In this document: positions 1 through 64,000 of the stretch, piece after piece
Numbering within the stretch: the stretch's first letter is position 1
Layout: each line of letters opens with the position of its first letter
Source of the DNA: Clostridia bacterium
GTDB taxonomy: Bacteria; Bacillota; Clostridia; TANB77; CAG-508
Reading direction: 5' to 3'
NCBI GenBank assembly: GCA_045643465.1
Contig: JAZUKV010000010.1
Location: 70,412-134,411 of the forward strand
DNA: 64,000 bases
The notes under the pieces: model-generated
What the model was told of the DNA's origin: nothing
The model's input: the letters and a program-made list of their open reading frames with translations, nothing else
The model's database searches: none
Translations under genes and position numbers: made by a program

Positions 1-639
<639 letters not shown>

Positions 640-676
640 TTAGGAAAAAAATTTTTTCTTAGAAAGGATGTTTTAA

Positions 677-2131
677 ATGACGTTAGTAGATGAACGTGAA
701 GTTATGCTTGAACAAGAGAAAAAACAAAAATTGATGAAAAATATAATTAAGTTGATTTTGATTTTATTAGTTATGGCGATTATTTTAATAATTGTTATCA
801 ATATAAAAAATTCAAAGACATTTAAATTCTATATTGATGGAGAAAAGAAAGCTGATGTTGATGACAGTATTTTATTAAAAGACGAGAAGGGAAAAATTCT
901 CGTTGAAAACGGAGATGTTTATATATCTATTAGAAAATTAGCTACAGCCTTAAACTATCAATATTATAACAGTGAATATAAACAAAAAGGTGAAGATAGA
1001 TCAAAATGTCAAGTTAGAGCAAATAACATTTATAGCTCATACATATCAGATTCTAATAAATTTTACAAAACTATAGTAACAGAAAATAAAGTATCAGAAG
1101 AAAATAAGAAAAAGGATGAAAATGGTTTTTCTGAAATTGAGGAAGCTTTTTTAACATCATATGAATATTTTGACTTAGGAAGCAATGTTAGAATAGTTAA
1201 TGATGAATTATATGCAAATATAAGTGCAATTAATTTAGGATTAGATGTTGTAGTAACATACAATTCAAAAAATAGATCTTTAAATGTTACAACATTAGAT
1301 TACCTAGAGGATATGGCTAAATCAAAAAGAAAAGATGTTATTTCTTCTGATAGTTATAGTTATGCAAATAAAAGATTACTAAAATATGGTATGGCAATAA
1401 TAACAGATTCTGAAGGTAATCTTGGTGTAGGAAGTTTTACTGATCCAAACAAACTAAATTCTTTTGTAGCTAGTTGTAAATATTCTGAAATAGAATTTAA
1501 TGAAGCAACAAAAACTTTATCTGCTAAAACAAGTAATGATAAAAAAATATGTTTATTATATTTAAATTTAGATACACAGGAAGTTGTTAATAATAAAACA
1601 ACACAATATGCTGATATAAAACCAGCAACGAATAATTTTGATTATTTCGTAGTGAAAAATAATGACGGAAAATCTGGAATTGTTAATATTGATGATAATA
1701 CTGTAGTTCCAATTGAATTTGAGCAAATTGGAGTAAATGATAATTTATATTCAGATTTAGATAGTAAATATATATTAGATAATAAATATATTCCAGTAAA
1801 ACAAAATGATTTATGGGGATTATATGATTTAACAGGAAAAAATCTTGTCGCTCCAAAATATTTTGATATAGGATGTGGTTTATCTCAAAGTGGAAATAGC
1901 ACAGTAATAGTACCAGATGTAAAAGGAAATATTAAAGGTATTGTTTTCCTATATAATAAAGAAAAATCATTATATGGATTGTATAATGCAGAAACAGGAG
2001 AGACAATTGCATTGTCATTAATAGAAGTTTTCAAAAAAGTTGAAAATGGTGAAAATAATTATTATATTAATTATACATTAGATAGAAAATCATCAAATGT
2101 TCATACACTCAATGTTAAAACAGATTTATAA
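677..2131 (+). CDS. membrane-anchored protein with WG/KWG-type repeats, function unknown
   Basis: SD aaagga lies before the ATG. There is an N-terminal TM helix (IIKLILILLVMAIILIIVI). The C-terminal half has repeated motifs of the type GKSGIVNIDDNTVVPIEFEQI, DLWGLYDLTGKNLVAPKYFDI and SLYGLYNAETGETIA. Confidence 0.7.
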   Translation: MTLVDEREVMLEQEKKQKLMKNIIKLILILLVMAIILIIVINIKNSKTFKFYIDGEKKADVDDSILLKDEKGKILVENGDVYISIRKLATALNYQYYNSEYKQKGEDRSKCQVRANNIYSSYISDSNKFYKTIVTENKVSEENKKKDENGFSEIEEAFLTSYEYFDLGSNVRIVNDELYANISAINLGLDVVVTYNSKNRSLNVTTLDYLEDMAKSKRKDVISSDSYSYANKRLLKYGMAIITDSEGNLGVGSFTDPNKLNSFVASCKYSEIEFNEATKTLSAKTSNDKKICLLYLNLDTQEVVNNKTTQYADIKPATNNFDYFVVKNNDGKSGIVNIDDNTVVPIEFEQIGVNDNLYSDLDSKYILDNKYIPVKQNDLWGLYDLTGKNLVAPKYFDIGCGLSQSGNSTVIVPDVKGNIKGIVFLYNKEKSLYGLYNAETGETIALSLIEVFKKVENGENNYYINYTLDRKSSNVHTLNVKTDL

Positions 2132-2138
2132 TTAAAAG

Positions 2139-2191
2139 AAAAACGAGGTTCCACGTACTGTAAAATACAGTTTATATGGTTCCTCGTTTTT
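2139..2191. terminator. bidirectional intrinsic terminator between convergent genes
   Basis: aaaaacgaggttcca pairs with tggttcctcgttttt, with an inner actgta/tacagt stem. A-run and T-run flanks allow it to work on both strands. Confidence 0.7.
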
Positions 2192-2203
2192 AGGGATCTG
2201 CGA

Positions 2204-2377
2204 TTAGGAGGTGGTTGTGCAAAAGATCACATACCATTTATTTTCCTCCTCATTACAATAGATTGAAGTTGTTCCGTCATAGTGATGCATTGAAATTGCA
2301 TGTAAAACTGCAGCTTTGCTATCAAAGGGGTCTGAATAAATTACCCAACCGGGAACTGCCTCTTCTAATTTTTTCAC
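2204..2377 (-). CDS. small (57 aa) hypothetical protein with locally elevated GC
   Basis: It has its own consensus promoter (2412-2440). SD AGGAGGG lies 6 nt before a GTG at 2377; the ORF-track ATG at 2398 has no SD. It ends at the bidirectional terminator. The protein-like sequence is VKKLEEAVPGWVIYSDPFDSKAAVLHAISMHHYDGTTSIYCNEEENKWYVIFCTTTS. Confidence 0.6.
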   Translation of the reverse strand: MKKLEEAVPGWVIYSDPFDSKAAVLHAISMHHYDGTTSIYCNEEENKWYVIFCTTTS

Positions 2378-2411
2378 AGAAATCCCTCCTTTCAACATAT
2401 TGTAGAATTAT

Positions 2412-2440
2412 ATTATATATTCAAAATGATGATATGTCAA
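2412..2440 (-). promoter_or_regulatory. consensus sigma-A type promoter (TTGACA-17-TATAAT) for the small minus-strand gene
   Basis: The reverse complement reads ttgacatatcatcattttgaatatataat. Confidence 0.65.
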
Positions 2441-2494
2441 ACAATTTTCAATTATAAATTGTGACAAAATTAACAAATAGAATAAATTTATATA

Positions 2495-2522
2495 TTGACT
2501 TTTTGTAAAAAAATAGTATAAT
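2495..2522 (+). promoter_or_regulatory. thrS leader promoter (TTGACT-16-TATAAT)
   Basis: ttgactttttgtaaaaaaatagtataat lies directly upstream of the T-box leader. Confidence 0.6.
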
Positions 2523-2534
2523 AAATACATTAAA

Positions 2535-2756
2535 AACATAAATGAGACAAAGTAAAATATGGAATTTATTAGAGATGATTAGTCAGTGGCTGAAAGCTAA
2601 TCTTAAAGGAAGTATTTGAAAAACTACCTCGTTGTTGCCAATTATAATTGGTCGTATTACTTGCGTTAAAAGTTTAATTAAGTTAAAAATAGGATGGAAC
2701 CGTGTTAATATGCACTCCTAAAGGTTATTTTACAAATAGTCTTTAGGAGTTTTTTT
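2535..2756 (+). promoter_or_regulatory. T-box riboswitch leader, threonine specifier
   Basis: There is an AGAGA-type stem I start. The specifier region aaaACUACCucg has ACU at 2623-2625 followed by A, and ACC at 2626-2628; both are Thr codons. The T-box sequence aaaataggatggaaccgtg is at 2685-2703. The terminator is actcctaaag/ctttaggagt plus T6 (2714-2756). Confidence 0.85.
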
Positions 2757-2808
2757 ATAAGCACTTTATTATAAAAATCTGTATCTAAAGACTGAAAGGA
2801 GAATTTTT

Positions 2809-4731
2809 ATGGTTAAAGTTGAATTAAAAGATGGCTCTATTATAGATGTAGAGCAAGGTTGTAGTATACTTGATGTTGCTAAAAAAATTAGCGAAGGATT
2901 AGCAAGAGCTGCTATGTGTGGAAAAGTTGATGGAAAGGTTGAAGATTTAAGATTTACAATTAATAAAGATTGTAAATTGGAGATTTGTACTTTTGATACT
3001 ATAGAAGGTAAAAAGGCTTATTGGCATACTACATCACATATTATGGCTCAAGCTGTACAAAGATTATTCCCAGGAACAAAATTTGCTATAGGACCTGCTA
3101 TAGATGAAGGTTTTTATTATGATTTTGATTGTGAAATTGCATTTAATGATGAGAATAAATTAAAAATAGAAGAAGAAATGAAAAAGATAATTAAAGAAGA
3201 TATTTCAATCGAAAGATTTTCTTTACCCAAAAATGAAGCTTTAGAATTAATGAAAAATCAACCATATAAAGTTGAATTAATTAATGATTTACCAGAAGGA
3301 GAAGAAATTTCTTTTTATAAACAAGGAGATTTTACAGATTTATGTGCAGGGCCACATTTAATGAGTACAGGAAAAGTTAAATGTGTTAAATTATTAGCTA
3401 ATTCAGGAGCTTATTGGAGAGGTGATGAACATAATAAAATGCTTCAAAGAATTTATGCAATATCATTTCCAAAAGCTAGCGAGTTAGAAGAATTTATAAG
3501 ATTACAAGAGGAAGCAAAAGAGCGTGATCATAGAAAAATAGGAAAAGAGCAAAAACTATTTATGACACATAAATTAGTTGGAGCAGGGCTTCCAATGTAT
3601 CTACCAAAAGGTGCTACTATAAGAAGAACTCTTGAAAGATATATTCAAGATAAAGAGCTTGCTTTAGGTTACTGGCATGTATATACACCATCAATTGCAA
3701 ATACAGAGCTATATAAAATAAGTGGTCACTGGGATCATTATAAAGATGATATGTTCCCGGTTATGAAAATGGATGAAGAGGAACTTGTTTTAAGACCTAT
3801 GAATTGTCCACATCATATGCTTATTTATAAAAATGATTTACGTTCATATAAAGATTTACCAATTAAAATAGGTGAATTAGCTCATGATTTTAGATTTGAA
3901 AATAGTGGTGCAGTTTGTGGATTAGAGCGTGTTCGTCAAATGTGCCAAAATGATGCTCATTTATTTGTAAGACCTGATCAAATAAAAGAAGAATTTGGTC
4001 AAGTTGTTAGATTGATTCTATCTGTTTATGAAGATTTTGGATTTGAAGATTATAGTTTCAGATTATCATTAAGAGATAAAAATGATAAAGTAAAATATAT
4101 AGATAATGATGAAATGTGGGAGACAGCAGAAAGTCAATTACGTGAGATTTTAACAGAGCTAGGTGTTGATTTTTATGAAGCTGAAGGTGAAGCTGCTTTC
4201 TATGGTCCAAAGCTTGATGTTCAAATTAAATCAGCATTAGGACATGATGTAACAGTTTCTACATGCCAATTAGATTTTGCTTTACCTGAAAGATTTGATT
4301 TAAATTATGTTGGTGAAGATGGTAAAAATCATAGACCAGTTGTTATACATAGAGCTATATTAGGAACATCAGATAGATTTATGGCATTTTTATTAGAAGA
4401 AACAAAAGGTGTTCTTCCAACATGGCTTGCTCCAACTCAAGTAAAGATATTACCAATAGCTGATAGTCATATAGAATATGCTAAAGAAGTTGCATTAAAA
4501 TTAAGAAATAAATGTGTAAGAGCTGAAATCGATGAAAGAAATGAAAAAATAGGATACAAAATACGTGAGGCTCAATTAGAAAAAGTTCCATATATGTTAA
4601 TTATAGGAGATAAAGAAATCGAGTCAAATGCAGTAGGTGTTAGATCTCATAAAGATGGAGATATTGGTGATATGCCAACAGATGAATTTATAAACAAAAT
4701 AAAATATGAAATAGATAATTACGTAAAATAA
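2809..4731 (+). CDS. thrS: threonine--tRNA ligase
   Basis: 640 aa with an N-terminal TGS domain, editing-domain motifs (HTTSHIMAQAV), class II core motifs (RPMNCPHH, FRFENSG) and an anticodon-binding C-terminus. It is preceded by a Thr T-box. Confidence 0.97.
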   Translation: MVKVELKDGSIIDVEQGCSILDVAKKISEGLARAAMCGKVDGKVEDLRFTINKDCKLEICTFDTIEGKKAYWHTTSHIMAQAVQRLFPGTKFAIGPAIDEGFYYDFDCEIAFNDENKLKIEEEMKKIIKEDISIERFSLPKNEALELMKNQPYKVELINDLPEGEEISFYKQGDFTDLCAGPHLMSTGKVKCVKLLANSGAYWRGDEHNKMLQRIYAISFPKASELEEFIRLQEEAKERDHRKIGKEQKLFMTHKLVGAGLPMYLPKGATIRRTLERYIQDKELALGYWHVYTPSIANTELYKISGHWDHYKDDMFPVMKMDEEELVLRPMNCPHHMLIYKNDLRSYKDLPIKIGELAHDFRFENSGAVCGLERVRQMCQNDAHLFVRPDQIKEEFGQVVRLILSVYEDFGFEDYSFRLSLRDKNDKVKYIDNDEMWETAESQLREILTELGVDFYEAEGEAAFYGPKLDVQIKSALGHDVTVSTCQLDFALPERFDLNYVGEDGKNHRPVVIHRAILGTSDRFMAFLLEETKGVLPTWLAPTQVKILPIADSHIEYAKEVALKLRNKCVRAEIDERNEKIGYKIREAQLEKVPYMLIIGDKEIESNAVGVRSHKDGDIGDMPTDEFINKIKYEIDNYVK

Positions 4732-4745
4732 ATTATCAAAAATTA

Positions 4746-4785
4746 TAAGAGCATAACGTAATAACGCATTATGCTCTTAATTTGT
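4746..4785 (+). terminator. thrS terminator hairpin
   Basis: 11-bp stem taagagcataa/ttatgctctta. The following T-tract is weak. Confidence 0.6.
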
Positions 4786-4800
4786 ATAGGATGTGGGAAT

Positions 4801-5931
4801 ATGAATGGTGAAAAAAATAAAGAGCTACAGATAGAAATCTATTTACAAAGATGTATGGATATATTGACAAATTATTCTTCTTTGAAAAAAATAGTAATTA
4901 AAGGATCTCAAAATAAAAATTCATCAAAAAGCAGAGATTTATATGTTGTTGAGGCTAAAAAAATAATAGGCGATAATGGTAAAAAAATGAATATTGTTGA
5001 TGGAAAAGATACGGTATTTATTATTGAAAAAGATGATAATATAAGAAAGTTAAAGCTTAAAAATAGTAATTTTAGTATTGATTTAGGAAATAAAGATGAA
5101 TACTATATAGTAAAAAATAAAGAATTAAATTGTGCTTATGGAATTGAAGAGCACAAGTGTGATGATGATATATATAAGCGCACATTTTATATGGATGATG
5201 GTAATGATGCTAAAGTAGCTGAATTTTTAGTAAAAAATACGGAGATAGCCTTAATTTATTTTAAAAGAATTTCGAAGGAATATAATTTTTCAATAGAGGC
5301 TAAAGATGAAATATTGAAAAATATGTCTGATGAAGAGCTTGTAGAATATGCAGAAGAAGAAATGGATGAGCTAGAGCCAGAATGCATTGAAATGGATGAA
5401 TTTAATGATGAAGATTACGACGATATCAGAGATTGCGATGATGATGAAAAAATAAATGCTGAAATATTACCAGATAATGCGGAAGATTATGAATATATGC
5501 CCAAAATATTTAAAGAAATAATAGAAATAAATGAGCATAATAATGATGGAAAACTAGAATTAAAAGATGATATAGATTATGAAAATGATGAAGCGGAATA
5601 TGATGATTTTGAAGATTATGATGAAGATGACGATGAGGAAATAGACAAAGAAGGATTATTGTATACTCCTGAAGAATTGGATTTAAGACAAAGAAAATTA
5701 AATGAATTAGTAATAACAAGAAAAAATTTTTCAAAGGATAATGCGAGAAAAATGTCAGAAAAAATTCTTGAAGATGAAGAAAAGGAGCTTGAATACGAAT
5801 TTATAGAAGATTATCTAGAAGCAGCTAATTTTTATGCGACTGAATTTATTGAAAATATTGAAATAATAAATAAAATTCATGATGAATTAAAACAAAAGCT
5901 TGATTGTAATAAGGATAATGAAGATCGTTAG
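4801..5931 (+). CDS. hypothetical, extremely acidic (D/E-rich) protein
   Basis: Long ORF. The ORF-track ATG at 4771 lies inside the thrS terminator hairpin, so the ATG at 4801 (MNGEKNKE...) is preferred. The C-terminal half is D/E-rich (e.g. DEFNDEDYDDIRDCDDDEK, DDFEDYDEDDDEEID). No motif recognised. Confidence 0.65.
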   Translation: MNGEKNKELQIEIYLQRCMDILTNYSSLKKIVIKGSQNKNSSKSRDLYVVEAKKIIGDNGKKMNIVDGKDTVFIIEKDDNIRKLKLKNSNFSIDLGNKDEYYIVKNKELNCAYGIEEHKCDDDIYKRTFYMDDGNDAKVAEFLVKNTEIALIYFKRISKEYNFSIEAKDEILKNMSDEELVEYAEEEMDELEPECIEMDEFNDEDYDDIRDCDDDEKINAEILPDNAEDYEYMPKIFKEIIEINEHNNDGKLELKDDIDYENDEAEYDDFEDYDEDDDEEIDKEGLLYTPEELDLRQRKLNELVITRKNFSKDNARKMSEKILEDEEKELEYEFIEDYLEAANFYATEFIENIEIINKIHDELKQKLDCNKDNEDR

Positions 5932-5980
5932 ATAAATCATTAAGTGCAAAAATAAATAATAAACAAAGGAGGAATATCTT

Positions 5981-7156
5981 ATGATAAAAAGAGCCATTAT
6001 AATGGTATTAGATGGATTTGGTGTTGGAGAGCAACCAGATTCAAATATTTATGGTGATGAAGGTAGTAATACTTTAGTTGGAATCTATAATCAAGAGCAC
6101 CCAATTTTACCAAATATGAAATCTATGGGATTATTTAATATAGTTGGAATTGAAATTTCCGATAAAGCAGATAAAGTATTAGGTGCTTATGGTAAAGCTA
6201 TGGAAGTTTGTGATGGTAAAAATAGTCCGGTAGGACATTGGGAAATGAGTGGATATATAAAGAAACCAGGATTTAGAACATATCCAAATGCTTTTCCAGA
6301 AGAATTAATTCAAGAATTTATGGACAAGACAGGAATAAAAGGAATTCTATGTAATGAAGTAGGATCAGGAACTGAGATATTAAAACGTTTTGGCGAAGAG
6401 CATATAAAAACAGGATATCCAATTATATATACTTCTGCAGATAGCGTATTTCAAATTGCAGCGCATGAAGATGTTATCCCTGTTGAAAAATTGTATGAAA
6501 TATGCATGATTGCAAGAAAAATGCTAGATGAACCAAAATATAATGTAGGAACAGTTATAGCAAGACCTTTTATTGGAGATAAATCTGAAAATTTTGTTAG
6601 AACATATAATAGAAAAGATTTCGAATCAAGTATGTTTGGTAAAACTATGCTAGATATAATTTCTGAAAATGGTAAAGATGTGATTGCAATAGGTAAAATT
6701 GAAGATTTATTTTCTGGAAGAGGGATAACAAAGTCAATTCATACAAATGGTAATGCTGATGGGATAGAGCAAACAATAAAACAAATAAAAGAAGATTCAA
6801 CAGGATTAATATTTACTAATTTAGTAGATACAGATATGTTATATGGTCATAGAAATGATGTAAAAGGTTATAGTAAGGCATTAGAATATTTTGACTCAAA
6901 ATTACCTGAAATTATAAGTACATTAAAAGATGACGATATATTAATTATTACAGCAGACCATGGAAATGATCCAACAACACCAAGTACAGATCATTCAAGA
7001 GAATATATACCAATATTAATTTATGGAAAAAATATAAAAGAAAATGTTAATATAGGAATTAGAATGACATATGCTGATATTTCTGCCACTATATTGGATA
7101 TTTTTAATTATCCAAGTTTAATAGGTAAGAGCTTCATGAATCAAATAGTAAAATAG
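5981..7156 (+). CDS. deoB: phosphopentomutase
   Basis: Motifs VLDGFGVG, GHWEMSG and TADHGNDPT. SD aaggagg lies upstream. Confidence 0.93.
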   Translation: MIKRAIIMVLDGFGVGEQPDSNIYGDEGSNTLVGIYNQEHPILPNMKSMGLFNIVGIEISDKADKVLGAYGKAMEVCDGKNSPVGHWEMSGYIKKPGFRTYPNAFPEELIQEFMDKTGIKGILCNEVGSGTEILKRFGEEHIKTGYPIIYTSADSVFQIAAHEDVIPVEKLYEICMIARKMLDEPKYNVGTVIARPFIGDKSENFVRTYNRKDFESSMFGKTMLDIISENGKDVIAIGKIEDLFSGRGITKSIHTNGNADGIEQTIKQIKEDSTGLIFTNLVDTDMLYGHRNDVKGYSKALEYFDSKLPEIISTLKDDDILIITADHGNDPTTPSTDHSREYIPILIYGKNIKENVNIGIRMTYADISATILDIFNYPSLIGKSFMNQIVK

Positions 7157-7185
7157 GTGTTACTGTTTTTAGGAGGAATAAAATA

Positions 7186-8046
7186 ATGGAAATAAAGATG
7201 TATTTCTTCTTGTTTTTAATTTATTCAATAATAGGTTGGTTAATAGAAGTTACATTAGGAATAATAGAAAACAAAAAATTCGTAAATAGAGGATTTATGG
7301 TTGGCCCATATTGCCCTATTTATGGTATTGGAGGAATTTTAATAACAATATTTTTAAAAGGATATACAGAGCACCCAATAGCATTATTTTGTATAGCAAT
7401 TGTGGTATGTGGACTTTTAGAATATTTTACAAGTTATATTATGGAAAAGTTTTTCAAAGCTCGTTGGTGGGATTATAGCAGGAGAAAATTTAATATAAAT
7501 GGAAGAGTATGCCTAGAAACAATAATTCCATTCGGATTATTAGGATGTTTTATAACATATATTTCAAATCCTTTTTTTGTTAGCATTTTTGAAAAAATAC
7601 CTGAAAACGTAGGGAGTATGCTGTTCTATATATTGTTTAGTGTTTTTATAATGGATTTTATAGTTTCGTTATTTATAATATCAAAAATGAGGAAGACAGT
7701 AAAAGAAGTTAATAAACATGATACTTACGATAATACAGAGGAAATTACTAAAAAAGTAAAAGACATTTTAACTAATAAATCACCATTGCATAGAAGATTG
7801 GTAAATGCATTTCCAAAGATTAGTATAGAAAAAGTTAAATTAAGAATTAAAGAAACAACAGAACAAGTAAAAGAAAATGTTGCAAAAGCAACAGAAGAGG
7901 CTGCGGTCTTAATTAAGGAAGGTGCTAATAAAGTTAAAGAAAGTACATTAAAGGCAAAAGAGGATGCTACAGAAAAATTAAGAAATGGGGCTAATATGGT
8001 AAAAGAAACTGCCAAAAAGACTACCGAAAAATTTAAGAAAAATTAA
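7186..8046 (+). CDS. polytopic membrane protein (resembles the family annotated as putative ABC-transporter type IV / DUF1113) with a K/E-rich helical C-terminal tail
   Basis: SD aggagg. The N-terminus FLIYSIIGWLIEV...GPYCPIYGIGG is typical of that family as I remember it. The tail carries repeated KE..A.K..E motifs. Confidence 0.65.
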   Translation: MEIKMYFFLFLIYSIIGWLIEVTLGIIENKKFVNRGFMVGPYCPIYGIGGILITIFLKGYTEHPIALFCIAIVVCGLLEYFTSYIMEKFFKARWWDYSRRKFNINGRVCLETIIPFGLLGCFITYISNPFFVSIFEKIPENVGSMLFYILFSVFIMDFIVSLFIISKMRKTVKEVNKHDTYDNTEEITKKVKDILTNKSPLHRRLVNAFPKISIEKVKLRIKETTEQVKENVAKATEEAAVLIKEGANKVKESTLKAKEDATEKLRNGANMVKETAKKTTEKFKKN

Positions 8047-8059
8047 TTTAATAAAATGA

Positions 8060-8095
8060 AACAGGACAAGCTAGCAAGCAAGTCCTGTTTTTTTT
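8060..8095. terminator. intrinsic terminator between convergent genes
   Basis: aacaggac...gtcctgtt followed by T8. Confidence 0.75.
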
Positions 8096-8096
8096 C

Positions 8097-8444
8097 TCAA
8101 TTGAAGTATTTTTTACAAATTGTATGAAGATCAAAATAGTAAATATCATATTTCTTACTTGGCGAATATGTATGTTTTTTACAAGCAAAATTAAACTTTA
8201 GCAGCTTGTTAAGGAATAACTGATATATTACAAATATTAATGGATCATTAATTGGATATTCGAATATATCATTGCTATCAGTGTCATTTGTAAAATTTAT
8301 GCTAAGTATATTGCTTTCTTTTGAAACATAAATTCTAACGTATGAATAAACAATGTTTTCTGATTCTTTGCGAAGAGCTTTCTTTTCATCCTCTGAAAAA
8401 GTTGGTAAATAAACCTTTGCAGTTTCATCAAATATCCACTGCAT
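8097..8444 (-). CDS. hypothetical protein (115 aa)
   Basis: Strong SD aaaaaggagtga lies 7 nt before the ATG. An upstream TTGACA-18-TATAAC-like promoter is on the minus strand. No family recognised. Confidence 0.7.
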   Translation of the reverse strand: MQWIFDETAKVYLPTFSEDEKKALRKESENIVYSYVRIYVSKESNILSINFTNDTDSNDIFEYPINDPLIFVIYQLFLNKLLKFNFACKKHTYSPSKKYDIYYFDLHTICKKYFN

Positions 8445-8659
8445 ATAAAATCACTCCTTTTTAAACAAATACTTAAATTGCGAATGAAAAACACAAGTGC
8501 TAGAGCACAAGTTTAGAATTGTTATATCATTAATTATCGTTACGTGTCAATTAAATAATGATTTTTTTATTGAATTGGCGAAAAGTATTGAAAACAGTAG
8601 ACATGTAACATAAAAGGTGCTATAATCTAAAACATAATTTGTCGAAAAGGGGTTTTTGT

Positions 8660-9457
8660 ATGTTTAATAAATTAGGTTATAATAATAAATTAGAAGAATT
8701 AGTAAACAATCAAAAAGCAGATGAAAAAATTGCAGAATTAATTAAAAATAATTTGGAAAAACAGAGAAATTCCAAAAAGGCGATTAAGAAATTAGAAACT
8801 GAAATAGCGAATATTAAAAAGACAATTGAAGGGCATGAAGCTCAAAGAGATGAAATATCAATATTAAAAATTAAAGAGCATTCTAAAATTTCTAAAGAAA
8901 TGAAAATGTTAAACAAAGACTTAAAGAAAAAGATGAAAGAAAAGGATGAATATTTTAATGAATGTCAAAAAGCAAAAGAAGAAAATTCAGAAATAGAAAA
9001 AGAGCTTGATGAACAATATAAAATATTTAAAGAAAATGATATATATTTTAAGGCAGTAAATAAAATAAATGAGATGAATGTAGAATTATCTCCAGAATTT
9101 TTTGCTGAATATACAAATCATGTGAATGAATATAATAATACTATATATAGTATTGAAAATAAAACAAAATTAATAGAGCCAAATGTTAATCATTTAACAA
9201 TGCTTTTAAATATATTACAAAAAAATGAAGAAAAGCAAATAAAAAAATCAAAAACAGATAAAAATAATGAATCAGCAGAAAAGAAAACAACTAGAAGAAA
9301 ATCTACAAAGAAATCAGAAAAAGAAAATGATGATACAGCAGTCGTAAAAAAATCAACAAATAAAAAAGTAAACAGTAAAAGTGAGGAGGAATCTTTAAAA
9401 AAGAGCAGCTCAACAACCAAAAGAAAATCTACAAAAAAAGAAACGGCAAATGAATAA
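8660..9457 (+). CDS. hypothetical coiled-coil protein with a lysine-rich basic C-terminal tail
   Basis: SD aaagggg lies before the ATG at 8660 (MFNKLGYNN). A TAGACA-17-TATAAT promoter with a TG extension is at about 8598-8626. The tail contains TRRKSTKKSEKE and TKRKSTKKE. Confidence 0.7.
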   Translation: MFNKLGYNNKLEELVNNQKADEKIAELIKNNLEKQRNSKKAIKKLETEIANIKKTIEGHEAQRDEISILKIKEHSKISKEMKMLNKDLKKKMKEKDEYFNECQKAKEENSEIEKELDEQYKIFKENDIYFKAVNKINEMNVELSPEFFAEYTNHVNEYNNTIYSIENKTKLIEPNVNHLTMLLNILQKNEEKQIKKSKTDKNNESAEKKTTRRKSTKKSEKENDDTAVVKKSTNKKVNSKSEEESLKKSSSTTKRKSTKKETANE

Positions 9458-9511
9458 TATTGACAAATATTGTCTTGTATTATAATATTAAAGACAATAG
9501 TTTATATAAAG

Positions 9512-9545
9512 AAATAGACTATGTTTTAAGCATAGTCTATTTTAC
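9512..9545 (+). terminator. intrinsic terminator
   Basis: 12-bp stem aaatagactatg/catagtctattt followed by a short T-run. Confidence 0.65.
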
Positions 9546-9613
9546 TTAGAGCGGCAAAAAAGATTTTAGATAATATATATATTGTTTATAAGATTTATCA
9601 GAAGGAGGATTTT

Positions 9614-10933
9614 ATGGAAACAGAAATAATTAAACCAAAAACTTTGCCAGGATTTATGGAATTATTACCTGACGAACAAATATTATTTAATGATATGAAA
9701 GAAAAAATACAAAAATCATATGAAAGATATGGTTTTTTACCTTTAGATACACCAATAATAGAATCAGCAGATATACTTCTTGCAAAAGCAGGAGGCGAAA
9801 CAGAAAAACAAATATATAGATTTATGAAAGGTGAAAATGATTTAGCATTAAGATTTGATTTAACTGTTCCACTTGCTAAATATGTAACAGAATATTATCA
9901 AAATTTAAGTTTTCCTTTTAGAAGATATCAAATAGGTAAAGTTTATAGAGGAGAAAAAGCTCAAAGAGGTAGATTTCGTGAATTTTATCAATGTGATATA
10001 GATATAATTGGAGATGGAGAATTAAATATAATAAATGACGCGGAGCTTCCAAGTGTTATATATTCAACATTTAAAGATTTAGGTTTTGATAAATTCACTA
10101 TTTGCATGAATAATAGAAAATTATTAAATGGATTATTTGAAAGTTGTGACCTAAAAGACGAAAGTGCTAATATTTTAAGAACAATTGATAAAATAGATAA
10201 AATTGGAAAAGATGCAGTTATAAAAGAGCTAAAAGATCAATCAATTGATGAAGAAAAGATTAATTTAATAATGAAATTTATTTCAATTAATGCAAGTGTT
10301 GATGAGACAATTGAAGAGCTAAATAAATTAAATATTGATAATGAAACATTTAAAACAGGACGAGATGAGCTTCAGGATTTAGTAAAATATGTAAAAGTTT
10401 TTGGTGTTCCAGAATCTAATTTTAAAATAGATTTAACAATAGCAAGAGGTTTAGATTATTATACAGGTACAGTTTATGAAACATTTTTGGATGAATATAG
10501 ATTTTTAGGAAGTGTTTGCTCTGGTGGTAGATATGATAATTTAGCTGAATATTATACAGACAAAAAGCTTCCAGGAGTTGGAATTTCTATAGGACTTTCA
10601 AGACTATTTTTCCAATTAACATATAATAAAATAATTGAAGCTAATAAAAAGTCAACTGCAGATGTTTTGGTTATATCAATGGTTGATGATATGAGTGTTG
10701 CTGCAAAAACAGCAAATCAATTAAGATTAAATGGAATTAATACACAAATTTATTTAGAGCAAGCTAAGATAAAAAATCAATTTAAATATGCTAACAGATT
10801 AGAAATACCATATGTAGTAGTTATAGGTGAAGATGAAGTAAATAATGGAACTATTTCATTAAAAGATATGGTTACAGGGGAGCAAGAAATATTAAAGATT
10901 GAAGATGCAATTAGTAAAATAAAAAATAAATAA
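9614..10933 (+). CDS. hisS: histidine--tRNA ligase
   Basis: SD aggagga. Class II HisRS motifs are present (LRFDLTVPLAKY, YQIGKVYRGEKAQRGRFREFYQCD, GGRYDNL, GVGISIGLSRL). Confidence 0.93.
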   Translation: METEIIKPKTLPGFMELLPDEQILFNDMKEKIQKSYERYGFLPLDTPIIESADILLAKAGGETEKQIYRFMKGENDLALRFDLTVPLAKYVTEYYQNLSFPFRRYQIGKVYRGEKAQRGRFREFYQCDIDIIGDGELNIINDAELPSVIYSTFKDLGFDKFTICMNNRKLLNGLFESCDLKDESANILRTIDKIDKIGKDAVIKELKDQSIDEEKINLIMKFISINASVDETIEELNKLNIDNETFKTGRDELQDLVKYVKVFGVPESNFKIDLTIARGLDYYTGTVYETFLDEYRFLGSVCSGGRYDNLAEYYTDKKLPGVGISIGLSRLFFQLTYNKIIEANKKSTADVLVISMVDDMSVAAKTANQLRLNGINTQIYLEQAKIKNQFKYANRLEIPYVVVIGEDEVNNGTISLKDMVTGEQEILKIEDAISKIKNK

Positions 10934-11061
10934 AATTGAGAAAAGAGAAATGTGAGGAATATCTTACTTTCTCTTTTCTTTTTACCTAAAATTTCTATTG
11001 ACTTTTATACTAATCTGCTATAAACTTGATGAAGTAAAAAATGTAGAAAAAAGTTGAATTT

Positions 11062-11137
11062 GCTTGCATAGCTCAGTCGGTAGAGCACTACCTTGGTAAG
11101 GTAGTGGTCACCAGTTCGATTCTGGTTGCAAGCCCCA
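11062..11137 (+). tRNA. tRNA-Thr (anticodon GGU), CCA encoded
   Basis: Hand-folded cloverleaf. Acceptor GCTTGCA/TGCAAGC, D stem GCTC/GAGC, anticodon stem CTACC/GGTAG with loop TTGGTAA, T arm ACCAG-TTCGATT-CTGGT, discriminator C then CCA. Confidence 0.93.
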
Positions 11138-11161
11138 GTTTAGATGAAAGGAAATGATTAA

Positions 11162-12253
11162 ATGAAAATAGGAATTGTAGGACTTCCTAATGTTGGTAAA
11201 AGTACATTATTTAATGCAATAACAAATGCTGGAGCAGAATGTGCTAATTATCCATTTTGTACAATAGAGCCAAATGTTGGTGTTGTTCCAGTACCAGATG
11301 AAAGGTTAGATAATTTAGCCAAAATGTACAATCCAGAAAAAACAACACATGCAATTATAGAGTTTGTTGATATTGCAGGATTGGTTAAAGGAGCTAGTAA
11401 AGGGGAAGGTCTTGGTAATAAATTCTTATCACATATAAGAGAAGTTGATAGTATAGCTCAAGTTGTAAGATGTTTTGAAGATCCAAATGTTGTTCATGTT
11501 GATGGAAGCATTGATCCTGTGAGAGATATAGAAACAATTAATTTAGAGCTTATATTTGCAGATATAGAAACAATTGATAAAAGATTAGATAGAGCGAAGA
11601 AGAATCTAAAAGCTGATAAAAAATATCAATCTGAAATTGATGTTTTAGAAAAAATAAAATCAGCATTAGAAGCAGGAAAGACAGCCAGAACAGTTGAATT
11701 AACTGAAGAAGAAAATGAATTAATAAAAGATGCATTTCTTTTAACAATTAAACCAACATTATATATAGCAAATGTTTCAGAAGAGCAGTTAGCAGATGCT
11801 GATAATGATAAAAATGTTAAAAAAGTTAAAGAAATAGCTGCAAAAGAGCATGCTGAAGTAATACCACTTTGCGTTAAAATTGAAGAGGAATTAGCAAGTA
11901 TAGATGATAGCGAAAAAGCTGATATGTTAGAAATGTTAGGACTAACAGAATCTGGATTAGATAAAGTTATAAAATCAAGTTATGATTTATTAGGTTTAAT
12001 GTCATTTTTAACAGCAGGAGAGCCAGAAGTTAGAGCTTGGACAATTAAAAAAGGTACTAAAGCACCTCAGGCGGCTGGAAAAATTCACTCTGATATTGAA
12101 AGAGGATTTATTAGAGCAGAAATTGTTTCATATTCAGATTTAATGCGTGAAGGTTCAATGAATGCGGTAAAGGAAAAAGGTCTATTACGTTCAGAAGGAA
12201 AAGAATACATAATGCAAGATGGCGATATAGTCTTATTTAGATTTAATGTATAG
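11162..12253 (+). CDS. ychF: redox-regulated ribosome-binding ATPase YchF
   Basis: GIVGLPNVGKSTLFNA P-loop, DIAGLVKGAS, and a TGS-like C-terminus ending DGDIVLFRFNV. Confidence 0.95.
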   Translation: MKIGIVGLPNVGKSTLFNAITNAGAECANYPFCTIEPNVGVVPVPDERLDNLAKMYNPEKTTHAIIEFVDIAGLVKGASKGEGLGNKFLSHIREVDSIAQVVRCFEDPNVVHVDGSIDPVRDIETINLELIFADIETIDKRLDRAKKNLKADKKYQSEIDVLEKIKSALEAGKTARTVELTEEENELIKDAFLLTIKPTLYIANVSEEQLADADNDKNVKKVKEIAAKEHAEVIPLCVKIEEELASIDDSEKADMLEMLGLTESGLDKVIKSSYDLLGLMSFLTAGEPEVRAWTIKKGTKAPQAAGKIHSDIERGFIRAEIVSYSDLMREGSMNAVKEKGLLRSEGKEYIMQDGDIVLFRFNV

Positions 12254-12257
12254 ATCA

Positions 12258-12299
12258 AAAGTACAAATAATTACTGCAAAGTTTTTATTTGTACTTTTT
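12258..12299 (+). terminator. ychF terminator
   Basis: aaagtacaaataa/ttatttgtacttt stem plus a T-run. Confidence 0.7.
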
Positions 12300-12325
12300 A
12301 TAGTATTAATATGAATGGAGGTAAT

Positions 12326-13186
12326 ATGGCTTTGAAGGAGAAAGTATTTAATATAATTAAAAAGGTTTTATTAATTTTAAGTATATTATTTATAATATTA
12401 ATTCCTAATTTGGCAAATAAACATATATCTTTAGCTGATTCTGGATTTGATTCAAGTTATGATAGTGGAGGAAGTTATAGTTCATCTGATTATGGATCAA
12501 GTTCATCAAGCTATGACGGTGATTCTGATGTTGGATTTTTAGAAGTATTTATAACTATAGTAGTTATATTATTAATTGCTTTTATAGGATCTAGAAAATC
12601 TAATAAAGAAATGCCAAAAATAAATGAAGAAGAAGTAGAAAACAAGATTAAAGGATATATACCAAACTTCGATAAGCAAGAATTTTTAGATCAAAGTTAT
12701 CAGATTTATTTAGATGTACAAGATGCATGGATGAATTTTGAATTAGACAAAGTAAAAGATAAAATTAGTGATGAATTATTTAATATGTATGATTCACAAC
12801 TTTCAACACTTGAAATAAAAGGTCAGCAAAATGTGATGAAAAAATTTGTATTAAAAGATTCAAGTTTAAAAGATGTTGTTGTTCAAAATCAAAATATAAC
12901 TATAACAGCATTATATACAGTAGAATTTTATGATTACATAATAGAAAAATCATCAGGAAAAGTTCTAAGAGGAAATAGCACAAACAAAATAAGAAATACT
13001 TATGAAATGAAGTTTAGACAAACATTAAATACAAATGCAGCAGTAGACAAATGTCCAAATTGTGGTGCACCTTTAAAGAATATGAACGGAAGTACAGTTT
13101 GTGATTATTGTGGTTCAAAGATTGTTTCAGAAAATACAAAGTGGATATTAACTGATAAGAAAAATATTTATCAAACAATGGCATAA
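12326..13186 (+). CDS. Tim44-like domain membrane protein with C-terminal zinc ribbon (paralog 1)
   Basis: Signal-peptide-like N-terminus ending SLA/DSG, a Ser/Asp/Tyr-rich segment, a TM helix, then IPNFDKQEFLDQSYQIYLDVQDAWMNFELDKV... and CPNCG...CDYCGS. The ATG at 12326 follows GGAGG; an alternative ATG is at 12311. Confidence 0.7.
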   Translation: MALKEKVFNIIKKVLLILSILFIILIPNLANKHISLADSGFDSSYDSGGSYSSSDYGSSSSSYDGDSDVGFLEVFITIVVILLIAFIGSRKSNKEMPKINEEEVENKIKGYIPNFDKQEFLDQSYQIYLDVQDAWMNFELDKVKDKISDELFNMYDSQLSTLEIKGQQNVMKKFVLKDSSLKDVVVQNQNITITALYTVEFYDYIIEKSSGKVLRGNSTNKIRNTYEMKFRQTLNTNAAVDKCPNCGAPLKNMNGSTVCDYCGSKIVSENTKWILTDKKNIYQTMA

Positions 13187-13336
13187 AATTAAAAGGATAT
13201 AGCTTAAAGTTTATTTAAGCTATTCCTTTAAGGATTAATTTAAGTTAGCTCTTTAAAGTATAATAAAGAGGATGAGATGATTAAAATGTAGAATTAGTAT
13301 TTTTTATTATTTATAAAAAAAGGAGAATTTTATATT

Positions 13337-14335
13337 ATGAAATTAAAAGAAGAAAATAATAATAATGAAAAGAAATCAAAAAAAGGCGTATATAATTTTT
13401 TGAAAAAAAGTGCAATAATATTAACTATGGTAATAAGCATAATGGGATTTTTTACATTTGTTGATGAAAAGCCAACATGGGCAGATTCAGGACATAGTGT
13501 AAGTCATAGTAGTGGTGGTAGTCATAGCAGTAGTCATAGCAGTAGTCATAGTAGCAGCAGCTACAGCAGTAGTAGTAGCCACAGCAGTAGTAGTAGCCAC
13601 AGTAGTAATGGTTCAAGTAGTGGGCTTTTTAGCAGTAGTCATCCAATAAGAGATATTTTTGTTTCATTAATACTACTAGCAATAGTAGGATTTTACCCAG
13701 GGATGATAATATTTGCTATATCAAAAGCTAATAAGAAAAGAAGATATAGTTATGGAACCCCTACAATTAATGTTATAGATGAATCAAAACTTGAACAAGA
13801 AATTAAACAAATCATACCAAACTTTGATAGAGCAGCATTCTTAAATCAAGGATTTGAAAGTTATAAAGCAATACAAGACGCATGGATGAACTTTAAGTTA
13901 GAAGATGTAAGAGCTATTTTAACAGATGAATTATATAGCATGTATGATTCTCAATTAGCAATAATGGAAACAAAGCATGAACAAAACATCATGAAAGACA
14001 TAAAAATGCAAAGTAGCAAGTTAACTGGATATACTAACCAAAATGGAACAGTAACAATTACAACAGAATATTTCATAAATCTATATGATTATATAATCAA
14101 TACAGATACAAAGAAAGTAACAAGTGGAAATGCAAACACAAGATATACAGTTCGTTATCAAATGAAGTTCAGATTATCAACAGATGAAAATGATAAAGTT
14201 GAAAATTGTCCAAATTGTGGAGCAAAAGTAGATATAAATGCAGGTGGATATTGTGCATATTGCGGTTCAAAGATAGTAACAGAAAATACAAAATGGGTAT
14301 TAACAGAAAAAAATGTTTTACAACAATGGGATTAA
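13337..14335 (+). CDS. Tim44-like domain membrane protein with C-terminal zinc ribbon (paralog 2), with a Ser/His-rich ectodomain
   Basis: Same architecture as paralog 1: TWA/DSG, (SHSS)n low complexity, a TM helix, IPNFDRAAFLNQGFESYKAIQDAWMNFKLEDV..., CPNCG...CAYCGS. SD aggag. Confidence 0.75.
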   Translation: MKLKEENNNNEKKSKKGVYNFLKKSAIILTMVISIMGFFTFVDEKPTWADSGHSVSHSSGGSHSSSHSSSHSSSSYSSSSSHSSSSSHSSNGSSSGLFSSSHPIRDIFVSLILLAIVGFYPGMIIFAISKANKKRRYSYGTPTINVIDESKLEQEIKQIIPNFDRAAFLNQGFESYKAIQDAWMNFKLEDVRAILTDELYSMYDSQLAIMETKHEQNIMKDIKMQSSKLTGYTNQNGTVTITTEYFINLYDYIINTDTKKVTSGNANTRYTVRYQMKFRLSTDENDKVENCPNCGAKVDINAGGYCAYCGSKIVTENTKWVLTEKNVLQQWD

Positions 14336-14383
14336 TGTAAATGGGGACGGTTCTTATTTCCACTTTTTTCAAAAAAGGGACAG
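14336..14383 (+). repeat. REP-like element copy A (degenerate left arm, extended tail)
   Basis: GGGGACGGTTCTTATTTCCAC (14343-14363) matches 20 of 21 positions of the 29-nt unit seen at 36705. It is followed by TTTTTTCAAAAAAGGGACA, the same tail as copy B. Confidence 0.8.
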
Positions 14384-14405
14384 TATATAAGGAGAGAAAA
14401 GATAT

Positions 14406-14951
14406 ATGAGTAGTGTTTTAGAAAATTTAATTATGCAAGATTCAGATTTTTCAGAATCAAAATTTAAATCAAAAGTAGAAAATGAATTTGTTCAAATAAA
14501 ATTATCAATGGTTACTGGGAAAACAGAAAGAATCAATCACTTTGTAACTGATGAAATTTATGATAGGATTGTTGAAAAAGTTCAAGATGATATAAATAAT
14601 AATAGAATACAAATTTATGATGAACTAAATGTAGCTAATGTTCAAATCATAAATATACAAGAGCTTGAAGATTCATTTGAAATAGAAGTTAATGTAACTT
14701 CTAGGGCATTAGAATATTTTATTAGTAGAGATAATAGAAAATTTATATCAGGAAATAATAGCTATAGAACAGAAAGAGAAAACAAATTGATATTTAGAAA
14801 AATTAAAAATGCAAGAGATATGGGAACTGCTAGAAAATGTCCTTCTTGTGGAGCTAATATGGATATAAATAAAGATGGAAAATGTTCTTATTGTGGAGCG
14901 ATATATACATTACAAAATTATGATTGGGTAATCACATATATGGATATCTAA
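14406..14951 (+). CDS. Tim44-like/zinc-ribbon paralog 3, lacking the signal peptide and TM (predicted cytoplasmic)
   Basis: SD aaggag. It aligns with the C-terminal halves of paralogs 1 and 2 and ends with CPSCG...CSYCGA...YDWVIT. Confidence 0.7.
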   Translation: MSSVLENLIMQDSDFSESKFKSKVENEFVQIKLSMVTGKTERINHFVTDEIYDRIVEKVQDDINNNRIQIYDELNVANVQIINIQELEDSFEIEVNVTSRALEYFISRDNRKFISGNNSYRTERENKLIFRKIKNARDMGTARKCPSCGANMDINKDGKCSYCGAIYTLQNYDWVITYMDI

Positions 14952-14971
14952 TTTTTAGGAGGTCACAACAT

Positions 14972-15862
14972 ATGAGAATTGAAAAAGTTTATTTTAATAC
15001 AGAAGATGGTGCTGAATTAGTTGGATTATTGCATACAAGTGAGAATAAAAATGATACTGATGTAGTTATTCATACTCATGGAATGGGAAGTAATTGTTTA
15101 AAAAAGAGAGATGACATTATAGCAAAAAAATTGACAGATAATGGTATTTCATATTTTACATATAACAATAGAGGTGAAGGAATAATTAATAATGTGCGTT
15201 TTAATAAAGAGAAAGTTTTACAAGGCACAGTTTTTGAAGATGTGGAAGATTCATATTTTGATGTTGTAGGCGCAATAAATATTATGAAACAATGCGGATA
15301 CAAGAATATACATTTGCAAGGACATAGCTTAGGTTCAACCAAAACTTTATATACGTACAATAAAATTATTAATGATAAAAAATTTGATTTATTATCAAGC
15401 ATTAAGTCTATAATTTTATTATCTTTAGTAGATATAAATTATATTATGACTATGCTAGTATTTGAGAATAAAGAAATTGATATTGCTGGCATAGCTAGTG
15501 AAAAGGAGCATGAATCAAATCTTAACTACATAATAGATACAAAAACACCATTTATGCCATTAGTAAGTGCCAAAACATTTTTGAGATATTATAGAGATAA
15601 TGATAATATTAATTTTGCAAGATATAATAAAGATGAATTTGAATATAAAGAGCTTAATAATGTGAAAGTACCATTATTTATGAGATGGGGAAATAATAAA
15701 GAATTGGTAAGTATTCCATCAGAAAAAATAGTGGAAATACTTGAAAAAAAATTAGATAATGAAATTAAAGATATTGGAGTTATTGATGGAGCAAGTCATA
15801 ACTATAGTGGTAAAGAAGAAATTTTAGCAGAAGAGCTATTAAATTTTTTGGAAAATATTTAA
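14972..15862 (+). CDS. alpha/beta-fold hydrolase
   Basis: SD aggagg lies before the ATG at 14972 (MRIEKVYF). Motifs HTHGMGSN and the nucleophile elbow GHSLGS are present, with a C-terminal GASHNY. Confidence 0.75.
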   Translation: MRIEKVYFNTEDGAELVGLLHTSENKNDTDVVIHTHGMGSNCLKKRDDIIAKKLTDNGISYFTYNNRGEGIINNVRFNKEKVLQGTVFEDVEDSYFDVVGAINIMKQCGYKNIHLQGHSLGSTKTLYTYNKIINDKKFDLLSSIKSIILLSLVDINYIMTMLVFENKEIDIAGIASEKEHESNLNYIIDTKTPFMPLVSAKTFLRYYRDNDNINFARYNKDEFEYKELNNVKVPLFMRWGNNKELVSIPSEKIVEILEKKLDNEIKDIGVIDGASHNYSGKEEILAEELLNFLENI

Positions 15863-15954
15863 GTAGAGCTATAAATCATATGAGAAAAATTTTAAATTAC
15901 TATTGTAAAATAAATAGAAACATGTTATTATAATAGACATAATTAAAAACTAGA

Positions 15955-16211
15955 TAAAGGACAACACATGCAAAGTAAAACTAACAGAGAGCTGGATATA
16001 TGGTGAAATTCCAGTAAGATAATAATTTGAATGTTATCACCTTTATGTTGCTTAATCGAAAATATAGTTTTAATGAATCAAATATTATGAATAAATTAAG
16101 CCGATGATCTTGCGTTAAAAGAAATAAGAGAGCTATTTTTAATAGCTAAAATAGGTGGTACCGCGGATATATAGCCATTCGTCCTAATAGTTAGGATGAA
16201 TGGCTTTTTTG
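15955..16211 (+). promoter_or_regulatory. T-box riboswitch leader, isoleucine specifier
   Basis: Stem I begins cagagagc. The specifier AUC (16036-16038) is followed by A. The T-box sequence aaaataggtggtaccgcgg is at 16148-16166. The terminator is agccattcgtcctaa/ttaggatgaatggct plus T6 (16173-16211). Confidence 0.88.
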
Positions 16212-16231
16212 ATGAAAGGAGATCAAAAGAT

Positions 16232-18985
16232 ATGAGTGAAGAAGAAAAGAAAGATTATGGGAAAACATTAAATTTACCAAGTACAGAATTTCCAATGAGG
16301 GGAAATTTACCAGAAAATGAGCCAAAACTTTTTGAAGAAGTTTTTGAAAAAGATTTATATGAAAAAATGTTAAAAAAGAATGAAGGTAAAACACCATTTG
16401 TATTGCATGATGGACCTCCATATGCAAACGGTGTAATTCATATGGGACATGCTTTAAATAAAGTATTAAAAGATACAATTGTTAGATATAAAAATTTAAA
16501 GGGATTCTATACACCATTCATTCCAGGATTTGATACACATGGAATGCCAACAGAGAAAAAGGCAATTGAAAAATTAGGCTTAAATAGAGATGAAATTCCA
16601 GTAAATCAATTCAGGGACACATGTAAACAATTTACGCAAGATTATAAAGAAGCTCAAATCGAAGGATTCAAGCGTTTAGGTGTTCTTGCAGATTGGAAAA
16701 ATCCTTATATAACATATCAACCTCAAATGGAAGCAAAGCAACTTGGCGTTTTTGGCGAAATGTATAAAAAAGGATATATCTATAAAGGATTAAAACCAGT
16801 TTATTGGTGTACAGATTGCGAAACAGCTTTAGCAGAAGCAGAAATCGAATATAAGGATATAACATCAAATACAGCATATGTAAAATTTCCAGTAATAGAA
16901 GGTAAAGGTTTATTTGATGAAAGAGATACATTTGTTGTAATCTGGACAACAACACCTTGGACATTGCCCGGAAATACTGGAATAACAATTAGTCCAGATT
17001 TCAAATATAGTTTAGTAGATGCTGAGGGAGAAAAATTAATATTGGCTTCAGAGCTAGTTGATAATGTAATGAAGTTAGCTGAAATAAATGATTATTCTGT
17101 AATAAAAGAATATGAAGGAAAAGAATTAGAAGGCGTAATTTGTAAGCATCCATTTATGGAAAGAGAATCAAGAGTTGTTTTAGGTAGCGATGATACAATT
17201 TTAGTTGAATTAGATACAGGTACAGGTGCAGTTCATACAGCTCCTGGATATGGTAAAGAAGATTACCTTTGTGGATTAAAAAATAAATTAAATATGGTTG
17301 TAGCTGTTGATAACAAAGGGCATCAAACAGCGGAAGCAGGACCTTTTGCAGGAATGTATTATGCAAAATCTGATAAAGAGATTATAAAATGGTTAGATGA
17401 AAATGGTTTCTTATTAAAGAAAAAAGAAGTTCTACATTCATATCCACATTGTTGGAGATGTAAACATCCTGTAATTTATAGAGCAACAAGCCAATGGTTT
17501 GCATCAGTAGATGGTTTTAGAGAAGAAGCATTAAAGGCGATAAAAAGTGTTAAATGGTATCCTACATGGGGAGAAGAGCGTATATCAAAAATGATTGAAG
17601 ATAGAAATGATTGGTGTATTTCACGTCAAAGAACATGGGGAATTCCACTTCCAATATTCTATTGCAAAGAATGTGAAAAAGAATATGTAACACCAGAAAG
17701 TCTTGAGAAAATTCAAAATTTAGTAAAAGATAATGGAACTAATATTTGGTATGAGCTAGATGTAAAAGAATTAATGCCGGAAGGTGCAAAATGTTCTGAA
17801 TGTGGATGTACAGAATTTATCAAAGAAAAAGATATTATGGATGTTTGGTTTGATTCAGGTTCTACACATGAATCAGTTTTAGCAGAAAGAGGATTACCAG
17901 AAGCTGATATGTATTTAGAAGGAAGTGACCAATATAGAGGGTGGTTCCAATCATCATTATTAACATCTGTAGCAACAAAAGGAAAAGCACCATATAAGGA
18001 AGTTGTAACACATGGATATGTTGTTGATGAAAAAGGCAGAAAAATGTCAAAAAGTTTAGGTAATGGAATAGATCCAATTGATATGGTTAAAAAGTATGGA
18101 GCTGATATTGTAAGATTATGGGCAATTTCATCAGATTATACATCAGATGTAAGTATTTCAGAAGGTATAATGAAACAAGTTGCTGAAGTTTATAGAAAAA
18201 TACGTAATACAGCAAGATATATATTAGGAAATACAAGTGATTTTGATGTTAATAATCCAATAGCATACAAAGATATGGAAGAAATAGATAAATGGGCATT
18301 AACAAGATTAAATAAGTTAATAGAAGAATGCTCAAAAGCCTATGATGTATATGATTTCAAAAAAGCATATCAAACAATCAATACATTTTGTGTAGTAGAT
18401 ATGAGTAATTTTTATTTGGATATAATAAAAGATAGATTATATACAGCAAAGCCAGATTCAGTAGAAAGAAAATCAGCTCAAACAGCAATGTACGAAATTT
18501 TAAATGCATTAGTAAAAATATTAGCACCAATGACATGTTTTACTGCAGAAGAAATTTGGAAATTTATGCCACATAAAGCAGATGAAAAAGCAGAATCAGT
18601 AATGCTTACTAAATATCCAGAAGTAAATCCAGAATATAATAATAAAGAAATAGAAACAAAATGGGATAAAATTATTAAATTGAAGGAAGAGGTCGCAAAA
18701 GTTCTTGAAGAAGCAAGAGCAGCAAAAATGATAGGACATTCATTAAATGCAAAGGTTATTTTATCAGAGCAAAGTGAAGAGCTAAAATTCTTAAATGAAA
18801 ATAAAGATTTATTATTAACAGTATTTATAGTATCAGGACTAGAAATATTAGAAGGTGAATCTGAAATAAAAGTAGAAGTTGCAGAAGGAGAAAAATGCGA
18901 AAGATGTTGGATGTATTCAACATCAGTAGGTACAGATGCAACACATCCTACAATATGTCATAGATGTATAGAAGCATTAAAGTAA
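16232..18985 (+). CDS. ileS: isoleucine--tRNA ligase
   Basis: The start ATG at 16232 (MSEEEKKDY) follows SD aaggag. The ORF-track start at 16196 lies inside the T-box terminator. Motifs HMGHALNK (HIGH) and KMSKS are present, with a C-terminal zinc motif CERC...CHRC. Confidence 0.97.
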   Translation: MSEEEKKDYGKTLNLPSTEFPMRGNLPENEPKLFEEVFEKDLYEKMLKKNEGKTPFVLHDGPPYANGVIHMGHALNKVLKDTIVRYKNLKGFYTPFIPGFDTHGMPTEKKAIEKLGLNRDEIPVNQFRDTCKQFTQDYKEAQIEGFKRLGVLADWKNPYITYQPQMEAKQLGVFGEMYKKGYIYKGLKPVYWCTDCETALAEAEIEYKDITSNTAYVKFPVIEGKGLFDERDTFVVIWTTTPWTLPGNTGITISPDFKYSLVDAEGEKLILASELVDNVMKLAEINDYSVIKEYEGKELEGVICKHPFMERESRVVLGSDDTILVELDTGTGAVHTAPGYGKEDYLCGLKNKLNMVVAVDNKGHQTAEAGPFAGMYYAKSDKEIIKWLDENGFLLKKKEVLHSYPHCWRCKHPVIYRATSQWFASVDGFREEALKAIKSVKWYPTWGEERISKMIEDRNDWCISRQRTWGIPLPIFYCKECEKEYVTPESLEKIQNLVKDNGTNIWYELDVKELMPEGAKCSECGCTEFIKEKDIMDVWFDSGSTHESVLAERGLPEADMYLEGSDQYRGWFQSSLLTSVATKGKAPYKEVVTHGYVVDEKGRKMSKSLGNGIDPIDMVKKYGADIVRLWAISSDYTSDVSISEGIMKQVAEVYRKIRNTARYILGNTSDFDVNNPIAYKDMEEIDKWALTRLNKLIEECSKAYDVYDFKKAYQTINTFCVVDMSNFYLDIIKDRLYTAKPDSVERKSAQTAMYEILNALVKILAPMTCFTAEEIWKFMPHKADEKAESVMLTKYPEVNPEYNNKEIETKWDKIIKLKEEVAKVLEEARAAKMIGHSLNAKVILSEQSEELKFLNENKDLLLTVFIVSGLEILEGESEIKVEVAEGEKCERCWMYSTSVGTDATHPTICHRCIEALK

Positions 18986-18990
18986 AAAAA

Positions 18991-19050
18991 GGCGGAAAAC
19001 GGAACCGGAAAACGGGAAAACGGGAAAACGGGAAAACGGGAAAACGGGAC
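18991..19050 (+). repeat. G-rich 7-8 nt tandem repeat (GGAAAAC/GGGAAAAC)n
   Basis: ggcGGAAAAC GGAACC GGAAAAC, then four perfect GGGAAAAC units (19014-19045), running into the GGGAC of REP copy B. Confidence 0.95.
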
Positions 19051-19085
19051 GGTTCTAATTTCCACTTTTTTCAAAAAAGGGACAT
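19046..19085 (+). repeat. REP-like element copy B (left flank of the RAYT gene)
   Basis: GGGACGGTTCTAATTTCCAC is identical to positions 10-29 of the 29-nt unit. It is followed by TTTTTTCAAAAAAGGGACA, as in copy A. Confidence 0.85.
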
Positions 19086-19087
19086 AT

Positions 19088-19116
19088 TTGAAAAAAATAT
19101 AAAATTATAATATAAT
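19088..19116 (+). promoter_or_regulatory. candidate sigma-A promoter (TTGAAA-17-TATAAT) upstream of the RAYT gene
   Basis: ttgaaaaaaatataaaattataatataat. AT-rich context, so a chance match is possible. Confidence 0.4.
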
Positions 19117-19137
19117 AATTGATATTTAAATTAAGGG

Positions 19138-19179
19138 GGAATAGTAAAAAAGCATAAAAAGCTTTACTATTCCTTTTTT
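19138..19179 (+). terminator. strong intrinsic terminator (end of the ileS transcript and/or leader attenuator of the RAYT gene)
   Basis: 11-bp stem ggaatagtaaa/tttactattcc followed by T6. It sits 31 nt before the RAYT start codon. Confidence 0.8.
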
Positions 19180-19210
19180 ATATTAAAAATTATAAAAGGA
19201 GGTTTTATCT

Positions 19211-19975
19211 ATGCCACGTGTTTCAAGGAGTAGTATAAACAGCAAATATATACATATTATAGTACAAGGGTTAAATAAAGAAAAAATCTTTGACAGTGAA
19301 GAAGGCACTGAAAAATATTTAAGAGAAATTAAAGATAAAAAAGACGAATTTCAAATAAAGATATTAGCATATTGTATAATGAATAATCATGCACATTTTT
19401 TGATATATACTGATAATATAGAAAATTTATCAAAGTATATGCAAAAGGTAAATATTGCATATTCGAAATATTATAATTTAATAAAAAATAGAGTGGGTTA
19501 TGTTTTTCGTGATAGATTTTATTCTCAAGAAATTTATAATGAAAAGCAATTATATCTATGCTTAAAATATATTCATAATAATCCGGTAAAAGCGTATATA
19601 GTAAATAGTATGGGAGAATATAAATATTCTAGTTATAATGAATTTTTGAATGAGTCGATAATAATAAATAAAGAATCTGGCCAATTAATTTTTCAATCAG
19701 AAAACTATAAAGAAGAGTTTTTAAAATTACATAATAGTATAAATGATAAAAATAGTGAATTCGTTTTAAAAGAGATTAAAGAAGAAAATTTTGAATCTTT
19801 TGTAGAAAATTTTTTAACGAAATATAACATTAACCAAAAAGACATCAAGAATAATAAAGAAATTCGAGAAATATTTATAAAATTAGCTAGATTTGAATCT
19901 AATGTAAAATTAGTTGATTTAGCAGAATATATAGGATTATCGAAAAGTACAATAGGAAAGATTTCAAAGAAATAA
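19211..19975 (+). CDS. HUH/Y1 tyrosine transposase of the RayT (REP-associated tyrosine transposase, COG1943 / IS200-like) type, with a C-terminal HTH-like extension
   Basis: SD aaaggagg. Motifs YIHIIVQG, HUH (NNHAHFLI), GYVFRDRFYSQ, the catalytic Tyr helix YIHNNPVKAYIV and YKYSSY are present. The C-terminus is LVDLAEYIGLSKSTIGKISKK. There is no tnpB partner. Confidence 0.85.
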   Translation: MPRVSRSSINSKYIHIIVQGLNKEKIFDSEEGTEKYLREIKDKKDEFQIKILAYCIMNNHAHFLIYTDNIENLSKYMQKVNIAYSKYYNLIKNRVGYVFRDRFYSQEIYNEKQLYLCLKYIHNNPVKAYIVNSMGEYKYSSYNEFLNESIIINKESGQLIFQSENYKEEFLKLHNSINDKNSEFVLKEIKEENFESFVENFLTKYNINQKDIKNNKEIREIFIKLARFESNVKLVDLAEYIGLSKSTIGKISKK

Positions 19976-19989
19976 CTATTAATAAAAGA

Positions 19990-20051
19990 GTGGAAAAAAG
20001 AACCGTCCCCAATTCCACAAAAGTGGAAAAAAGAACCGTCCCTAATTCCAT
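19990..20051 (-). repeat. REP-like element copies C and D (tandem, inverted relative to copy B)
   Basis: GTGGAAAAAAGAACCGTCCCCAATTCCAC, then aaaa, then GTGGAAAAAAGAACCGTCCCTAATTCCAT. These have 2 and 4 mismatches to the reverse complement of the 29-nt unit. Confidence 0.9.
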
Positions 20052-20061
20052 TGTTTATAAT

Positions 20062-20781
20062 TTAAATTTTTAAACTGCTTTCTAGTGCTAGTGTTATCAT
20101 ATCATTTAAAGATTTTTCTCTTTCTTCTGATGATATTTCTTGTTTTTTATAATGTGAATCTACGACTGTTAATAAGCATGCTGCTTGTTTATTTAAATAT
20201 TTTGCTGTATAAAATAAGGCAAATGATTCCATTTCGGCAGCTGTTATATTAAATTCTTTAGGAAGTCGTTCTAATAAAATATTAATATCTTCTATATAAT
20301 AATCAAAGCATTCTGTGCAAATAACATTTCCCTCAACATATTTAATTTTATTTTCTAATGCGGTTTCTTTTATGATTGCATTTATATTTTGGCTGGCACT
20401 GGTTAAATGACAGTCTTTATTGTTTAAAGCTTTTGCAAAATTCCCTTCTGTGTATGAGTCTTTTACAAGTATTGTATCAAATATATTTAAATCTGAGCTA
20501 TAGGCTCCACATGATCCTATTCTTAGAATAGTTTCAACTTCATAAAATTTATATAATTCATAGCAATATATTCCCATACTTGGCATTCCCATTCCTGTAG
20601 AAAAAACAGTGATTTCTTTTCCTTTATATGTTCCAGTATATGCTAGTATATTTCGTACGGTGTTGACTAAACGAGCATTTTCTAAGAAATTTTCAGCAAT
20701 GTATTTTGCTCTTAGCGGATCTCCAGGTGCTAAGACGATTTTTGCTATATCTTCTTTTTTTGCATTAATATGTGGTGTCAT
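20062..20781 (-). CDS. deoD: purine nucleoside phosphorylase, DeoD type
   Basis: MTPHINAKKEDIAKIVLAPGDPLRAKYIAE..., STGMGMPS, RIGSCGA and EMESFALF are present. Confidence 0.92.
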   Translation of the reverse strand: MTPHINAKKEDIAKIVLAPGDPLRAKYIAENFLENARLVNTVRNILAYTGTYKGKEITVFSTGMGMPSMGIYCYELYKFYEVETILRIGSCGAYSSDLNIFDTILVKDSYTEGNFAKALNNKDCHLTSASQNINAIIKETALENKIKYVEGNVICTECFDYYIEDINILLERLPKEFNITAAEMESFALFYTAKYLNKQAACLLTVVDSHYKKQEISSEEREKSLNDMITLALESSLKI

Positions 20782-20954
20782 AAAAATACCTCCTTTGTTA
20801 AATTTTTTAAATTATATCATTGTTTTGTATGATGTCAATATCTTATTATTTTAACATTTATGTAAAATATACTTATTTTATTGAAAGAATACTAAAAGAA
20901 TATTATAAGATATTGAAAGAATTTTGTAAGAATTTGTTTTTAAATTATTAACCC

Positions 20955-20983
20955 TTGATTTTTCTAAATAAAAGCTATATAAT
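20955..20983 (+). promoter_or_regulatory. candidate asnS promoter (TTGATT-17-TATAAT)
   Basis: ttgatttttctaaataaaagctatataat. Confidence 0.45.
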
Positions 20984-21082
20984 CTTAAAATCAGATAAAT
21001 ATTAATAATAATAGAGAGAAGTATAATTAATAAATGTGTAAAAGTAATGGTACATCTCCATATTTCAGAAAGGAACATGTTT

Positions 21083-22474
21083 ATGGATAAGATAATTATA
21101 AAAGAATTGTATAGAAACACAGGTGAATATGAGAATAAAAATGTTAGACTAGAAGGATGGATTAGAACTGTTCGTGATTCTAAAACATTTGGATTTATTG
21201 AGCTAAATGATGGATCATTTTTTAATAATGTTCAAATTGTTTTTAATAATGAATTAGAAAATTTCGAAGAAATATGCAAATTAACAATTAGCTCTTCAAT
21301 TGCTGTTGAAGGAAATGTAGTATTAACTCCAAATGCAAAACAAGCTTTTGAAATTCAGGCTACAAAAATAGAAATTCAAAATTTATGTCCACAAGATTAT
21401 CCTTTACAAAAAAAGAGACATTCTTTTGAATATCTAAGAACAATATCACATTTAAGACCAAGAACAAATACTTTTAATGCAGTATTTAGAGTTAGAAGTG
21501 TTTTAGCATATGCAATACATAAGTTCTTCCAAGAAAGAGGATTTGTTTATGTTAATACACCATTGATAACATCAAGTGATGCTGAAGGTGCTGGAGAAAT
21601 GTTTACTGTAAGTGCTTTTGATTTTAATAACATGCCAAAAACAGAAGATGGAATGGTTGATTTTTCACAAGACTTTTTTGGTAAACCATCTCATCTAACA
21701 GTTAGTGGACAATTAAATGGGGAAACATATGCATCTGCTTTTAGAAATGTGTATACATTTGGGCCAACATTTAGGGCAGAAAATTCTAACACAGTAAAGC
21801 ATGCTGCAGAATTTTGGATGATTGAACCAGAAATTTGTTTCGCAGATTTGAAAGATGATATGGATTTAGCAGAAGATATGATAAAATATATTTTCTCTTA
21901 CGTTTTAGAAAATTGTCCCGAAGAAATGAATTTTTTCAATAATTTTGTAGACAAAGGATTATTAGAAAGATTAAATAATGTAATAAACTCTGATTTTGCA
22001 AGAATTTCATATACGGATGCTGTAAAAGAGCTTGAAAAACATAACGAAAAATTTGAATATAAAGTTAGTTGGGGAGTAGATTTACAAACAGAGCATGAGA
22101 GATTTTTATGTGAAGAAATATTTAAAAAGCCAGTATTTGTTACAGATTATCCAATGGATATAAAAGCTTTTTATATGAAACAAAACGCAGATGGAAAAAC
22201 AGTTGCTGCATCAGATTTATTGGTTCCTGGAATTGGAGAAATTATAGGTGGTAGTCAAAGAGAAGAAAATTATGATAAATTAGTTAATAGAATGAAAGAG
22301 CTAAATATGCCATTAGATCAATATGAATGGTACTTAGACCTAAGAAAATATGGAAGTGTTGTTCATAGTGGATTTGGTTTAGGTTTTGAGAGAGCTATTA
22401 TGTATTTAACAGGAATGCAAAATATTCGTGATGTAATACCTTTCCCAAGAACACCTGGAAATTGCGAATTTTAA
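21083..22474 (+). CDS. asnS: asparagine--tRNA ligase
   Basis: N-terminal OB fold followed by the class IIb core ([44 protein letters not shown]). The start at 21083 (MDKIIIKE) has the best spacing from gaaagga; alternatives are 21077 and 21047. Confidence 0.93.
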
Positions 22475-22605
22475 TTTGAGGACGGGGTTAAATTTTTAAA
22501 TTTACTCCGTTCTTTTTTAGAAAATTAAAAAAATATTAAGATAATCTTTTTCTTTAAAGAGAATAATGTTATAATACATACAAATGTTTAGGAGGAATTA
22601 AAGAG

Positions 22606-23457
22606 ATGTTTGAGAATATAAGAGTTTTAGCTTTTGTTGGTCCTTCTGGTACAGGAAAAAGTTATAGAGCTCAAATGGTAGCTGGAGAAAATGATATAAA
22701 ATATATAATAGATGATGGTTTGCTAATTAATGATAATGAAGTTGTTGCAGGTACTTCTGCAAAAAAAGCTCCTACAAAAATAGAAACAATTAGGCATGCA
22801 CTTTTTAATAATGAAAATGAAAGAAATGAAATAATAGCAGCGATTGAAAGAATTAAACCTACAGGTATATTAATTTTAGGAACATCAGATGGAATGGTTG
22901 AAAAAATTGCAGAAAATTTATGTTTACCAAAGATTGAAAGAATAATTAACATTTCAGAAGTTGCAACAGAAGAAGAAATGCAAAAAGCACGTAGAATAAG
23001 GACTACAGAAGGCAAGCATGTTATTCCAGTACCTACATTTGAGATAAAAAAAGATTTTTCAGGATTTTTGTTAGATCCATTACAAATATTTAAATCAAAG
23101 GGAAGCGGAGAAGATCCATATATAGCAGAAAAATCAATAATAAGGCCTACTTTTAGCTATATGGGAAATTTTACAATTTCAGATACTGTATTTAGACAAA
23201 TAATTCAATATTTATTAAAAAAAGAAAAAGAGCGTAATATACAAAAAATAACTAAAATAAGAATAGATAAATATGGAGAAGGAATGTCAATCTATATGGA
23301 AGCTATTATATTTTATGGATGCAATATACAAGAATGTTTTAAGAAATTTCAAGTAAAAATCAAGAAAGAAATAGAAAGATTAACATCTATGAACGTTCAA
23401 AAAATTGACATTTTTGTTAAAAATATTAAATTTGAAGAAAATGAAAATAATGATTAA
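22606..23457 (+). CDS. fusion protein: N-terminal P-loop NTPase domain plus C-terminal Asp23/Gls24-like domain
   Basis: SD aggagg. Walker A is VGPSGTGKS. The C-terminal 110 aa (GNFTISDTVFRQI...IRIDKYGEGMSIYMEAIIFYGCNIQECFKKFQVKIKKEIERLTSMNVQKIDIFVKNI) fits the Asp23 family pattern as I remember it. Confidence 0.7.
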   Translation: MFENIRVLAFVGPSGTGKSYRAQMVAGENDIKYIIDDGLLINDNEVVAGTSAKKAPTKIETIRHALFNNENERNEIIAAIERIKPTGILILGTSDGMVEKIAENLCLPKIERIINISEVATEEEMQKARRIRTTEGKHVIPVPTFEIKKDFSGFLLDPLQIFKSKGSGEDPYIAEKSIIRPTFSYMGNFTISDTVFRQIIQYLLKKEKERNIQKITKIRIDKYGEGMSIYMEAIIFYGCNIQECFKKFQVKIKKEIERLTSMNVQKIDIFVKNIKFEENENND

Positions 23458-23472
23458 TTTAGGAGGATTTTT

Positions 23473-24780
23473 ATGTCATTTATAGTTGCAATAGATGGAC
23501 CAGCAGGAAGCGGAAAAGGAAGCATTACGAGTGAAATTGCTAAAAAATTAAATTTAAGTTGCATAGATACTGGAGCAATGTATAGATGTGTAACTCTAGA
23601 AATGATTAATAAAGGTATAAAAATAGATGAACTTGAAAAAATTAAAGGGCTTTTAGAAAATATAAAAATCGAATTAAACGAAGAAACAAAACAAGTATTT
23701 CTAAATGATAAAGAAGTTACAAAAGAAATAAGAAGTATAGAAGTATCTAAAATGGTTTCATATGTTTCTTCAATTAAAGAGGTTAGATTAAAACTAATTG
23801 AATTGCAAAGGAAAATTGCTAAAAGTAAAGATGTTATTATGGAAGGTAGAGATATTACAACTGTTGTTTTTCCTAATGCAGATGTAAAAATATATTTAGA
23901 TGCAGATGTAAATGAAAGAGCAAGAAGAAGGTTTAAACAAAATCAAGAAAATGGCATTGAATCATCTTATGAGGAAATATTAGAAAATTTGAGAAAAAGA
24001 GATGAGAATGATAAAAATAAAGATTTTGGGGCTTTAAAAGTAGCAGAAGATGCAACTATTATAGATTCAACAAATTTAACAATAAAGCAAGTTACAAGTC
24101 AGATAATAAAAATAATAAATGAAACAAAAAAAAAACAAGCTATAGATAAAAAAGTATATGAAGAAACTCCAGATTCATCATTTAAAAGATTTAAATTAAG
24201 TTTAGTAAAGAAGACTTTATATTTATTTGTTTATAAATTGGTATATAGAATAAAGATTATTAATAAAGAGAAAGTTCCAAGTGATGGTGCTTATATAATT
24301 TGTGCTAATCATATTAATATGTTAGATGCATTAGCAGTTGTATGTACAAATAAGAGAAAAGTAAGATTTATATGTAAAGAAGAAATGTTTAAAAAGAAAT
24401 CATTAGGCTGGGCATTAAAATTAGGCGATATTATTCCAGTAAATAGAGAAAAGAATGATATAGAGTCAATGAAAAGATCTTTAAAAGCTTTAAAAAATGG
24501 CGAAATATTAGGAGTATTTCCAGAAGGAACAAGAAAAGGAATGGAAAAAAATGTAGAATTTAAAAATGGGGCTGCGTTTTTTTCTTTAAAAACAAATACA
24601 AAAGTAATTCCTCTAGGAATACAGGGGTCTTTCAAACCATTTACAAAGGTTAAACTTGTATATGGAGATCCTTTAGATTTTTCTGAATATTATGGAAAAG
24701 AAAAAGATAAAGAAGCTCTTGACAAAGTTACTAATATTATAATGGATGAAATAGTTATGTTGACAAATAATAACAAATAA
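23473..24780 (+). CDS. cmk: bifunctional cytidylate kinase / 1-acyl-sn-glycerol-3-phosphate acyltransferase-like (Cmk-PlsC fusion)
   Basis: The N-terminal half carries IAIDGPAGSGKGS...DTGAMYR...GRDITTVVFP (Cmk). The C-terminal half carries the HX4D box ANHINMLDA and FPEGTR (LPLAT/PlsC). It is one uninterrupted 435-codon ORF. Confidence 0.85.
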   Translation: MSFIVAIDGPAGSGKGSITSEIAKKLNLSCIDTGAMYRCVTLEMINKGIKIDELEKIKGLLENIKIELNEETKQVFLNDKEVTKEIRSIEVSKMVSYVSSIKEVRLKLIELQRKIAKSKDVIMEGRDITTVVFPNADVKIYLDADVNERARRRFKQNQENGIESSYEEILENLRKRDENDKNKDFGALKVAEDATIIDSTNLTIKQVTSQIIKIINETKKKQAIDKKVYEETPDSSFKRFKLSLVKKTLYLFVYKLVYRIKIINKEKVPSDGAYIICANHINMLDALAVVCTNKRKVRFICKEEMFKKKSLGWALKLGDIIPVNREKNDIESMKRSLKALKNGEILGVFPEGTRKGMEKNVEFKNGAAFFSLKTNTKVIPLGIQGSFKPFTKVKLVYGDPLDFSEYYGKEKDKEALDKVTNIIMDEIVMLTNNNK

Positions 24781-24817
24781 TATATAATAGAAAAATATTA
24801 AGATAGGTAGGGAAATT

Positions 24818-25927
24818 ATGGAAAATATTACATTCGAAGAATTATTAAATCAAACTTTAAAGGAAATTAAGGTAGGTCAAACAGTTACAGGAACTGTAAT
24901 CGAAATAACATCTAAAAACGAAGTTTTTATAGACATAGGATATAAAGCTGATGGAATAATACCAGCAAGTGAATACATATTAAATGCAGATGAAACAGTT
25001 AATTCAAAATTTAAATTAGGGGATAGAATAACTGCAGTAGTAGTTAAATTAAATGATGGATTAGGAAATGTTTTATTATCATATAATAAAGCTAGAAAAG
25101 AGATTGATCAAAAAGAATTTGAAAGTAAAGTAAATAATGAATCAATTTTCAAATCAATAGTTACAGATGTTAATGAAAAAGGATTAATTGTAAATTTTGG
25201 TACAATTAAAATATTTATACCTTTATCATTATCAGGAATTTCAAGAAATGAAGATCCACATACATATAAGGGAAAAGAAGTTAGTTATAAGATAGTAGAG
25301 TATAATAAAGAAAACAATAGAATAATAGGATCTATAAAAATATTAGCAGATGAAGAGCGAAAAATTAAGAATGATGAGTTCTGGAAGAATATAGAAATTG
25401 GAAAAACATATACAGGAACAGTATCAAGTTTAAGCGAATATGGAGCTTTTATAGATTTAGAAGGAGTAGTACAAGGCTTATTACATATATCTGAAATGAC
25501 TTGGGAGAGAGATAAGAAACCAAAAGATATACTAGATGTTGGACAAGAAGTAAAAGTTAAAATAAAAGAATTAGATAAAGAGAATAAAAGGGTTAAGCTT
25601 GTATATGATAAAAAAGGTCCAGATCCATGGGAAAAGGTTGAAGAAAAATATAATATAGCAGATGTAGTAACTGTTAAAATAGTAAATTTAGCGCCATTTG
25701 GAGCTTTTGCAAAAATAGATAAAGGAATAGAAGGATTAATTCACATTTCTCAAATTTGTGAAAAAAGAATAGCAAAACCAGATGAAGTTTTAAAAATTGG
25801 ACAAAAGGTAAATGCAAAGATAATTAGCATAGACAAAGAAAATAGAAAGATAGAACTTTCAATACGAGATTTAGAAGGAACATCTGATGAGTTAAATTCA
25901 GAGGAAGAAAATGCTATAAAAGAATAA
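24818..25927 (+). CDS. rpsA: 30S ribosomal protein S1 (four S1 domains)
   Basis: Repeated S1 OB-fold motifs are present (GQTVTGTVIE, GKTYTGTVSSLSEYGAFIDL, VTVKIVNLAPFGAFAKI...GLIHISQI). Confidence 0.85.
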   Translation: MENITFEELLNQTLKEIKVGQTVTGTVIEITSKNEVFIDIGYKADGIIPASEYILNADETVNSKFKLGDRITAVVVKLNDGLGNVLLSYNKARKEIDQKEFESKVNNESIFKSIVTDVNEKGLIVNFGTIKIFIPLSLSGISRNEDPHTYKGKEVSYKIVEYNKENNRIIGSIKILADEERKIKNDEFWKNIEIGKTYTGTVSSLSEYGAFIDLEGVVQGLLHISEMTWERDKKPKDILDVGQEVKVKIKELDKENKRVKLVYDKKGPDPWEKVEEKYNIADVVTVKIVNLAPFGAFAKIDKGIEGLIHISQICEKRIAKPDEVLKIGQKVNAKIISIDKENRKIELSIRDLEGTSDELNSEEENAIKE

Positions 25928-26082
25928 ACAAAAGTATAATTAAAGATTTTATAAATAAGACGGCAGACATATAAAATATTATTGTCTGCCATCTGCACGG
26001 CTAAAAGCTTTATTATTTGGCCACAAAAACAAGACGATTTGATAAGAGGACGTCACAAATTAAAATAAAAGGAGTAATTAAA

Positions 26083-27903
26083 ATGAATAATCAAAATATT
26101 AGAAACATAGCTATTATAGCTCACGTTGATCATGGAAAAACAACATTAGTAGATGCTTTATTAAGACAAAGTCATATATTCAGAGAAAATGAGCAAGTTG
26201 CTGAAAGAGTAATGGATTCAAACGATATAGAAAAAGAAAGAGGTATAACAATATTATCAAAAAATACATCTGTTATGTATAATGATGTAAAAATTAATAT
26301 TGTTGATACTCCAGGACATGCTGATTTTGGTGGAGAAGTTGAACGTGTTTTAAAAACAGTTGATGGTGTTTTACTTTTAGTAGATGCTTTTGAAGGACCA
26401 ATGCCTCAAACAAGAGAAGTTCTAAAGAAAGCTTTAGGATTGAATTTAAAACCAATAGTTGTAATAAACAAAATAGATAGACCAGGAGCAAATCCATTAA
26501 AAGTTGTTGATCAAGTTATTGAATTATTTATTGAATTAAATGCATCTGATGAACAATTAGATTTCCCAGTAATATATGCTTCTGCTAAAAATGGAATTGC
26601 TAAAATGAATTTAGAAGATGAAACTGATAATGTTCATTGTATTTTTGATACTATAATAGATACTATCAAAGCACCAAATTGTGATATGGATGGAACTGTT
26701 CAAATGTTAGTTTCTAATATTGACTATGATGATTATTTAGGAAGGATTGCAGTTGGAAGACTTGAGAGAGGTATTATCAAAAATGGTATGCCAATATCAA
26801 TTTGCAAAGCTGATGATAAAATTACTCAAGGAAAGATTGCCAAATTATTCACATATATTGGATTAAAGAAAGTTGAAGTTGAGGAAGTTAAAGCTGGTGA
26901 TATGGTAGCTTTATCAGGAATAGCAGATATTAATATAGGAGATACAATATGTGATTTAAATAATCCTGAAAAAATTCCATTTGTTGATATTGATGAACCA
27001 ACAGTTTCAATGACATTTAGTGTTAATAATGGACCATTAGCAGGAAAAGAAGGACAATTTATTACATCAAGACATATAAGAGATAGATTATTTAAAGAGC
27101 TTGAAAGAAATGTAAGTTTAAGAGTTAAAGAAACAGATTCTGCAGATAGTTTTGAAGTTTGTGGCCGTGGAGAATTACATTTATCTATATTAATTGAAAA
27201 TATGAGAAGAGAAGGATTTGAGTTATTAGTTTCTCGTCCAAAAGTTATTTACAAAGAAATAGATGGTGTTAGATGTGAACCAATCGAAAGATTAGTTGCT
27301 AATGTGCCAGATGATGCTATAGGAACTGTTATTGAGAAATTAGGAAGACGTAAAGGTGAAATGGTTAATATGGAGCCTGCCGAATTAGGTCATACAAAAA
27401 TAGAATTTGATATTCCAGCAAGAGGAATTATAGGATACAGAACAGAGTTCTTAACTGATACAAAGGGTGTAGGAACAATGAGCAGCGTATTTGATAGATA
27501 TGAACCATATAAAGGTGAAATATCTTCAAGAACAAGAGGTGTTTTAGTAGCATTTGAAGCAGGAACATCAATTACTTATGGTTTATATAATGCTCAAGAA
27601 AGAGGAGAGCTATTAATTGGTGCTGGTGTTGAAGTTTATGAAGGTATGATAGTTGGTATAAATTCAAGAAATGAAGATATAGCAATAAATGTATGTAAAG
27701 AAAAACATTTAACAAACACTAGAGCTTCAGGATCTGATGATGCACTTCGTTTAGTTCCACCACTTCAAATGTCTTTAGAAAAAGCTATTGAATTTATCGA
27801 AGAAGACGAATTAGTAGAAGTTACACCATTAAACATAAGATTAAGAAAGAAAATATTAGATAGCAAAATGCGTGAAAGAGAAGCAAGAAGAGCTATCAAA
27901 TAA
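26083..27903 (+). CDS. typA: translational GTPase TypA/BipA
   Basis: SD aaaggag lies before the ATG at 26083 ([24 protein letters not shown]). [12 protein letters not shown] and NKIDR are present. Confidence 0.95.
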
Positions 27904-27933
27904 GAAGAAATATAAAAAAATAAGGATGTTAGT

Positions 27934-28284
27934 ATGGGAAAATATTCTAAGTTAGATAATAAACGTAAAAAGCAAAGAAGTTATATGATAAAAGAAGGTT
28001 CAATCAGTGAAGTAAATAGAGCTATTAAAGCAGAAGAAGAGTATAAATATTATTCTACAAATAATGAATTCAAGAATATGGTTAAGGAATATTATGAAAA
28101 AGGTTTGTCTGCCGCTAGGATATATATCACTTTACATGATAAAGTAAAATATAATCCAAAAAATTTAATAGAGAAAATTACTGGTGAGAAGATTGAAATT
28201 AATGATAATAGAATAGAGTATACTAAAAAGAAAAACGATAATATGTCTAAAAAGTCCTTTGAAGAACAAAATGAAGATAGGTAA
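27934..28284 (+). CDS. hypothetical protein (116 aa)
   Basis: ORF with SD aaggatg, followed by a strong terminator. No motif recognised. Confidence 0.6.
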   Translation: MGKYSKLDNKRKKQRSYMIKEGSISEVNRAIKAEEEYKYYSTNNEFKNMVKEYYEKGLSAARIYITLHDKVKYNPKNLIEKITGEKIEINDNRIEYTKKKNDNMSKKSFEEQNEDR

Positions 28285-28291
28285 AATAAAA

Positions 28292-28321
28292 AAGGAAAAG
28301 AGCATGCTCTTTTCCTTTTTT
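28292..28321 (+). terminator. intrinsic terminator
   Basis: aaggaaaagag-catg-ctcttttcctt plus a T-run. Confidence 0.85.
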
Positions 28322-28361
28322 GTAAAATATTTCATGATATAAAGAAAGGAATATAAGCAGT

Positions 28362-28958
28362 ATGAATAAAAATGAACTAGAGAGAATAAAAGAAAAAGCA
28401 TTAGAGGATCATGTTCCAATCATAATGGATGATACGTTGGAAGTAATTTCTAAAATATTAATCAAAAATAAACCAAAAAGAATATTAGAAATAGGTGCAG
28501 CTGTTGGATATTCTGCAATTTGTTTTTCAGAATATTTATCAGATGGAGGTATGATTGATACTATAGAGCGTGATGAATTGCGTATTGAAGAAGCAAAAGA
28601 AAATTTTAAAAAAGCTGAAGTTGAGAATAAGATAAATCTTTATGAAGGTGATGCTGTTGAAATATTACCAACATTAAATGAAAAATATGATATGGTATTT
28701 ATAGATGCTGCAAAAGGGAAATATCCATTCTTTTTAAAGGAAGCATTACGAATGTTAAATAACAATGGAGTTATTTTTGCAGATAATATTTTATATAAAG
28801 GGTATGTTATGAGCGATTATAACAAACATAAGCAACGTACAGCTGTTAGAAATTTAAGAGAATATATAAAAGAAACTACAGAAAATCCAAAATTGGAAAC
28901 AGAGATATTAGAAGTTGGAGATGGACTTGCAATAACTTATTTAAATATGGATGAGTAG
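28362..28958 (+). CDS. SAM-dependent O-methyltransferase, class I family 3 (YrrM/TrmR-like)
   Basis: ILEIGAAVGYSA SAM-binding motif, FIDAAKGKY and ADNILYKG. Confidence 0.8.
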   Translation: MNKNELERIKEKALEDHVPIIMDDTLEVISKILIKNKPKRILEIGAAVGYSAICFSEYLSDGGMIDTIERDELRIEEAKENFKKAEVENKINLYEGDAVEILPTLNEKYDMVFIDAAKGKYPFFLKEALRMLNNNGVIFADNILYKGYVMSDYNKHKQRTAVRNLREYIKETTENPKLETEILEVGDGLAITYLNMDE

Positions 28959-28970
28959 AGGAGGATTTTT

Positions 28971-29906
28971 ATGAACAAAATTCAAGAATCTGTTCACTAT
29001 GATTTTGAAAAACTTAAAGAAAATAAGCAATTTTTTGATGAATTTTATGAAAATAATTATAAACTAGTATATAGAATTTGTTTATCAATACTAAAGAATG
29101 AAGATAATAGTGAAGATGTAGCACAAAATGTTTTTGAAAAAATATATAAGTTGGATAATGAAAAATTACCAAAAGAATTTGAAGCATCATGGTTATATAA
29201 AGTAGTAAAGAATGAAGCTCTTCAATTTATAAGAAAAACTAGATACAGTCTTCCAATTGATGAAAATATAGAAGAAATATCAAATGATAATGAAATTAAT
29301 AATATTGAAGATAGACAAAGTTATGATAAAATGGTAAAAAAATTGAATAAGAAACAAGAGCAAGTAATTAATTTAAAAGTACTAGCAGATTTTACTTTTA
29401 GAGAAATAGGAGAAATTTTAGCAATGCCAACTGCTACAGTTCAATGGTATTATTATAGATCAATTACTTCATTAAAAGTCGCAGTTTCAAATTTTGCAAT
29501 GTTTATTATTGCATTTGTAATAGGACTTAAAGTGAAATTTAATGTTGATGACAATAATAAAGAAACAGAAAATTATCAATCTAATTGTGAACAGGCTACA
29601 ACAGATAAAGAGCTAGAAAGTAAAACAGAAAATCCTACATATATTGAAAATGTTGAAAATATTGAAAAAAATAAAAAATTGGAAGAAAATGATATAACAA
29701 ACATTATATCTGGAGAAGTAAGCTCTTGTGAGGATACTCAGTATTCAGAAATTTCTGAAACAAGTTTTGTTAAATCAATAACTTCATATAAAGGAATTAT
29801 AGGAATTTCATTCATATTTTTAACAATTTCAATAATTTTTATAATTTTTTTCAAAAAAAACCAACAAAAATTAAAATTAAAACATCTAAAAAGTGAAAGT
29901 AAATAA
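28971..29906 (+). CDS. ECF-type sigma-70 family factor fused to a C-terminal two-TM membrane extension
   Basis: Region 2 (YRICLSILKNEDNSEDVAQNVFEKIY) and region 4 (LADFTFREIGEILAMPTATVQWYYYRSITSLK) are immediately followed by a TM helix (FAMFIIAFVIGL), an acidic ~80-aa linker and a second TM helix (IIGISFIFLTISIIFIIFF). Confidence 0.8.
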   Translation: MNKIQESVHYDFEKLKENKQFFDEFYENNYKLVYRICLSILKNEDNSEDVAQNVFEKIYKLDNEKLPKEFEASWLYKVVKNEALQFIRKTRYSLPIDENIEEISNDNEINNIEDRQSYDKMVKKLNKKQEQVINLKVLADFTFREIGEILAMPTATVQWYYYRSITSLKVAVSNFAMFIIAFVIGLKVKFNVDDNNKETENYQSNCEQATTDKELESKTENPTYIENVENIEKNKKLEENDITNIISGEVSSCEDTQYSEISETSFVKSITSYKGIIGISFIFLTISIIFIIFFKKNQQKLKLKHLKSESK

Positions 29907-29966
29907 TTTACTTTCACTTTTTTTATATTTATAATAAGACAAAAGGAGAAGAAAGGAAGAGATATT

Positions 29967-31721
29967 ATGAAAAACACAAAAAAAATAATATTGATTATAG
30001 TTATAAGTATTATAATTATAGGTATTTTATTAGGAAGTTGTTACTTTTTTATATTTAAAGGAAGAAATGCATTAGCAAAAGTGGATGATTGGGAATATGG
30101 CAGTAATAAAAGAAGTAAATTAAGTAGTATGTTTGATGCAAGCAGTATAAGTAGTGGTGGAACTACTGTTTATGAATCAGCAAGTTCAAAATCATCAGAA
30201 GATTCATATTTAGGATATACTGTTGGTGGAGCTAGTAATATAGAGAATTTTAGAAAAAATATTAAAAATAATTATTTACCATTAACAACAGATATTACGT
30301 ATAATGGATTATATTCTGAATATTATTTTGATACAGCAAGATCAAATGGAAAATCTGATGAGATGTTTTATCCAACATATTCAACAGCAGTTTCAACAGA
30401 TCCATTTTCAGGAAAAAGAGAAGAATATATTTCAGTTGGATTAAATTCAAATATTAAAGAAAGTGATTTTAAAAGAAAGAAGATTAATTTAGTTTTTGTA
30501 ATAGATATTTCAGGCTCAATGCAATCTGCTTTTAATTCATATTATTATGACAAAAAATTAACAGATAAATCTAGTAATGATAATAAAAGTAAAATGAAAA
30601 TAGCAGAAGAATGTGTAAATAATTTAATAGATAAGTTAAATCCAGACGACAGATTTGGAATTGTTTTATTTGATGATTCTGCATATCTAGGAAAAAAGAT
30701 ATCAACAGTATCAGATACAGATTTAGGTGCAATCAAAAATCATTTATTAGAAGTAGAGCCACAGGGTGGAACAAATTTTTCATCAGGATATAAACAAGGA
30801 ACAGAGCTATTTAATGAATATTTAAATGATGATTCATACCAAAATAGAATAATTGTTATAACTGATGCAATGCCTAATGCTGGAGATACGTCATCAACAG
30901 GTTTGATAGGAATGATGAAAGAAAATGCTAAAAAGAAAATTTATACAACATTATTAGGTGTTGGAGTTGATTTTAATACAAAATTAATAGAAGAAATTTC
31001 AGATGTAGAAGGAACAAATTATTATTCAGTGCATAATTCAGAAGAATTTAATAAAGTACTAGTAAATGAATTTGATTATATGATAACACCATTAATATTT
31101 AATTTAAATTTTAATTTTATATCAGAAGGATACGAAATTGTAAATATATATGGCTCAGATTCTGCAAATAAAGAAACAGGAAATATAATGCATATAAATA
31201 CATTATTCCCATCAGCAAGTAATTCAAATGGAGAAGTTAAAGGTGGAATAGTAGTCTTGAAAGTAAGACATAAAGAAAATTGCAAAAATGATGATATGGC
31301 TCTTACTGTAGAATATGAGGATGCAAATGGAAAAAAGCATTCAATAAAACAAGAAGTAAGTTTTTTTCAAATGCTTGAGGATTACTATGACAATACAGGA
31401 ATTAGAAAAGCTATAGCTTTGGCTAGATATGTAAATGTAATGAAAAATTGGATATTATCAGAAAATGATACTGAGAAAAAATTGATTAATTATAGCTTGG
31501 AAGATGGTATTCCAGAGATGAATTATAGTGAAGATTATATTACAAATATTTTAGGTATTCATGAGAGAAAATCTACAAAATTAAAAGTTAGTGATGAATA
31601 TGCTCAAAATAAATTTAAAGCAATGAAAAATTATATGCAAAAGGAATATGATGAATTAAAAGATGAAACTTTGAAGCAAGAATTAGAAATACTAGATTAT
31701 TTGATAAATTATAATAAATAA
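29967..31721 (+). CDS. membrane-anchored von Willebrand factor A (VWA) domain protein, YfbK-like N-terminal region
   Basis: N-terminal TM helix. The YLGYTVGGASNIENFRKNIKNNYLPLTTDITYNGLYSEYYF module is followed by a VWA MIDAS motif (VFVIDISGSM...GGTN...ITDAMPN). Confidence 0.8.
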   Translation: MKNTKKIILIIVISIIIIGILLGSCYFFIFKGRNALAKVDDWEYGSNKRSKLSSMFDASSISSGGTTVYESASSKSSEDSYLGYTVGGASNIENFRKNIKNNYLPLTTDITYNGLYSEYYFDTARSNGKSDEMFYPTYSTAVSTDPFSGKREEYISVGLNSNIKESDFKRKKINLVFVIDISGSMQSAFNSYYYDKKLTDKSSNDNKSKMKIAEECVNNLIDKLNPDDRFGIVLFDDSAYLGKKISTVSDTDLGAIKNHLLEVEPQGGTNFSSGYKQGTELFNEYLNDDSYQNRIIVITDAMPNAGDTSSTGLIGMMKENAKKKIYTTLLGVGVDFNTKLIEEISDVEGTNYYSVHNSEEFNKVLVNEFDYMITPLIFNLNFNFISEGYEIVNIYGSDSANKETGNIMHINTLFPSASNSNGEVKGGIVVLKVRHKENCKNDDMALTVEYEDANGKKHSIKQEVSFFQMLEDYYDNTGIRKAIALARYVNVMKNWILSENDTEKKLINYSLEDGIPEMNYSEDYITNILGIHERKSTKLKVSDEYAQNKFKAMKNYMQKEYDELKDETLKQELEILDYLINYNK

Positions 31722-31841
31722 GATTGTGAAAAAAAGGTACATTATTTTCTAATATAATGTATCTTTTTTTGATATAAATTAAAAGTAACAAAAAATATAT
31801 GAATTCATAAAATATACAAATAGTATGAAAGGAATTTTTTT

Positions 31842-32225
31842 ATGAATGATTTATTGATTTTTTTTGCTTTACCAATAGCTACTATAATATTTTCGATTGT
31901 TTTACAAAGATTAATTGGAAGTTCGATATTAACAGCATTAACTATATTTGCAAGTTTTTTAATAGTAGCATTTTTGCCTGGAAATGAAATATTTTTAGTT
32001 TTAGCTATTGTCTATGGAATATTAGCATATGTTACTGCAATAATCTCGAGATTTATACGAAATTATATTGTAAATAATTCAAACGATTCTAGTGATAACA
32101 GTTGTGGTTGCAACAACAATGGAAATAATTCAAATATTAATGATGATTCTGGTCAAGATTGCGGTTGTAATAATAGAAATTATATTAATTACAGACCTTT
32201 TTTAGGTAGAAGAAATTTTAGATAA
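31842..32225 (+). CDS. small membrane protein with a Cys/Asn-rich C-terminal tail
   Basis: Three predicted TM helices, then NSCGCNNNGNNSNINDDSGQDCGCNNRNY. Confidence 0.6.
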   Translation: MNDLLIFFALPIATIIFSIVLQRLIGSSILTALTIFASFLIVAFLPGNEIFLVLAIVYGILAYVTAIISRFIRNYIVNNSNDSSDNSCGCNNNGNNSNINDDSGQDCGCNNRNYINYRPFLGRRNFR

Positions 32226-32343
32226 TTGAATATATTTTAATATGAAATAAGTAGTATGATTACAAAATAACAGTTAAGTTGACAAATTATGTAAAATAAT
32301 ATACAATTAAGTATAGGAGATTTTTATATAGGAGATGATGTAT

Positions 32344-33399
32344 ATGAAAAATAAAAAAATATACATTGGTATTATAGCTGGCTTAACTGTAGTAGGAATA
32401 ATAATTGCTAGTATTTTCTATATTAAAAACAATAAGGACGCAGAAATATCAAAATTTATAAAGAATATTACAAATTCAACTACTAAAGAAGCAATGAATG
32501 AAACTGAAAAAATTTTAGAAGAGAATACCAATGAAAATAATATTGAAAAAGAGCCGGAAAAAAATCAGCAAGAAGAGCAGCAGCAAGTGCAACAGGAAGG
32601 AATGAAAGAGGAAAATAAAAATGAAGAAGTTTTAGCAAAAACTGAATCTGCTGTTGTATCTAATGTAAAAAATACTGAAGAAACAGTAAAAAAAGAAATT
32701 GAAGTAACACCATTACAAAAAAATATGTATGTAAATTGTAATAGTTTAAATATTAGAAGTGGTCCTGATACTGGATATTCTACAATTGGAGCGGTTACTA
32801 AAGCTACAGAGCTTAAGATTACAGGTCAAGCAGGATCATGGTATAGGATAAACCATAACGGAAAAGTTGGTTATGTATTAGGTTCATATCTTTCTAGTAC
32901 GAAACCAAAAGTTGAAGAAAAAGTAGAAACATCTTCAGTAACTGTAACAAATGTAACAAGAGAATCAGGAACAGTTGTAAGCAATTTAATAATTATTAAT
33001 ACTAGAAAAAATACATTGCGTTATTATACTAATGGTTCATTGTGTAGATCTTATTCATGTGCTACAGGTGCTAGTGGAACAAGTACTCCACAAGGAAAAT
33101 TCCAAATATTCGAAAAATTAAAAAATAGACCTTATTATAAATTAAATATACCAGGTGGAGCTCCGAATAATCCATTAGGTCCAAGATGGATGCAATTTAA
33201 ATCTGGTGGTTATGCAATTCATGGTACTAATACAGAATCAAGTATAGGAAATAATGTTTCTCATGGATGTGTAAGAATGCATAATGCAGATGTACTTGAA
33301 TTATATGATTTAGTGCCAATCGGAACAACCGTAATAGTAAAAAGTACAAGCCAATCAGATAAAGATATAGCAGGTGGATATGGAATATTTATAGAATAA
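32344..33399 (+). CDS. L,D-transpeptidase (YkuD domain) with an SH3b domain and N-terminal anchor
   Basis: SH3-like NIRSGPDTGYSTIGAV...GSWYRINHNGKVGYV. The YkuD catalytic motif is AIHGTN...SHGCVRM. The ATG at 32344 has the best spacing after GGAG. Confidence 0.85.
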   Translation: MKNKKIYIGIIAGLTVVGIIIASIFYIKNNKDAEISKFIKNITNSTTKEAMNETEKILEENTNENNIEKEPEKNQQEEQQQVQQEGMKEENKNEEVLAKTESAVVSNVKNTEETVKKEIEVTPLQKNMYVNCNSLNIRSGPDTGYSTIGAVTKATELKITGQAGSWYRINHNGKVGYVLGSYLSSTKPKVEEKVETSSVTVTNVTRESGTVVSNLIIINTRKNTLRYYTNGSLCRSYSCATGASGTSTPQGKFQIFEKLKNRPYYKLNIPGGAPNNPLGPRWMQFKSGGYAIHGTNTESSIGNNVSHGCVRMHNADVLELYDLVPIGTTVIVKSTSQSDKDIAGGYGIFIE

Positions 33400-33483
33400 A
33401 AAATAATAAACTTTTGCAAGTAAAAAGCATAAATTCTAAGGATTTATGCTTTTTATTTTTTGATTTTAAATTTGTATAATATG

Positions 33484-33512
33484 TTGACAAGTTATAAACT
33501 GAGTAATATAAT
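33484..33512 (+). promoter_or_regulatory. consensus promoter TTGACA-17-TATAAT
   Basis: ttgacaagttataaactgagtaatataat, followed by leader hairpin gtaagcat-aaaat-atgcttac. Confidence 0.6.
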
Positions 33513-33571
33513 GCCACGTAAGCATAAAATATGCTTACGCAGAAACGACGATTATAGAATAGGAGGTTATC

Positions 33572-34111
33572 ATGAGCTATAACTACGAAGTGCAACGCAA
33601 TGAAAATATCCAACGGTTTAGCAGTGAAGAGCTAGCCGAGAAAAAGGCATTTTTATTGAAGATTGCCAAAAGATTTAACGAAGCGGGTATCAAGTGGTGT
33701 CTGACATGTTCTTCAACTTTGTTTTTCAGAGGAATAGTAAAAGAATTTGACGATTTTGATTTTTTGATAGACTGGCAATATATTTCAAAAGCAATTGAAA
33801 TTGTCAAAGAATTCGACTGCCAAAATCTACCAAAAGGAGATCAATCAATTTTTTCATCTACGCTTTTTAATAAGTATAGATGCGGAAAAGTCAAATTTGA
33901 TTTATTTTCAGAGTGGAGAATTTCAAATTTTTTCAACTTTGAATATTGCTACAATCCAGATGATGTTGAAGATTTCTTGATTGAAGACACAAAGATAAAT
34001 ATGATATCAGCTAAAATACAATATCTTTTGTATTCTGCGATGAGTCCTTGGTGGCCTCGAAGAAGAATGCAGGCAGGTCTTGTATCATGTTATCTTGAAG
34101 ATAAGAACTAA
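33572..34111 (+). CDS. putative pol-beta-fold nucleotidyltransferase (Lnu(A)/ANT(2'')-like N-terminal motif), with locally elevated GC
   Basis: SD aggagg. IKWCLTCSSTLFFRGIVKEFDDFDFLI aligns by eye with the W-x-GGG-x12-DDIDL motif of small antibiotic nucleotidyltransferases. The rest is unassigned. Confidence 0.45.
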   Translation: MSYNYEVQRNENIQRFSSEELAEKKAFLLKIAKRFNEAGIKWCLTCSSTLFFRGIVKEFDDFDFLIDWQYISKAIEIVKEFDCQNLPKGDQSIFSSTLFNKYRCGKVKFDLFSEWRISNFFNFEYCYNPDDVEDFLIEDTKINMISAKIQYLLYSAMSPWWPRRRMQAGLVSCYLEDKN

Positions 34112-34128
34112 AACTATAATTGACAACT

Positions 34129-34159
34129 AGGTGCGGAGGCTTTTTTTGCTTCCGCACTT
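34129..34159. other. hairpin (possible terminator lacking a trailing T-run)
   Basis: aggtgcggaggc-ttttttt-gcttccgcactt, a 12-bp stem with two G-U pairs. Confidence 0.4.
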
Positions 34160-34221
34160 AGTGACTACAAATAAATGATTATAAAAGTTAGGATATATAT
34201 TATTGAAAGGAATATTGCAAT

Positions 34222-34875
34222 ATGGATAATGGAATTTTAAAATTTTTAGGAAGTGATAGTGGTTTTGGAGATTGTAATAATTCTGCGTATATAGAAGATA
34301 ATACAAAGTTTATATTGATAGATTGCGGATATACAGTATTTAATATTGTAAAAAGTAAGTTTGATTTAAAAAAATATGCAGAAATTGATGTAATAATAAC
34401 ACATCTACATAACGACCATGCAGGATCTTTAAGCCAATTTATAATGTATTTGTGGTTTGGATATGGTAAAAAAGTAAATGTATATAGCAAATGTTCTAGG
34501 ATTAAAGATTATTTAGAAATTACAGGAACTCCGGAAGAAGCGTATAATTTAACAAATGGAAATAATAATTTAAAATTTATTAAAACAAATCATGCAAAAG
34601 AGCTAGATGCGTATGGTTTTGAAATGAAATATAAAGATAAAAAATTTGTATACACAGGAGATACTTGTATATTAGAGCCATATTGTGAATATTTAGAAGA
34701 TGCTGATGAATTTTATGTAGATATTTCTGTTGGAAGTGATGTTCATTTAAAGATTAAGGATGTATTAGAAAAGCTTAAAGATATTAAGAATAATGGAACA
34801 GAAATATATATTATGCATACAGATGACAAAATGTACATAAAACAAATCATAGGAAACGAATTTATTATTGTTTAA
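34222..34875 (+). CDS. MBL-fold metallo-hydrolase
   Basis: HLHNDHAGS (HxHxDH) motif, with later TNHAKE and HTDD. Confidence 0.8.
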   Translation: MDNGILKFLGSDSGFGDCNNSAYIEDNTKFILIDCGYTVFNIVKSKFDLKKYAEIDVIITHLHNDHAGSLSQFIMYLWFGYGKKVNVYSKCSRIKDYLEITGTPEEAYNLTNGNNNLKFIKTNHAKELDAYGFEMKYKDKKFVYTGDTCILEPYCEYLEDADEFYVDISVGSDVHLKIKDVLEKLKDIKNNGTEIYIMHTDDKMYIKQIIGNEFIIV

Positions 34876-34942
34876 TAAACATATATGTGATATAATAAAA
34901 ACGATTTTTTATAAAATAGAAAATGGAGAGAGGATTGATAAA

Positions 34943-36703
34943 ATGAATAATACATATAGAACTCATACATGTGGAGAATTAAATATAAATAATATAAATC
35001 AAGAAGTAAGATTATCAGGATGGGTACAAAGAATTAGAAATTTAGGAGCAATGAAATTTATTGATTTAAGAGATCAATATGGAATTACTCAAATTGTTAT
35101 ATCAGATGAAGAAAAATTCAAATCAGAACTTGAACAAATAGTTACAGAATGTGTTATTCAAGTAAATGGTACAGTAGTTGAAAGGTCAAATAAAAATGAC
35201 AAAATTCCAACAGGTGAAATTGAAATTGATGCAAGCGAAATAAAAATATTAGGAAAATGTAAATCTACACTTCCTTTTGAGGTAAATTCAGAAAAAGCTG
35301 ATATAAATGCTGTTAGAGAAGATTTGAGATTAGAATATAGATTTTTAGATTTAAGAAATGAAAGAATACACAATATTTTATTACTTCGTTCACAAGTGAT
35401 GCAAACATTAAGAGCAAAATTATGTGAGCTAGGATTTTCTGAAATACAAACTCCTATTTTGGCAAACTCATCACCAGAAGGAGCTAGAGATTATTTAGTG
35501 CCAAGTAGATTGCACGAAGGAGAATTTTATGCTCTTCCACAAGCACCACAACAATTCAAACAATTATTAATGGTTTCAGGATTTGATAAATATTTCCAGA
35601 TAGCTCCATGTTTTAGAGATGAAGATCCTAGAGCAGATAGAGCACCTGGAGAATTTTATCAAGTAGATTTTGAAATGAGTTTTGCAGAGCAAGAAGATGT
35701 ATTTAACGTTCTTCATGAATTATTTATACCAACATTCAAAAAATTCACAACATGGAAGGTAGATGATGGTCCATTTATACAAATTCCATATAAAGAAGCT
35801 ATGGAAAAATACGGTATAGATAAACCAGATTTAAGAAATCCATTAATAATTCAAGATGCAACTAAATATTTTGAAGGAACAGAATTCAATGCTTTCAAAG
35901 ATAAAACAATAAAAGCAATAGTTGTACCAAATGGTGCAGAGCAAGGAAGAAAATTCTTTGATAATATGACAGAATTTGCTGTAGAAGAAGCAGGTGCTAA
36001 AGGATTAGCATGGGCAAAATTCGATAATGAATTAAATGCAACAGGTGGAATATCTAAGTTCATCACAGATGAAGTAAAAGCAGGATTAAAAGAAAATCTT
36101 GGAATAAAATCAAATGATGCAATATTCTTTATAGCAGATGAATTTAAAGTAGCTCAAAAAATAGCTGGTTTAGTAAGAATCGAGTTAGGAAAGAGATTAG
36201 ATTTATTAGAAAAGGATGTATACAAATTCTGTTTAATAACAGAATTCCCAATGTATGAATTATCAGAAGAAGGAACAATAGACTTCAATCATAATCCGTT
36301 TTCTATGCCAAAAGGTGGAATGGAAGCATTAATAAACCAAGATCCATTAGATATAGTAGCATATCAATTTGATGTTGTATGCAACGGATTTGAAATGGCA
36401 TCAGGTGCTGTAAGAAACCATAATCCAGAAATAATGGTCAAGGCTTTTGAAATAGCAGGATACAATGAAAAAGATGTAGAAACACGTTTTGGAGCATTAT
36501 ACAAAGCATTCCAATATGGAACACCACCACATGCAGGAGCAGCTCCAGGATTAGACAGAATGATAATGCTAATCGCAGATTCACAGAATATTAGAGAAGT
36601 AATAGCATTTCCAAAAAACAAAAAAGCAAGAGATGTATTAATGAATGCACCATCAAAAGTTACAGAAGAGCAATTAAACGATGTTCATATAAAATTAAAA
36701 TAG
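34943..36703 (+). CDS. aspS: aspartate--tRNA ligase
   Basis: SD ggagag lies before the ATG at 34943 (MNNTYRTHTCGEL). Motifs FRDEDPRADRAPGEFYQVDFEMSF, GGMEA..., and GTPPHAGAAPGLDRMIM are present. Confidence 0.95.
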   Translation: MNNTYRTHTCGELNINNINQEVRLSGWVQRIRNLGAMKFIDLRDQYGITQIVISDEEKFKSELEQIVTECVIQVNGTVVERSNKNDKIPTGEIEIDASEIKILGKCKSTLPFEVNSEKADINAVREDLRLEYRFLDLRNERIHNILLLRSQVMQTLRAKLCELGFSEIQTPILANSSPEGARDYLVPSRLHEGEFYALPQAPQQFKQLLMVSGFDKYFQIAPCFRDEDPRADRAPGEFYQVDFEMSFAEQEDVFNVLHELFIPTFKKFTTWKVDDGPFIQIPYKEAMEKYGIDKPDLRNPLIIQDATKYFEGTEFNAFKDKTIKAIVVPNGAEQGRKFFDNMTEFAVEEAGAKGLAWAKFDNELNATGGISKFITDEVKAGLKENLGIKSNDAIFFIADEFKVAQKIAGLVRIELGKRLDLLEKDVYKFCLITEFPMYELSEEGTIDFNHNPFSMPKGGMEALINQDPLDIVAYQFDVVCNGFEMASGAVRNHNPEIMVKAFEIAGYNEKDVETRFGALYKAFQYGTPPHAGAAPGLDRMIMLIADSQNIREVIAFPKNKKARDVLMNAPSKVTEEQLNDVHIKLK

Positions 36704-36704
36704 T

Positions 36705-36733
36705 GTGGAATTGGGGACGGTTCTAATTTCCAC
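36705..36733 (+). repeat. REP-like 29-nt unit, copy E (reference unit)
   Basis: GTGGAATTGGGGACGGTTCTAATTTCCAC. The terminal arms GTGGAA/TTCCAC are self-complementary. Confidence 0.9.
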
Positions 36734-36748
36734 AAAATAGGAAAAAAT

Positions 36749-36783
36749 GACAGATATGCGATGTGGCATATCTGTCTTTTTTT
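36749..36783 (+). terminator. aspS intrinsic terminator, nested between the two REP copies
   Basis: gacagatatgc/gcatatctgtc stem followed by T7. Confidence 0.85.
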
Positions 36784-36790
36784 ATAAAAA

Positions 36791-36819
36791 GTGGAAATTA
36801 GAACCGTCCCCAATTCCAC
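36791..36819 (-). repeat. REP-like 29-nt unit, copy F (exact reverse complement of copy E)
   Basis: GTGGAAATTAGAACCGTCCCCAATTCCAC equals the reverse complement of 36705-36733 at 29 of 29 positions. Confidence 0.95.
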
Positions 36820-36883
36820 TGTTGACCGCATATGAGTATTGTGGTAAAATATTCATATTGTAATTTGCAAAGGGGTGATCATT

Positions 36884-37105
36884 ATGTTTTATAAAAAAAT
36901 AATAATGGAAAAGGTTGAAAAAATATATCAAATATTAAATGAATTACAATGTAATGAAATTGAACTATTTTTAAGTATTCAAAGAAATCAAAATGTACTA
37001 ATAAAAAAAATAAATAAATTGGAAGAATATAATGAAATTGATGATATGTCAAAAGCACTAATGGATAAGAGATTATTGGAAATTAAACAAATGATAAAAA
37101 GTTAG
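36884..37105 (+). CDS. small hypothetical coiled-coil protein
   Basis: SD aaagggg lies before the ATG at 36884. A terminator follows at 37111-37139. Confidence 0.5.
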   Translation: MFYKKIIMEKVEKIYQILNELQCNEIELFLSIQRNQNVLIKKINKLEEYNEIDDMSKALMDKRLLEIKQMIKS

Positions 37106-37110
37106 AAAAA

Positions 37111-37139
37111 TCGCAGGTTTTTAATACCTGCGACTTTTT
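37111..37139 (+). terminator. intrinsic terminator
   Basis: tcgcaggt/acctgcga stem followed by cttttt. Confidence 0.75.
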
Positions 37140-37211
37140 CATAAATACTTGAAAATTAAATTAATTTGTGATATAACATGCAATGAAAGAATAGGGGTAA
37201 ATTTAAATAAT

Positions 37212-38237
37212 ATGAAAAATATAAAAGATTACAATTTAGATGAATTGCAGAACGAATTGATAAACTTAGATGAAAAAAAATTCAGGGCAGAGCAAATTTT
37301 CAAATGGTTATATGTCGACAAAGTAAAAAATTTTGACGAAATGACAAATCTATCTTTAGAATTAAGAAATAAATTAAAAGAAAATTATAGTATCTGCAAT
37401 TATAATATTTTAAAAAAACAAGAATCTTCAGATGGTACAAAGAAATATTTGTTTGATGTATTAGATGGTAATGCAATTGAAACAGTTTTAATGCAATATC
37501 ATCACGGAAAAACAGTATGTGTATCATCTCAAATAGGATGTAAAATGGGATGCAAATTTTGCGCTTCAACCGGTATAGCTTTTGTTAGAAATCTAACTGC
37601 TGGTGAAATTGTAGAGCAAATATTAGCTGTAGAGCAAGATATAAATGATAAAATATCAAATATCGTATTTATGGGAATTGGAGAGCCATTAGATAATTAT
37701 GATAATGTTATAAAAGCAATTAAAATTTTGAATAACCCAAAAGGCTTGAATATAGGTACTAGACATATAAGTGTGTCAACAAGTGGTTTAGTTCCTAGAA
37801 TATATGATTTGGCTAATGAGAATATTCAATGTACATTATCTATTTCATTACATGCAACTACTGATGAAAAAAGAAGTAGTATGATGCCTGTTAATAATAG
37901 ATATAATATAGCAGAGCTAATGAAAGCTTGCAAAGATTATATAAAAATTACAAATAAAAGAATATCGTTTGAATATGCTTTAGCTAAAGATAATAATGAC
38001 AACTTAGATGATGCTAAACAATTAGTAAAATTATTAAAAGGAATGCTTTGCCACGTAAATTTAATACCAATAAATAAAATTGATAATGGCAATTATTCAA
38101 AAAGTACAAATGAAAACATCTTAAAATTTAGAGATTATTTAAATGACAATGGTATTGTAGCAACAATAAGAAGAGAGTTAGGTTCAGATATCGATGCAGC
38201 ATGCGGACAACTTCGCAGAAAAAATTTAAAAAAATAA
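37212..38237 (+). CDS. rlmN: 23S rRNA (adenine2503-C2)/tRNA methyltransferase RlmN (radical SAM)
   Basis: FRAEQIFKWLY, the radical-SAM cluster CKMGCKFCAS, GIGEPLDN and the C-terminal AACGQL are present. Start taken at 37212 (MKNIKDYNLDEL). Confidence 0.93.
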   Translation: MKNIKDYNLDELQNELINLDEKKFRAEQIFKWLYVDKVKNFDEMTNLSLELRNKLKENYSICNYNILKKQESSDGTKKYLFDVLDGNAIETVLMQYHHGKTVCVSSQIGCKMGCKFCASTGIAFVRNLTAGEIVEQILAVEQDINDKISNIVFMGIGEPLDNYDNVIKAIKILNNPKGLNIGTRHISVSTSGLVPRIYDLANENIQCTLSISLHATTDEKRSSMMPVNNRYNIAELMKACKDYIKITNKRISFEYALAKDNNDNLDDAKQLVKLLKGMLCHVNLIPINKIDNGNYSKSTNENILKFRDYLNDNGIVATIRRELGSDIDAACGQLRRKNLKK

Positions 38238-38295
38238 TTTTTAAGAATTGAATACTACAAACTTAAGAACAAGAAATCGATAATTAGGAGGTTTT

Positions 38296-39021
38296 ATGAA
38301 AGCTTTTGCAACATCAGATGTAGGTAAAGTAAGAGAAATGAATCAAGATAGTTACCATATATCTGATCAAAATGATGATGTAAAATTATTTATAATAGCA
38401 GATGGAATGGGGGGATACAAAGGAGGTGAAATAGCAAGTAGACTTGCTATAGAGGCATCAAAAAAATATATTCTTAATAATTTTGATGGAGTAAAAAAAG
38501 ATAAAGAGCTAGTATTAGATTTATTGAAAAATGCAATAGAATATGCGAATATGGTTATATATGAAAAATCTAAAGAAAACGAAGAGCTAAGTGGAATGGG
38601 AACAACAATTGACATATGTTTAATATATATGAATAGAGTATATATAGGTCATGTTGGTGATAGCCGAGTATATAGAATAAGAAAAGAATTTTTCAGAAAA
38701 TTAACAAAAGACCATAGTTATGTAGAGCAATTGGTAGATCAAGGTAATATAACAAGAGAGGAAGCGTATAATCACCCTAAAAAGAATATGTTAACAAAGG
38801 CATTAGGATGTACAGCTTTCGTTGAACCAGATGTAATGGTAAAAGGTTTTGTAAAAGATGATATTATATTGATGTGTACAGATGGTTTAACAAATATGAT
38901 AAGAGATAATAAAATATGTGAAATTATCAAAGAAAATCCTGAAGGAGCAACTAAAAAATTAGTGGAAGAAGCAAATAAAAATGGTGGATTAGATAATATT
39001 ACAGCTGTAATCATATTATAA
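38296..39021 (+). CDS. stp: PP2C-family Ser/Thr phosphatase (Stp/PrpC)
   Basis: NQDS, ADGMGG, GMGTT, DGLTN and DNITAV motifs are present, in the conserved position before prkC. Confidence 0.92.
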   Translation: MKAFATSDVGKVREMNQDSYHISDQNDDVKLFIIADGMGGYKGGEIASRLAIEASKKYILNNFDGVKKDKELVLDLLKNAIEYANMVIYEKSKENEELSGMGTTIDICLIYMNRVYIGHVGDSRVYRIRKEFFRKLTKDHSYVEQLVDQGNITREEAYNHPKKNMLTKALGCTAFVEPDVMVKGFVKDDIILMCTDGLTNMIRDNKICEIIKENPEGATKKLVEEANKNGGLDNITAVIIL

Positions 39022-39034
39022 GGAGAGGGAGAAT

Positions 39035-41005
39035 ATGAATTTAGAAGGTAGTGTTATAGGAAATAGGTATGAAATAATTGAAAAAATTGGAAGTGGCGGA
39101 ATGGCTACAGTTTATAAAGCTTTAGACAAAATTCTTAACAGATATGTTGCAGTAAAAGTATTAAGAGATGAGTTTACTACAGATGAAGAATTTATTAAAC
39201 GTTTTAATGCTGAAGCGCAATCTGCTGCAAGGCTTACACATCCAAATATAGTTTCTGTATTTGATGTTGGGCAAGAATATAATGTTTATTATATAGTTAT
39301 GGAATTAATTCAAGGAAAAACTTTGAAAGAGATAATAGAAGAAGATGGTTTTTTATCTTGGAAATGGGCAATTAATATTGCTATTCAAATAGCGTCAGCT
39401 TTAGAAATGGCACATAAAAATAGTATAATTCACAGAGATATTAAGCCTCATAATATAATGATAACAGAAGACGGTGTTGCAAAAGTCACAGATTTTGGAA
39501 TAGCAAAAGCTGTTTCGAATTCAACAATAACAGCTTTTGGTACTACTTTAGGATCAGTACACTATTTTTCACCAGAGCATGCTAGAGGTGGGTATACTGA
39601 TTCAAAATCTGATATATATTCTTTAGGTGTTGTAATGTATGAAATGGTTACTGGAAAAGTACCTTTTGATGCAGATACTCCAGTTTCAGTAGCATTAAAA
39701 CATATGCAAGAAGAGCCTGTAGAGCCAAGAAAAGTAAATCAAAATGTACCAATGGCTATAAATCAAATAATAATGAAAGCAATGAAAAAAGATCCAAATG
39801 ATAGATATCAAAATGCTTCAGAGATGATTAATGATTTAAATATGGCTTTAAAAAGACCAGAGGGAGGATTTGTTGACCAACTTACTGAAGAAAATGATGG
39901 ATTAACAAAAAGAATTCCAACTATTGATGCTGGAATAAAAACTAACAATACTAGAACAGCTCCAAAAGAAGATGAGAAAACGGGATTTTTCCAAGAGCAT
40001 AAAAAGATAATAGTATCAGGAATTATAATAGTTTCATTTATAGCGGTATTTATAATTACATTACTTATAACTTTAGGAATAGCAAATTCTTCTTCACCAA
40101 AAGATGTGCAGATACCAAATGTTGTTGGTTTAACTAGAGAAGAAGCAAAATCTGCAATTGAAAATTCTAAATTAGTGTTTAATACTGATGTAAAAGAAAT
40201 ATATAGTGCAGATGTTCCTGAAGGATGTGTTATTTCTCAAGATCCACAATATATAAATAATTATTCTATAAAAGAAGGAAGCACAGTAAGTATTGTAGTT
40301 AGTAAAGGTATAGAAACAGTAAAAATGCCAAAGGTTGTAGGTGAAAAGTTTGAAGATGCTGAAAAGATGTTAACTGAACTTGGAATAAAAATTGAGAAAG
40401 TTGAAGAAATAAGTCAAACTATTGAAGAAGGGTATGTAACAAGCCAAGAAACCAAAGAAACTACAGATGTAGAGGTTGGAACGGTTGTAAAAATCCATGT
40501 AAGTAAAGGTAATGGTAAGAAGAAATTCAAAGTAGCATATGTAATAGGTAAAAATGTGGAGGATGCGAAAAAAGAATTAACAGAGCTTGGTATGGAAGTT
40601 AATATTAAAGAAAAAGAAGATATGTCACAAAGTGAGGGCATTGTATTAGAGCAAAGTATACCAGAAGAAACTGATGCACAAGAAGGAGATAAGATTACTT
40701 TAACAGTTAATAAAATAAAAGCAAATGTTGAAGGTACTATAAACATAAATGTTAAGTCTTTAGTAGAAAAATATGCATCAGATGATGAAGAAGGTTCATC
40801 AAACAAGAATGTTACTATAAAAATAGTTGTAGGAAATGATAAAATTTATGAAAAAACTATTCCAAAAACAACAGAAAAAATCAACCAAACATTTGAAGGT
40901 AAAGGTGTTGTAACAATAAAAGTATATATTAATGGTATAAAAGCTAATGGAAAAGATTATACATTAGACTTAAATGGTGAAAATAAAGCAATAACAATTA
41001 GTTAA
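39035..41005 (+). CDS. prkC: Ser/Thr protein kinase with PASTA repeats (PrkC)
   Basis: Hanks kinase motifs are present (GSGGMATVYKA, HRDIKPHN, DFGIAK). A TM helix is followed by three PASTA-like repeats (VPNVVGLTREEAK, MPKVVGEKFEDAE, VIGKNVEDAKKEL). Confidence 0.93.
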   Translation: MNLEGSVIGNRYEIIEKIGSGGMATVYKALDKILNRYVAVKVLRDEFTTDEEFIKRFNAEAQSAARLTHPNIVSVFDVGQEYNVYYIVMELIQGKTLKEIIEEDGFLSWKWAINIAIQIASALEMAHKNSIIHRDIKPHNIMITEDGVAKVTDFGIAKAVSNSTITAFGTTLGSVHYFSPEHARGGYTDSKSDIYSLGVVMYEMVTGKVPFDADTPVSVALKHMQEEPVEPRKVNQNVPMAINQIIMKAMKKDPNDRYQNASEMINDLNMALKRPEGGFVDQLTEENDGLTKRIPTIDAGIKTNNTRTAPKEDEKTGFFQEHKKIIVSGIIIVSFIAVFIITLLITLGIANSSSPKDVQIPNVVGLTREEAKSAIENSKLVFNTDVKEIYSADVPEGCVISQDPQYINNYSIKEGSTVSIVVSKGIETVKMPKVVGEKFEDAEKMLTELGIKIEKVEEISQTIEEGYVTSQETKETTDVEVGTVVKIHVSKGNGKKKFKVAYVIGKNVEDAKKELTELGMEVNIKEKEDMSQSEGIVLEQSIPEETDAQEGDKITLTVNKIKANVEGTININVKSLVEKYASDDEEGSSNKNVTIKIVVGNDKIYEKTIPKTTEKINQTFEGKGVVTIKVYINGIKANGKDYTLDLNGENKAITIS

Positions 41006-41024
41006 TATAAATTAAGTAAATAAG

Positions 41025-41048
41025 AGCGAAGAGCGAATCTTCGCTTTT
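41025..41048 (+). terminator. weak terminator hairpin after prkC
   Basis: agcgaaga/tcttcgct stem followed by a short T-run. Confidence 0.5.
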
Positions 41049-41073
41049 ATTAATAAAATCTTGGAGGTAAATT

Positions 41074-41967
41074 TTGCAAAACGATGGAATTATAATAAGT
41101 AATGTATCAAACATGTATTTGGTAGAAAATTTTAAGAATAATGAAATTATAAAATGTAATGCAAGAGGAAAGTTCAAAGATCAAGGGATTAATCCTGCAG
41201 TAGGAGATAAGGTTAGTTTTGAAATTGTTGATAGAGAAAAGTCTGAAGGGGTTATATGCGAAATTTTTCGAAGGAATAATTTTATTAAAAGACCTAAAAT
41301 AGCAAATCTAACACAAATTATTTTTGTTATTTCAATGAAAAAACCAAAGCCAGACTTATTAATGTTAGATAAACAACTAGCTTTTGCAGAGCTAAATAAT
41401 ATAAATCCAATTATTTGTTTAAATAAAATAGATTTAGAAGATGAGGCATATATAGAACATATTGAAAAGATATATTCAAATATAGGATATAAAGTATTAA
41501 AAACAAATGCAAATGAGAAAATAGGTACAGATCAAATAAAGGAAGTTTTAAAAGGAAATATTACAGCCTTTTCTGGAAATTCTGGAGTAGGAAAATCAAC
41601 ATTAATAAATGCGATATTTGATACAGAAATTACAAAACAAGGAAATATTAGTATTAAAAACCAAAGAGGTAAAAATACAACTACTAGTACGTATTTGTAT
41701 AAAATAGATGAAAATACATATATAGCAGATACTCCAGGGTTTTCAACATTTGAGATAAACGAAATATCAACAGATGATTTGTATAAATATTTTAAGGAAT
41801 TTTTAGAGCCTACTAAAGAATGTGAATTTGTTGGATGTACACATATAAAAGAAGAATTATGCGGGGTAAAAAAAGCCGTAGAGCTAGGAAAAATTTCAGA
41901 AGAAAGATATAATAGATTTTGTAAAATATATTTAGAATTAAAAGAGCAGGAGGCACACAAATGGTAG
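41074..41967 (+). CDS. rsgA: ribosome small-subunit-dependent GTPase A
   Basis: TTG start after GGAGGT. Circularly permuted GTPase motifs are present (CLNKIDL, GNSGVGKSTLIN, DTPGF), with a zinc knuckle C..C.H....C. Confidence 0.9.
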   Translation: MQNDGIIISNVSNMYLVENFKNNEIIKCNARGKFKDQGINPAVGDKVSFEIVDREKSEGVICEIFRRNNFIKRPKIANLTQIIFVISMKKPKPDLLMLDKQLAFAELNNINPIICLNKIDLEDEAYIEHIEKIYSNIGYKVLKTNANEKIGTDQIKEVLKGNITAFSGNSGVGKSTLINAIFDTEITKQGNISIKNQRGKNTTTSTYLYKIDENTYIADTPGFSTFEINEISTDDLYKYFKEFLEPTKECEFVGCTHIKEELCGVKKAVELGKISEERYNRFCKIYLELKEQEAHKW

Positions 41968-42620
41968 AAATATCAACATCAGTATTAACTGTAGAAAAAG
42001 ATAAAATAGTTAGAGCAATTTATGATTTAGAAGTTGCAAAAACAAATTATTTTCACATTGATGTAATGGATGGAAAATTTGTAGAGAGCTTTACTAATGA
42101 AGTTATGGAAGAGTATAGTGGATATATTAAATCAATTTCAACACTACCGTTAGATGTTCATTTAATGGTAAAAGATGTAAAAAAATATATTGATATATAT
42201 TTGAATTACGAACCCAATATAATAACTTTTCATATTGAAGCTGTGAAGGATCAAAATGAAGCAATCGAATTAATTAATTATATTAAAGCAAATAATTGTA
42301 AAGTTGGGATTGCTATTAATCCAGATACAAAAATTGAAAAAATATATAATTTATTAGATAAAGTGCATATGGCTCTTGTAATGACTGTTGTTCCCGGAAA
42401 AGGAGGACAAGATTTAATAGAATCAACAATTGAAAAAATTGAGATCTTAAAAAATTATATTAATCAAAATAATATTGATATAGATATTGAAGCTGATGGT
42501 GGTATAAAACTTGAGAATATAGAAAAGATAAAAGATGCTGGTGCAAATATAATTGTTTCAGGAACAGGAATTATTAAATCAGAGAATTATTCAGAAGTTA
42601 TTTCAAATATGAAACTATAA
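41961..42620 (+). CDS. rpe: ribulose-phosphate 3-epimerase
   Basis: HIDVMDGKFV, LDVHLMV, VMTVVPGKGGQ and the C-terminal VSGTGI are present. It overlaps the rsgA stop by 7 nt. Confidence 0.92.
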   Translation: MVEISTSVLTVEKDKIVRAIYDLEVAKTNYFHIDVMDGKFVESFTNEVMEEYSGYIKSISTLPLDVHLMVKDVKKYIDIYLNYEPNIITFHIEAVKDQNEAIELINYIKANNCKVGIAINPDTKIEKIYNLLDKVHMALVMTVVPGKGGQDLIESTIEKIEILKNYINQNNIDIDIEADGGIKLENIEKIKDAGANIIVSGTGIIKSENYSEVISNMKL

Positions 42621-42624
42621 AATA

Positions 42625-42657
42625 AAAAGTTCCCAAAATGTTTTTTGGGGACTTTTT
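42625..42657. terminator. bidirectional terminator between rpe and the minus-strand gene
   Basis: aaaagttcccaaaa/ttttggggactttt. Confidence 0.75.
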
Positions 42658-43211
42658 TACTTTTCGGACTTTTTCTCATAATTTTTTGTAAGTGTATCTA
42701 ATAAAGCTGGATAAATAATTTCAGCATTGTTTTTCCAATTGTCTACAATTTTTTTTGCTTCATCTCGAGATCCTGCGAAAGTTTTAATTTCAAATACAGT
42801 TTCATTATTTTCCATTATTTTACAAACCACAGTATAATGATCTTCATTTAATGGTGTAAATTCTGCAATTATAGAATGTTCATTTTCAATATTTTCTAAT
42901 ATAGATTTCAAATTGGTATCAGCTTTTAATTTTATAATACCAGGAAGAATATCTAATGTTAAATCTAAAGTAGTTTTACCATGAGAAGTTAATTCATAAA
43001 CTGTTTGATCTTCTTTAGGATAACTTATAATAAAATCTGCAGATATTAAGTCTAATAAAAATTGTTGAAAGTAAAAATAATTCATATCTATAGCAGATAA
43101 TACTAATTTATAAAGATTGTCATTAGTAATGGGTTTATGAACTTGATTTAATATATATAAAATTAAAACCTTATTTTCTGCTAATGTTTCATTGTCTGAT
43201 GTAATTTTCAA
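42657..43211 (-). CDS. DUF4364-family protein (putative transcriptional regulator of Clostridia)
   Basis: The sequence ...SDNETLAENKVLILYILNQVHKPITNDNLYKLVL...NYFYFQQFLLDL matches my memory of DUF4364. The probable TTG start at 43211 lies 8 nt after SD aagggg. The ORF-track N-terminal 28 aa look non-coding. Confidence 0.65.
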   Translation of the reverse strand: MKITSDNETLAENKVLILYILNQVHKPITNDNLYKLVLSAIDMNYFYFQQFLLDLISADFIISYPKEDQTVYELTSHGKTTLDLTLDILPGIIKLKADTNLKSILENIENEHSIIAEFTPLNEDHYTVVCKIMENNETVFEIKTFAGSRDEAKKIVDNWKNNAEIIYPALLDTLTKNYEKKSEK

Positions 43212-43359
43212 AATTTCCAACCCCTTATCAAAAAAATATGTTATAATGTAGACATTATAGCATAGTAATTCAAAAAATAAAAGAGAAATTTTCAAATTAG
43301 AATGAGTATAATATATGAAAAAAATCTAATTGAAAATAAAAAAGGAAGGAAGTAAAAAT

Positions 43360-44019
43360 ATGAGAATTAGATATAAAGCATGGGCAAGACCAGAGCTTGA
43401 AGCAAGTGATTTTTATATAGATAACCCAGAAGATTATAAAGGAAAATGGAATACTTTATATAAAAAACAAAATCCAATACATTTAGAGCTAGGATGTGGT
43501 AAAGGAAATTTTATTTCAAAATTAGCAGTTCAAAATGAAGATATAAATTATATAGCAATAGATTTAGTTGACGCTATGTTAGGTTTAGCTAAAAGAAATA
43601 TTGAAGATACATATCATGAAGCAGAAAAAGAAATTGATAATGTTTATATTACAAGATATGATATAGAGCGCATTTTGAATATATTGGATAAAGAAGATAA
43701 TATAGAGCGCATTTATATAAATTTCTGTAATCCATGGCCAAGAGGAAAGCACAGAAAAAAAAGATTAACACATACAAGACAGCTAGAAAAATATAAAGAG
43801 TTCTTAAAAGAAAATGGAGAAATTTACTTTAAAACAGATGATGATGGATTATTTTTAGATAGTTTAAAATATTTTGAAGAAAGTGGTTTTAAAATAATTG
43901 ACAAAACTTATGATTTGGAAAGTAAGCCAGATTTTTGGAATAATATAATGACTGAACATGAAAAAATGTTTATGGATCAAGGCATAAAAATCAAAGCTTT
44001 AAAAGCACAAAAAATGTAA
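43360..44019 (+). CDS. trmB: tRNA (guanine46-N7)-methyltransferase
   Basis: Start at 43360 (MRIRYKAWA). LELGCGKGNF, FCNPWPRGKHRKKRL are present. Confidence 0.92.
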   Translation: MRIRYKAWARPELEASDFYIDNPEDYKGKWNTLYKKQNPIHLELGCGKGNFISKLAVQNEDINYIAIDLVDAMLGLAKRNIEDTYHEAEKEIDNVYITRYDIERILNILDKEDNIERIYINFCNPWPRGKHRKKRLTHTRQLEKYKEFLKENGEIYFKTDDDGLFLDSLKYFEESGFKIIDKTYDLESKPDFWNNIMTEHEKMFMDQGIKIKALKAQKM

Positions 44020-44134
44020 AAATTGGTCAAATTTAAAAGTGAAAATTTGATGAATTCTATTGCAAATGGTAGTAATTATTGTTATTATATACATGAAAAA
44101 ATATTTTAATATATTTTTGACCAAGGAGATAAAA

Positions 44135-44821
44135 ATGATAGAGTTTAGGAATGTAAGTAAAACATATGGTACTGGTACAGAAGCAGTGCATAATGCTAAT
44201 TTTAAAATAGAAAAAGGAGAGTTCGCATTTTTGGTTGGATCTTCAGGTTCAGGAAAATCAACTCTTATAAAAATGATATTAAAAGAAGAAAATCCAACAT
44301 CTGGAAACATAATAATAAATGGAAAAGATACTACGTTTATTAAATCAAGAAAAGTTCCTTTTTTGCGTAGAAGTATGGGAGTAGTTTTTCAAGATTTCAG
44401 GCTATTACCAGATAAAACAGTTTATGAGAATGTAGCTTTTGCTATGTATATAGTTAAAGCAACTCCAAAACACATAAGAAGACAAGTTCCAATGGTACTT
44501 TCACTAGTTGGGTTGAGCGGAAAAGCTAAAATGTATCCAAATGAGTTATCAGGTGGAGAGCAACAAAGAGTTGCATTAGCAAGAGCACTAGTTAATAATC
44601 CTTCAATGCTTATTGCAGATGAACCAACAGGAAATCTAGACCCAGATACAGCATGGGAAATCATGAATTTATTAAATAGTATAAATTTAAGAGGAACAAC
44701 AGTTGTTGTTGCAACTCATGCTAAAGATATTGTTGATAAAATGAAAAAACGTGTAATACAAATAGATAAAGGTATTATAGTTAGAGATGATAAAAAAGGT
44801 GGGTATGATAGTGAATTATAA
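44135..44821 (+). CDS. ftsE: cell-division ATP-binding protein FtsE
   Basis: SD aaggag lies before the ATG at 44135 (MIEFRNVSKTY). Walker A is GSSGSGKST, the signature is LSGGEQQRVALARA, and Walker B is LIADEPTGNLD. Confidence 0.93.
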   Translation: MIEFRNVSKTYGTGTEAVHNANFKIEKGEFAFLVGSSGSGKSTLIKMILKEENPTSGNIIINGKDTTFIKSRKVPFLRRSMGVVFQDFRLLPDKTVYENVAFAMYIVKATPKHIRRQVPMVLSLVGLSGKAKMYPNELSGGEQQRVALARALVNNPSMLIADEPTGNLDPDTAWEIMNLLNSINLRGTTVVVATHAKDIVDKMKKRVIQIDKGIIVRDDKKGGYDSEL

Positions 44822-45722
44822 TATACTAAGTTATTTAATAAGTGAAGGATTAAAAAATGTTTTTAAAAATACTAAATCAACAATTGCCGCATTAATTATA
44901 ATGTTTGCAACGATGATAACTGTTGGATTAGGTTTAGCAGGAGCCAAAAATGTTACATCAATTATAAAACAACTTGAAGACGATGTACCACTAACAATTT
45001 TCGTAAAAGATGGTTTAACAACTTCTGAATTAAACAAAATAGAAGATTATATAAAATCTATAGATTCAGTTAATAATGTAACATTTACTTCAAAAGCAGA
45101 GGCTTTACAAAAAGCAAAGGAAAAATTATCAGATAGTGCAGAGCTATTAGATACATATACAGAAACAAATCATCCATTTAAGGCTTCATATTCTATAACA
45201 TTAACAGAATTAAGTAAATCAAATTATACTGCAGATTTATTAAAAAATTCAGATGTTTTAAAAGATAATATTGCTGATATACAGTCTTCAGACATTGTAA
45301 TAAATGGACTTAATAGATTAGATAAAGGAATAAAAATCATATTTATAGGAATGGGAATCTTATTAATAGCAGTTTCAATTGTAATAATAAGTAATACAAT
45401 AAAATTAACAGTTCATGCAAGAAGAAGAGAAATTTCTATAATGAAATACGTAGGAGCTACTAATAATTTTATAAGGGCACCATTTATAGTAGAAGGAATT
45501 GTAATAGGTATTATTGCTATAGCAATTTCACTATTAGCATTAGGTGGACTATATCAATTAATTTACAATTCATGCAACAGTATGATGATGACAACTTTCC
45601 ACTTCTCATTACTTCAATTTAATGATATATTTAAAACTGTAGTTCTAATTTATACATTATTAGGAATTGGAATAGGCGTATTTGGAAGTATTATTTCAAT
45701 GAAAAAATATCTAAAAGTTTAA
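44805..45722 (+). CDS. ftsX: cell-division permease-like protein FtsX
   Basis: It overlaps the ftsE end. Four TM helices are present, with an extracellular domain between TM1 and TM2 and MKYVGATNNFIRAPF. The start is uncertain by a few codons (44787, 44805 or 44811). Confidence 0.88.
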   Translation: MIVNYNILSYLISEGLKNVFKNTKSTIAALIIMFATMITVGLGLAGAKNVTSIIKQLEDDVPLTIFVKDGLTTSELNKIEDYIKSIDSVNNVTFTSKAEALQKAKEKLSDSAELLDTYTETNHPFKASYSITLTELSKSNYTADLLKNSDVLKDNIADIQSSDIVINGLNRLDKGIKIIFIGMGILLIAVSIVIISNTIKLTVHARRREISIMKYVGATNNFIRAPFIVEGIVIGIIAIAISLLALGGLYQLIYNSCNSMMMTTFHFSLLQFNDIFKTVVLIYTLLGIGIGVFGSIISMKKYLKV

Positions 45723-45740
45723 TAAAAAGGAGAGAAACAT

Positions 45741-46874
45741 ATGAAGAAAAAAATATTAGCAGGTATAGTTGTAATAGTATTAAGTTTAATGAATTGTTTA
45801 ACAGTTTTTGCTGATCAAACTGCTTCTTCGTATAACCAACAACAAAAACAAGTACAACAACAAAAAAATAATATTGAAAATCAATTAAATCAGGTTGAAG
45901 GAGAGCTTGATACTGCAAGGCAAGAAGTTGAAGAGCTTAATACATCAATAAGTTCAGTTGAAGACGATATTTCTGAGATTTCTATAAAAATAGAAAACCT
46001 TGAAAATTCAATAAAGCAAAAAGAAAAAGATTTAAAGGAAAAACAAGTTCTTTTAGATGAAAGATTATCAGCAGCATATATGAATAATAATAATACATAT
46101 TTAGAAGCAATTTTTACAGGTGGTTTTATAAATTTTGTTTCAAACTATGATATGATAAAACAGATAGCTGAATATGATAATAATTTAATTAATGAAGTTA
46201 AAGATACGAAAAGCCAATTAGAATCTGAAAAGGTTCAGGTAGTAAGTGAAAAAGAGCAAAAAGAGCAAAAAAGTGCAGAGCTTAAAAAATTAAAAAATCA
46301 AAAACAAGCCAAAGTAGACAATTTAACAGAAGAGCAAAAAAACTTACAGAAAAAATCAGATGAATATGAAGCTGAAATGAAGGCTTTAGATAAAAAAGAA
46401 AAAGAAGCCTTAGCAGCAGCTGAAGCAGCTGCCAAGAAACAAGGTGGTAGTTCATCAGGATCAGTATCAACAAAAGGAACAGGACAATTAACATGGCCAG
46501 TACCAGCAAGTCACAATATATCATCACCTTATGGATACAGAATACATCCAATATATAAAACAAAGAAATTCCATTCAGGCATAGATATTGCAGCAGCATC
46601 AGGAACAAACATTGTAGCTGCTGATTCAGGAACAGTAATACTTGCAAGCTATGGATATAATGGAGGATATGGTAACTATATAATTATAAATCATAGTAAT
46701 GGTATGACAACAAGATATGCACATTGTAGTGCTTTAAATGTAAGTGTTGGACAATCAGTTTCAAGAGGACAAGTAATAGGAAAAGTTGGATCAACAGGTG
46801 CTTCAACAGGACCTCACTGTCATTTTGAAGTTAGAATAAATGGTGAGACACAAAATCCTCAAGATTACGTATAA
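45741..46874 (+). CDS. secreted coiled-coil M23/LytM peptidase (EnvC-like partner of FtsEX)
   Basis: Signal peptide, then a long coiled coil, then the M23 motifs HSGIDIAA and GPHCHFEV. Confidence 0.88.
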   Translation: MKKKILAGIVVIVLSLMNCLTVFADQTASSYNQQQKQVQQQKNNIENQLNQVEGELDTARQEVEELNTSISSVEDDISEISIKIENLENSIKQKEKDLKEKQVLLDERLSAAYMNNNNTYLEAIFTGGFINFVSNYDMIKQIAEYDNNLINEVKDTKSQLESEKVQVVSEKEQKEQKSAELKKLKNQKQAKVDNLTEEQKNLQKKSDEYEAEMKALDKKEKEALAAAEAAAKKQGGSSSGSVSTKGTGQLTWPVPASHNISSPYGYRIHPIYKTKKFHSGIDIAAASGTNIVAADSGTVILASYGYNGGYGNYIIINHSNGMTTRYAHCSALNVSVGQSVSRGQVIGKVGSTGASTGPHCHFEVRINGETQNPQDYV

Positions 46875-46899
46875 AAAAGGCAGTCCATCTGCCTTTTTT
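46875..46899 (+). terminator. intrinsic terminator
   Basis: aaggcag-tccat-ctgcctt plus a T-run. Confidence 0.8.
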
Positions 46900-46982
46900 A
46901 TTATTAATAATAAATTAGTATGAAGAATACTTTAAGTTTTTTAGACTATAATATAGTAAGATATTAGAAGGGAGATATAATT

Positions 46983-48188
46983 TTGGATAATAATATAGAA
47001 AATACTAAAGAAAAAAAATCTAAAATTTCCAGCATTCTTAAAGTTTGTTTAATAGTTATTATAACTGCGGTTATAACATATTTTTGTACAGTTACATTTA
47101 CATTAAAAGCATATTTAAATACACCAGGTATAACATATATGTCAACAAAAATGGGGTTAATTAAGAATAAATTACAAGCAACATATATTTATGATATGAA
47201 TGAAGATAAAATGATTGAATCTGCAATAAAAGGATATGTTCAAGGAATAAATGATCCATATACACAATATTTACCAAAAGAAGATATGGAAAATTTAATG
47301 GAATCAACAACAGGTAATTATGTAGGAATTGGTGTTTATATGGGAAATAATACAGTTAAAAATAAAGTTATTGTATTAAGTGTTATTGAAGGATCTGTTG
47401 CTGAAAGTGCAGGGATACAAGCAGGAGATTATATTATAAAAGTTGATGATGTAGAATATACAGGAGAACAATTAGAACAACTTTCAAATGCAGTAAAAGG
47501 TGAAGAAGGAACTAATGTTAAGATAACTGTACTTAGAGGTGAAGAAGAGAAAGAATTTAATATTTTAAGAAGTAATGTAAAAGTAAAAACTGTTGGTGGT
47601 ACAATGATTGATGATATAGGATATATACAAATAGTATCATTTAATGAAGGTACAGCTAAAGAGTTTAAAGATTGCTATAATCAATTAAAATCAAATAATC
47701 CAAAAGGTTTAGTAATAGATTTAAGAAATAACGGTGGCGGACTTGTTAATGAATCTTTAGAAATAGCAGAAACAATGGTTGAAAAAGGAAAGACTTTGCT
47801 AATAATGTCAGATAATACAAGCAAAGATAAAGTTGAAAAATCTTCAGCAGATCCAATAATTAATATACCAGTTGTACTATTAATAAATGAAAGTACTGCA
47901 AGTGCTTCTGAAATATTAGCAGGAGCATTAAAAGATAATTGCAACTATAAAATTATAGGAACTAAATCATATGGAAAAGGTGTAATTCAAAATGTTTTCA
48001 ATTTTTCAGATGGAACAGGTTTAAAAGTTACAGTAGAAGAATATTTTACTCCAAATAGAAATGTAATAAATAAAGTTGGAATAATTCCAGATGAAGAGGT
48101 TTTATTAGATGAAGAATGGCAAAATATTGCAAACATACCATATGAATACGATTTACAACTACAAGCAGCTGTTAAAAGCTTAAAATAA
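46983..48188 (+). CDS. ctpA: S41 carboxy-terminal processing protease
   Basis: TTG start. TM anchor, PDZ domain (GIQAGDYIIKVDD), and S41 motifs DLRNNGGG and ASASEILAGALKD. Confidence 0.88.
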   Translation: MDNNIENTKEKKSKISSILKVCLIVIITAVITYFCTVTFTLKAYLNTPGITYMSTKMGLIKNKLQATYIYDMNEDKMIESAIKGYVQGINDPYTQYLPKEDMENLMESTTGNYVGIGVYMGNNTVKNKVIVLSVIEGSVAESAGIQAGDYIIKVDDVEYTGEQLEQLSNAVKGEEGTNVKITVLRGEEEKEFNILRSNVKVKTVGGTMIDDIGYIQIVSFNEGTAKEFKDCYNQLKSNNPKGLVIDLRNNGGGLVNESLEIAETMVEKGKTLLIMSDNTSKDKVEKSSADPIINIPVVLLINESTASASEILAGALKDNCNYKIIGTKSYGKGVIQNVFNFSDGTGLKVTVEEYFTPNRNVINKVGIIPDEEVLLDEEWQNIANIPYEYDLQLQAAVKSLK

Positions 48189-48316
48189 AATCAAAATATG
48201 ATAAGAAACGACATAGAATTAACATAAATATTGATAAGAAAAAGTTAATATGATATAATCTTTTTTAGAAGTTATAATTTTTATAGATGAGATAAAAAGG
48301 AGATGAATATAAGAAT

Positions 48317-49102
48317 ATGTTTTTTGCAAAACCAGGAGATTATGCTCCATGTAAAATGTTTTCAATTGGTCATTTAATTTTATTTAGTATTACAATTGTG
48401 GCAATTATTATAGTTTTCAAGTTTACAAAAAATAAAGATAAAGAAACAATTAAAAAAATAATTAAAAGAGCTACATTATTATTATGGACTTTAGAAATAA
48501 TAAAAATTATCTTTAATTTTGCAGTAGGTAATGGCAAAAATCCTAATAATTATATTCCGTTATATTATTGCAGTTTAATATTATATGCAGGTGCTTTAAG
48601 TTCATTTGGAAGAGGTAAATTAAAACGTGTAGGTGATGTTTTTTTAGCAACAGGTTCAATAATAGGTGGAATTTTCTTTATGGTATGTCCTAATACATCA
48701 CTAACAATGTATCCAATGTTCCATTATATAAGTATTCAAAGTTTTATATTCCATGGAACAATGGTATATCTAGGAATGTTAGTAGGATATTCAAATTACA
48801 TAGATTTAAAATTAAATGATATAAAATATTATGCTACATTAATTATTATAATAAGTGGTATATCATATATTGTTAATAAGTTTTTAAATACAAATTTCAT
48901 GTTTATATCAAAGAATTTTCCAGGGACTCCAATAGAGCTTATATATAATGCTACAGGGAAATTTTTTACAATATTAATGATTATAATTCAGGCAATTGGT
49001 CCTTTTTATGTAATATATTTAATAAGTAATATTATAAAAAAGTATTTTGCAAAAAAGCAAAAGGAAAACAACGAAATAAAAAAAGAAGAAATTACAGTAT
49101 AA
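48317..49102 (+). CDS. polytopic integral membrane protein (possibly YwaF/TIGR02206-like)
   Basis: About 7 predicted TM helices. The family assignment is from memory only. Confidence 0.65.
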   Translation: MFFAKPGDYAPCKMFSIGHLILFSITIVAIIIVFKFTKNKDKETIKKIIKRATLLLWTLEIIKIIFNFAVGNGKNPNNYIPLYYCSLILYAGALSSFGRGKLKRVGDVFLATGSIIGGIFFMVCPNTSLTMYPMFHYISIQSFIFHGTMVYLGMLVGYSNYIDLKLNDIKYYATLIIIISGISYIVNKFLNTNFMFISKNFPGTPIELIYNATGKFFTILMIIIQAIGPFYVIYLISNIIKKYFAKKQKENNEIKKEEITV

Positions 49103-49165
49103 GCAAAATATAAGAGAAGTGCTACTAAAAAAGCACTTTTCTAATTTTTTTTAAGGAGAAATTTT

Positions 49166-50026
49166 ATGGAGAGATATAAATCAGCCAAAAAAGCGAGCAT
49201 AATTGGCATAATTGGAAATATTTTTTTATTAGGAATAAAAGGAACTATAGCATTAATAACAAATAGTCAAGCAATGATTGCAGATAGTGTAAATAGCGCA
49301 GGAGATATTTTTTCATCATTAATGACATACATAGGCAATAAAATTGCAAGTAAACCTTGTGATGAGTGTCATAATTTAGGACACGGAAAAGCAGAATATA
49401 TATTTTCAATGTTAATAAGTTTATCAATGATTGCTGTTTCAATTAAATTGCTATTAGATTCAATAAGCTCTTTTCAGAATTCAGAAAATTATATTTTTTC
49501 TTGGTGGTTGATAGTTGTTTGTATTACTACAATTTGTGTAAAATTAGGATTATATATCTATACGCATAGGTTATCGAAAAAACATAACAATTTATTAATA
49601 GATGCAAATGCTAAAGATCATAGAAATGATTGCGTTGTAACAACATTTACATTAATATCATCATTATTAAGTTTCAAAAGAATTTTATGGTTTGATGCGA
49701 TAGTAGGTATAGGCATTTCCTTATGGATATGCTATACAGGTATAAAAATTTTTCTTGAAAGTTATAATGTTTTAATGGACAAATCAATAGATAATGAGGG
49801 AAAAAATAAAGTATTAGAGATTATAAAAAATCATCCAGAGATAAAAAAAGTTCAACATTTTAATTCAACTCCTGTAGGATTTAAATATCAAATTTCTTTT
49901 ACGATATTTGTAGATGGTAATTTAACTACATTTGAAAGCCATGAGATTGCAAATACATTAGAGAAAGAAATTGCTGAAAAAATTGAAGAAATATATTTAA
50001 CTATAATTCATGTAAATCCTATTTAA
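49166..50026 (+). CDS. cation diffusion facilitator family transporter
   Basis: The N-terminus ASIIGIIGNIFLLGIKG...ADSVNSAGD, six TM helices and a C-terminal cytoplasmic domain are present. Confidence 0.85.
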   Translation: MERYKSAKKASIIGIIGNIFLLGIKGTIALITNSQAMIADSVNSAGDIFSSLMTYIGNKIASKPCDECHNLGHGKAEYIFSMLISLSMIAVSIKLLLDSISSFQNSENYIFSWWLIVVCITTICVKLGLYIYTHRLSKKHNNLLIDANAKDHRNDCVVTTFTLISSLLSFKRILWFDAIVGIGISLWICYTGIKIFLESYNVLMDKSIDNEGKNKVLEIIKNHPEIKKVQHFNSTPVGFKYQISFTIFVDGNLTTFESHEIANTLEKEIAEKIEEIYLTIIHVNPI

Positions 50027-50053
50027 TGAGAAAAGATATTTTAATATTTAAAG

Positions 50054-50100
50054 TAAACCCAAATTGTTAGATAAAAGTTTAGCAATAAGGGTTTATTTTT
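50054..50100 (+). terminator. terminator-like hairpin
   Basis: taaaccc...gggttta followed by T5, with a large partially paired loop. Confidence 0.5.
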
Positions 50101-50124
50101 ATGAACATAATTTTAGGTAAACTA

Positions 50125-50153
50125 TTGAAAAAAAGTTAAAAATAAGGTATAAT
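50125..50153 (+). promoter_or_regulatory. candidate lysS promoter (TTGAAA-17-TATAAT)
   Basis: ttgaaaaaaagttaaaaataaggtataat. Confidence 0.5.
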
Positions 50154-50176
50154 TTTCCCCATATGGAGGTACGAAA

Positions 50177-50242
50177 ATGGTGGTAAAACGGCAAACGGGT
50201 TTTATATTTCTAAATAAAATAAATCAAAATATAAAATTATAG
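50177..50242 (+). CDS. 21-codon upstream ORF (MVVKRQTGFIFLNKINQNIKL) in the lysS leader
   Basis: GGAGGT lies 6 nt before the ATG at 50177. The stop TAG (50240-50242) overlaps the lysS SD AGGAGG (50241-50246). It is too short for the ORF track. Confidence 0.4.
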   Translation: MVVKRQTGFIFLNKINQNIKL

Positions 50243-50254
50243 GAGGATACTATT

Positions 50255-51727
50255 ATGGCAAGTGAAGCAGAATTAATGCAAGTTAGAAGCGAAAAGATAG
50301 AGAAAATAAAAGAATATGGGATGCATGAACATCCAGAAAGATATGAAAGAACTCATGATATTGGGCAAGCTAGAGCTTTAGAAGATGGAGTAAAAGATAT
50401 TTCTATAGCTGGTAGAATTTTATCAAAGAGAAAAATGGGAAAAATTTCTTTTATACATATTGGAGATATAACAGGAAAAATCCAATTAGTTATTAAAAGA
50501 GATGATTTAGGTGAAGAAGAGTATAGAAAAATGCATGAAATCTTAGATATTGGAGATTTTATAGGAGTTAAAGGTGAGATATTTACAACACAAGCAGGAG
50601 AAAAAAGTGTTCAAGTTTATGGATATACTTTCTTAGGAAAATCATTAAGACCATTACCAGAAAAATTCCATGGTTTAGTTGATCAAGAAATAATTTATAG
50701 AGAAAGACATTTAGACTTAATAATGAATGAAGAAACAAAACAAAGATTTTTATTAAGATCAAAATTCATTAAATTATTAAGAGAGTATTTAGATAATCAT
50801 GGATTTTTAGAGGTTGATACTCCAGCACTTCAAAATACAGCTTCTGGAGCAACTGCGAAACCATTTATAGCACATCACAATGCATATGATATGGATGTAT
50901 TTTTAAGAATTTCACCAGAGCTAACATTAAAAAAATTAGTAGTTGGTGGATTTAATAATGTTTATGAAGTAGCAAGAGATTTTAGAAATGAAGGTATTGA
51001 TAGAAACCATTTACAAGATTTTACTATGGTTGAAGGATATAGTGCTTATTGGAATTATGAAGATAATATGAAATTCATAAGAGAAATGGTTATTTATATA
51101 ATTGGAAAATTATTTGATGGAAATTTAAATGTTCAAATAGGAGACCAATTAATTGATTTTGGATGTGAATGGGATATAGTTTCATTTAGAGATTTATTGC
51201 TAAAAGATTGTGGAATAGATATAGATAAATTCACAACAGCAGCAGAATTACTAGCAGAAATTAGAAATAGAGGAATAGAGCTAGATGAAGAAAATATTGA
51301 AAACTTAGGAAGAGGTAATTTAATTGATACTCTTTATAAAAAAGTAAGTAGACCTAATATGATAAAACCGACATATTTAATTAAACATCCAATTGATTTA
51401 TCACCTCTAGCAAGAAGCAATGATGAAAATCCAGAGTTAACAGATAGATTCCAATTAGTAGTAAATGGACAAGAAATTATAAACGGATATTCAGAGCTTG
51501 TTGATGCAAGAGAGCAAGAAGCAAGATTTATTGAACAAAGTAAATTAAAAGCAAATGGTGATGAAGAAGCAATGTCAATTGATGAGGAATATATTAAAGC
51601 TATGGAATATGGTATGCCACCAATTTCAGGATGGGGACTTGGAATAGACAGATTTTTACAATTCCTAACAAATAGCGAAAATATAAGAGATGTAGTATTA
51701 TATCCATTAATGAGACCAAGAGATTAA
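50255..51727 (+). CDS. lysS: lysine--tRNA ligase (class II)
   Basis: OB fold (ISIAGRILSKRKMGKISFIHI), RHLDLIMNEE, FRNEGIDRNHLQDFTMVE and GWGLGIDRF are present. Confidence 0.95.
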   Translation: MASEAELMQVRSEKIEKIKEYGMHEHPERYERTHDIGQARALEDGVKDISIAGRILSKRKMGKISFIHIGDITGKIQLVIKRDDLGEEEYRKMHEILDIGDFIGVKGEIFTTQAGEKSVQVYGYTFLGKSLRPLPEKFHGLVDQEIIYRERHLDLIMNEETKQRFLLRSKFIKLLREYLDNHGFLEVDTPALQNTASGATAKPFIAHHNAYDMDVFLRISPELTLKKLVVGGFNNVYEVARDFRNEGIDRNHLQDFTMVEGYSAYWNYEDNMKFIREMVIYIIGKLFDGNLNVQIGDQLIDFGCEWDIVSFRDLLLKDCGIDIDKFTTAAELLAEIRNRGIELDEENIENLGRGNLIDTLYKKVSRPNMIKPTYLIKHPIDLSPLARSNDENPELTDRFQLVVNGQEIINGYSELVDAREQEARFIEQSKLKANGDEEAMSIDEEYIKAMEYGMPPISGWGLGIDRFLQFLTNSENIRDVVLYPLMRPRD

Positions 51728-51737
51728 AAATAAAAAT

Positions 51738-51786
51738 AAAAGCCTAAAATTGAAGAAAAATTAAACTTCATAAATAGGCTTTTTTA
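51738..51786 (+). terminator. lysS terminator
   Basis: aaagccta...taggcttt plus a T-run. Confidence 0.7.
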
Positions 51787-51860
51787 TTTTTTAAAATATT
51801 GAAAATATGTATTAAATTAGTTGATTTTTTACATAATTATATATAAAATATATATAATTA

Positions 51861-52979
51861 ATGGAGGATAATGTGGATTTTAGACTAAAAAACAAAAAAA
51901 TATATGTGATAGCTATTATAATTATTATATTAATAGCAATTATAACAATAGTTGGTATAAAAAATAATAAGCTAAAAAGCCAGTTAAAAAATGCAGAACA
52001 TGGTATAACAATAAAAGATAATGTAGTTATGTACAAGAAGTCAAATGAAAAAGGAAAAAATAGAAACTTAGAAATAGGTACAGATATATATATATTAGAA
52101 GAAGTTACCTCTAAAACTGGAAAAAATCTTTATAAAATAAAAGCAAATGATAATATTGGATATATAGAAAAAGCAGATGTAGGAACTTTTAAAAAATCTG
52201 AAGAGAAAAAATCTTTGATGGTAGATGTATCAAAATTTAATATGCAAAATAATTTTAAGACAATAGGCGAATTTAAAGCTTTTATAATTAATAATAATAT
52301 AAAATATGTGTATATAAAAGCTGGTGGAAGAGGTTATGGTTCAGCTGGTGTAATGTATACAGATCCAAAGGCGAAAGATTATGCTGAAGCTTGTGAATTT
52401 TTAAATATTCCTTTTGGTTATTATTTTTTGGATGAAGCATTGAATTCAGATGAAATAGATGAAGAAGTGAATTTTATAAAAAATTTCTTAAAAGAAAATA
52501 GTTATAAAAATAATACTTTACCTGTATCAATAGATGTAGAAAAGCATGCTGAAAATGGAAGAGCAGATAATATATGGGATACGAGATATATATTAGTAAA
52601 TGAACTAACAAAAAAGCTTGATGAAAATGGCATAAATAGTATAATATATAGTAATGCAGATTTAGCAAATAAATATTTAGGTGGAGTAGACAAAAAATTG
52701 TGGTTAGCATACTATCCTAATGTAAACGAGATTCCAAATTATTGGTATTCACAAACAACTCAACCAGGTGCATTAAATAAATCAATAATAACAAAAATGG
52801 TGGCTTGGCAACTTACAGAAAATGGAATAAAGAATACTATAGATGAAAAAATTGATATTAGTATAGTATATTCAAAATTCTTTGAAAACGGAAGTATGGA
52901 AGATGTTGAAAATGATATAAAGGAAAATTGGGAAAAAGTTTTTGGACCAATAATCAATTTAATGAAAAGAGAAAATTAA
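51861..52979 (+). CDS. membrane-anchored GH25-type muramidase-like protein with an SH3-like domain
   Basis: TM helix. The SH3-like segment is GTDIYILEEVTSKTGKNLYKIKANDNIGYI. GH25-like motifs are MVDVSKFN...VYIKAGGRGYG...FGYYF...VSIDVE. An alternative GTG start is at 51873. Confidence 0.65.
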   Translation: MEDNVDFRLKNKKIYVIAIIIIILIAIITIVGIKNNKLKSQLKNAEHGITIKDNVVMYKKSNEKGKNRNLEIGTDIYILEEVTSKTGKNLYKIKANDNIGYIEKADVGTFKKSEEKKSLMVDVSKFNMQNNFKTIGEFKAFIINNNIKYVYIKAGGRGYGSAGVMYTDPKAKDYAEACEFLNIPFGYYFLDEALNSDEIDEEVNFIKNFLKENSYKNNTLPVSIDVEKHAENGRADNIWDTRYILVNELTKKLDENGINSIIYSNADLANKYLGGVDKKLWLAYYPNVNEIPNYWYSQTTQPGALNKSIITKMVAWQLTENGIKNTIDEKIDISIVYSKFFENGSMEDVENDIKENWEKVFGPIINLMKREN

Positions 52980-53005
52980 ACAAATGAAAACATATAGGAG
53001 ATAGG

Positions 53006-53992
53006 ATGAATAAGGTTGATTATTATGAAAAATTAAGAATAAATATTAATGATAATATCAATAATATTTCGAAGTTAATAAGAGATTTGAATTATAAAAT
53101 TAAAGATCTGCAAAAATCAAAAAATAAGACAGATGCCCTTATTATGAAATTTGAGGTTAACTGTTATACTTATAATTATGTAGATGAAATGAAATGTTCA
53201 AGAGATGAATTTATAAAATATGTGAGTATTTTAATAAAAAGGGCTAAAAGATTTGTAAGTGCAAAACCAGTGAACATTGATAATTACATTAATAGTTTAA
53301 ATGAAATTAATGATAGTTTATATAAAAGTATAGTAGAGATAAGAGCAATATCAAAAGATGATTTATCAAATATTGAAAATTTACAAATAAATGCTATAAA
53401 AAAAGCAATATATGAAAAATATATGATAATGAAATCTGATATAGATAGAGAGAAAATAAAAGAAAAGTTTGATAAAATACAAAACAAAGGAAAAATAGCA
53501 AAAGCATTAGATAAATTTTTATGTAGGGAAGATATAATAGAGCAAAAGAAAGAAAATTTATTTGTAGCAATAAGAGGCATCGATGAATCATTAGAAAATA
53601 TGATTAAAAATGAAATGCCAACTAGAGATTACAAAATAGTAGATATTTTGGCTGATATGGAAATCTTTATTAAAGAAAATGCAAAAGATGTAAAATATAG
53701 ACCAAAACTAAATGATATAATAGAGCTATATAATAAAATAAATAGTATATTTTCAGTTAATAGTGAAGATATGAAAAAAGCTATTGCTGAGAAATATCAA
53801 TCAAGATTACCAGTTGTAATTGATAAAAAAATGAATAAATTAAAAAGGGAGCGCCAAAAAATATTACAATTTTTGAATAGAAGCGGATATAATGAAACTT
53901 TAATTGAAGTAAAAAGTGAGCCCAAAATGAAGATTTTAATTAAAAAATTAAATATATTATCTCAGAATATAGAAAAAGAATTGGATAGATAA
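53006..53992 (+). CDS. hypothetical coiled-coil protein (328 aa)
   Basis: SD aggaga. Long K/E/I/N-rich ORF with no recognised motif. Confidence 0.6.
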   Translation: MNKVDYYEKLRININDNINNISKLIRDLNYKIKDLQKSKNKTDALIMKFEVNCYTYNYVDEMKCSRDEFIKYVSILIKRAKRFVSAKPVNIDNYINSLNEINDSLYKSIVEIRAISKDDLSNIENLQINAIKKAIYEKYMIMKSDIDREKIKEKFDKIQNKGKIAKALDKFLCREDIIEQKKENLFVAIRGIDESLENMIKNEMPTRDYKIVDILADMEIFIKENAKDVKYRPKLNDIIELYNKINSIFSVNSEDMKKAIAEKYQSRLPVVIDKKMNKLKRERQKILQFLNRSGYNETLIEVKSEPKMKILIKKLNILSQNIEKELDR

Positions 53993-54130
53993 TTATGAAG
54001 ACTTATTTATTAGAAGTTATAAAATAGTATAACTCACTAAATAAGCCTTTTTGTTTTACATAAAAAGATATATACAAAAATACTATTTTATGATATTATA
54101 ATTACTATAAAAGAGAAAGGAAAGTAGTGT

Positions 54131-54904
54131 ATGAGAGTTTTAACTATAGGCGATATTGTAGGAGAAAGTGGAGTAAAAAAATTTAAAGAAGAATTACCAA
54201 AATTATTAGAAGAATATAAAGCTGATTTCGTGATTGTTAATGCTGAAAATTCAGCAGGAGGAATGGGGATAACAACAAATATATTTAATGAGTTGTTAAA
54301 TTTGAATGTAGACGTTATTACTATGGGAAATCATACATGGGGTAAAAAAGATATTTTTTCATTTATAGATCATCCAAAACTACTAAGACCAGCAAATTAT
54401 TCAAAGGGGGTTGTTGGAAAAGGAGTTGGAATATATAAATGTAACGGAAAGAAAGTAGCAGTAATTGATTTAATTGGAAGAACAGATATGAATGTATTAT
54501 CAGAGAATCCGTTTACTAAAGTGGATGCTATAATTAATAAAATAAAAGATGAATGCGATATAATTTTTGTAGAATTTCATGCAGAAGCAACAGCAGAAAA
54601 AATTGCAATGGCAAATTATTTAGATGGAAAGGTTGCAGCGGTATATGGTACACATACTCATGTTCAAACTGCAGATGAGCAAATTTTATCAAACGGAACA
54701 GCATATATAACAGATATTGGAATGACAGGACCTATAGATTCTGTAATAGGAATGGATAAAGATGCTTCAATAAAAAGATTTGTTACATCATTACCAGAAA
54801 GATACAAATTAGCAAATGGAAAATGCATGCTAAATGGTTGTATTTTTGAAGTTAATGATGAAAATTGTCAAGTAATGTCGATAGAGCGAATAATAAGAAA
54901 ATAA
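54131..54904 (+). CDS. ymdB: YmdB-family metallophosphoesterase (2',3'-cyclic-nucleotide 2'-phosphodiesterase, TIGR00282)
   Basis: MRVLTIGDIVG, NAENSAGG, TMGNHTW, EFHAEATAEK and GTHTHVQTADE are present. Confidence 0.92.
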   Translation: MRVLTIGDIVGESGVKKFKEELPKLLEEYKADFVIVNAENSAGGMGITTNIFNELLNLNVDVITMGNHTWGKKDIFSFIDHPKLLRPANYSKGVVGKGVGIYKCNGKKVAVIDLIGRTDMNVLSENPFTKVDAIINKIKDECDIIFVEFHAEATAEKIAMANYLDGKVAAVYGTHTHVQTADEQILSNGTAYITDIGMTGPIDSVIGMDKDASIKRFVTSLPERYKLANGKCMLNGCIFEVNDENCQVMSIERIIRK

Positions 54905-55027
54905 TTGGAAAAACGTGGCATACGAAACCCTATTAGATTTAGAAAATATTATAGACTTTTATTATTTTATATATTATAAATATATATGTAGTGAGAACAA
55001 AAAAATATAAATAATAGGAGGACAAAA

Positions 55028-55291
55028 ATGGAAGTTTTAAAAATTTCATCAAAATCAAACCCAAATTCAGTAGCAGGAGCAATCGCTGGATTAGTAAAGG
55101 AAAATAATTATGCAGAAATGCAAGCAATAGGTGCAGGAGCATTAAATCAAGCAGTTAAGGCTGTAGCAATAGCAAGAGGATTTGTAGCACCATCAGGAGT
55201 AGATTTAGTTTGTGTACCTGCTTTTGCAGAAGTTCAAGTTGAAGGAGAAGACAGAACAGGAATAAAACTAATAGTCGAAGCCAGAAAATAA
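55028..55291 (+). CDS. spoVS: stage V sporulation protein S
   Basis: MEVLKISSKSNPNSVAGAIAG...AIGAGALNQAVKAVAIARGF has the full-length SpoVS signature. Confidence 0.95.
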   Translation: MEVLKISSKSNPNSVAGAIAGLVKENNYAEMQAIGAGALNQAVKAVAIARGFVAPSGVDLVCVPAFAEVQVEGEDRTGIKLIVEARK

Positions 55292-55368
55292 TAATAAATA
55301 AAATTAATTGCACAGATATTTTTTCATTAAATAGTAAAATTATTAAAAAAGATTTGTTCAATATAGGG

Positions 55369-55397
55369 GGGCATAGTAGTAATACTATGCCCTTTTT
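55369..55397 (+). terminator. spoVS terminator
   Basis: gggcatagta-gtaa-tactatgccc plus T5. Confidence 0.85.
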
Positions 55398-55549
55398 GAT
55401 TCAAGAAAATAAAAAAATATAAATTTTATAAAATTTTACTTGAAAAATAATGTTATATGAGATATATCTTAAATATATATAAATTATTTTTTTATTAAAA
55501 GAAGACAAAAATGGGAAGATTGTAAATTATAAAAAAATAAAAAAAATAC

Positions 55550-55577
55550 TTGACAAAAGAAAAAATTATAATATAAT
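55550..55577 (+). promoter_or_regulatory. recA promoter (TTGACA-16-TATAAT)
   Basis: ttgacaaaagaaaaaattataatataat. Confidence 0.6.
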
Positions 55578-55582
55578 AATAC

Positions 55583-55594
55583 AAACAAATGTTT
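55583..55594 (+). promoter_or_regulatory. putative LexA (Cheo-type) operator, degenerate
   Basis: AAAC-AAAT-GTTT compared with the Firmicute consensus GAAC-N4-GTTC. It starts 6 nt downstream of the -10 element (5 intervening nt), over the expected transcription start of recA. Confidence 0.45.
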
Positions 55595-55610
55595 TACAAG
55601 GAGGAAAAAA

Positions 55611-56666
55611 ATGAATACAGAAAACCCAGAGAAAAAGAAAGCTTTAGAGGCAGCTCTAAGCCAAATAGAAAAACAATTTGGAAAAGGATCAATAATGAAA
55701 TTAGGTGAAGCAACAGCTATGGATGTAGAAGCTATACCAACAGGTTCATTAAGCTTAGATGTAGCATTAGGAATAGGAGGAATTCCAAGAGGTAGAATAG
55801 TAGAAGTATATGGACCAGAATCTTCAGGAAAGACAACATTAACATTACATATGATAGCAGAAGCTCAAAAACTAGGAGGAGAAGCAGCATTTATAGATGC
55901 AGAGCATGCTTTAGACCCAACATATGCAAAACATTTAGGAGTAGATATAGATAATCTAATTGTATCTCAACCAGATACAGGAGAGCAAGCACTAGAAATA
56001 GCAGAAGCTTTGGTAAGAAGTGGCGCTTTAGATATAATAGTAGTAGATTCAGTTGCAGCATTAGTACCAAAAGCAGAAATTGATGGTGATATGGGAGATT
56101 CTCATATTGGTTTACAAGCACGTTTAATGTCTCAAGCACTACGTAAATTGGCAGGAGCAATAAACAAAACAAAAACTGTTATTGTATTTATAAATCAATT
56201 AAGAGAAAAAGTTGGTGTAATGTTTGGTAATCCAGAAACAACAACAGGTGGTAGAGCTTTAAAATATTATGCATCAGTCAGATTAGATATAAGAAAAGTT
56301 GAAAATATTAAGCAAGATGGAGATGTTGTAGGAAATAGAGCTAGAGTAAAGGTAGTAAAAAATAAAATGGCCCCACCATTTAGGGAAGCAGAATTTGATA
56401 TAGTATATGGAAAAGGAATTTCAAAATCAGGAAGTATATTAGATTTAGCAGTTAATTTAGATATTGTTGAAAAAAGTGGTTCTTGGTTTAGCTATAATGG
56501 AGAAAGAATTGGTCAAGGAAGAGAAAATATAAAGAAATATTTGGAAGAGAATCCAGAGATAATGAGCGAGATAGAAGAAAAAGTAAGAGATAATTATAAA
56601 AAAGCCTTTGAACAAAGCTTAACAGAAGAAGATATTCAAAAAACGGATTCAGAAGATGATGAATAA
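55611..56666 (+). CDS. recA: recombinase RecA
   Basis: [35 protein letters not shown] and [21 protein letters not shown] are present. Confidence 0.98.
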
Positions 56667-56683
56667 AATAGTAGGTGTTATAA

Positions 56684-57139
56684 TTGATTGATTATGATAA
56701 ATTAGAAGAATATGATAGAAATAAAACAAAAGTTTTAAAATATGTTGTATATAAAAAAAGAACTGAAAAAGAAATAAAACAAAAATTTTCACAAGAGATA
56801 GAAACTAATATGTTAGAAGATATAATTCAAGAGCTTAAAGAAAACAATTATATTAATGATAATCAATATATTCAAAGAGCTGTAAATGAATTTATGGCTC
56901 TTAAGAATATATCATTAAAACAAATAAAATATAAGTTACAGTCAAAAGGAATTGATAATAATTTAATAGAAGAATATTTTTCAAATAACAGAGAAGAGCT
57001 ACAAGAATATGAAATAAATTCAGCTAATAATTTAATAAATAAAAAAATTGAATGTCCAGCTGAAGAAATAATACAAATGTTATTGAAAAAAGGTTTCGAA
57101 TATGATAATGTAAAAGAAGCATTGGAGAGGAGAAACTGA
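56684..57139 (+). CDS. recX: RecX-like regulatory protein
   Basis: TTG start 6 nt after GTAGGTG, immediately downstream of recA. It is a small helical-repeat protein (...TEKEIKQKF..., ...YINDNQYIQRAV...). Confidence 0.6.
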   Translation: MIDYDKLEEYDRNKTKVLKYVVYKKRTEKEIKQKFSQEIETNMLEDIIQELKENNYINDNQYIQRAVNEFMALKNISLKQIKYKLQSKGIDNNLIEEYFSNNREELQEYEINSANNLINKKIECPAEEIIQMLLKKGFEYDNVKEALERRN

Positions 57140-57906
57140 TGAAAAATATATTAAATTATGAATCAAATATATATGCTATTAAGTCAAATGATTTTGAAGG
57201 ACCGTTAGATTTATTATGTCACTTGATAGATAAAAATAAAATGAACATATGTGATATAAATATAAGTGATATTACAGATCAATATATAGATTATTTGAAT
57301 AAAATGGAAGAGCTTAATTTAGAAATAGCTAGTGAATTCGTAATTATGGCTTCAACATTATTATATTTAAAATCAAAGACTTTATTACCAGTTATAGAAA
57401 ATGATGAAGAAGAAGAAAAAGAGCTAACAGAAGAGGAATTATTAAATAGGATTATAGAATATAAAAAATACAAAGAAATTTCAGAGCAATTTAGAAGAAT
57501 GTATGAGGAGAACTATAATAGATTTTATAGAGAGCCTGAGAATATAAAGTTTCCTAAAAAAGAGCTTGAAACTGATGTTAATTCTGCAATGATAGTAAAA
57601 GCATATACTAAAGTATTAGATAAAAATAAAAAAAGACTTAATAAAAATGCTAGAAATATACAAAAAATAGCTATAACAGATACATATACTGTGTCAAGTA
57701 AAGTTAAGGAAATGTATAAAGAGCTTATAAGAAATAAAAAGTTTGTATTTAATGATTTATATTCTCAAAAGCAATGTAATAAAGAAGAAGTTGTAACTGC
57801 ATTTACAGGATTATTAGAAATGTCAAGAAGAAGTAAAGTTCAGACTTTACAAGAAGAGCTATTTGGAAATATATTGGTCGAAAAAAATAAAAGAAATTTA
57901 GATTAA
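57139..57906 (+). CDS. scpA: segregation and condensation protein A
   Basis: FEGPLDLLCHLIDKNKMNICDINISDITDQYIDYL, with a C-terminal winged-helix region. Confidence 0.9.
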   Translation: MKNILNYESNIYAIKSNDFEGPLDLLCHLIDKNKMNICDINISDITDQYIDYLNKMEELNLEIASEFVIMASTLLYLKSKTLLPVIENDEEEEKELTEEELLNRIIEYKKYKEISEQFRRMYEENYNRFYREPENIKFPKKELETDVNSAMIVKAYTKVLDKNKKRLNKNARNIQKIAITDTYTVSSKVKEMYKELIRNKKFVFNDLYSQKQCNKEEVVTAFTGLLEMSRRSKVQTLQEELFGNILVEKNKRNLD

Positions 57907-57954
57907 AATAATTAATAATGGAAAAAATAATTAGTAATATATGGAGATGAAAAT

Positions 57955-58518
57955 ATGTTACTAGTTATTTTTTTTTTAATTGTAATTATTATAATTGTTA
58001 TAATGACTGCAAAAGTAAAAATATATTTGTCAGTAAATAATAAGAATTTTAAAATTAGTATAAAAATATATATACTTAAAAATATATGTATTGCGAAAAT
58101 TAATCCAAGAAAAAATAAAAAAAGAAAGAAGATAAAAAAAGCCCAAAAACAAAAGATAAAGAAGGTAATATTAAAAATCATAGAAAAAGGAAATATATAT
58201 TTAGAAAAGCTAAATTTAAGAATAGATATATGTACATCAGATCCGATTCTAACATCATATTTAGTAGGTGCTATATCAAATGCAGTAATTTTTTTTATAA
58301 GAAGAAATAATATTAAAAAAGATTTAAAAAATTGCAGTTATCAAATAAAACCAATATACGATAATAAAAAAATTTTTAATATAAAATTTAGTAGTATAAT
58401 TAGTGTTAATTTAGTGCATATTATTACTATAATTTGTAAAAAAATTATAGAATGGAGATGTGATCAAAATGGAAGAAAGTCATCCAATAGAAGGATTAAT
58501 GTTAACAGCCATGAATAG
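57955..58518 (+). CDS. ytfI: YtfI-like (DUF2953) sporulation membrane protein
   Basis: N-terminal TM helix and a lysine-rich segment, positioned directly upstream of and overlapping ytfJ. The assignment is mostly by context. Confidence 0.5.
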   Translation: MLLVIFFLIVIIIIVIMTAKVKIYLSVNNKNFKISIKIYILKNICIAKINPRKNKKRKKIKKAQKQKIKKVILKIIEKGNIYLEKLNLRIDICTSDPILTSYLVGAISNAVIFFIRRNNIKKDLKNCSYQIKPIYDNKKIFNIKFSSIISVNLVHIITIICKKIIEWRCDQNGRKSSNRRINVNSHE

Positions 58519-59149
58519 TATAAAACAAATGGTGGATGTTAATACAATAATAGGTGATCCGATACAAGCATTAAATAATACAGTAATAATACCAATATCA
58601 AAAGTTGGATTTGGATTTGCTGCAGGTGGAAGTGAATTTAATGGAGAAACAGTAAATGTATATAATAAAAAGGAAAAAGAAGAAAATATAAAATATAGAT
58701 TACCTTTTGGCGGTGGAAGTGGAGCAGGAGTAAGTATAACACCTGTAGCTTTTTTAATCATTCAAAATAATAACGTCAAATTAATAGAAGCTAAACATGA
58801 AAACATTTTAGATAAATTAGTAGAATATGTTCCAGATGTAATAAATAAAATCAGCGATATTTTCAAAAGTAAAGATATAGAAGATGAAGAATTTGATGAT
58901 GATCTTGAATATGATTATGATGACTTTGAAGATGTGGAATATAATGATGAAAAAGAGCATAATAAAAATGATTATGAAGAAGATGAAGATATCTTAACAG
59001 AAAAAGTGTTACAAGAAAATAAACAATCAAAAGAAGGAAGTACAGTTAAAGAAAAAAAGAAAGTAGAGAAAAATTTAAAACATGGAAATAAAAAAGTAGA
59101 AAAGAAAGTTGAAGAAATAAATATTGATGAAGAGTATGATGATGAATAG
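58469..59149 (+). CDS. ytfJ: sporulation protein YtfJ (GerW family) with a long acidic/basic C-terminal extension
   Basis: IIGDPIQALNNTVIIPISKVGFGFAAGGSEF...FGGGSGAGVSITPVAFLII is the core. About 110 extra residues follow, rich in D/E and then K. Confidence 0.85.
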   Translation: MEESHPIEGLMLTAMNSIKQMVDVNTIIGDPIQALNNTVIIPISKVGFGFAAGGSEFNGETVNVYNKKEKEENIKYRLPFGGGSGAGVSITPVAFLIIQNNNVKLIEAKHENILDKLVEYVPDVINKISDIFKSKDIEDEEFDDDLEYDYDDFEDVEYNDEKEHNKNDYEEDEDILTEKVLQENKQSKEGSTVKEKKKVEKNLKHGNKKVEKKVEEINIDEEYDDE

Positions 59150-59157
59150 AAAGTATA

Positions 59158-59187
59158 ACTACGCTTTATAATAAGCGTGGTTTTTTT
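59158..59187 (+). terminator. intrinsic terminator
   Basis: actacgctt/aagcgtggt stem plus T7. Confidence 0.8.
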
Positions 59188-59310
59188 ATAAATGTTAATA
59201 GATAAATTTTAGAAAAAATATCAAAAAATAAACCGTACAAATGTTTACTTTCTATTTAAAATATGTAATAATACATCATAATAAGAATGAAAGGATAAAT
59301 AGGTAAACAA

Positions 59311-61359
59311 ATGATAGATTTAGAAAATGATGTTAAGTATATAAAAGGGGTAGGTCCAAATAGAGTAGATTCATTAAATAAATTAGGAATATATACATTA
59401 AAAGATCTTATTACATATTATCCAAGAGATTATGAAGATAGAAGTAAACCAAAAAAAATAGCAGAATGTCAAGATGGTGAAGATGTATTAATAGAAGCTG
59501 TAGCAGTATCAAAAGTAGTAGAGCTTAGAATAAGAAAAAATATGGTTATGTATAAGTTAGCTGTGAGGGATGAATCTGGAATGTGTAATATAACATGGTT
59601 CAATCAGCCATATTTAAAGAGACAATTTGTATATGGAGAAAAATATAGTTTCTTTGGGAAAGTTCATATAAAAGGATCTAAAATTGAAATGAATTCACCA
59701 GTATTTGATTCAAAAGAAACTAATAAACATACAGGCAAAATAGTACCAATATATCCTACTACATTTAGTATGCCACAAAATACATTAAGAAGGATAATAG
59801 AAAATGCAGTAGAGCAAGTTGGAGATGAATTAGAAGAAAATATTCCAGAATATATATTAAATAAGTATTCATTAATTGAGATTAATGATGCTATAAAAAA
59901 AATACATGAACCAGACACTTTTGAAGATTTTAAATTAGCTAGAAGAAGGTTAGTGTTTGAAGAATTATTAATTATGCAATTAGCTCTTTTAAATTTAAAA
60001 AGTAATTGGAAAAAAGAGCAAAAAGGAATAAAGTATAGCCAAGAGGTTAAAATGTCAGATGTAATAAATGATTTACCATTTAGATTAACAAAAGCACAAT
60101 TAAAAGTTCTTGAAGAAATAGATAATGACATGGAAAATGAAAAGTCTATGAATAGATTATTACAAGGGGATGTAGGTTCAGGAAAAACTGTTGTAGCTAT
60201 TATAGCTGCATATAAAGCAGTAAAATCAGGTTATCAAGCTGCAATAATGGCTCCAACATCAATATTAGCTACGCAGCATTTAGAAAGCTTTTCAAATATG
60301 CTAAATAAATATGGAATTAGAAGTGAACTTTTAATAAGTAGTGTTACAAAAAAGAAAAAAGAAGAGATATTACAAAAATTGCAAGAGGGAGAAATTGACA
60401 TTTTAATAGGTACACATGCAATTTTAGAAGAAAATGTAGTATTCAGAAATTTAGGATTGGTTGTTACAGATGAGCAACATAGATTTGGAGTAAGACAAAG
60501 AAGTAAAATTGTTGCAAAAGGAAATAATCCTGATGTATTAGTAATGACAGCAACACCAATACCGCGTACTTTAGCATTAATATTGTATGGAGACTTGGAC
60601 ATATCAATAATAGATGAATTACCTCCAAACAGAAAGCAAATAGAAACATATGCAGTTAACAAAAGTATGGAAGAGAGAGTAAATGGTTTTATAAGAAAAC
60701 AAATACAAGAAGGAAGACAAGCATATATAGTATGTCCATTAGTTGAAGAAAATGAAGAGATAAATGCAAAATCTGTTTTAGAGCTTTCTGAGAAATATAA
60801 AAATGAAATATTTAGGGATTTAAAAGTAGAATATATACATGGAAAAATGAAACCAAAAGAAAAAGACGAAATAATGGAACAATTTAAAAATGGAGAAATT
60901 GATATTTTAATTTCAACAACAGTTATAGAAGTAGGAGTTAATGTTCCAAATTCAAGTATGATGATAGTTGAGAATGCAGAGCGATTTGGATTAGCACAAT
61001 TGCACCAATTAAGGGGAAGAGTTGGAAGAGGTGAATATCAATCATATTGTATTTTGAAATATAATAGTAATTCAGAAATTGCAAGAAAAAGAATGAAAAT
61101 AATGCAAGAAACTACTGATGGTTTTATAATTGCAGAAAAAGATTTAGAGCTACGTGGATCTGGTGAATTTTTTGGAACTAAGCAACATGGATTACCAGAA
61201 TTTAAAATTGCAAATTTATTTGAAGATATGGATATTTTAAAAGAAGTTCAAGGATTGACTATTCAATTAGAAAAAAAGGATTCAAAATTGCAGTTAGAAG
61301 AAAATAGAGGACTAAAAAAATTAGTAGATGAAAAATTTAGCGGAAGAATAGAAATGTAA
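59311..61359 (+). CDS. recG: ATP-dependent DNA helicase RecG
   Basis: Wedge/OB N-terminus, FRLTKAQ, helicase motifs [16 protein letters not shown] and TATPIPRT, then [12 protein letters not shown]. Confidence 0.96.
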
Positions 61360-61446
61360 GTAAAAATTATAAAAAATAATTGTAATTTTATAATTTTATG
61401 CTAGAATAATTTTAAAAATTATATATAGCTAATTTCGGAGGAAAAA

Positions 61447-62904
61447 ATGAAGAGTGGATTTGATAGTGAAAAATATTTAAGCGTACAGACAGAAAAAATA
61501 AAAGAAAGAATTAAAATGTTTGATAATAAACTATATTTAGAGTTTGGTGGAAAAATTTTTGATGATAATCATGCAGCAAGAGTATTGCCAGGATTTAAAC
61601 CAGATTCTAAAATAAAATTATTACAACAATTTAAAGACGATTTAGAAGTAATTTTTTGCATAAATGCTGCAGATATTCAAAAAAGTAAAATTAGATCAGA
61701 TTATGGAATTAGCTATGAATTAGAGCTATTGCGATTAATTGAAAATTTGCAAAAATTAGACATTAATATCAATAGTGTTGTTGTGACAATGTACAAGGAA
61801 AATGACAATATATCTCATTTGAAAAAAATGTTAGATGAGAGAGAAATAAAGATGTATATACATAGACCAACAAAAGGATATCCAGATAACATAGATCTTA
61901 TTGTAAGTGAAGAAGGATATGGAAAAAATCCATATATTGAAACAACTAAAAAACTAGTTGTGGTTACTGCACCAGGAGCAAATAGTGGTAAGTTAGGAAC
62001 TTGTCTATCACAGTTATATCATGAACACAAAAAAGGTGTTAAAGCAGGATATGCTAAATTTGAAACATTCCCAGTATGGAATTTAGATTTAAATCATCCA
62101 GTAAATGTTGCATATGAAGCAGCTACATTAGATTTAAATGATATTAATTTAATAGATCCATATCATTTGGAAGCATATGGAGAAAGTGCAGTAAATTATA
62201 ATAGAGATATTACAACATTTCCAATATTAAAAAATATATTATATAAAATAACTGGAGAAGAAATATATAAATCTCCAACAGACATGGGAGTTAACATGGT
62301 AAAATCATGTATAACAGATGAGGGAATAGTACAAAAAGCAGCAACAGAAGAAATAATTAGAAGATATTATAATATTGTATGTGACTTTAAGCAAGGAATA
62401 GCAAGTGAAAAAGCAGTAGAAAAAGCTAAAAAGCTAATGGGAAAATTAAATTTGAATGCAAAAGATAGAGATGTTGCAGTTGTAGCAAATCAAAAAAGTG
62501 AAGAGCGAAAAACAAATATAGTTGCAATAAAATTAAATAATGGAAAAATAGTAACAGGAAAAGAATCAGAATTATTAAGTGCATCAAGTGCTGCAATATT
62601 AAATGCAGTAAAAGAAATAACAAAAATACCAGATGATGAATTTTTATTGTCACCATCAGTATTAGATGGTATATTTAAAATGAAGAAGAAAACATCATAT
62701 AAAACATCATATTGTTTAAACTTGCAAGAAATTTTAATAGCATTAAGCATATGCGCAATAACAAATCCAATTATAGAAAAAATAATAAATAATATAGGAA
62801 AATTACGTTATTGTGAGGCTCATTCTAGTTATATAATAGAAAAAAGCGAATTAAATGTACTTAAAAATTTAGGAATTAATTTAACATGTGAACCTAAAAT
62901 GTAA
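61447..62904 (+). CDS. DUF1846 / UPF0371 family protein
   Basis: FDSEKYLSVQTEKIKERI...LYLEFGGKIFDDNHAARVLPGF matches the conserved N-terminus of UPF0371 as I remember it. Confidence 0.8.
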   Translation: MKSGFDSEKYLSVQTEKIKERIKMFDNKLYLEFGGKIFDDNHAARVLPGFKPDSKIKLLQQFKDDLEVIFCINAADIQKSKIRSDYGISYELELLRLIENLQKLDININSVVVTMYKENDNISHLKKMLDEREIKMYIHRPTKGYPDNIDLIVSEEGYGKNPYIETTKKLVVVTAPGANSGKLGTCLSQLYHEHKKGVKAGYAKFETFPVWNLDLNHPVNVAYEAATLDLNDINLIDPYHLEAYGESAVNYNRDITTFPILKNILYKITGEEIYKSPTDMGVNMVKSCITDEGIVQKAATEEIIRRYYNIVCDFKQGIASEKAVEKAKKLMGKLNLNAKDRDVAVVANQKSEERKTNIVAIKLNNGKIVTGKESELLSASSAAILNAVKEITKIPDDEFLLSPSVLDGIFKMKKKTSYKTSYCLNLQEILIALSICAITNPIIEKIINNIGKLRYCEAHSSYIIEKSELNVLKNLGINLTCEPKM

Positions 62905-63033
62905 ATTTAAAAATTAAAAATAAAAATACTGTAATAAGAATTGCCAAAAAACGCTAAAAAGCTTGACATTTGAACAAAAAAACAATATATTATATATGAA
63001 AAAATTACTAAAATGAAAAGGAGACAATATAAT

Positions 63034-63909
63034 ATGTATGCGCAAATGGTAACTTCTAAAAACGGTGGAGAGCTTATAAGCTTTAAATTGAACGGCAGAG
63101 AAAAAATACATCAAGGTGAATCTTGTGTTGATGAAAATGGTAAAGTTTATTGGAAACGACATTCTCCAGTATTGTTTCCAATAGTTGGTAAATTAAAAAG
63201 GAATCAAACGATAATAAATGGAAAAACATTTGAAATATTTCAACATGGTTTTGCAAGAGATTTAGAATATGAAGCAATAACAAAATTAGATAATTTTCAT
63301 TCATATGTATTAAAAAGTAACAAAACTACACTTGCAAGATATCCATTTGATTTTGAATTATATAATACATATAGAATGGATGGAAATAGTTTAACAACTA
63401 TATACAAAGTTATAAATACTGGAAAAACTAATATGCCTTTTTGTATAGGTGGACATCCTGCATTTAAAATAGATCCTGAAGAAATGAATAAAGGAAACTA
63501 TTATTTACAATTTGAAGAAGATGAAGAAAAAATACATTTTCTTTATTTAATAGATGGCTTAATGGGAACAGAATATGCAAAAAATAGAATGGAAGATAAA
63601 AGAAAGATAATGTTAGGACCAGATTCATTTAAAAATGATGCAATAATAATGAAAGGTATTACTTCTAAAAGAATAAGTCTAATGCATAAAAATCGTGAGA
63701 CTCCTATACTTACAATGGAATTTTCAGATTTTCCATACTTAGGAATATGGTCAAAACCAAATGCTCCATTTATATGTATAGAGCCATGGCATGGAGTATC
63801 AGATACAATAAAAAGCACAGGAATATTTGCAGAAAAAACAGGATGTATATTATTAAAACCAAACCAATCATATGAATGCAGATATACAGTTACATTTTAC
63901 GAAGATTAA
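63034..63909 (+). CDS. aldose 1-epimerase family protein (LacX/YihR-like)
   Basis: SD aaaaggag lies before the ATG at 63034. LFPIVGKL, HGFAR, GGHPAF and IEPW are present. Confidence 0.8.
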   Translation: MYAQMVTSKNGGELISFKLNGREKIHQGESCVDENGKVYWKRHSPVLFPIVGKLKRNQTIINGKTFEIFQHGFARDLEYEAITKLDNFHSYVLKSNKTTLARYPFDFELYNTYRMDGNSLTTIYKVINTGKTNMPFCIGGHPAFKIDPEEMNKGNYYLQFEEDEEKIHFLYLIDGLMGTEYAKNRMEDKRKIMLGPDSFKNDAIIMKGITSKRISLMHKNRETPILTMEFSDFPYLGIWSKPNAPFICIEPWHGVSDTIKSTGIFAEKTGCILLKPNQSYECRYTVTFYED

Positions 63910-63944
63910 AATTGTAAAGATAAAATAAGAAAAGGACGTAAGAA

Positions 63945-64000
63945 ATGAAAATAGTTTTTGTATTATTAGGACTAATTTTTGTAACGATAGGTGTTATTAG
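63945..64000 (+). CDS. start of a membrane protein gene, truncated by the window end
   Basis: ATG after aaaagga. MKIVFVLLGLIFVTIGVI is hydrophobic. Confidence 0.35.
   Translation, partial: MKIVFVLLGLIFVTIGVI

Follow-up and report, generated by a model that had tools for sequence, protein, structure and literature searches.

The stretch of DNA analyzed here, 64,000 nucleotides from a gut Clostridia bacterium (hereafter the window), has a GC content of 26.9% and carries on its forward strand, at 19211–19975, a gene for a 254-aa Y1 HUH protein of the RayT/TIRYT type. All of the Y1 motifs that an initial annotation had read in this open reading frame are in place, namely YIHIIVQG, NNHAHFLI, GYVFRDRFYSQ, YIHNNPVKAYIV, and YKYSSY, followed by the C-terminal LVDLAEYIGLSKSTIGKISKK. 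The gene lies between a 929-aa, ileS-sized open reading frame, which we take to be ileS, and a gene of the phosphorylase family. The two flanking ORFs include no tnpB and no other insertion sequence (IS) gene, and no second homolog of the protein is present within the 64-kb window, so that the earlier description of a single Y1 gene with no second IS gene beside it holds.

The nuclease domain is N-terminal, with the HUH motif at H60-A-H62 and the tyrosine at Tyr120, whereas the C-terminal part (approximately residues 194–253) is a helical domain with an HTH, the helices of which are confident in an AF2 model of the protein (pLDDT 87.6). The HTH-like extension proposed from the letters alone also appears in relatives: HTH families are found in 29 of 36 homologs (HTH_3 in 29/36, HTH_23 in 9/36, HTH_28 in 6/36), the family profile matches the HTH protein 8TAC, and the C terminus of the window protein is XRE-like. 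Profile searches likewise support the HUH and Tyr assignments. Pfam Y1_Tnp matches the protein with an E-value of 1e-10, and NCBIfam NF047646 (REP_Tyr_transpos) scores 75.8 bits, 4 below its curated cutoff of 80, against 15.2 bits for NF033573 (IS200), whose cutoff is 55. In a Foldseek search with the AF2 model, the first-ranked structure was 4ER8, the E. coli TnpA-REP protein (E 2e-6, target TM 0.71, rmsd 3.1 over 148 columns), with the TnpA proteins of IS608 and ISDra2 below it. In a profile match, the 4ER8 residue opposite Y120 is the first Y of YIYINPV, number 115 by chain count and presumably the catalytic tyrosine. H60-A-H62, Y120, and 31 other residues are invariant among 36 aligned homologs, and the invariance of the HUH and Tyr residues speaks for a nuclease that continues to be used. 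Sequence and model together thus predict a RayT-like rather than an IS200-like protein.

We saw no identical paralogs within the homolog-bearing genomes examined. Six metagenome-assembled genomes (MAGs) have two divergent paralogs each, and in these pairs each gene has its own hairpin type. Plasmids and phages rarely carry the family, with occasional plasmid copies. The gene, one in the 64 kb, is best described as chromosomal and vertically inherited, encoding a predicted Y1 HUH single-stranded DNA nuclease/ligase fused to a C-terminal HTH domain.

On its upstream side, the gene is preceded by a tandem array of 8-nt repeats (19003–19049; 5.9 copies of GGGAAAAC) that abuts and overlaps the 5′ arm of an outer unit at 19039–19065. 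This outer unit is oriented like the gene (+) and forms a weak hairpin with a GGAAA/TTTCC stem and a loop holding GGGACGGTTCT. Next to it, an inner hairpin on the same strand at 19066–19096 (TTTTTTCAAA-AAAGGGACATA-TTTGAAAAAA) has a perfect 10-bp stem, carries GGGACA in its loop, and lies 114 nt before the ATG; an equivalent inner GGGACA unit occurs at homolog loci L014, L017, and L021. The −35 box of a promoter-like site, TTGAAA-17-TATAAT (19088–19116, +; a consensus match only, at 11 of 12 positions), falls inside the 3′ arm of this inner hairpin, and the TATAAT hexamer is largely invariant in a three-species alignment with L014 and L021. A further hairpin followed by TTTTTT (19138–19179, +) lies downstream of this site and ahead of the ribosome-binding site, within a 91-nt stretch that folds at −12.5 kcal/mol (z −2.4). 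It was missed by the terminator scan because of its GC-poor stem, and may act either as a leader attenuator or as the terminator of ileS.

On the downstream side there are two 29-mer hairpins, both inverted (−) relative to the upstream unit. The inner one (GTGGAATTGGGGACGGTTCTTTTTTCCAC, 19990–20018) starts 14 bp past the stop codon, and the outer one (ATGGAATTAGGGACGGTTCTTTTTTCCAC, 20023–20051) ends at ~10 bp distance from the convergent phosphorylase gene's stop codon. Inverted hairpins bracket the gene, as an outer and an inner unit upstream and as two units downstream, and the flanking copies read at the outset (core at 19046+ upstream, units at 19990− and 20023− downstream) are those seen here.

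The core of the element, GGGACGGTTC, matches six places in the window, at 14344+, 19046+, 20000−, 20033−, 36714+, and 36801−. Dinucleotide-preserving shuffles give a chance expectation of 0.07, and none of 100 shuffles reached six. Three of these copies lie at two sites away from the gene. Every copy is intergenic and at the 3′ end of a gene, standing out from the AT-rich background as had been claimed. GGGAC occurs 14 times in the window, nine times between genes, and eight of those nine intergenic occurrences belong to the hairpin element. The loop is 11–13 nt long and has conserved GGGGAC(G) at its start, here GGGGACGGTTCT. Several copies are followed by T-runs. At gathering thresholds Rfam places the hairpin in no family, its sole match in the window being a tRNA. 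No GTAG lies beside any of the six copies, so that these are not classic GTAG-type REPs. A metagenome scan with the window's own 27-mer returned no matches.

The recurrence of the full 29-mer, as first described, stands in part. It is exact at 36705+ and 36791− and has two mismatches at 19990−, but the GTGGAATT 5′ arm is missing from the copies at 14343 and 19046, which are thus not the palindromic 29-mer. They share instead a longer left-end unit, GGGACGGTTCTwATTTCCAC-TTTTTTCAAAAAA-GGGACA.

The two sites away from the gene show the element in two forms. At 14343–14383 (+) there is a solo unit of the left-end type (GGGGACGGTTCTTATTTCCAC-TTTTTTCAAAAAA-GGGACAG), between two codirectional genes with Tim44-like domains. 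The orthologous spacers of L014 and L021 are without it, a difference that could reflect loss instead of gain, and the site is identical in a metagenome contig (L209) that is apparently of the same strain. The second site is a doublet without a gene. Its left arm, a perfect 29-mer (36705–36733, +), starts 2 bp after the aspS stop codon; its right arm is a perfect inverted 29-mer (36791–36819, −); and the two enclose a terminator-like hairpin with an 11-bp stem and a T7 run (36749–36783, +). A 125-nt stretch that contains the whole 115-bp unit (36705–36819) has a folding energy of −49.1 kcal/mol (z −15). The element is thus not confined to the ends of the ORF, since one unit stands alone and two others form a doublet with no gene between them. 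Several lineages have the spacer downstream of aspS occupied, and at loci L074 and L059 a paralog is located at the aspS-side site, so the doublet may be the remnant of a deleted paralog; against this, it matches the type of the resident gene rather than that of the paralogs. Orthologous spacers are too diverged to define the exact ends of the element.

The hairpin recurs beside homologs of the gene. Homolog loci were gathered by an alignment-based search; a query with the single protein found one locus. At 53 of the 79 loci with usable flanks, a perfect stem of at least 6 bp surrounds GGG[AT]C upstream of the gene, compared with 2.7 expected from shuffled flanks, and at ~60 of the 79 the same element lies inverted downstream. 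Homologs of at least ~47% identity have the same core upstream in + orientation, and the inverted core lies 13–122 bp past the stop codon. The stems covary: 96% of cells are paired versus 51% in shuffles, a percentage that is inflated by the choice of hairpins through a stem search, for which the shuffled-flank control is a partial remedy. Double changes occur at all seven pairs, and none of 500 shuffles reaches the observed score. Many of the stems are AT-rich and of few base pairs, and they enclose large loops. On this sequence evidence, the putative cognate DNA of the protein is a short hairpin in which the stem appears to drift freely while its pairing is kept and the loop GGGGAC(G) is conserved.

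This pattern is also seen in the slot between ileS and the phosphorylase gene, which is common to three species. There, IleS is 82% and the phosphorylase 89% identical, the RayT-like protein is only 55–57% identical, and the loop is kept while the stems differ. Other relatives have the gene in different genomic contexts. Over greater distances the same 20-mer adjoins homologs in distant phyla: GGGACGGTTCTATTTTCCAC lies beside homologs in MAGs of Nitrospirae and Thermodesulfobacteriota, and the Clostridia version differs from it only at two W positions, while Acetoanaerobium has the shorter core GGGACGGTTCT. A near-unchanged GGGGAC-loop hairpin is thus found beside homologs of only 28–57% protein identity. 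Proteins with a common loop class resemble each other more, a link that host phylogeny alone could produce.

Further copies are also scattered through related genomes, which have the element on many contigs and the gene once or twice, in keeping with the expectation that the element would occur elsewhere in the genome. In the MAG of the closest relative (CAKPKU01), it is present on at least eight contigs in at least 14 copies, and the complete 2.63-Mb replicon of Acetoanaerobium noterae has one gene and 33 matching places. The flanks of the homologs, 818 kb in all, hold 54 extra copies, but at 27 of 49 loci there is none within ±10 kb, so dispersal is not universal. Judged from the relatives and from 64 kb of the source organism, copy numbers are in the tens, not the hundreds. 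Paired copies in relatives are strongly polar, 59 being in +/− order and one in −/+, and a doublet resembles the pair of ends that flank the gene, with the gene itself missing. In sum, copies away from the gene are situated at 3′ gene ends elsewhere, either singly or as polar +/− doublets.

It is useful to set this locus beside the systems already described. A TIRYT, in the scheme of Di Nocera, De Gregorio & Rocco (2013, PMC3733652), is a RayT-like Y1 gene that together with terminal inverted repeats bearing a GGGGWSAS-type motif makes up a TIRtron, and the repeats of TIRtrons are also dispersed and moderately abundant as singles, dimers, and clusters (PMC3733652). In phmmer comparisons with the TIRYTs of their Additional file 5, the window protein scored 82.6 bits with gbm_2474, 80.2 with tkm_1558, 73.5 with pca_3049, and 61.8 with dau_2153. 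The REP-flanked classic RAYTs gave lower values (eco_b228, 13.6; pfs_4255, 18.1; sml_2816, 22.1; pfs_3939, 27.5 bits), so that by sequence the protein is nearer to the TIRYTs (60–83 bits) than to the classic RAYTs (14–28). The label dau presumably denotes Desulforudis audaxviator, a member of the Clostridia. The match to the TIRYT description has exceptions. The outer units of the window read GGGGACGG, with G at position 7 where GGGGWSAS has A, and the inner units read AGGGACAT and AGGGACAG, GGGACA being found in inner units only; many homolog loci, however, fit GGGGWSAS exactly (for example, GGGGACAC and GGGGACAG). Most listed TIRYTs end in "...GRPxG...GRPRK", whereas the window protein ends in an XRE-like HTH. 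In addition, PMC3733652 treats the ends as terminal inverted repeats, whereas here they are hairpins with covarying stems and the motif in the loop.

In the survey of Quentin, Siguier, Chandler & Fichant (2018, PMC6006769), TnpA-REP subclass 2.1 comprises long Y1 proteins extended at the C terminus by an HTH-like part (Bac_DnaA_C, HTH_23, or HTH_28), is patchy across phyla, and is equated by the authors with TIRYT. We provisionally place the window protein in this subclass because 20 of 26 TIRYTs fall within it (PMC6006769). Its 254-aa length and HTH extension agree, as do the HTH_23 and HTH_28 matches among the homologs (9/36 and 6/36), and domain content puts it probably in 2.1.2. The difference is that the survey found no REP-like sequences near subclass 2.1 genes (PMC6006769), whereas a REP-like hairpin flanks most of the homologs here. 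RAYT group 1 of Bertels, Gallie & Rainey (2017, PMC5581495) has the widest taxonomic spread, 21 classes with Clostridia included, a low gene copy number, and flanking 16-mers at ~12 per replicon, for which no repeat anatomy is given. That figure fits the tens of copies seen here, and the window protein probably belongs to group 1.

The E. coli protein TnpA-REP (RayT, YafM; 4ER8), whose structure entry is titled as binding a DNA hairpin, has the same fold and catalytic residues, and the E. coli REP/BIME arrangement likewise joins a single gene with inverted palindromic flanks to repeats scattered outside genes. However, the E. coli protein is only ~19% identical to that of the window (13.6 bits) and lacks the HTH domain, the solved chain having 165 aa. 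REPs have small loops and, at the stem foot, a conserved GTAG (PMC3733652); here, in contrast, it is a large loop that contains the conserved bases, and the stem can vary freely. The REPIN-RAYT systems of Pseudomonas (Bertels & Rainey 2011, PMC3116915) share the inverted doublets, the single-copy and vertically inherited gene, and a repeat family for each paralog, but belong to RAYT groups 2 and 3 and have GTAG-type REPs in hundreds rather than tens. The TnpA proteins of IS200/IS605 (IS608, ISDra2) share the Y1 HUH fold and presumably the recognition of single-stranded hairpins; they differ in that the present locus has no tnpB, no repeated gene copies, and inverted ends. The left- and right-end hairpins of IS608 lie on the same strand. 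We rejected an IS200/IS605 reading on the 15.2-bit score with the IS200 model, the first rank of 4ER8 among structures, the inverted ends, the single gene copy, and the lack of tnpB. The "CGTC-tagged REPs" of Di Nocera were also considered, since the reverse complement of the element contains CGTC, and were rejected because they have 8- to 9-bp stems, 4- to 5-nt loops, the tag at the stem foot, and no linked transposase.

Taken together, these comparisons point to a REP/RAYT-type system as the likely identity of the locus, within the TIRYT clade (TnpA-REP subclass 2.1 and probably RAYT group 1). Each of the initially suggested refuting checks that was run favored a system of this type. The REP/RAYT architecture that had been proposed for the locus is accordingly kept as to type, but the branch is TIRYT/2.1 and not that of the GTAG-REP RAYTs of E. 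coli and Pseudomonas. The closest competitor is an autonomous insertion sequence, a TIRtron in which the gene and its inverted ends transpose as a unit, with the solo units and doublets as MITE-like deletion derivatives, and which would be selfish and horizontally spread rather than domesticated. Terminal inverted repeats do bound the gene, and the doublets share the +/− order of its ends; the same 20-mer stands beside homologs in distant phyla, gene contexts vary among relatives, and subclass 2.1.2 and RAYT group 1 are patchy across phyla with occasional plasmid copies (PMC6006769; PMC5581495). Yet the gene keeps the same ileS–phosphorylase slot in three species, where housekeeping proteins are 82–89% and this protein 55–57% identical. 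No identical within-genome copies were seen, there being one gene in the window and one in the complete genome with its 33 element copies, and the inverted ends are unlike the direct-orientation hairpin ends of IS200/IS605. We consider a mobile unit of this kind unlikely.

We give still less credence to a mainly regulatory or structural role in the host, in which the hairpins would be terminators, mRNA stabilizers, or double-stranded operators for the HTH, the protein a site-specific DNA-binding regulator that has ceased to move DNA, and the copies ancient or otherwise spread. The position of all copies at 3′ gene ends, several with T-runs, would suit such a role, as would the terminator-like hairpin inside the doublet, the overlap of a promoter-like site with the inner hairpin, the C-terminal HTH, and the occupation of the spacer downstream of aspS in several lineages. 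Dimeric HTH proteins have palindromic operators that would likewise keep inverted symmetry; the loop here, however, is asymmetric, which makes a symmetric dimer operator unlikely. The catalytic HUH and Tyr residues are invariant in 36/36 aligned homologs, the stems are weak as terminators and the scan called none of them, and the presence of the element varies at orthologous sites. Moreover, the near-identical copies in one genome, two of them perfect 29-mers, suggest recent copying. Finally, a repeat lying by chance or through an assembly artefact beside an unrelated transposase-like ORF is barely credible. The window has only six copies, but 0.07 were expected by chance, dozens of independent assemblies and one finished genome show the association again, and the same sequence is present in an independent metagenome contig; chance expectation, recurrence across loci, and the independent contig refute this explanation.

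On the REP/RAYT-type reading, with E. coli TnpA-REP and IS608 TnpA taken as models, the protein would bind the hairpin in single-stranded DNA, at a replication fork or in a cruciform. Recognition would be through the bases of the loop and the shape of the stem, and cleavage would occur nearby through Tyr120 and an HUH-bound metal, to be followed by strand rejoining. Solo units and doublets could thereby be copied or moved, while the gene itself would stay put. As the 3′ arm of the inner hairpin contains the −35 box of the likely promoter, the protein may in addition be a repressor of its own gene, possibly via the HTH. A broader proposal, which we advance tentatively and regard as possible but on the doubtful side, is that the GGGGAC-loop hairpin is the common recognition element of the whole TIRYT/2.1 clade, an ancient REP-like system unlike GTAG REPs in that the loop is conserved and the stem free; that it forms active REPIN-like polar doublets in small, AT-rich gut Clostridia; and that the nuclease represses itself through the promoter-overlapping inner hairpin.

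The novelty that the initial annotation saw in such an architecture outside the Proteobacteria was overstated, since RAYT group 1 occurs in Clostridia (PMC5581495) and the TIRYT "dau" is in the 2013 list. A TIRYT/subclass 2.1 system in Clostridia is already catalogued, and the locus adds an expected member to a known class. What may be unreported is the anatomy of the hairpin and its cross-phylum conservation. Literature searches with the core motif strings returned only unrelated papers, and the literature searched yielded no experimental work on the TIRYT/2.1 branch. What is known of REP/RAYT biology comes from experiments in E. coli and population studies in Pseudomonas. TIRYT/2.1 is the second largest TnpA-REP subclass and extends across many phyla, and the main survey left it without a REP-like partner. 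To this branch, the present locus and its relatives offer a concrete candidate DNA partner in the GGGGAC-loop hairpin, doublets of clear geometry, and a compact, AT-rich genome against which the element is conspicuous. Should the proposed mechanism be right, recognition by domesticated Y1 nucleases would extend from motifs at the foot of a stem to motifs in a loop, and a new hairpin-specific nuclease/ligase pair for single-stranded DNA would be gained.

The Y1 gene at 19211–19975 (+) lies between inverted copies of a short repeat whose core, GGGACGGTTC, matches the window at six positions (14344+, 19046+, 20000−, 20033−, 36714+ and 36801−), against 0.07 matches expected from dinucleotide-preserving shuffles. 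The inverted, dispersed 29-nt repeat that the initial annotation described around this ORF is thus borne out, coordinates included. The claim that the 29-mer itself recurs at every site stands only in part: the match to GTGGAATTGGGGACGGTTCTAATTTCCAC is perfect at 36705 (+) and 36791 (−) and includes two mismatches at 19990 (−), but the copies at 14343 and 19046 both lack the GTGGAATT arm. What these two copies have in common is a longer unit, GGGACGGTTCTwATTTCCAC-TTTTTTCAAAAAA-GGGACA, the second part of which forms a perfect hairpin upstream of the gene (19066–19096; TTTTTTCAAA-AAAGGGACATA-TTTGAAAAAA). In the window, which has a GC content of 26.9%, GGGAC occurs 14 times; 9 of these 14 occurrences are intergenic, and 8 of the 9 are part of this repeat element. 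A further intergenic GGGGAC at 42641–42670 (ttttttgGGGACttttttac), without a recognizable stem or GGTTC tail, could be either a degraded copy or a chance occurrence. Directly adjoining the upstream unit is a tandem array made up of 5.9 copies of the 8-mer GGGAAAAC (19003–19049), each repeat being a possible alternative 5′ arm (GGAAA) for the upstream hairpin; no such array is found at the corresponding position in two relatives, the MAGs CAKPKU01 (L014) and CAKPRA01 (L021). The solo element at 14343 sits in a 70-bp spacer between two neighboring Tim44-like (PF04280) genes (13337–14951), ahead of which a metagenome contig apparently from the same strain (L209) carries a third. Rfam, at gathering thresholds, recognizes only a tRNA gene in the window (11062–11134).

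The ORF encodes 254 aa with every motif originally quoted for it, has no paralog within the 64-kb window and, as annotated, stands beside no second IS gene, its neighbors being a 929-aa ileS-like ORF and a phosphorylase-family gene. HMM searches agree with the proposed Y1/RayT identity: Pfam Y1_Tnp matches at E 1e-10, and NCBIfam REP_Tyr_transpos scores 75.8 bits, below its cutoff of 80 and well above the 15.2 bits of the IS200 model (cutoff 55). The E. coli TnpA-REP structure 4ER8 is the top match among PDB sequences for a profile of 36 homologs, and with the AlphaFold model of the window protein (pLDDT 87.6) as Foldseek query it again ranks first in the PDB (target TM 0.71), with IS608 and ISDra2 TnpA behind. 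Y120 aligns with the first Y of YIYINPV in 4ER8, counted as residue 115 of that chain, which we take as the catalytic tyrosine. In the model a helical domain makes up the final ∼60 residues, and this C-terminal domain matches HTH_3 in 29, HTH_23 in 9 and HTH_28 in 6 of the 36 homologs. Against the reference sequences that Di Nocera et al. (2013, PMC3733652) give in their Additional file 5, the protein scores 60–83 bits with the TIRYTs gbm_2474, tkm_1558, pca_3049 and dau_2153 but only 14–28 bits with the REP-flanked RAYTs eco_b228, pfs_3939, pfs_4255 and sml_2816, and we therefore place it within the TIRYT clade. This clade corresponds to TnpA-REP subclass 2.1, long proteins with a C-terminal HTH (Quentin et al. 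2018, PMC6006769).

An alignment-based scan with one genome per species gave 556 relatives, from which 80 loci were kept, mostly from gut or rumen “Clostridia bacterium” MAGs. Almost all homologs of at least ∼47% identity have GGGACGGTTC upstream (+) and downstream (−), and when the two flanks of each gene were compared for their best inverted repeat, with no motif given beforehand, ∼60 loci yielded a terminal inverted repeat. Viewed as single strands, the repeats take the form of hairpins, usually 100–125 nt ahead of the ATG, with perfect stems of 5–15 bp whose sequence is unrelated from locus to locus and a loop that starts with (N)GGGGAC(G/A). In an ungapped alignment of 27 hairpins, 96.3% of cells are paired compared with 51% in shuffles, a value inflated because these hairpins were chosen by stem search; each of the seven stem pairs has changed on both sides, and neither shuffles nor slid registers approach the observed value. 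A fairer measure comes from the shuffled-flank control: a perfect stem of ≥6 bp accompanies GGG[AT]C in 53 of 79 loci, with 2.7 expected once the flanks of each GGG[AT]C are shuffled. Proteins sharing a loop class are 48.7% identical, compared with 42.5% for others (0 of 1000 permutations), which fits co-diversification, although host phylogeny could also account for it. A different flank, GTCCCCACTGGTTCCGGG...TGGGGAC, in which GGGGAC is stem rather than loop, is common to seven homolog loci (L027, L028, L030, L037, L047, L076 and L091) and lies ∼190–230 bp downstream and 75–160 bp upstream of several homologs.

The core reaches well beyond these relatives. GGGACGGTTCTATTTTCCAC adjoins homologs of only 28–31% identity, one from a Nitrospirae MAG and one from a Thermodesulfobacteriota MAG; these proteins are 233- to 234-aa TIRYTs with a GRPRK-type tail. 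There the inverted 20-mer GTGGAAAATAGAACCGTCCC, equal to the window core except at two variable W positions, overlaps the final codons of the gene, its stop codon included (..SGK*; L004 3403–3422 and L007 945–1003). In Acetoanaerobium noterae the homolog is 32% identical, and the core flanking it is the shorter GGGACGGTTCT. Several homolog ORFs run into the downstream repeat (e.g., ...WKKEPSQ... in the homolog P0027); in the annotated ORFs of P0027, P0030 and P0074, tails such as KKWKKEPSQIPKWKKEPSQ are translated hairpin.

Gene and repeats appear to differ in their mobility. The homolog occupies the same ileS–phosphorylase slot in CAKPKU01 and CAKPRA01, two other species; across the three, ileS is 82% and the phosphorylase 89% identical in amino acids, the Y1 homolog only 55–57%. 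All three retain the loop GGGGACGGTTCT but have different stem arms (GTGGAATT/AATTTCCAC in the window, GGAAAAG/CTTTTCC in CAKPKU01 and GGGAAAAG/CTTTTCCC in CAKPRA01). This pattern points to a Y1 gene inherited vertically in one fixed position and not hopping as an IS. Plasmids seldom carry members of the family (17 of 72,556 records, all of them distant), and phages hardly ever do. Genomes with two Y1 paralogs have a separate hairpin family for each. A long palindrome in CAKPRA01 (L073 7026–7090) joins the 5′ arm GGGAAAAG to the 3′ arm ATTGACAACC of the second family around the shared loop GGGGACGGTTCT and looks like a chimera of the two.

The repeats, by comparison, differ in position and number. 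Neither relative has the 14343 unit in its orthologous spacer. Extra copies lie within ±10 kb in 22 of 49 homolog loci (54 copies in 818 kb), and an exact 19-mer scan placed the element on at least 8 contigs of CAKPKU01, in at least 14 copies; among the matches listed were many contigs of other MAGs and several other phyla. The 2.63-Mb finished replicon of A. noterae has one Y1 gene and 33 places matching its 37-nt end, and no other record has more than one. This replicon (NZ_CP154629.1, locus L210) has 4 annotated features and is listed in PLSDB as “plasmid pTPELB2”; it is probably the chromosome, and was treated as a complete genome. Neighboring inverted copies stand in the order + then − in 59 cases and in the opposite order in 1. 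Since this is also the order of the Y1 gene's two ends, doublets such as 36705–36819 resemble those ends minus the gene, in the manner of REPINs. The spacer right after the aspS stop codon holds an element in four lineages, each in its own genome's hairpin type (window 36705–36819, L135 ∼2040–2100, L074 ∼10750–10870 and L059 ∼10750–11430), with a Y1 paralog also present in L074 and L059; no GGGAC-type element is found at this site in L078 and L184. The spacer may be favored as a target, or it may be a site of long standing that evolves in concert with the resident gene.

The architecture and its conservation are observed, as are covarying stems, catalytic residues that are intact, and dispersed copies; we consider it probable that this is a REP/RAYT-type system in which a resident Y1 nuclease spreads hairpin units while its gene stays. 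By analogy with E. coli TnpA-REP on its REP hairpin (4ER8) and with IS608 TnpA, the protein would recognize the hairpin in single-stranded DNA through the GGGGAC loop and stem shape, cleave through Tyr120 with an HUH-bound metal, and rejoin strands. Such cutting and rejoining would spread solo units and doublets, the Y1 gene itself being immobile. The protein might also control its own expression. A good promoter-like site, TTGAAA-17-TATAAT (19088–19116), has its −35 box inside the 3′ arm of the inner hairpin, and its TATAAT hexamer is largely invariant across the three-species alignment; protein bound at this site, perhaps through its HTH, could act as a repressor of the gene. Between this site and the ribosome-binding site lies a hairpin whose 13-bp stem is interrupted and after which comes TTTTTT (19138–19179), speculatively a leader attenuator of Y1 expression or the ileS terminator.

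An autonomous IS bounded by terminal inverted repeats, with the scattered units as its MITE derivatives, seems unlikely to us: the Y1 gene is syntenic in three species, and no identical gene copies were seen. That the hairpins are mainly regulatory and the protein no longer moves DNA is, in our estimation, rather improbable, as the catalytic residues are invariant, the loop is asymmetric and the copies are near-identical. A chance association of repeat and Y1 ORF has a negligible probability.

Judged by its sequence architecture, the system behaves like REP/RAYT. GTAG-type REPs carry their conserved bases at the stem foot, whereas those of the window element lie in a large loop, so it is not a REP of that type. 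It largely matches TIRYTs/TIRtrons as Di Nocera et al. describe them, with ends that carry a GGGGWSAS-type motif and form moderately abundant dispersed families as singles, dimers or clusters (PMC3733652); at position 7 of this motif the window's outer units have G in place of A. With its length and C-terminal HTH, the protein also fits subclass 2.1 of Quentin et al., who found no REP-like sequences close to genes of this subclass. The REP/RAYT interpretation of the initial annotation is supported and its family assignment sharpened to this clade; its suggestion of novelty for Clostridia is overstated, since this class of system has been recorded before, in Clostridia too. Our literature search found neither a paper containing the core motif nor work on a system of this kind from Clostridia. 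Three points seem to be advances: the ends fold as hairpins in which the loop is conserved and the stem can vary freely, conservation of the core 20-mer extends across phyla, and doublet polarity is strict. Overall, the window locus is a clean example that could serve as a model for an unstudied but widespread branch.

Follow-up and report, generated by a model that had tools for sequence, protein, structure and literature searches.

A REP-family palindrome between aspS and orf76 in an uncultured clostridial genome and the probable origin of its terminator

The aspS-orf76 spacer and its palindrome

The window analyzed here is a stretch of 64,000 nt (positions 70,412 to 134,411 of contig JAZUKV010000010.1, assembly GCA_045643465.1) from a Clostridia bacterium, an uncultured organism whose draft genome (G000) comprises 1.507 Mb in 35 contigs and has a G+C content of 27%. 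The aspS gene, encoding aspartate-tRNA ligase, occupies positions 34868 to 36703 of the plus strand and ends with a TAG codon at 36701-36703. Downstream lie a conserved open reading frame of 73-76 aa (orf76) and then rlmN, which are preceded by a promoter-like sequence at 36822-36850 on the plus strand (TTGACC-17-TAAAAT with a TG-extended -10 element), and this promoter layout upstream of orf76 is conserved in relatives. A palindrome of 115 bp starts 1 nt after the aspS stop codon and ends 2 nt before the -35 element of the promoter. Its outer arms, at 36705-36733 (GTGGAATTGGGGACGGTTCTAATTTCCAC) and 36791-36819, had been described in the original prediction as exact reverse complements, and both a reading of the sequence and a pattern search with 0 mismatches bear this out at 29 of 29 positions; none of 100 shuffles of the window gave any match of this kind. 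The arms are 57 nt apart (36734-36790), and the interior reads AAAA-TAGGAAAAAATGACAGATATGC-GATGTG-GCATATCTGTCTTTTTTTAT-AAAAA. The hairpin and T-run that had been placed in this spacer are present as claimed, with an 11-bp stem (5 G-C pairs) and a 6-nt loop at 36749-36776 followed by T7 at 36777-36783.

The palindrome can be divided into outer and inner repeat modules. The left outer REP unit (GTGGAA-TT-GGGGACGGTTCT-AAT-TTCCAC; 36705-36733, plus strand) matches the family consensus exactly and is followed by an A4 spacer (36734-36737, plus strand), an unpaired internal loop in the same place as a non-complementary 4-nt spacer in the wide doublets of the sister species G010 described below. The left inner half-REP module, TAGGAAAAAATGACAGATATGC (36738-36759, plus strand), contributes an A-tract and the left terminator stem (36749-36759). 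It was recognized by GG at +7/+8 and GACA at +16 to +19 after TTCCAC, which are the offsets of the G010 modules ATGGAAAAAGGGACATAT. The apical loop GATGTG (36760-36765, plus strand) lies at the position that corresponds to that of the RAYT gene in the RAYT-flanking version of the layout. The right inner half-REP module (36766-36785, minus strand) reads ATAAAAAAAGACAGATATGC on its own strand, close to the tail TTTTTTCAAAAAAGGGACATAT at the left end of the RAYT locus, and read on the plus strand it gives the right stem (36766-36776) and the T7 run (36777-36783). An A5 spacer (36786-36790, plus strand; T5 in the orientation of the right unit) leads into the right outer REP unit (36791-36819, minus strand), which mirrors the left unit as its exact reverse complement. 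Neither arm departs from the REP family consensus at any of its 23 conserved positions. The 8 nt beside each outer arm (AAAATAGG versus TTTTTATA) are unpaired and the remaining 47 nt are perfect, with the palindrome extending 6 nt (ATATGC) past the recognizable end of the module around a short asymmetric centre.

RNA folding of 36695-36830, as had been proposed for this region, gave a two-tier structure in which an internal loop separates the 29-bp outer stem from the hairpin nested within it (-77.6 kcal/mol, z = -13.7), and the DNA fold of the palindrome is similarly marked (-49.1 kcal/mol, z = -15.4). As RNA, the left REP unit alone forms a hairpin of -8.9 kcal/mol, and the inner hairpin with its A/U extension (46 nt) one of -21.9 kcal/mol. 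The outer stem with a nested hairpin that had been put forward is therefore predicted for both nucleic acids, but in RNA it is available to a read-through transcript only, since the distal arm lies downstream of the U-tract. A stem-loop with G+C followed by a U-tract, 46 nt past the aspS stop codon, is what is expected of an intrinsic terminator, and a terminator scan scored the hairpin at 36749-36776 as terminator-like on both strands because an A-tract precedes it. A search of this genome with the inner 57 nt found no second copy, so the exact 115-bp unit is single-copy. An Rfam search of the palindrome returned no family at gathering score, the sub-threshold matches being to generic long hairpins (miRNA precursors) only.

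All relatives compared have an AspS C terminus (e.g., ...DVHISVLEEK*) that is longer by 3-6 residues than the one encoded here (...DVHIKLK*), and the last aspS codons may have been clipped when the palindrome arrived.

The REP family of this genome

The outer arms belong to a family of repeats with the 29-nt consensus GTGGAA-NNN-GGGACGGTTCT-NNN-TTCCAC. Counting matches with up to 1 mismatch to the core GGGACGGTTCT, a whole-genome search found 71 copies, distributed over 49 sites of which 47 are intergenic, and a reversed-pattern control in this genome gave 0 matches. At about half of the 49 sites, the repeat adjoins or overlaps the upstream gene's stop codon. Read in its own orientation, the REP has TTTT after it in 55 of 71 cases, and beyond the TTTT there is usually a second module starting (G)TGGAA.

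Several REP copies read TAG-TGGAA and so overlap stop codons. A conserved GTAG-like 5' tag was considered and rejected, as a position matrix had no conserved base beyond -9 and revealed no conserved 5' flank. REPs that overlap the upstream stop codon were seen at G000 C21:79299, C22:704, C34:62352, C23:33610, C33:108267 and C10:31916; in some of these the stop codon, TAG or TAA, leads into the REP at its first base, and one copy has TAG within the variable triplet, and therefore the repeat sometimes supplies or abuts the stop codon. Several REPs have their 5' arm replaced or lengthened by purine-rich tandem tracts, either (GGGAAAAC)n or (GGAAAAA)n (positions 18991-19050 of the window; G000 C24:3470-3525, C10:66000-66035, C2:24100-24128 and C33:38930-38960), as though slippage had reiterated the left arm of the REP.

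The palindrome is not the only doublet in the genome, a point on which its interpretation as a mobile unit had been made to depend, as the 71 copies include 15 inverted and 6 direct doublets, most of the inverted ones with a 4-nt A4/T4 spacer. Partner arms of the inverted doublets differ by a mean of 1.9 mismatches versus 5.5 between loci (permutation p < 1e-4), and the arms are identical in 5 of the 15 inverted doublets versus 0.7% of between-locus pairs. Identical arms are thus normal in the family and not special to the aspS palindrome; the identity itself, which had been taken as a sign of recent duplication or of selection for pairing, stands, but the special meaning given to it does not. 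REPs in inverted doublets and singlet REPs have 1.27 and 1.37 mismatches, respectively, at the conserved positions (Mann-Whitney p = 0.87), and with doublets no better conserved than singlets the classical argument for the doublet as the replicating unit fails here.

Inner tails like those of the palindrome recur beside other members of the family. The pattern A5-N0-3-GACA occurs within 30 nt 3' of a REP in 7 of the 71 copies, a count that includes both arms of the aspS palindrome, versus 0.09 expected (p about 1e-11). Singlet REPs with a matching inner tail are found at 5 sites besides the palindrome, and a copy with a REP, T6 and half-REP tail (AAAAAAGGGACAG) lies in the window at 14335-14383 on the plus strand. 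Among singlets and direct doublets between genes of the same direction, a hand tally of 25 has the T-run facing the upstream gene in about 18 and the other way in 7, which is weakly consistent with a terminator role for the REP family.

A RAYT-type gene flanked by the same repeats

A gene for a RAYT/TIRYT-type Y1 HUH transposase of 254 aa, the sole full-length copy in the genome, lies in the window at 19211-19975 on the plus strand, 17 kb upstream of the palindrome. Its product matches PF01797 (Y1_Tnp) with E = 1e-10 and 42.2 bits (cut-off 23), and its best NCBIfam match by far is REP_Tyr_transpos (NF047646), at 75.8 bits just under the cut-off of 80. The translation includes NHAHFLI and YIHNNP, which we take to be the HUH motif and the catalytic-tyrosine motif of RAYTs, respectively. 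A sequence search of the PDB gave no match at E <= 0.01, and a scan of contigs from other genomes found one distant MAG only, a sheep-rumen Clostridia bacterium with a product of 42% identity.

To the left of the gene, at 19037-19090 on the plus strand, are a REP (19037-19065), T6 and the inner half-REP AAAAAAGGGACATAT, so that the left end reads REP-T6-C-AAAAAAGGGACATAT. To its right, at 19990-20051 on the minus strand and hence inverted relative to the left end, is a direct REP doublet with a 4-nt TTTT spacer. The REPIN-like, REP/RAYT geometry that had been claimed for the palindrome is well founded in this respect, given that the only full-length RAYT-type gene is flanked by the repeat of the palindrome and that the palindrome has the long-hairpin form of inverted REPs. 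The gene lies between ileS and a deoD-like gene in both G000 and G010, and ileS is likewise its left-hand neighbour in the sister species G033 (GCA_017625035.1). Every RAYT homologue across the genus has inverted GGGGACG repeats on its two sides, and the tails of these repeats are lineage-specific.

A partial second RAYT-like frame with 51% identity to residues 87-145 (E = 4e-13) is found at a contig edge (G000 C22:3-179), 500 nt away from a REP, and RAYT may not be strictly single-copy in this genome.

The same layout in a sister species

G010 encodes the RAYT nearest to that of G000 (58% identity) and has 31 copies of the same REP. In each G010 copy examined, an inner half-REP, (G/A)TGGAAwwwGGGACAyAT, comes 4 nt after the REP. 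Most copies are arranged as wide inverted doublets, in which a REP, 4 nt and the inner module lead to a variable loop, and inner module', 4 nt and REP' come after it. Gene-less wide doublets of this REP-inner...inner'-REP' layout number at least ten. The RAYT gene of G010 lies inside such a unit, with a module pair at both ends; in G000, a pair of REP and inner module is found at the left end of the gene.

The palindrome downstream of aspS resembles these units closely. Core-to-core spacing is 96-100 nt at seven G010 loci and 76 nt at three, and in the palindrome it is 77 nt. The palindrome aligns collinearly with the 76-type units with a single gap, and both fold in two tiers. After TTCCAC, GG and GACA stand at the G010 offsets on the left and one base off on the right. 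The inner modules of the palindrome are degenerate (TGACAG and AGACAG versus GGGACA), and a hidden Markov model of the G010 inner modules (nhmmer, this genome) did not retrieve them at E < 10; the model was underpowered, with a best E-value of 0.036 in this genome and top matches that adjoin REPs. By a hand count, the T-run of the G010 inner hairpin agrees with gene orientation in about 6-7 cases, disagrees in 2 and is uninformative in 2, which is suggestive of agreement with the genes.

When folded as DNA, three G010 doublets of the 96 type (L083-L085) give a four-way junction with TTCCAC-loop-GTGGAA hairpins between the outer REP and the inner module. From these predicted folds, the inter-module hairpin may be the structure that the enzyme recognizes, rather than the 29-nt REP hairpin.

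It could be argued that the palindrome was born in place, a REP-plus-tail unit having been copied inverted by template switching or hairpin-primed repair, and that it was never mobilized as a unit. The 6 nt of pairing (ATATGC) beyond the module end around a short asymmetric centre would fit such an event, as would the single-copy status of the 115-bp unit, the same-tail singlets at 5 other sites and the equal conservation of singlets and doublets. Inverted copying should nevertheless have produced full pairing, yet the 8 nt beside each arm (AAAATAGG and TTTTTATA) do not pair. The outer-arm spacers are non-complementary in the G010 wide doublets as well, where this is a fixed feature, and this argues against a simple local inverted duplication. 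We consider an origin in place quite unlikely.

Presence and absence among relatives

Comparison of the aspS-rlmN spacer in related genomes, which had been suggested as a check on mobility, covered nine syntenic species of the genus with the order aspS-orf76(-rlmN). None has a palindrome-type repeat in the aspS-orf76 spacer, and the sequence is not common to relatives. No such repeat was found in this spacer in metagenome relatives either. Most of the nine species are without any terminator in the spacer, and in the nearest syntenic relatives a gap of only about 25-60 nt, devoid of a terminator, separates aspS from orf76-rlmN. The AspS of the window is a singleton among about 15 billion proteins, the nearest being 90% identical; orf76 matched nothing in a metagenome scan at more than 70% amino-acid identity, and exact-protein look-ups with orf76 and the PP2C gene gave no match.

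The same gene order bears on whether the palindrome could be a chimeric fold-back generated during metagenome assembly, as might be suspected of a draft genome in 35 contigs from an uncultured organism. The palindrome lies in the middle of a 154-kb contig, within an aspS-orf76-rlmN order that is conserved in nine species, and there are what the analysis counts as 15 other inverted doublets, as well as the same architecture in the independent genome G010. An assembly artefact is very improbable.

In G010, the aspS-orf76 spacer is empty and the REP family is present at other loci. At G010 C6 and C24 the reverse is seen, with doublets in G010 and REP-free counterpart spacers in G000, so that filled and empty pairs occur in both directions. 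One spacer among those compared is occupied in both genomes (G010 C58 and G000 C24), in different forms. The closest AspS (90%) is that of G033, whose aspS-orf76 spacer (loci L109/L110, 2990-3130) holds a direct doublet of a different family, GCACAT-N-GGGGACGT...ATGTGC, which has 42 copies in G033 and none in G000. A third stem type, GGACAAG-GGACGGTTCT-CTTGTCC followed by T7, lies directly 3' of aspS in a genome of another family. Across the order, the 11-mer REP core is patchily amplified: six genomes carry 168, 75, 59, 23, 18 and 18 copies, and most of the rest have 0-1. Together with the conserved place of the RAYT gene, this distribution shows repeats turning over around a vertically inherited RAYT enzyme, which is the pattern described for RAYTs (PMC5581495).

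The RAYT gene of G033 is flanked by yet another stem type, GGGAAAT-GGGGACGTTTTTC-TTTTCCC with the inner sequence GGGAAAAAGGGACAA, and several related REP families may coexist with one enzyme. In G081, a genome of the same family and another genus, the 168 core copies occur in arrays with a 21-nt period and patterns like + + - - (e.g., C4:68054-68106 and C1:18185-18329), much denser and differently organized than in G000.

A LexA-box-like motif (AACTTTTGTTCG, AAATATGTTCG or CGAATAAATGTTTG) lies just upstream of or inside the orf76 promoter in relatives, as seen when positions 36820-36884 of the window were compared with L003, L004, L005, L022, L023, L028 and L109. This genome has the repeat element at the corresponding position and no such motif. 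On the basis of this motif, orf76 may encode an SOS-controlled small protein whose control has been lost in this genome.

Origin of the terminator

The original prediction had the doublet enclosing the terminator of aspS. The hairpin and T7 do lie inside the doublet, but the hairpin looks like the inner modules of the REP family itself. Because the spacer shows the layout of that family, the stem and T-run are probably borne by the REP element and are probably not a separate aspS terminator.

Alternatively, a native aspS terminator could have been there first and could then have been flanked by two separate insertions of REP singlets, one per side, for instance if hairpins at gene ends are preferred by the enzyme or by selection; the likeness to half-REPs would then be due to chance. 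The inner 57 nt are unique in the genome, the HMM of the G010 inner modules misses them and the GGG of the module consensus is absent from them, all of which such an order of events would explain. REPs very often abut stop codons, which makes gene 3' ends preferred sites anyway, and three relatives (L024-L026) have their own unrelated terminator after aspS. Independent insertion accounts poorly for arms that are identical, as only 0.7% of between-locus pairs are, and for GG and GACA at exactly the family offsets on the left and one base off on the right. From the genome-wide rate, A5-N0-3-GACA is estimated to occur by chance beside a given REP about once per thousand, and the closest syntenic relatives are without any terminator between aspS and the orf76 promoter. 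A native terminator bracketed by REPs is unlikely, and an element-borne terminator is preferred below.

Relation to known REP/RAYT systems

Nearly all that has been established about REP/RAYT systems comes from Proteobacteria. For Firmicutes or Clostridia, literature searches turned up no specific account of REPINs or RAYTs apart from one line in a protein survey, which says of Group 1 RAYTs that they are "also found in the Clostridia" (PMC5581495). The REPINs of Pseudomonas fluorescens SBW25 (Bertels and Rainey 2011; PMC3337134) are like the elements described here in that inverted REPs form a long hairpin with a structured spacer that can itself form a hairpin, in being an extragenic family, and in the accompanying near single-copy gene for a tyrosine transposase, which is flanked by the repeats and keeps its position between species. 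A/T runs beside SBW25 doublets have been read, as here, as co-option for transcription attenuation (PMC3337134). Unlike those of SBW25, the doublets described here are no better conserved than singlets, most have a spacer of only 4 nt, the repeats carry no GTAG tag and the host is a low-GC Clostridia MAG rather than a proteobacterium. The RAYT gene also lies inside one doublet-like unit, whereas in SBW25 it is flanked by whole REPINs.

TIRtrons, or TIRYTs, are RAYT-like genes with inverted repeats that lack GTAG and share the motif GGGG(A/T)(C/G)A(C/G), as described in a survey by Di Nocera, De Gregorio and Rocco (2013; PMC3733652). According to that survey, the flanking repeats are members of moderately abundant families that occur as singlets, dimers and clusters (PMC3733652). 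The TIRtron motif GGGGWSAS, as given there, fits the inner modules of the present system (GGGACAG and GGGACAC) and nearly fits its core (GGGGACGG). A two-module end consisting of a REP and a half-REP, and a terminator made of inner modules, are features found here that are not among the TIRtron descriptions in the passages of the survey compared here; the survey makes no mention of Firmicutes or Clostridia (PMC3733652).

The background section of the survey also cites E. coli REP/BIME sequences as terminators or stabilizers of mRNA 3' ends (PMC3733652). As described there, these are, like the present repeats, extragenic palindromes located directly 3' of coding regions, which are transcribed and act on the 3' end of the mRNA. 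The aspS palindrome differs from classical REP/BIME sequences in its predicted canonical intrinsic terminator of a stem and U7. Classical REPs are mostly without a U-tract and serve as attenuators or as barriers to exonucleases. IS200/IS605 elements transpose by a Y1-catalyzed "peel and paste" mechanism, have subterminal hairpins at both ends and give rise to short gene-less MITE-like derivatives. The present system is like them in its Y1 HUH enzyme, the hairpins at both ends and a gene-less derivative of the two ends, but unlike in them the RAYT gene is single-copy and syntenic between species, which is the behaviour of a domesticated gene. No cleavage sites or target sequence could be defined around the REPs. 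The kind of element is therefore already known, being of the REP/RAYT or TIRtron-like type. What this member, from an uncultured Clostridia lineage, adds is a terminator that is probably element-borne.

A composite element with a built-in terminator

The 115-bp palindrome is best explained, with a probability that we put at about 0.6, as a single composite member of this genome's REP family which has the RAYT-type Y1 transposase as its partner and which carries its own terminator. Membership in the family, the architecture, the linkage to RAYT and the absence from sister species are directly supported by observation, and a REPIN-like reading of the palindrome is supported. The proposed composite would consist of an outer REP, 4-5 unpaired nt, an inner half-REP and a 6-nt centre, followed by the mirror image of these parts. 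Such a unit resembles a RAYT cassette reduced to its two joined ends, with no gene between them (MITE-like or REPIN-like), because the end modules of RAYT and the gene-less wide doublets of G010, at least ten in number, have its layout. It would be a non-autonomous substrate of RAYT, presumably acted on as single-stranded DNA, and it likely reached this lineage as one unit.

Pairing of the inner modules would form the 11-bp hairpin, and T7 would be the A-rich arm of the right module seen on the opposite strand. In this way the palindrome would bring to aspS a canonical two-way intrinsic terminator, inserted 1 nt past the stop codon and 2 nt before the -35 element of orf76-rlmN. The aspS transcript is predicted to fold first into the left REP hairpin and next into the inner hairpin, and to end in U7. 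The 29-bp stem formed in read-through RNA would be a likely substrate of RNase III. Either by termination or by means of the read-through stem, aspS would be insulated from orf76-rlmN.

A broader reading, which is tentative and rather doubtful, is that RAYT-linked repeats are portable, ready-made intrinsic terminators in these gut Clostridia and that the system is kept because it supplies and renews terminators or insulators in very compact genomes. Composite units would then be gene-less derivatives of the RAYT cassette whose inner modules evolve into a stem and U-tract, and different lineage-specific REP families would repeatedly colonize the same gene 3' ends. The idea of repeated colonization stems from the two REP families found in the aspS-orf76 spacer of two sister species and from the third type found in another bacterial family.

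The locus brings together the ends of a RAYT cassette, their gene-less derivative and a functional-looking predicted terminator built from that derivative, and among sister species the corresponding site is found both empty and occupied by another repeat family. At present, the outcome is a refined annotation of the aspS terminator as probably repeat-borne, and no new mechanism is revealed. If termination and cleavage by RAYT hold, this would be a compact system in which to ask whether such repeats persist as parasites or because they punctuate operons usefully.
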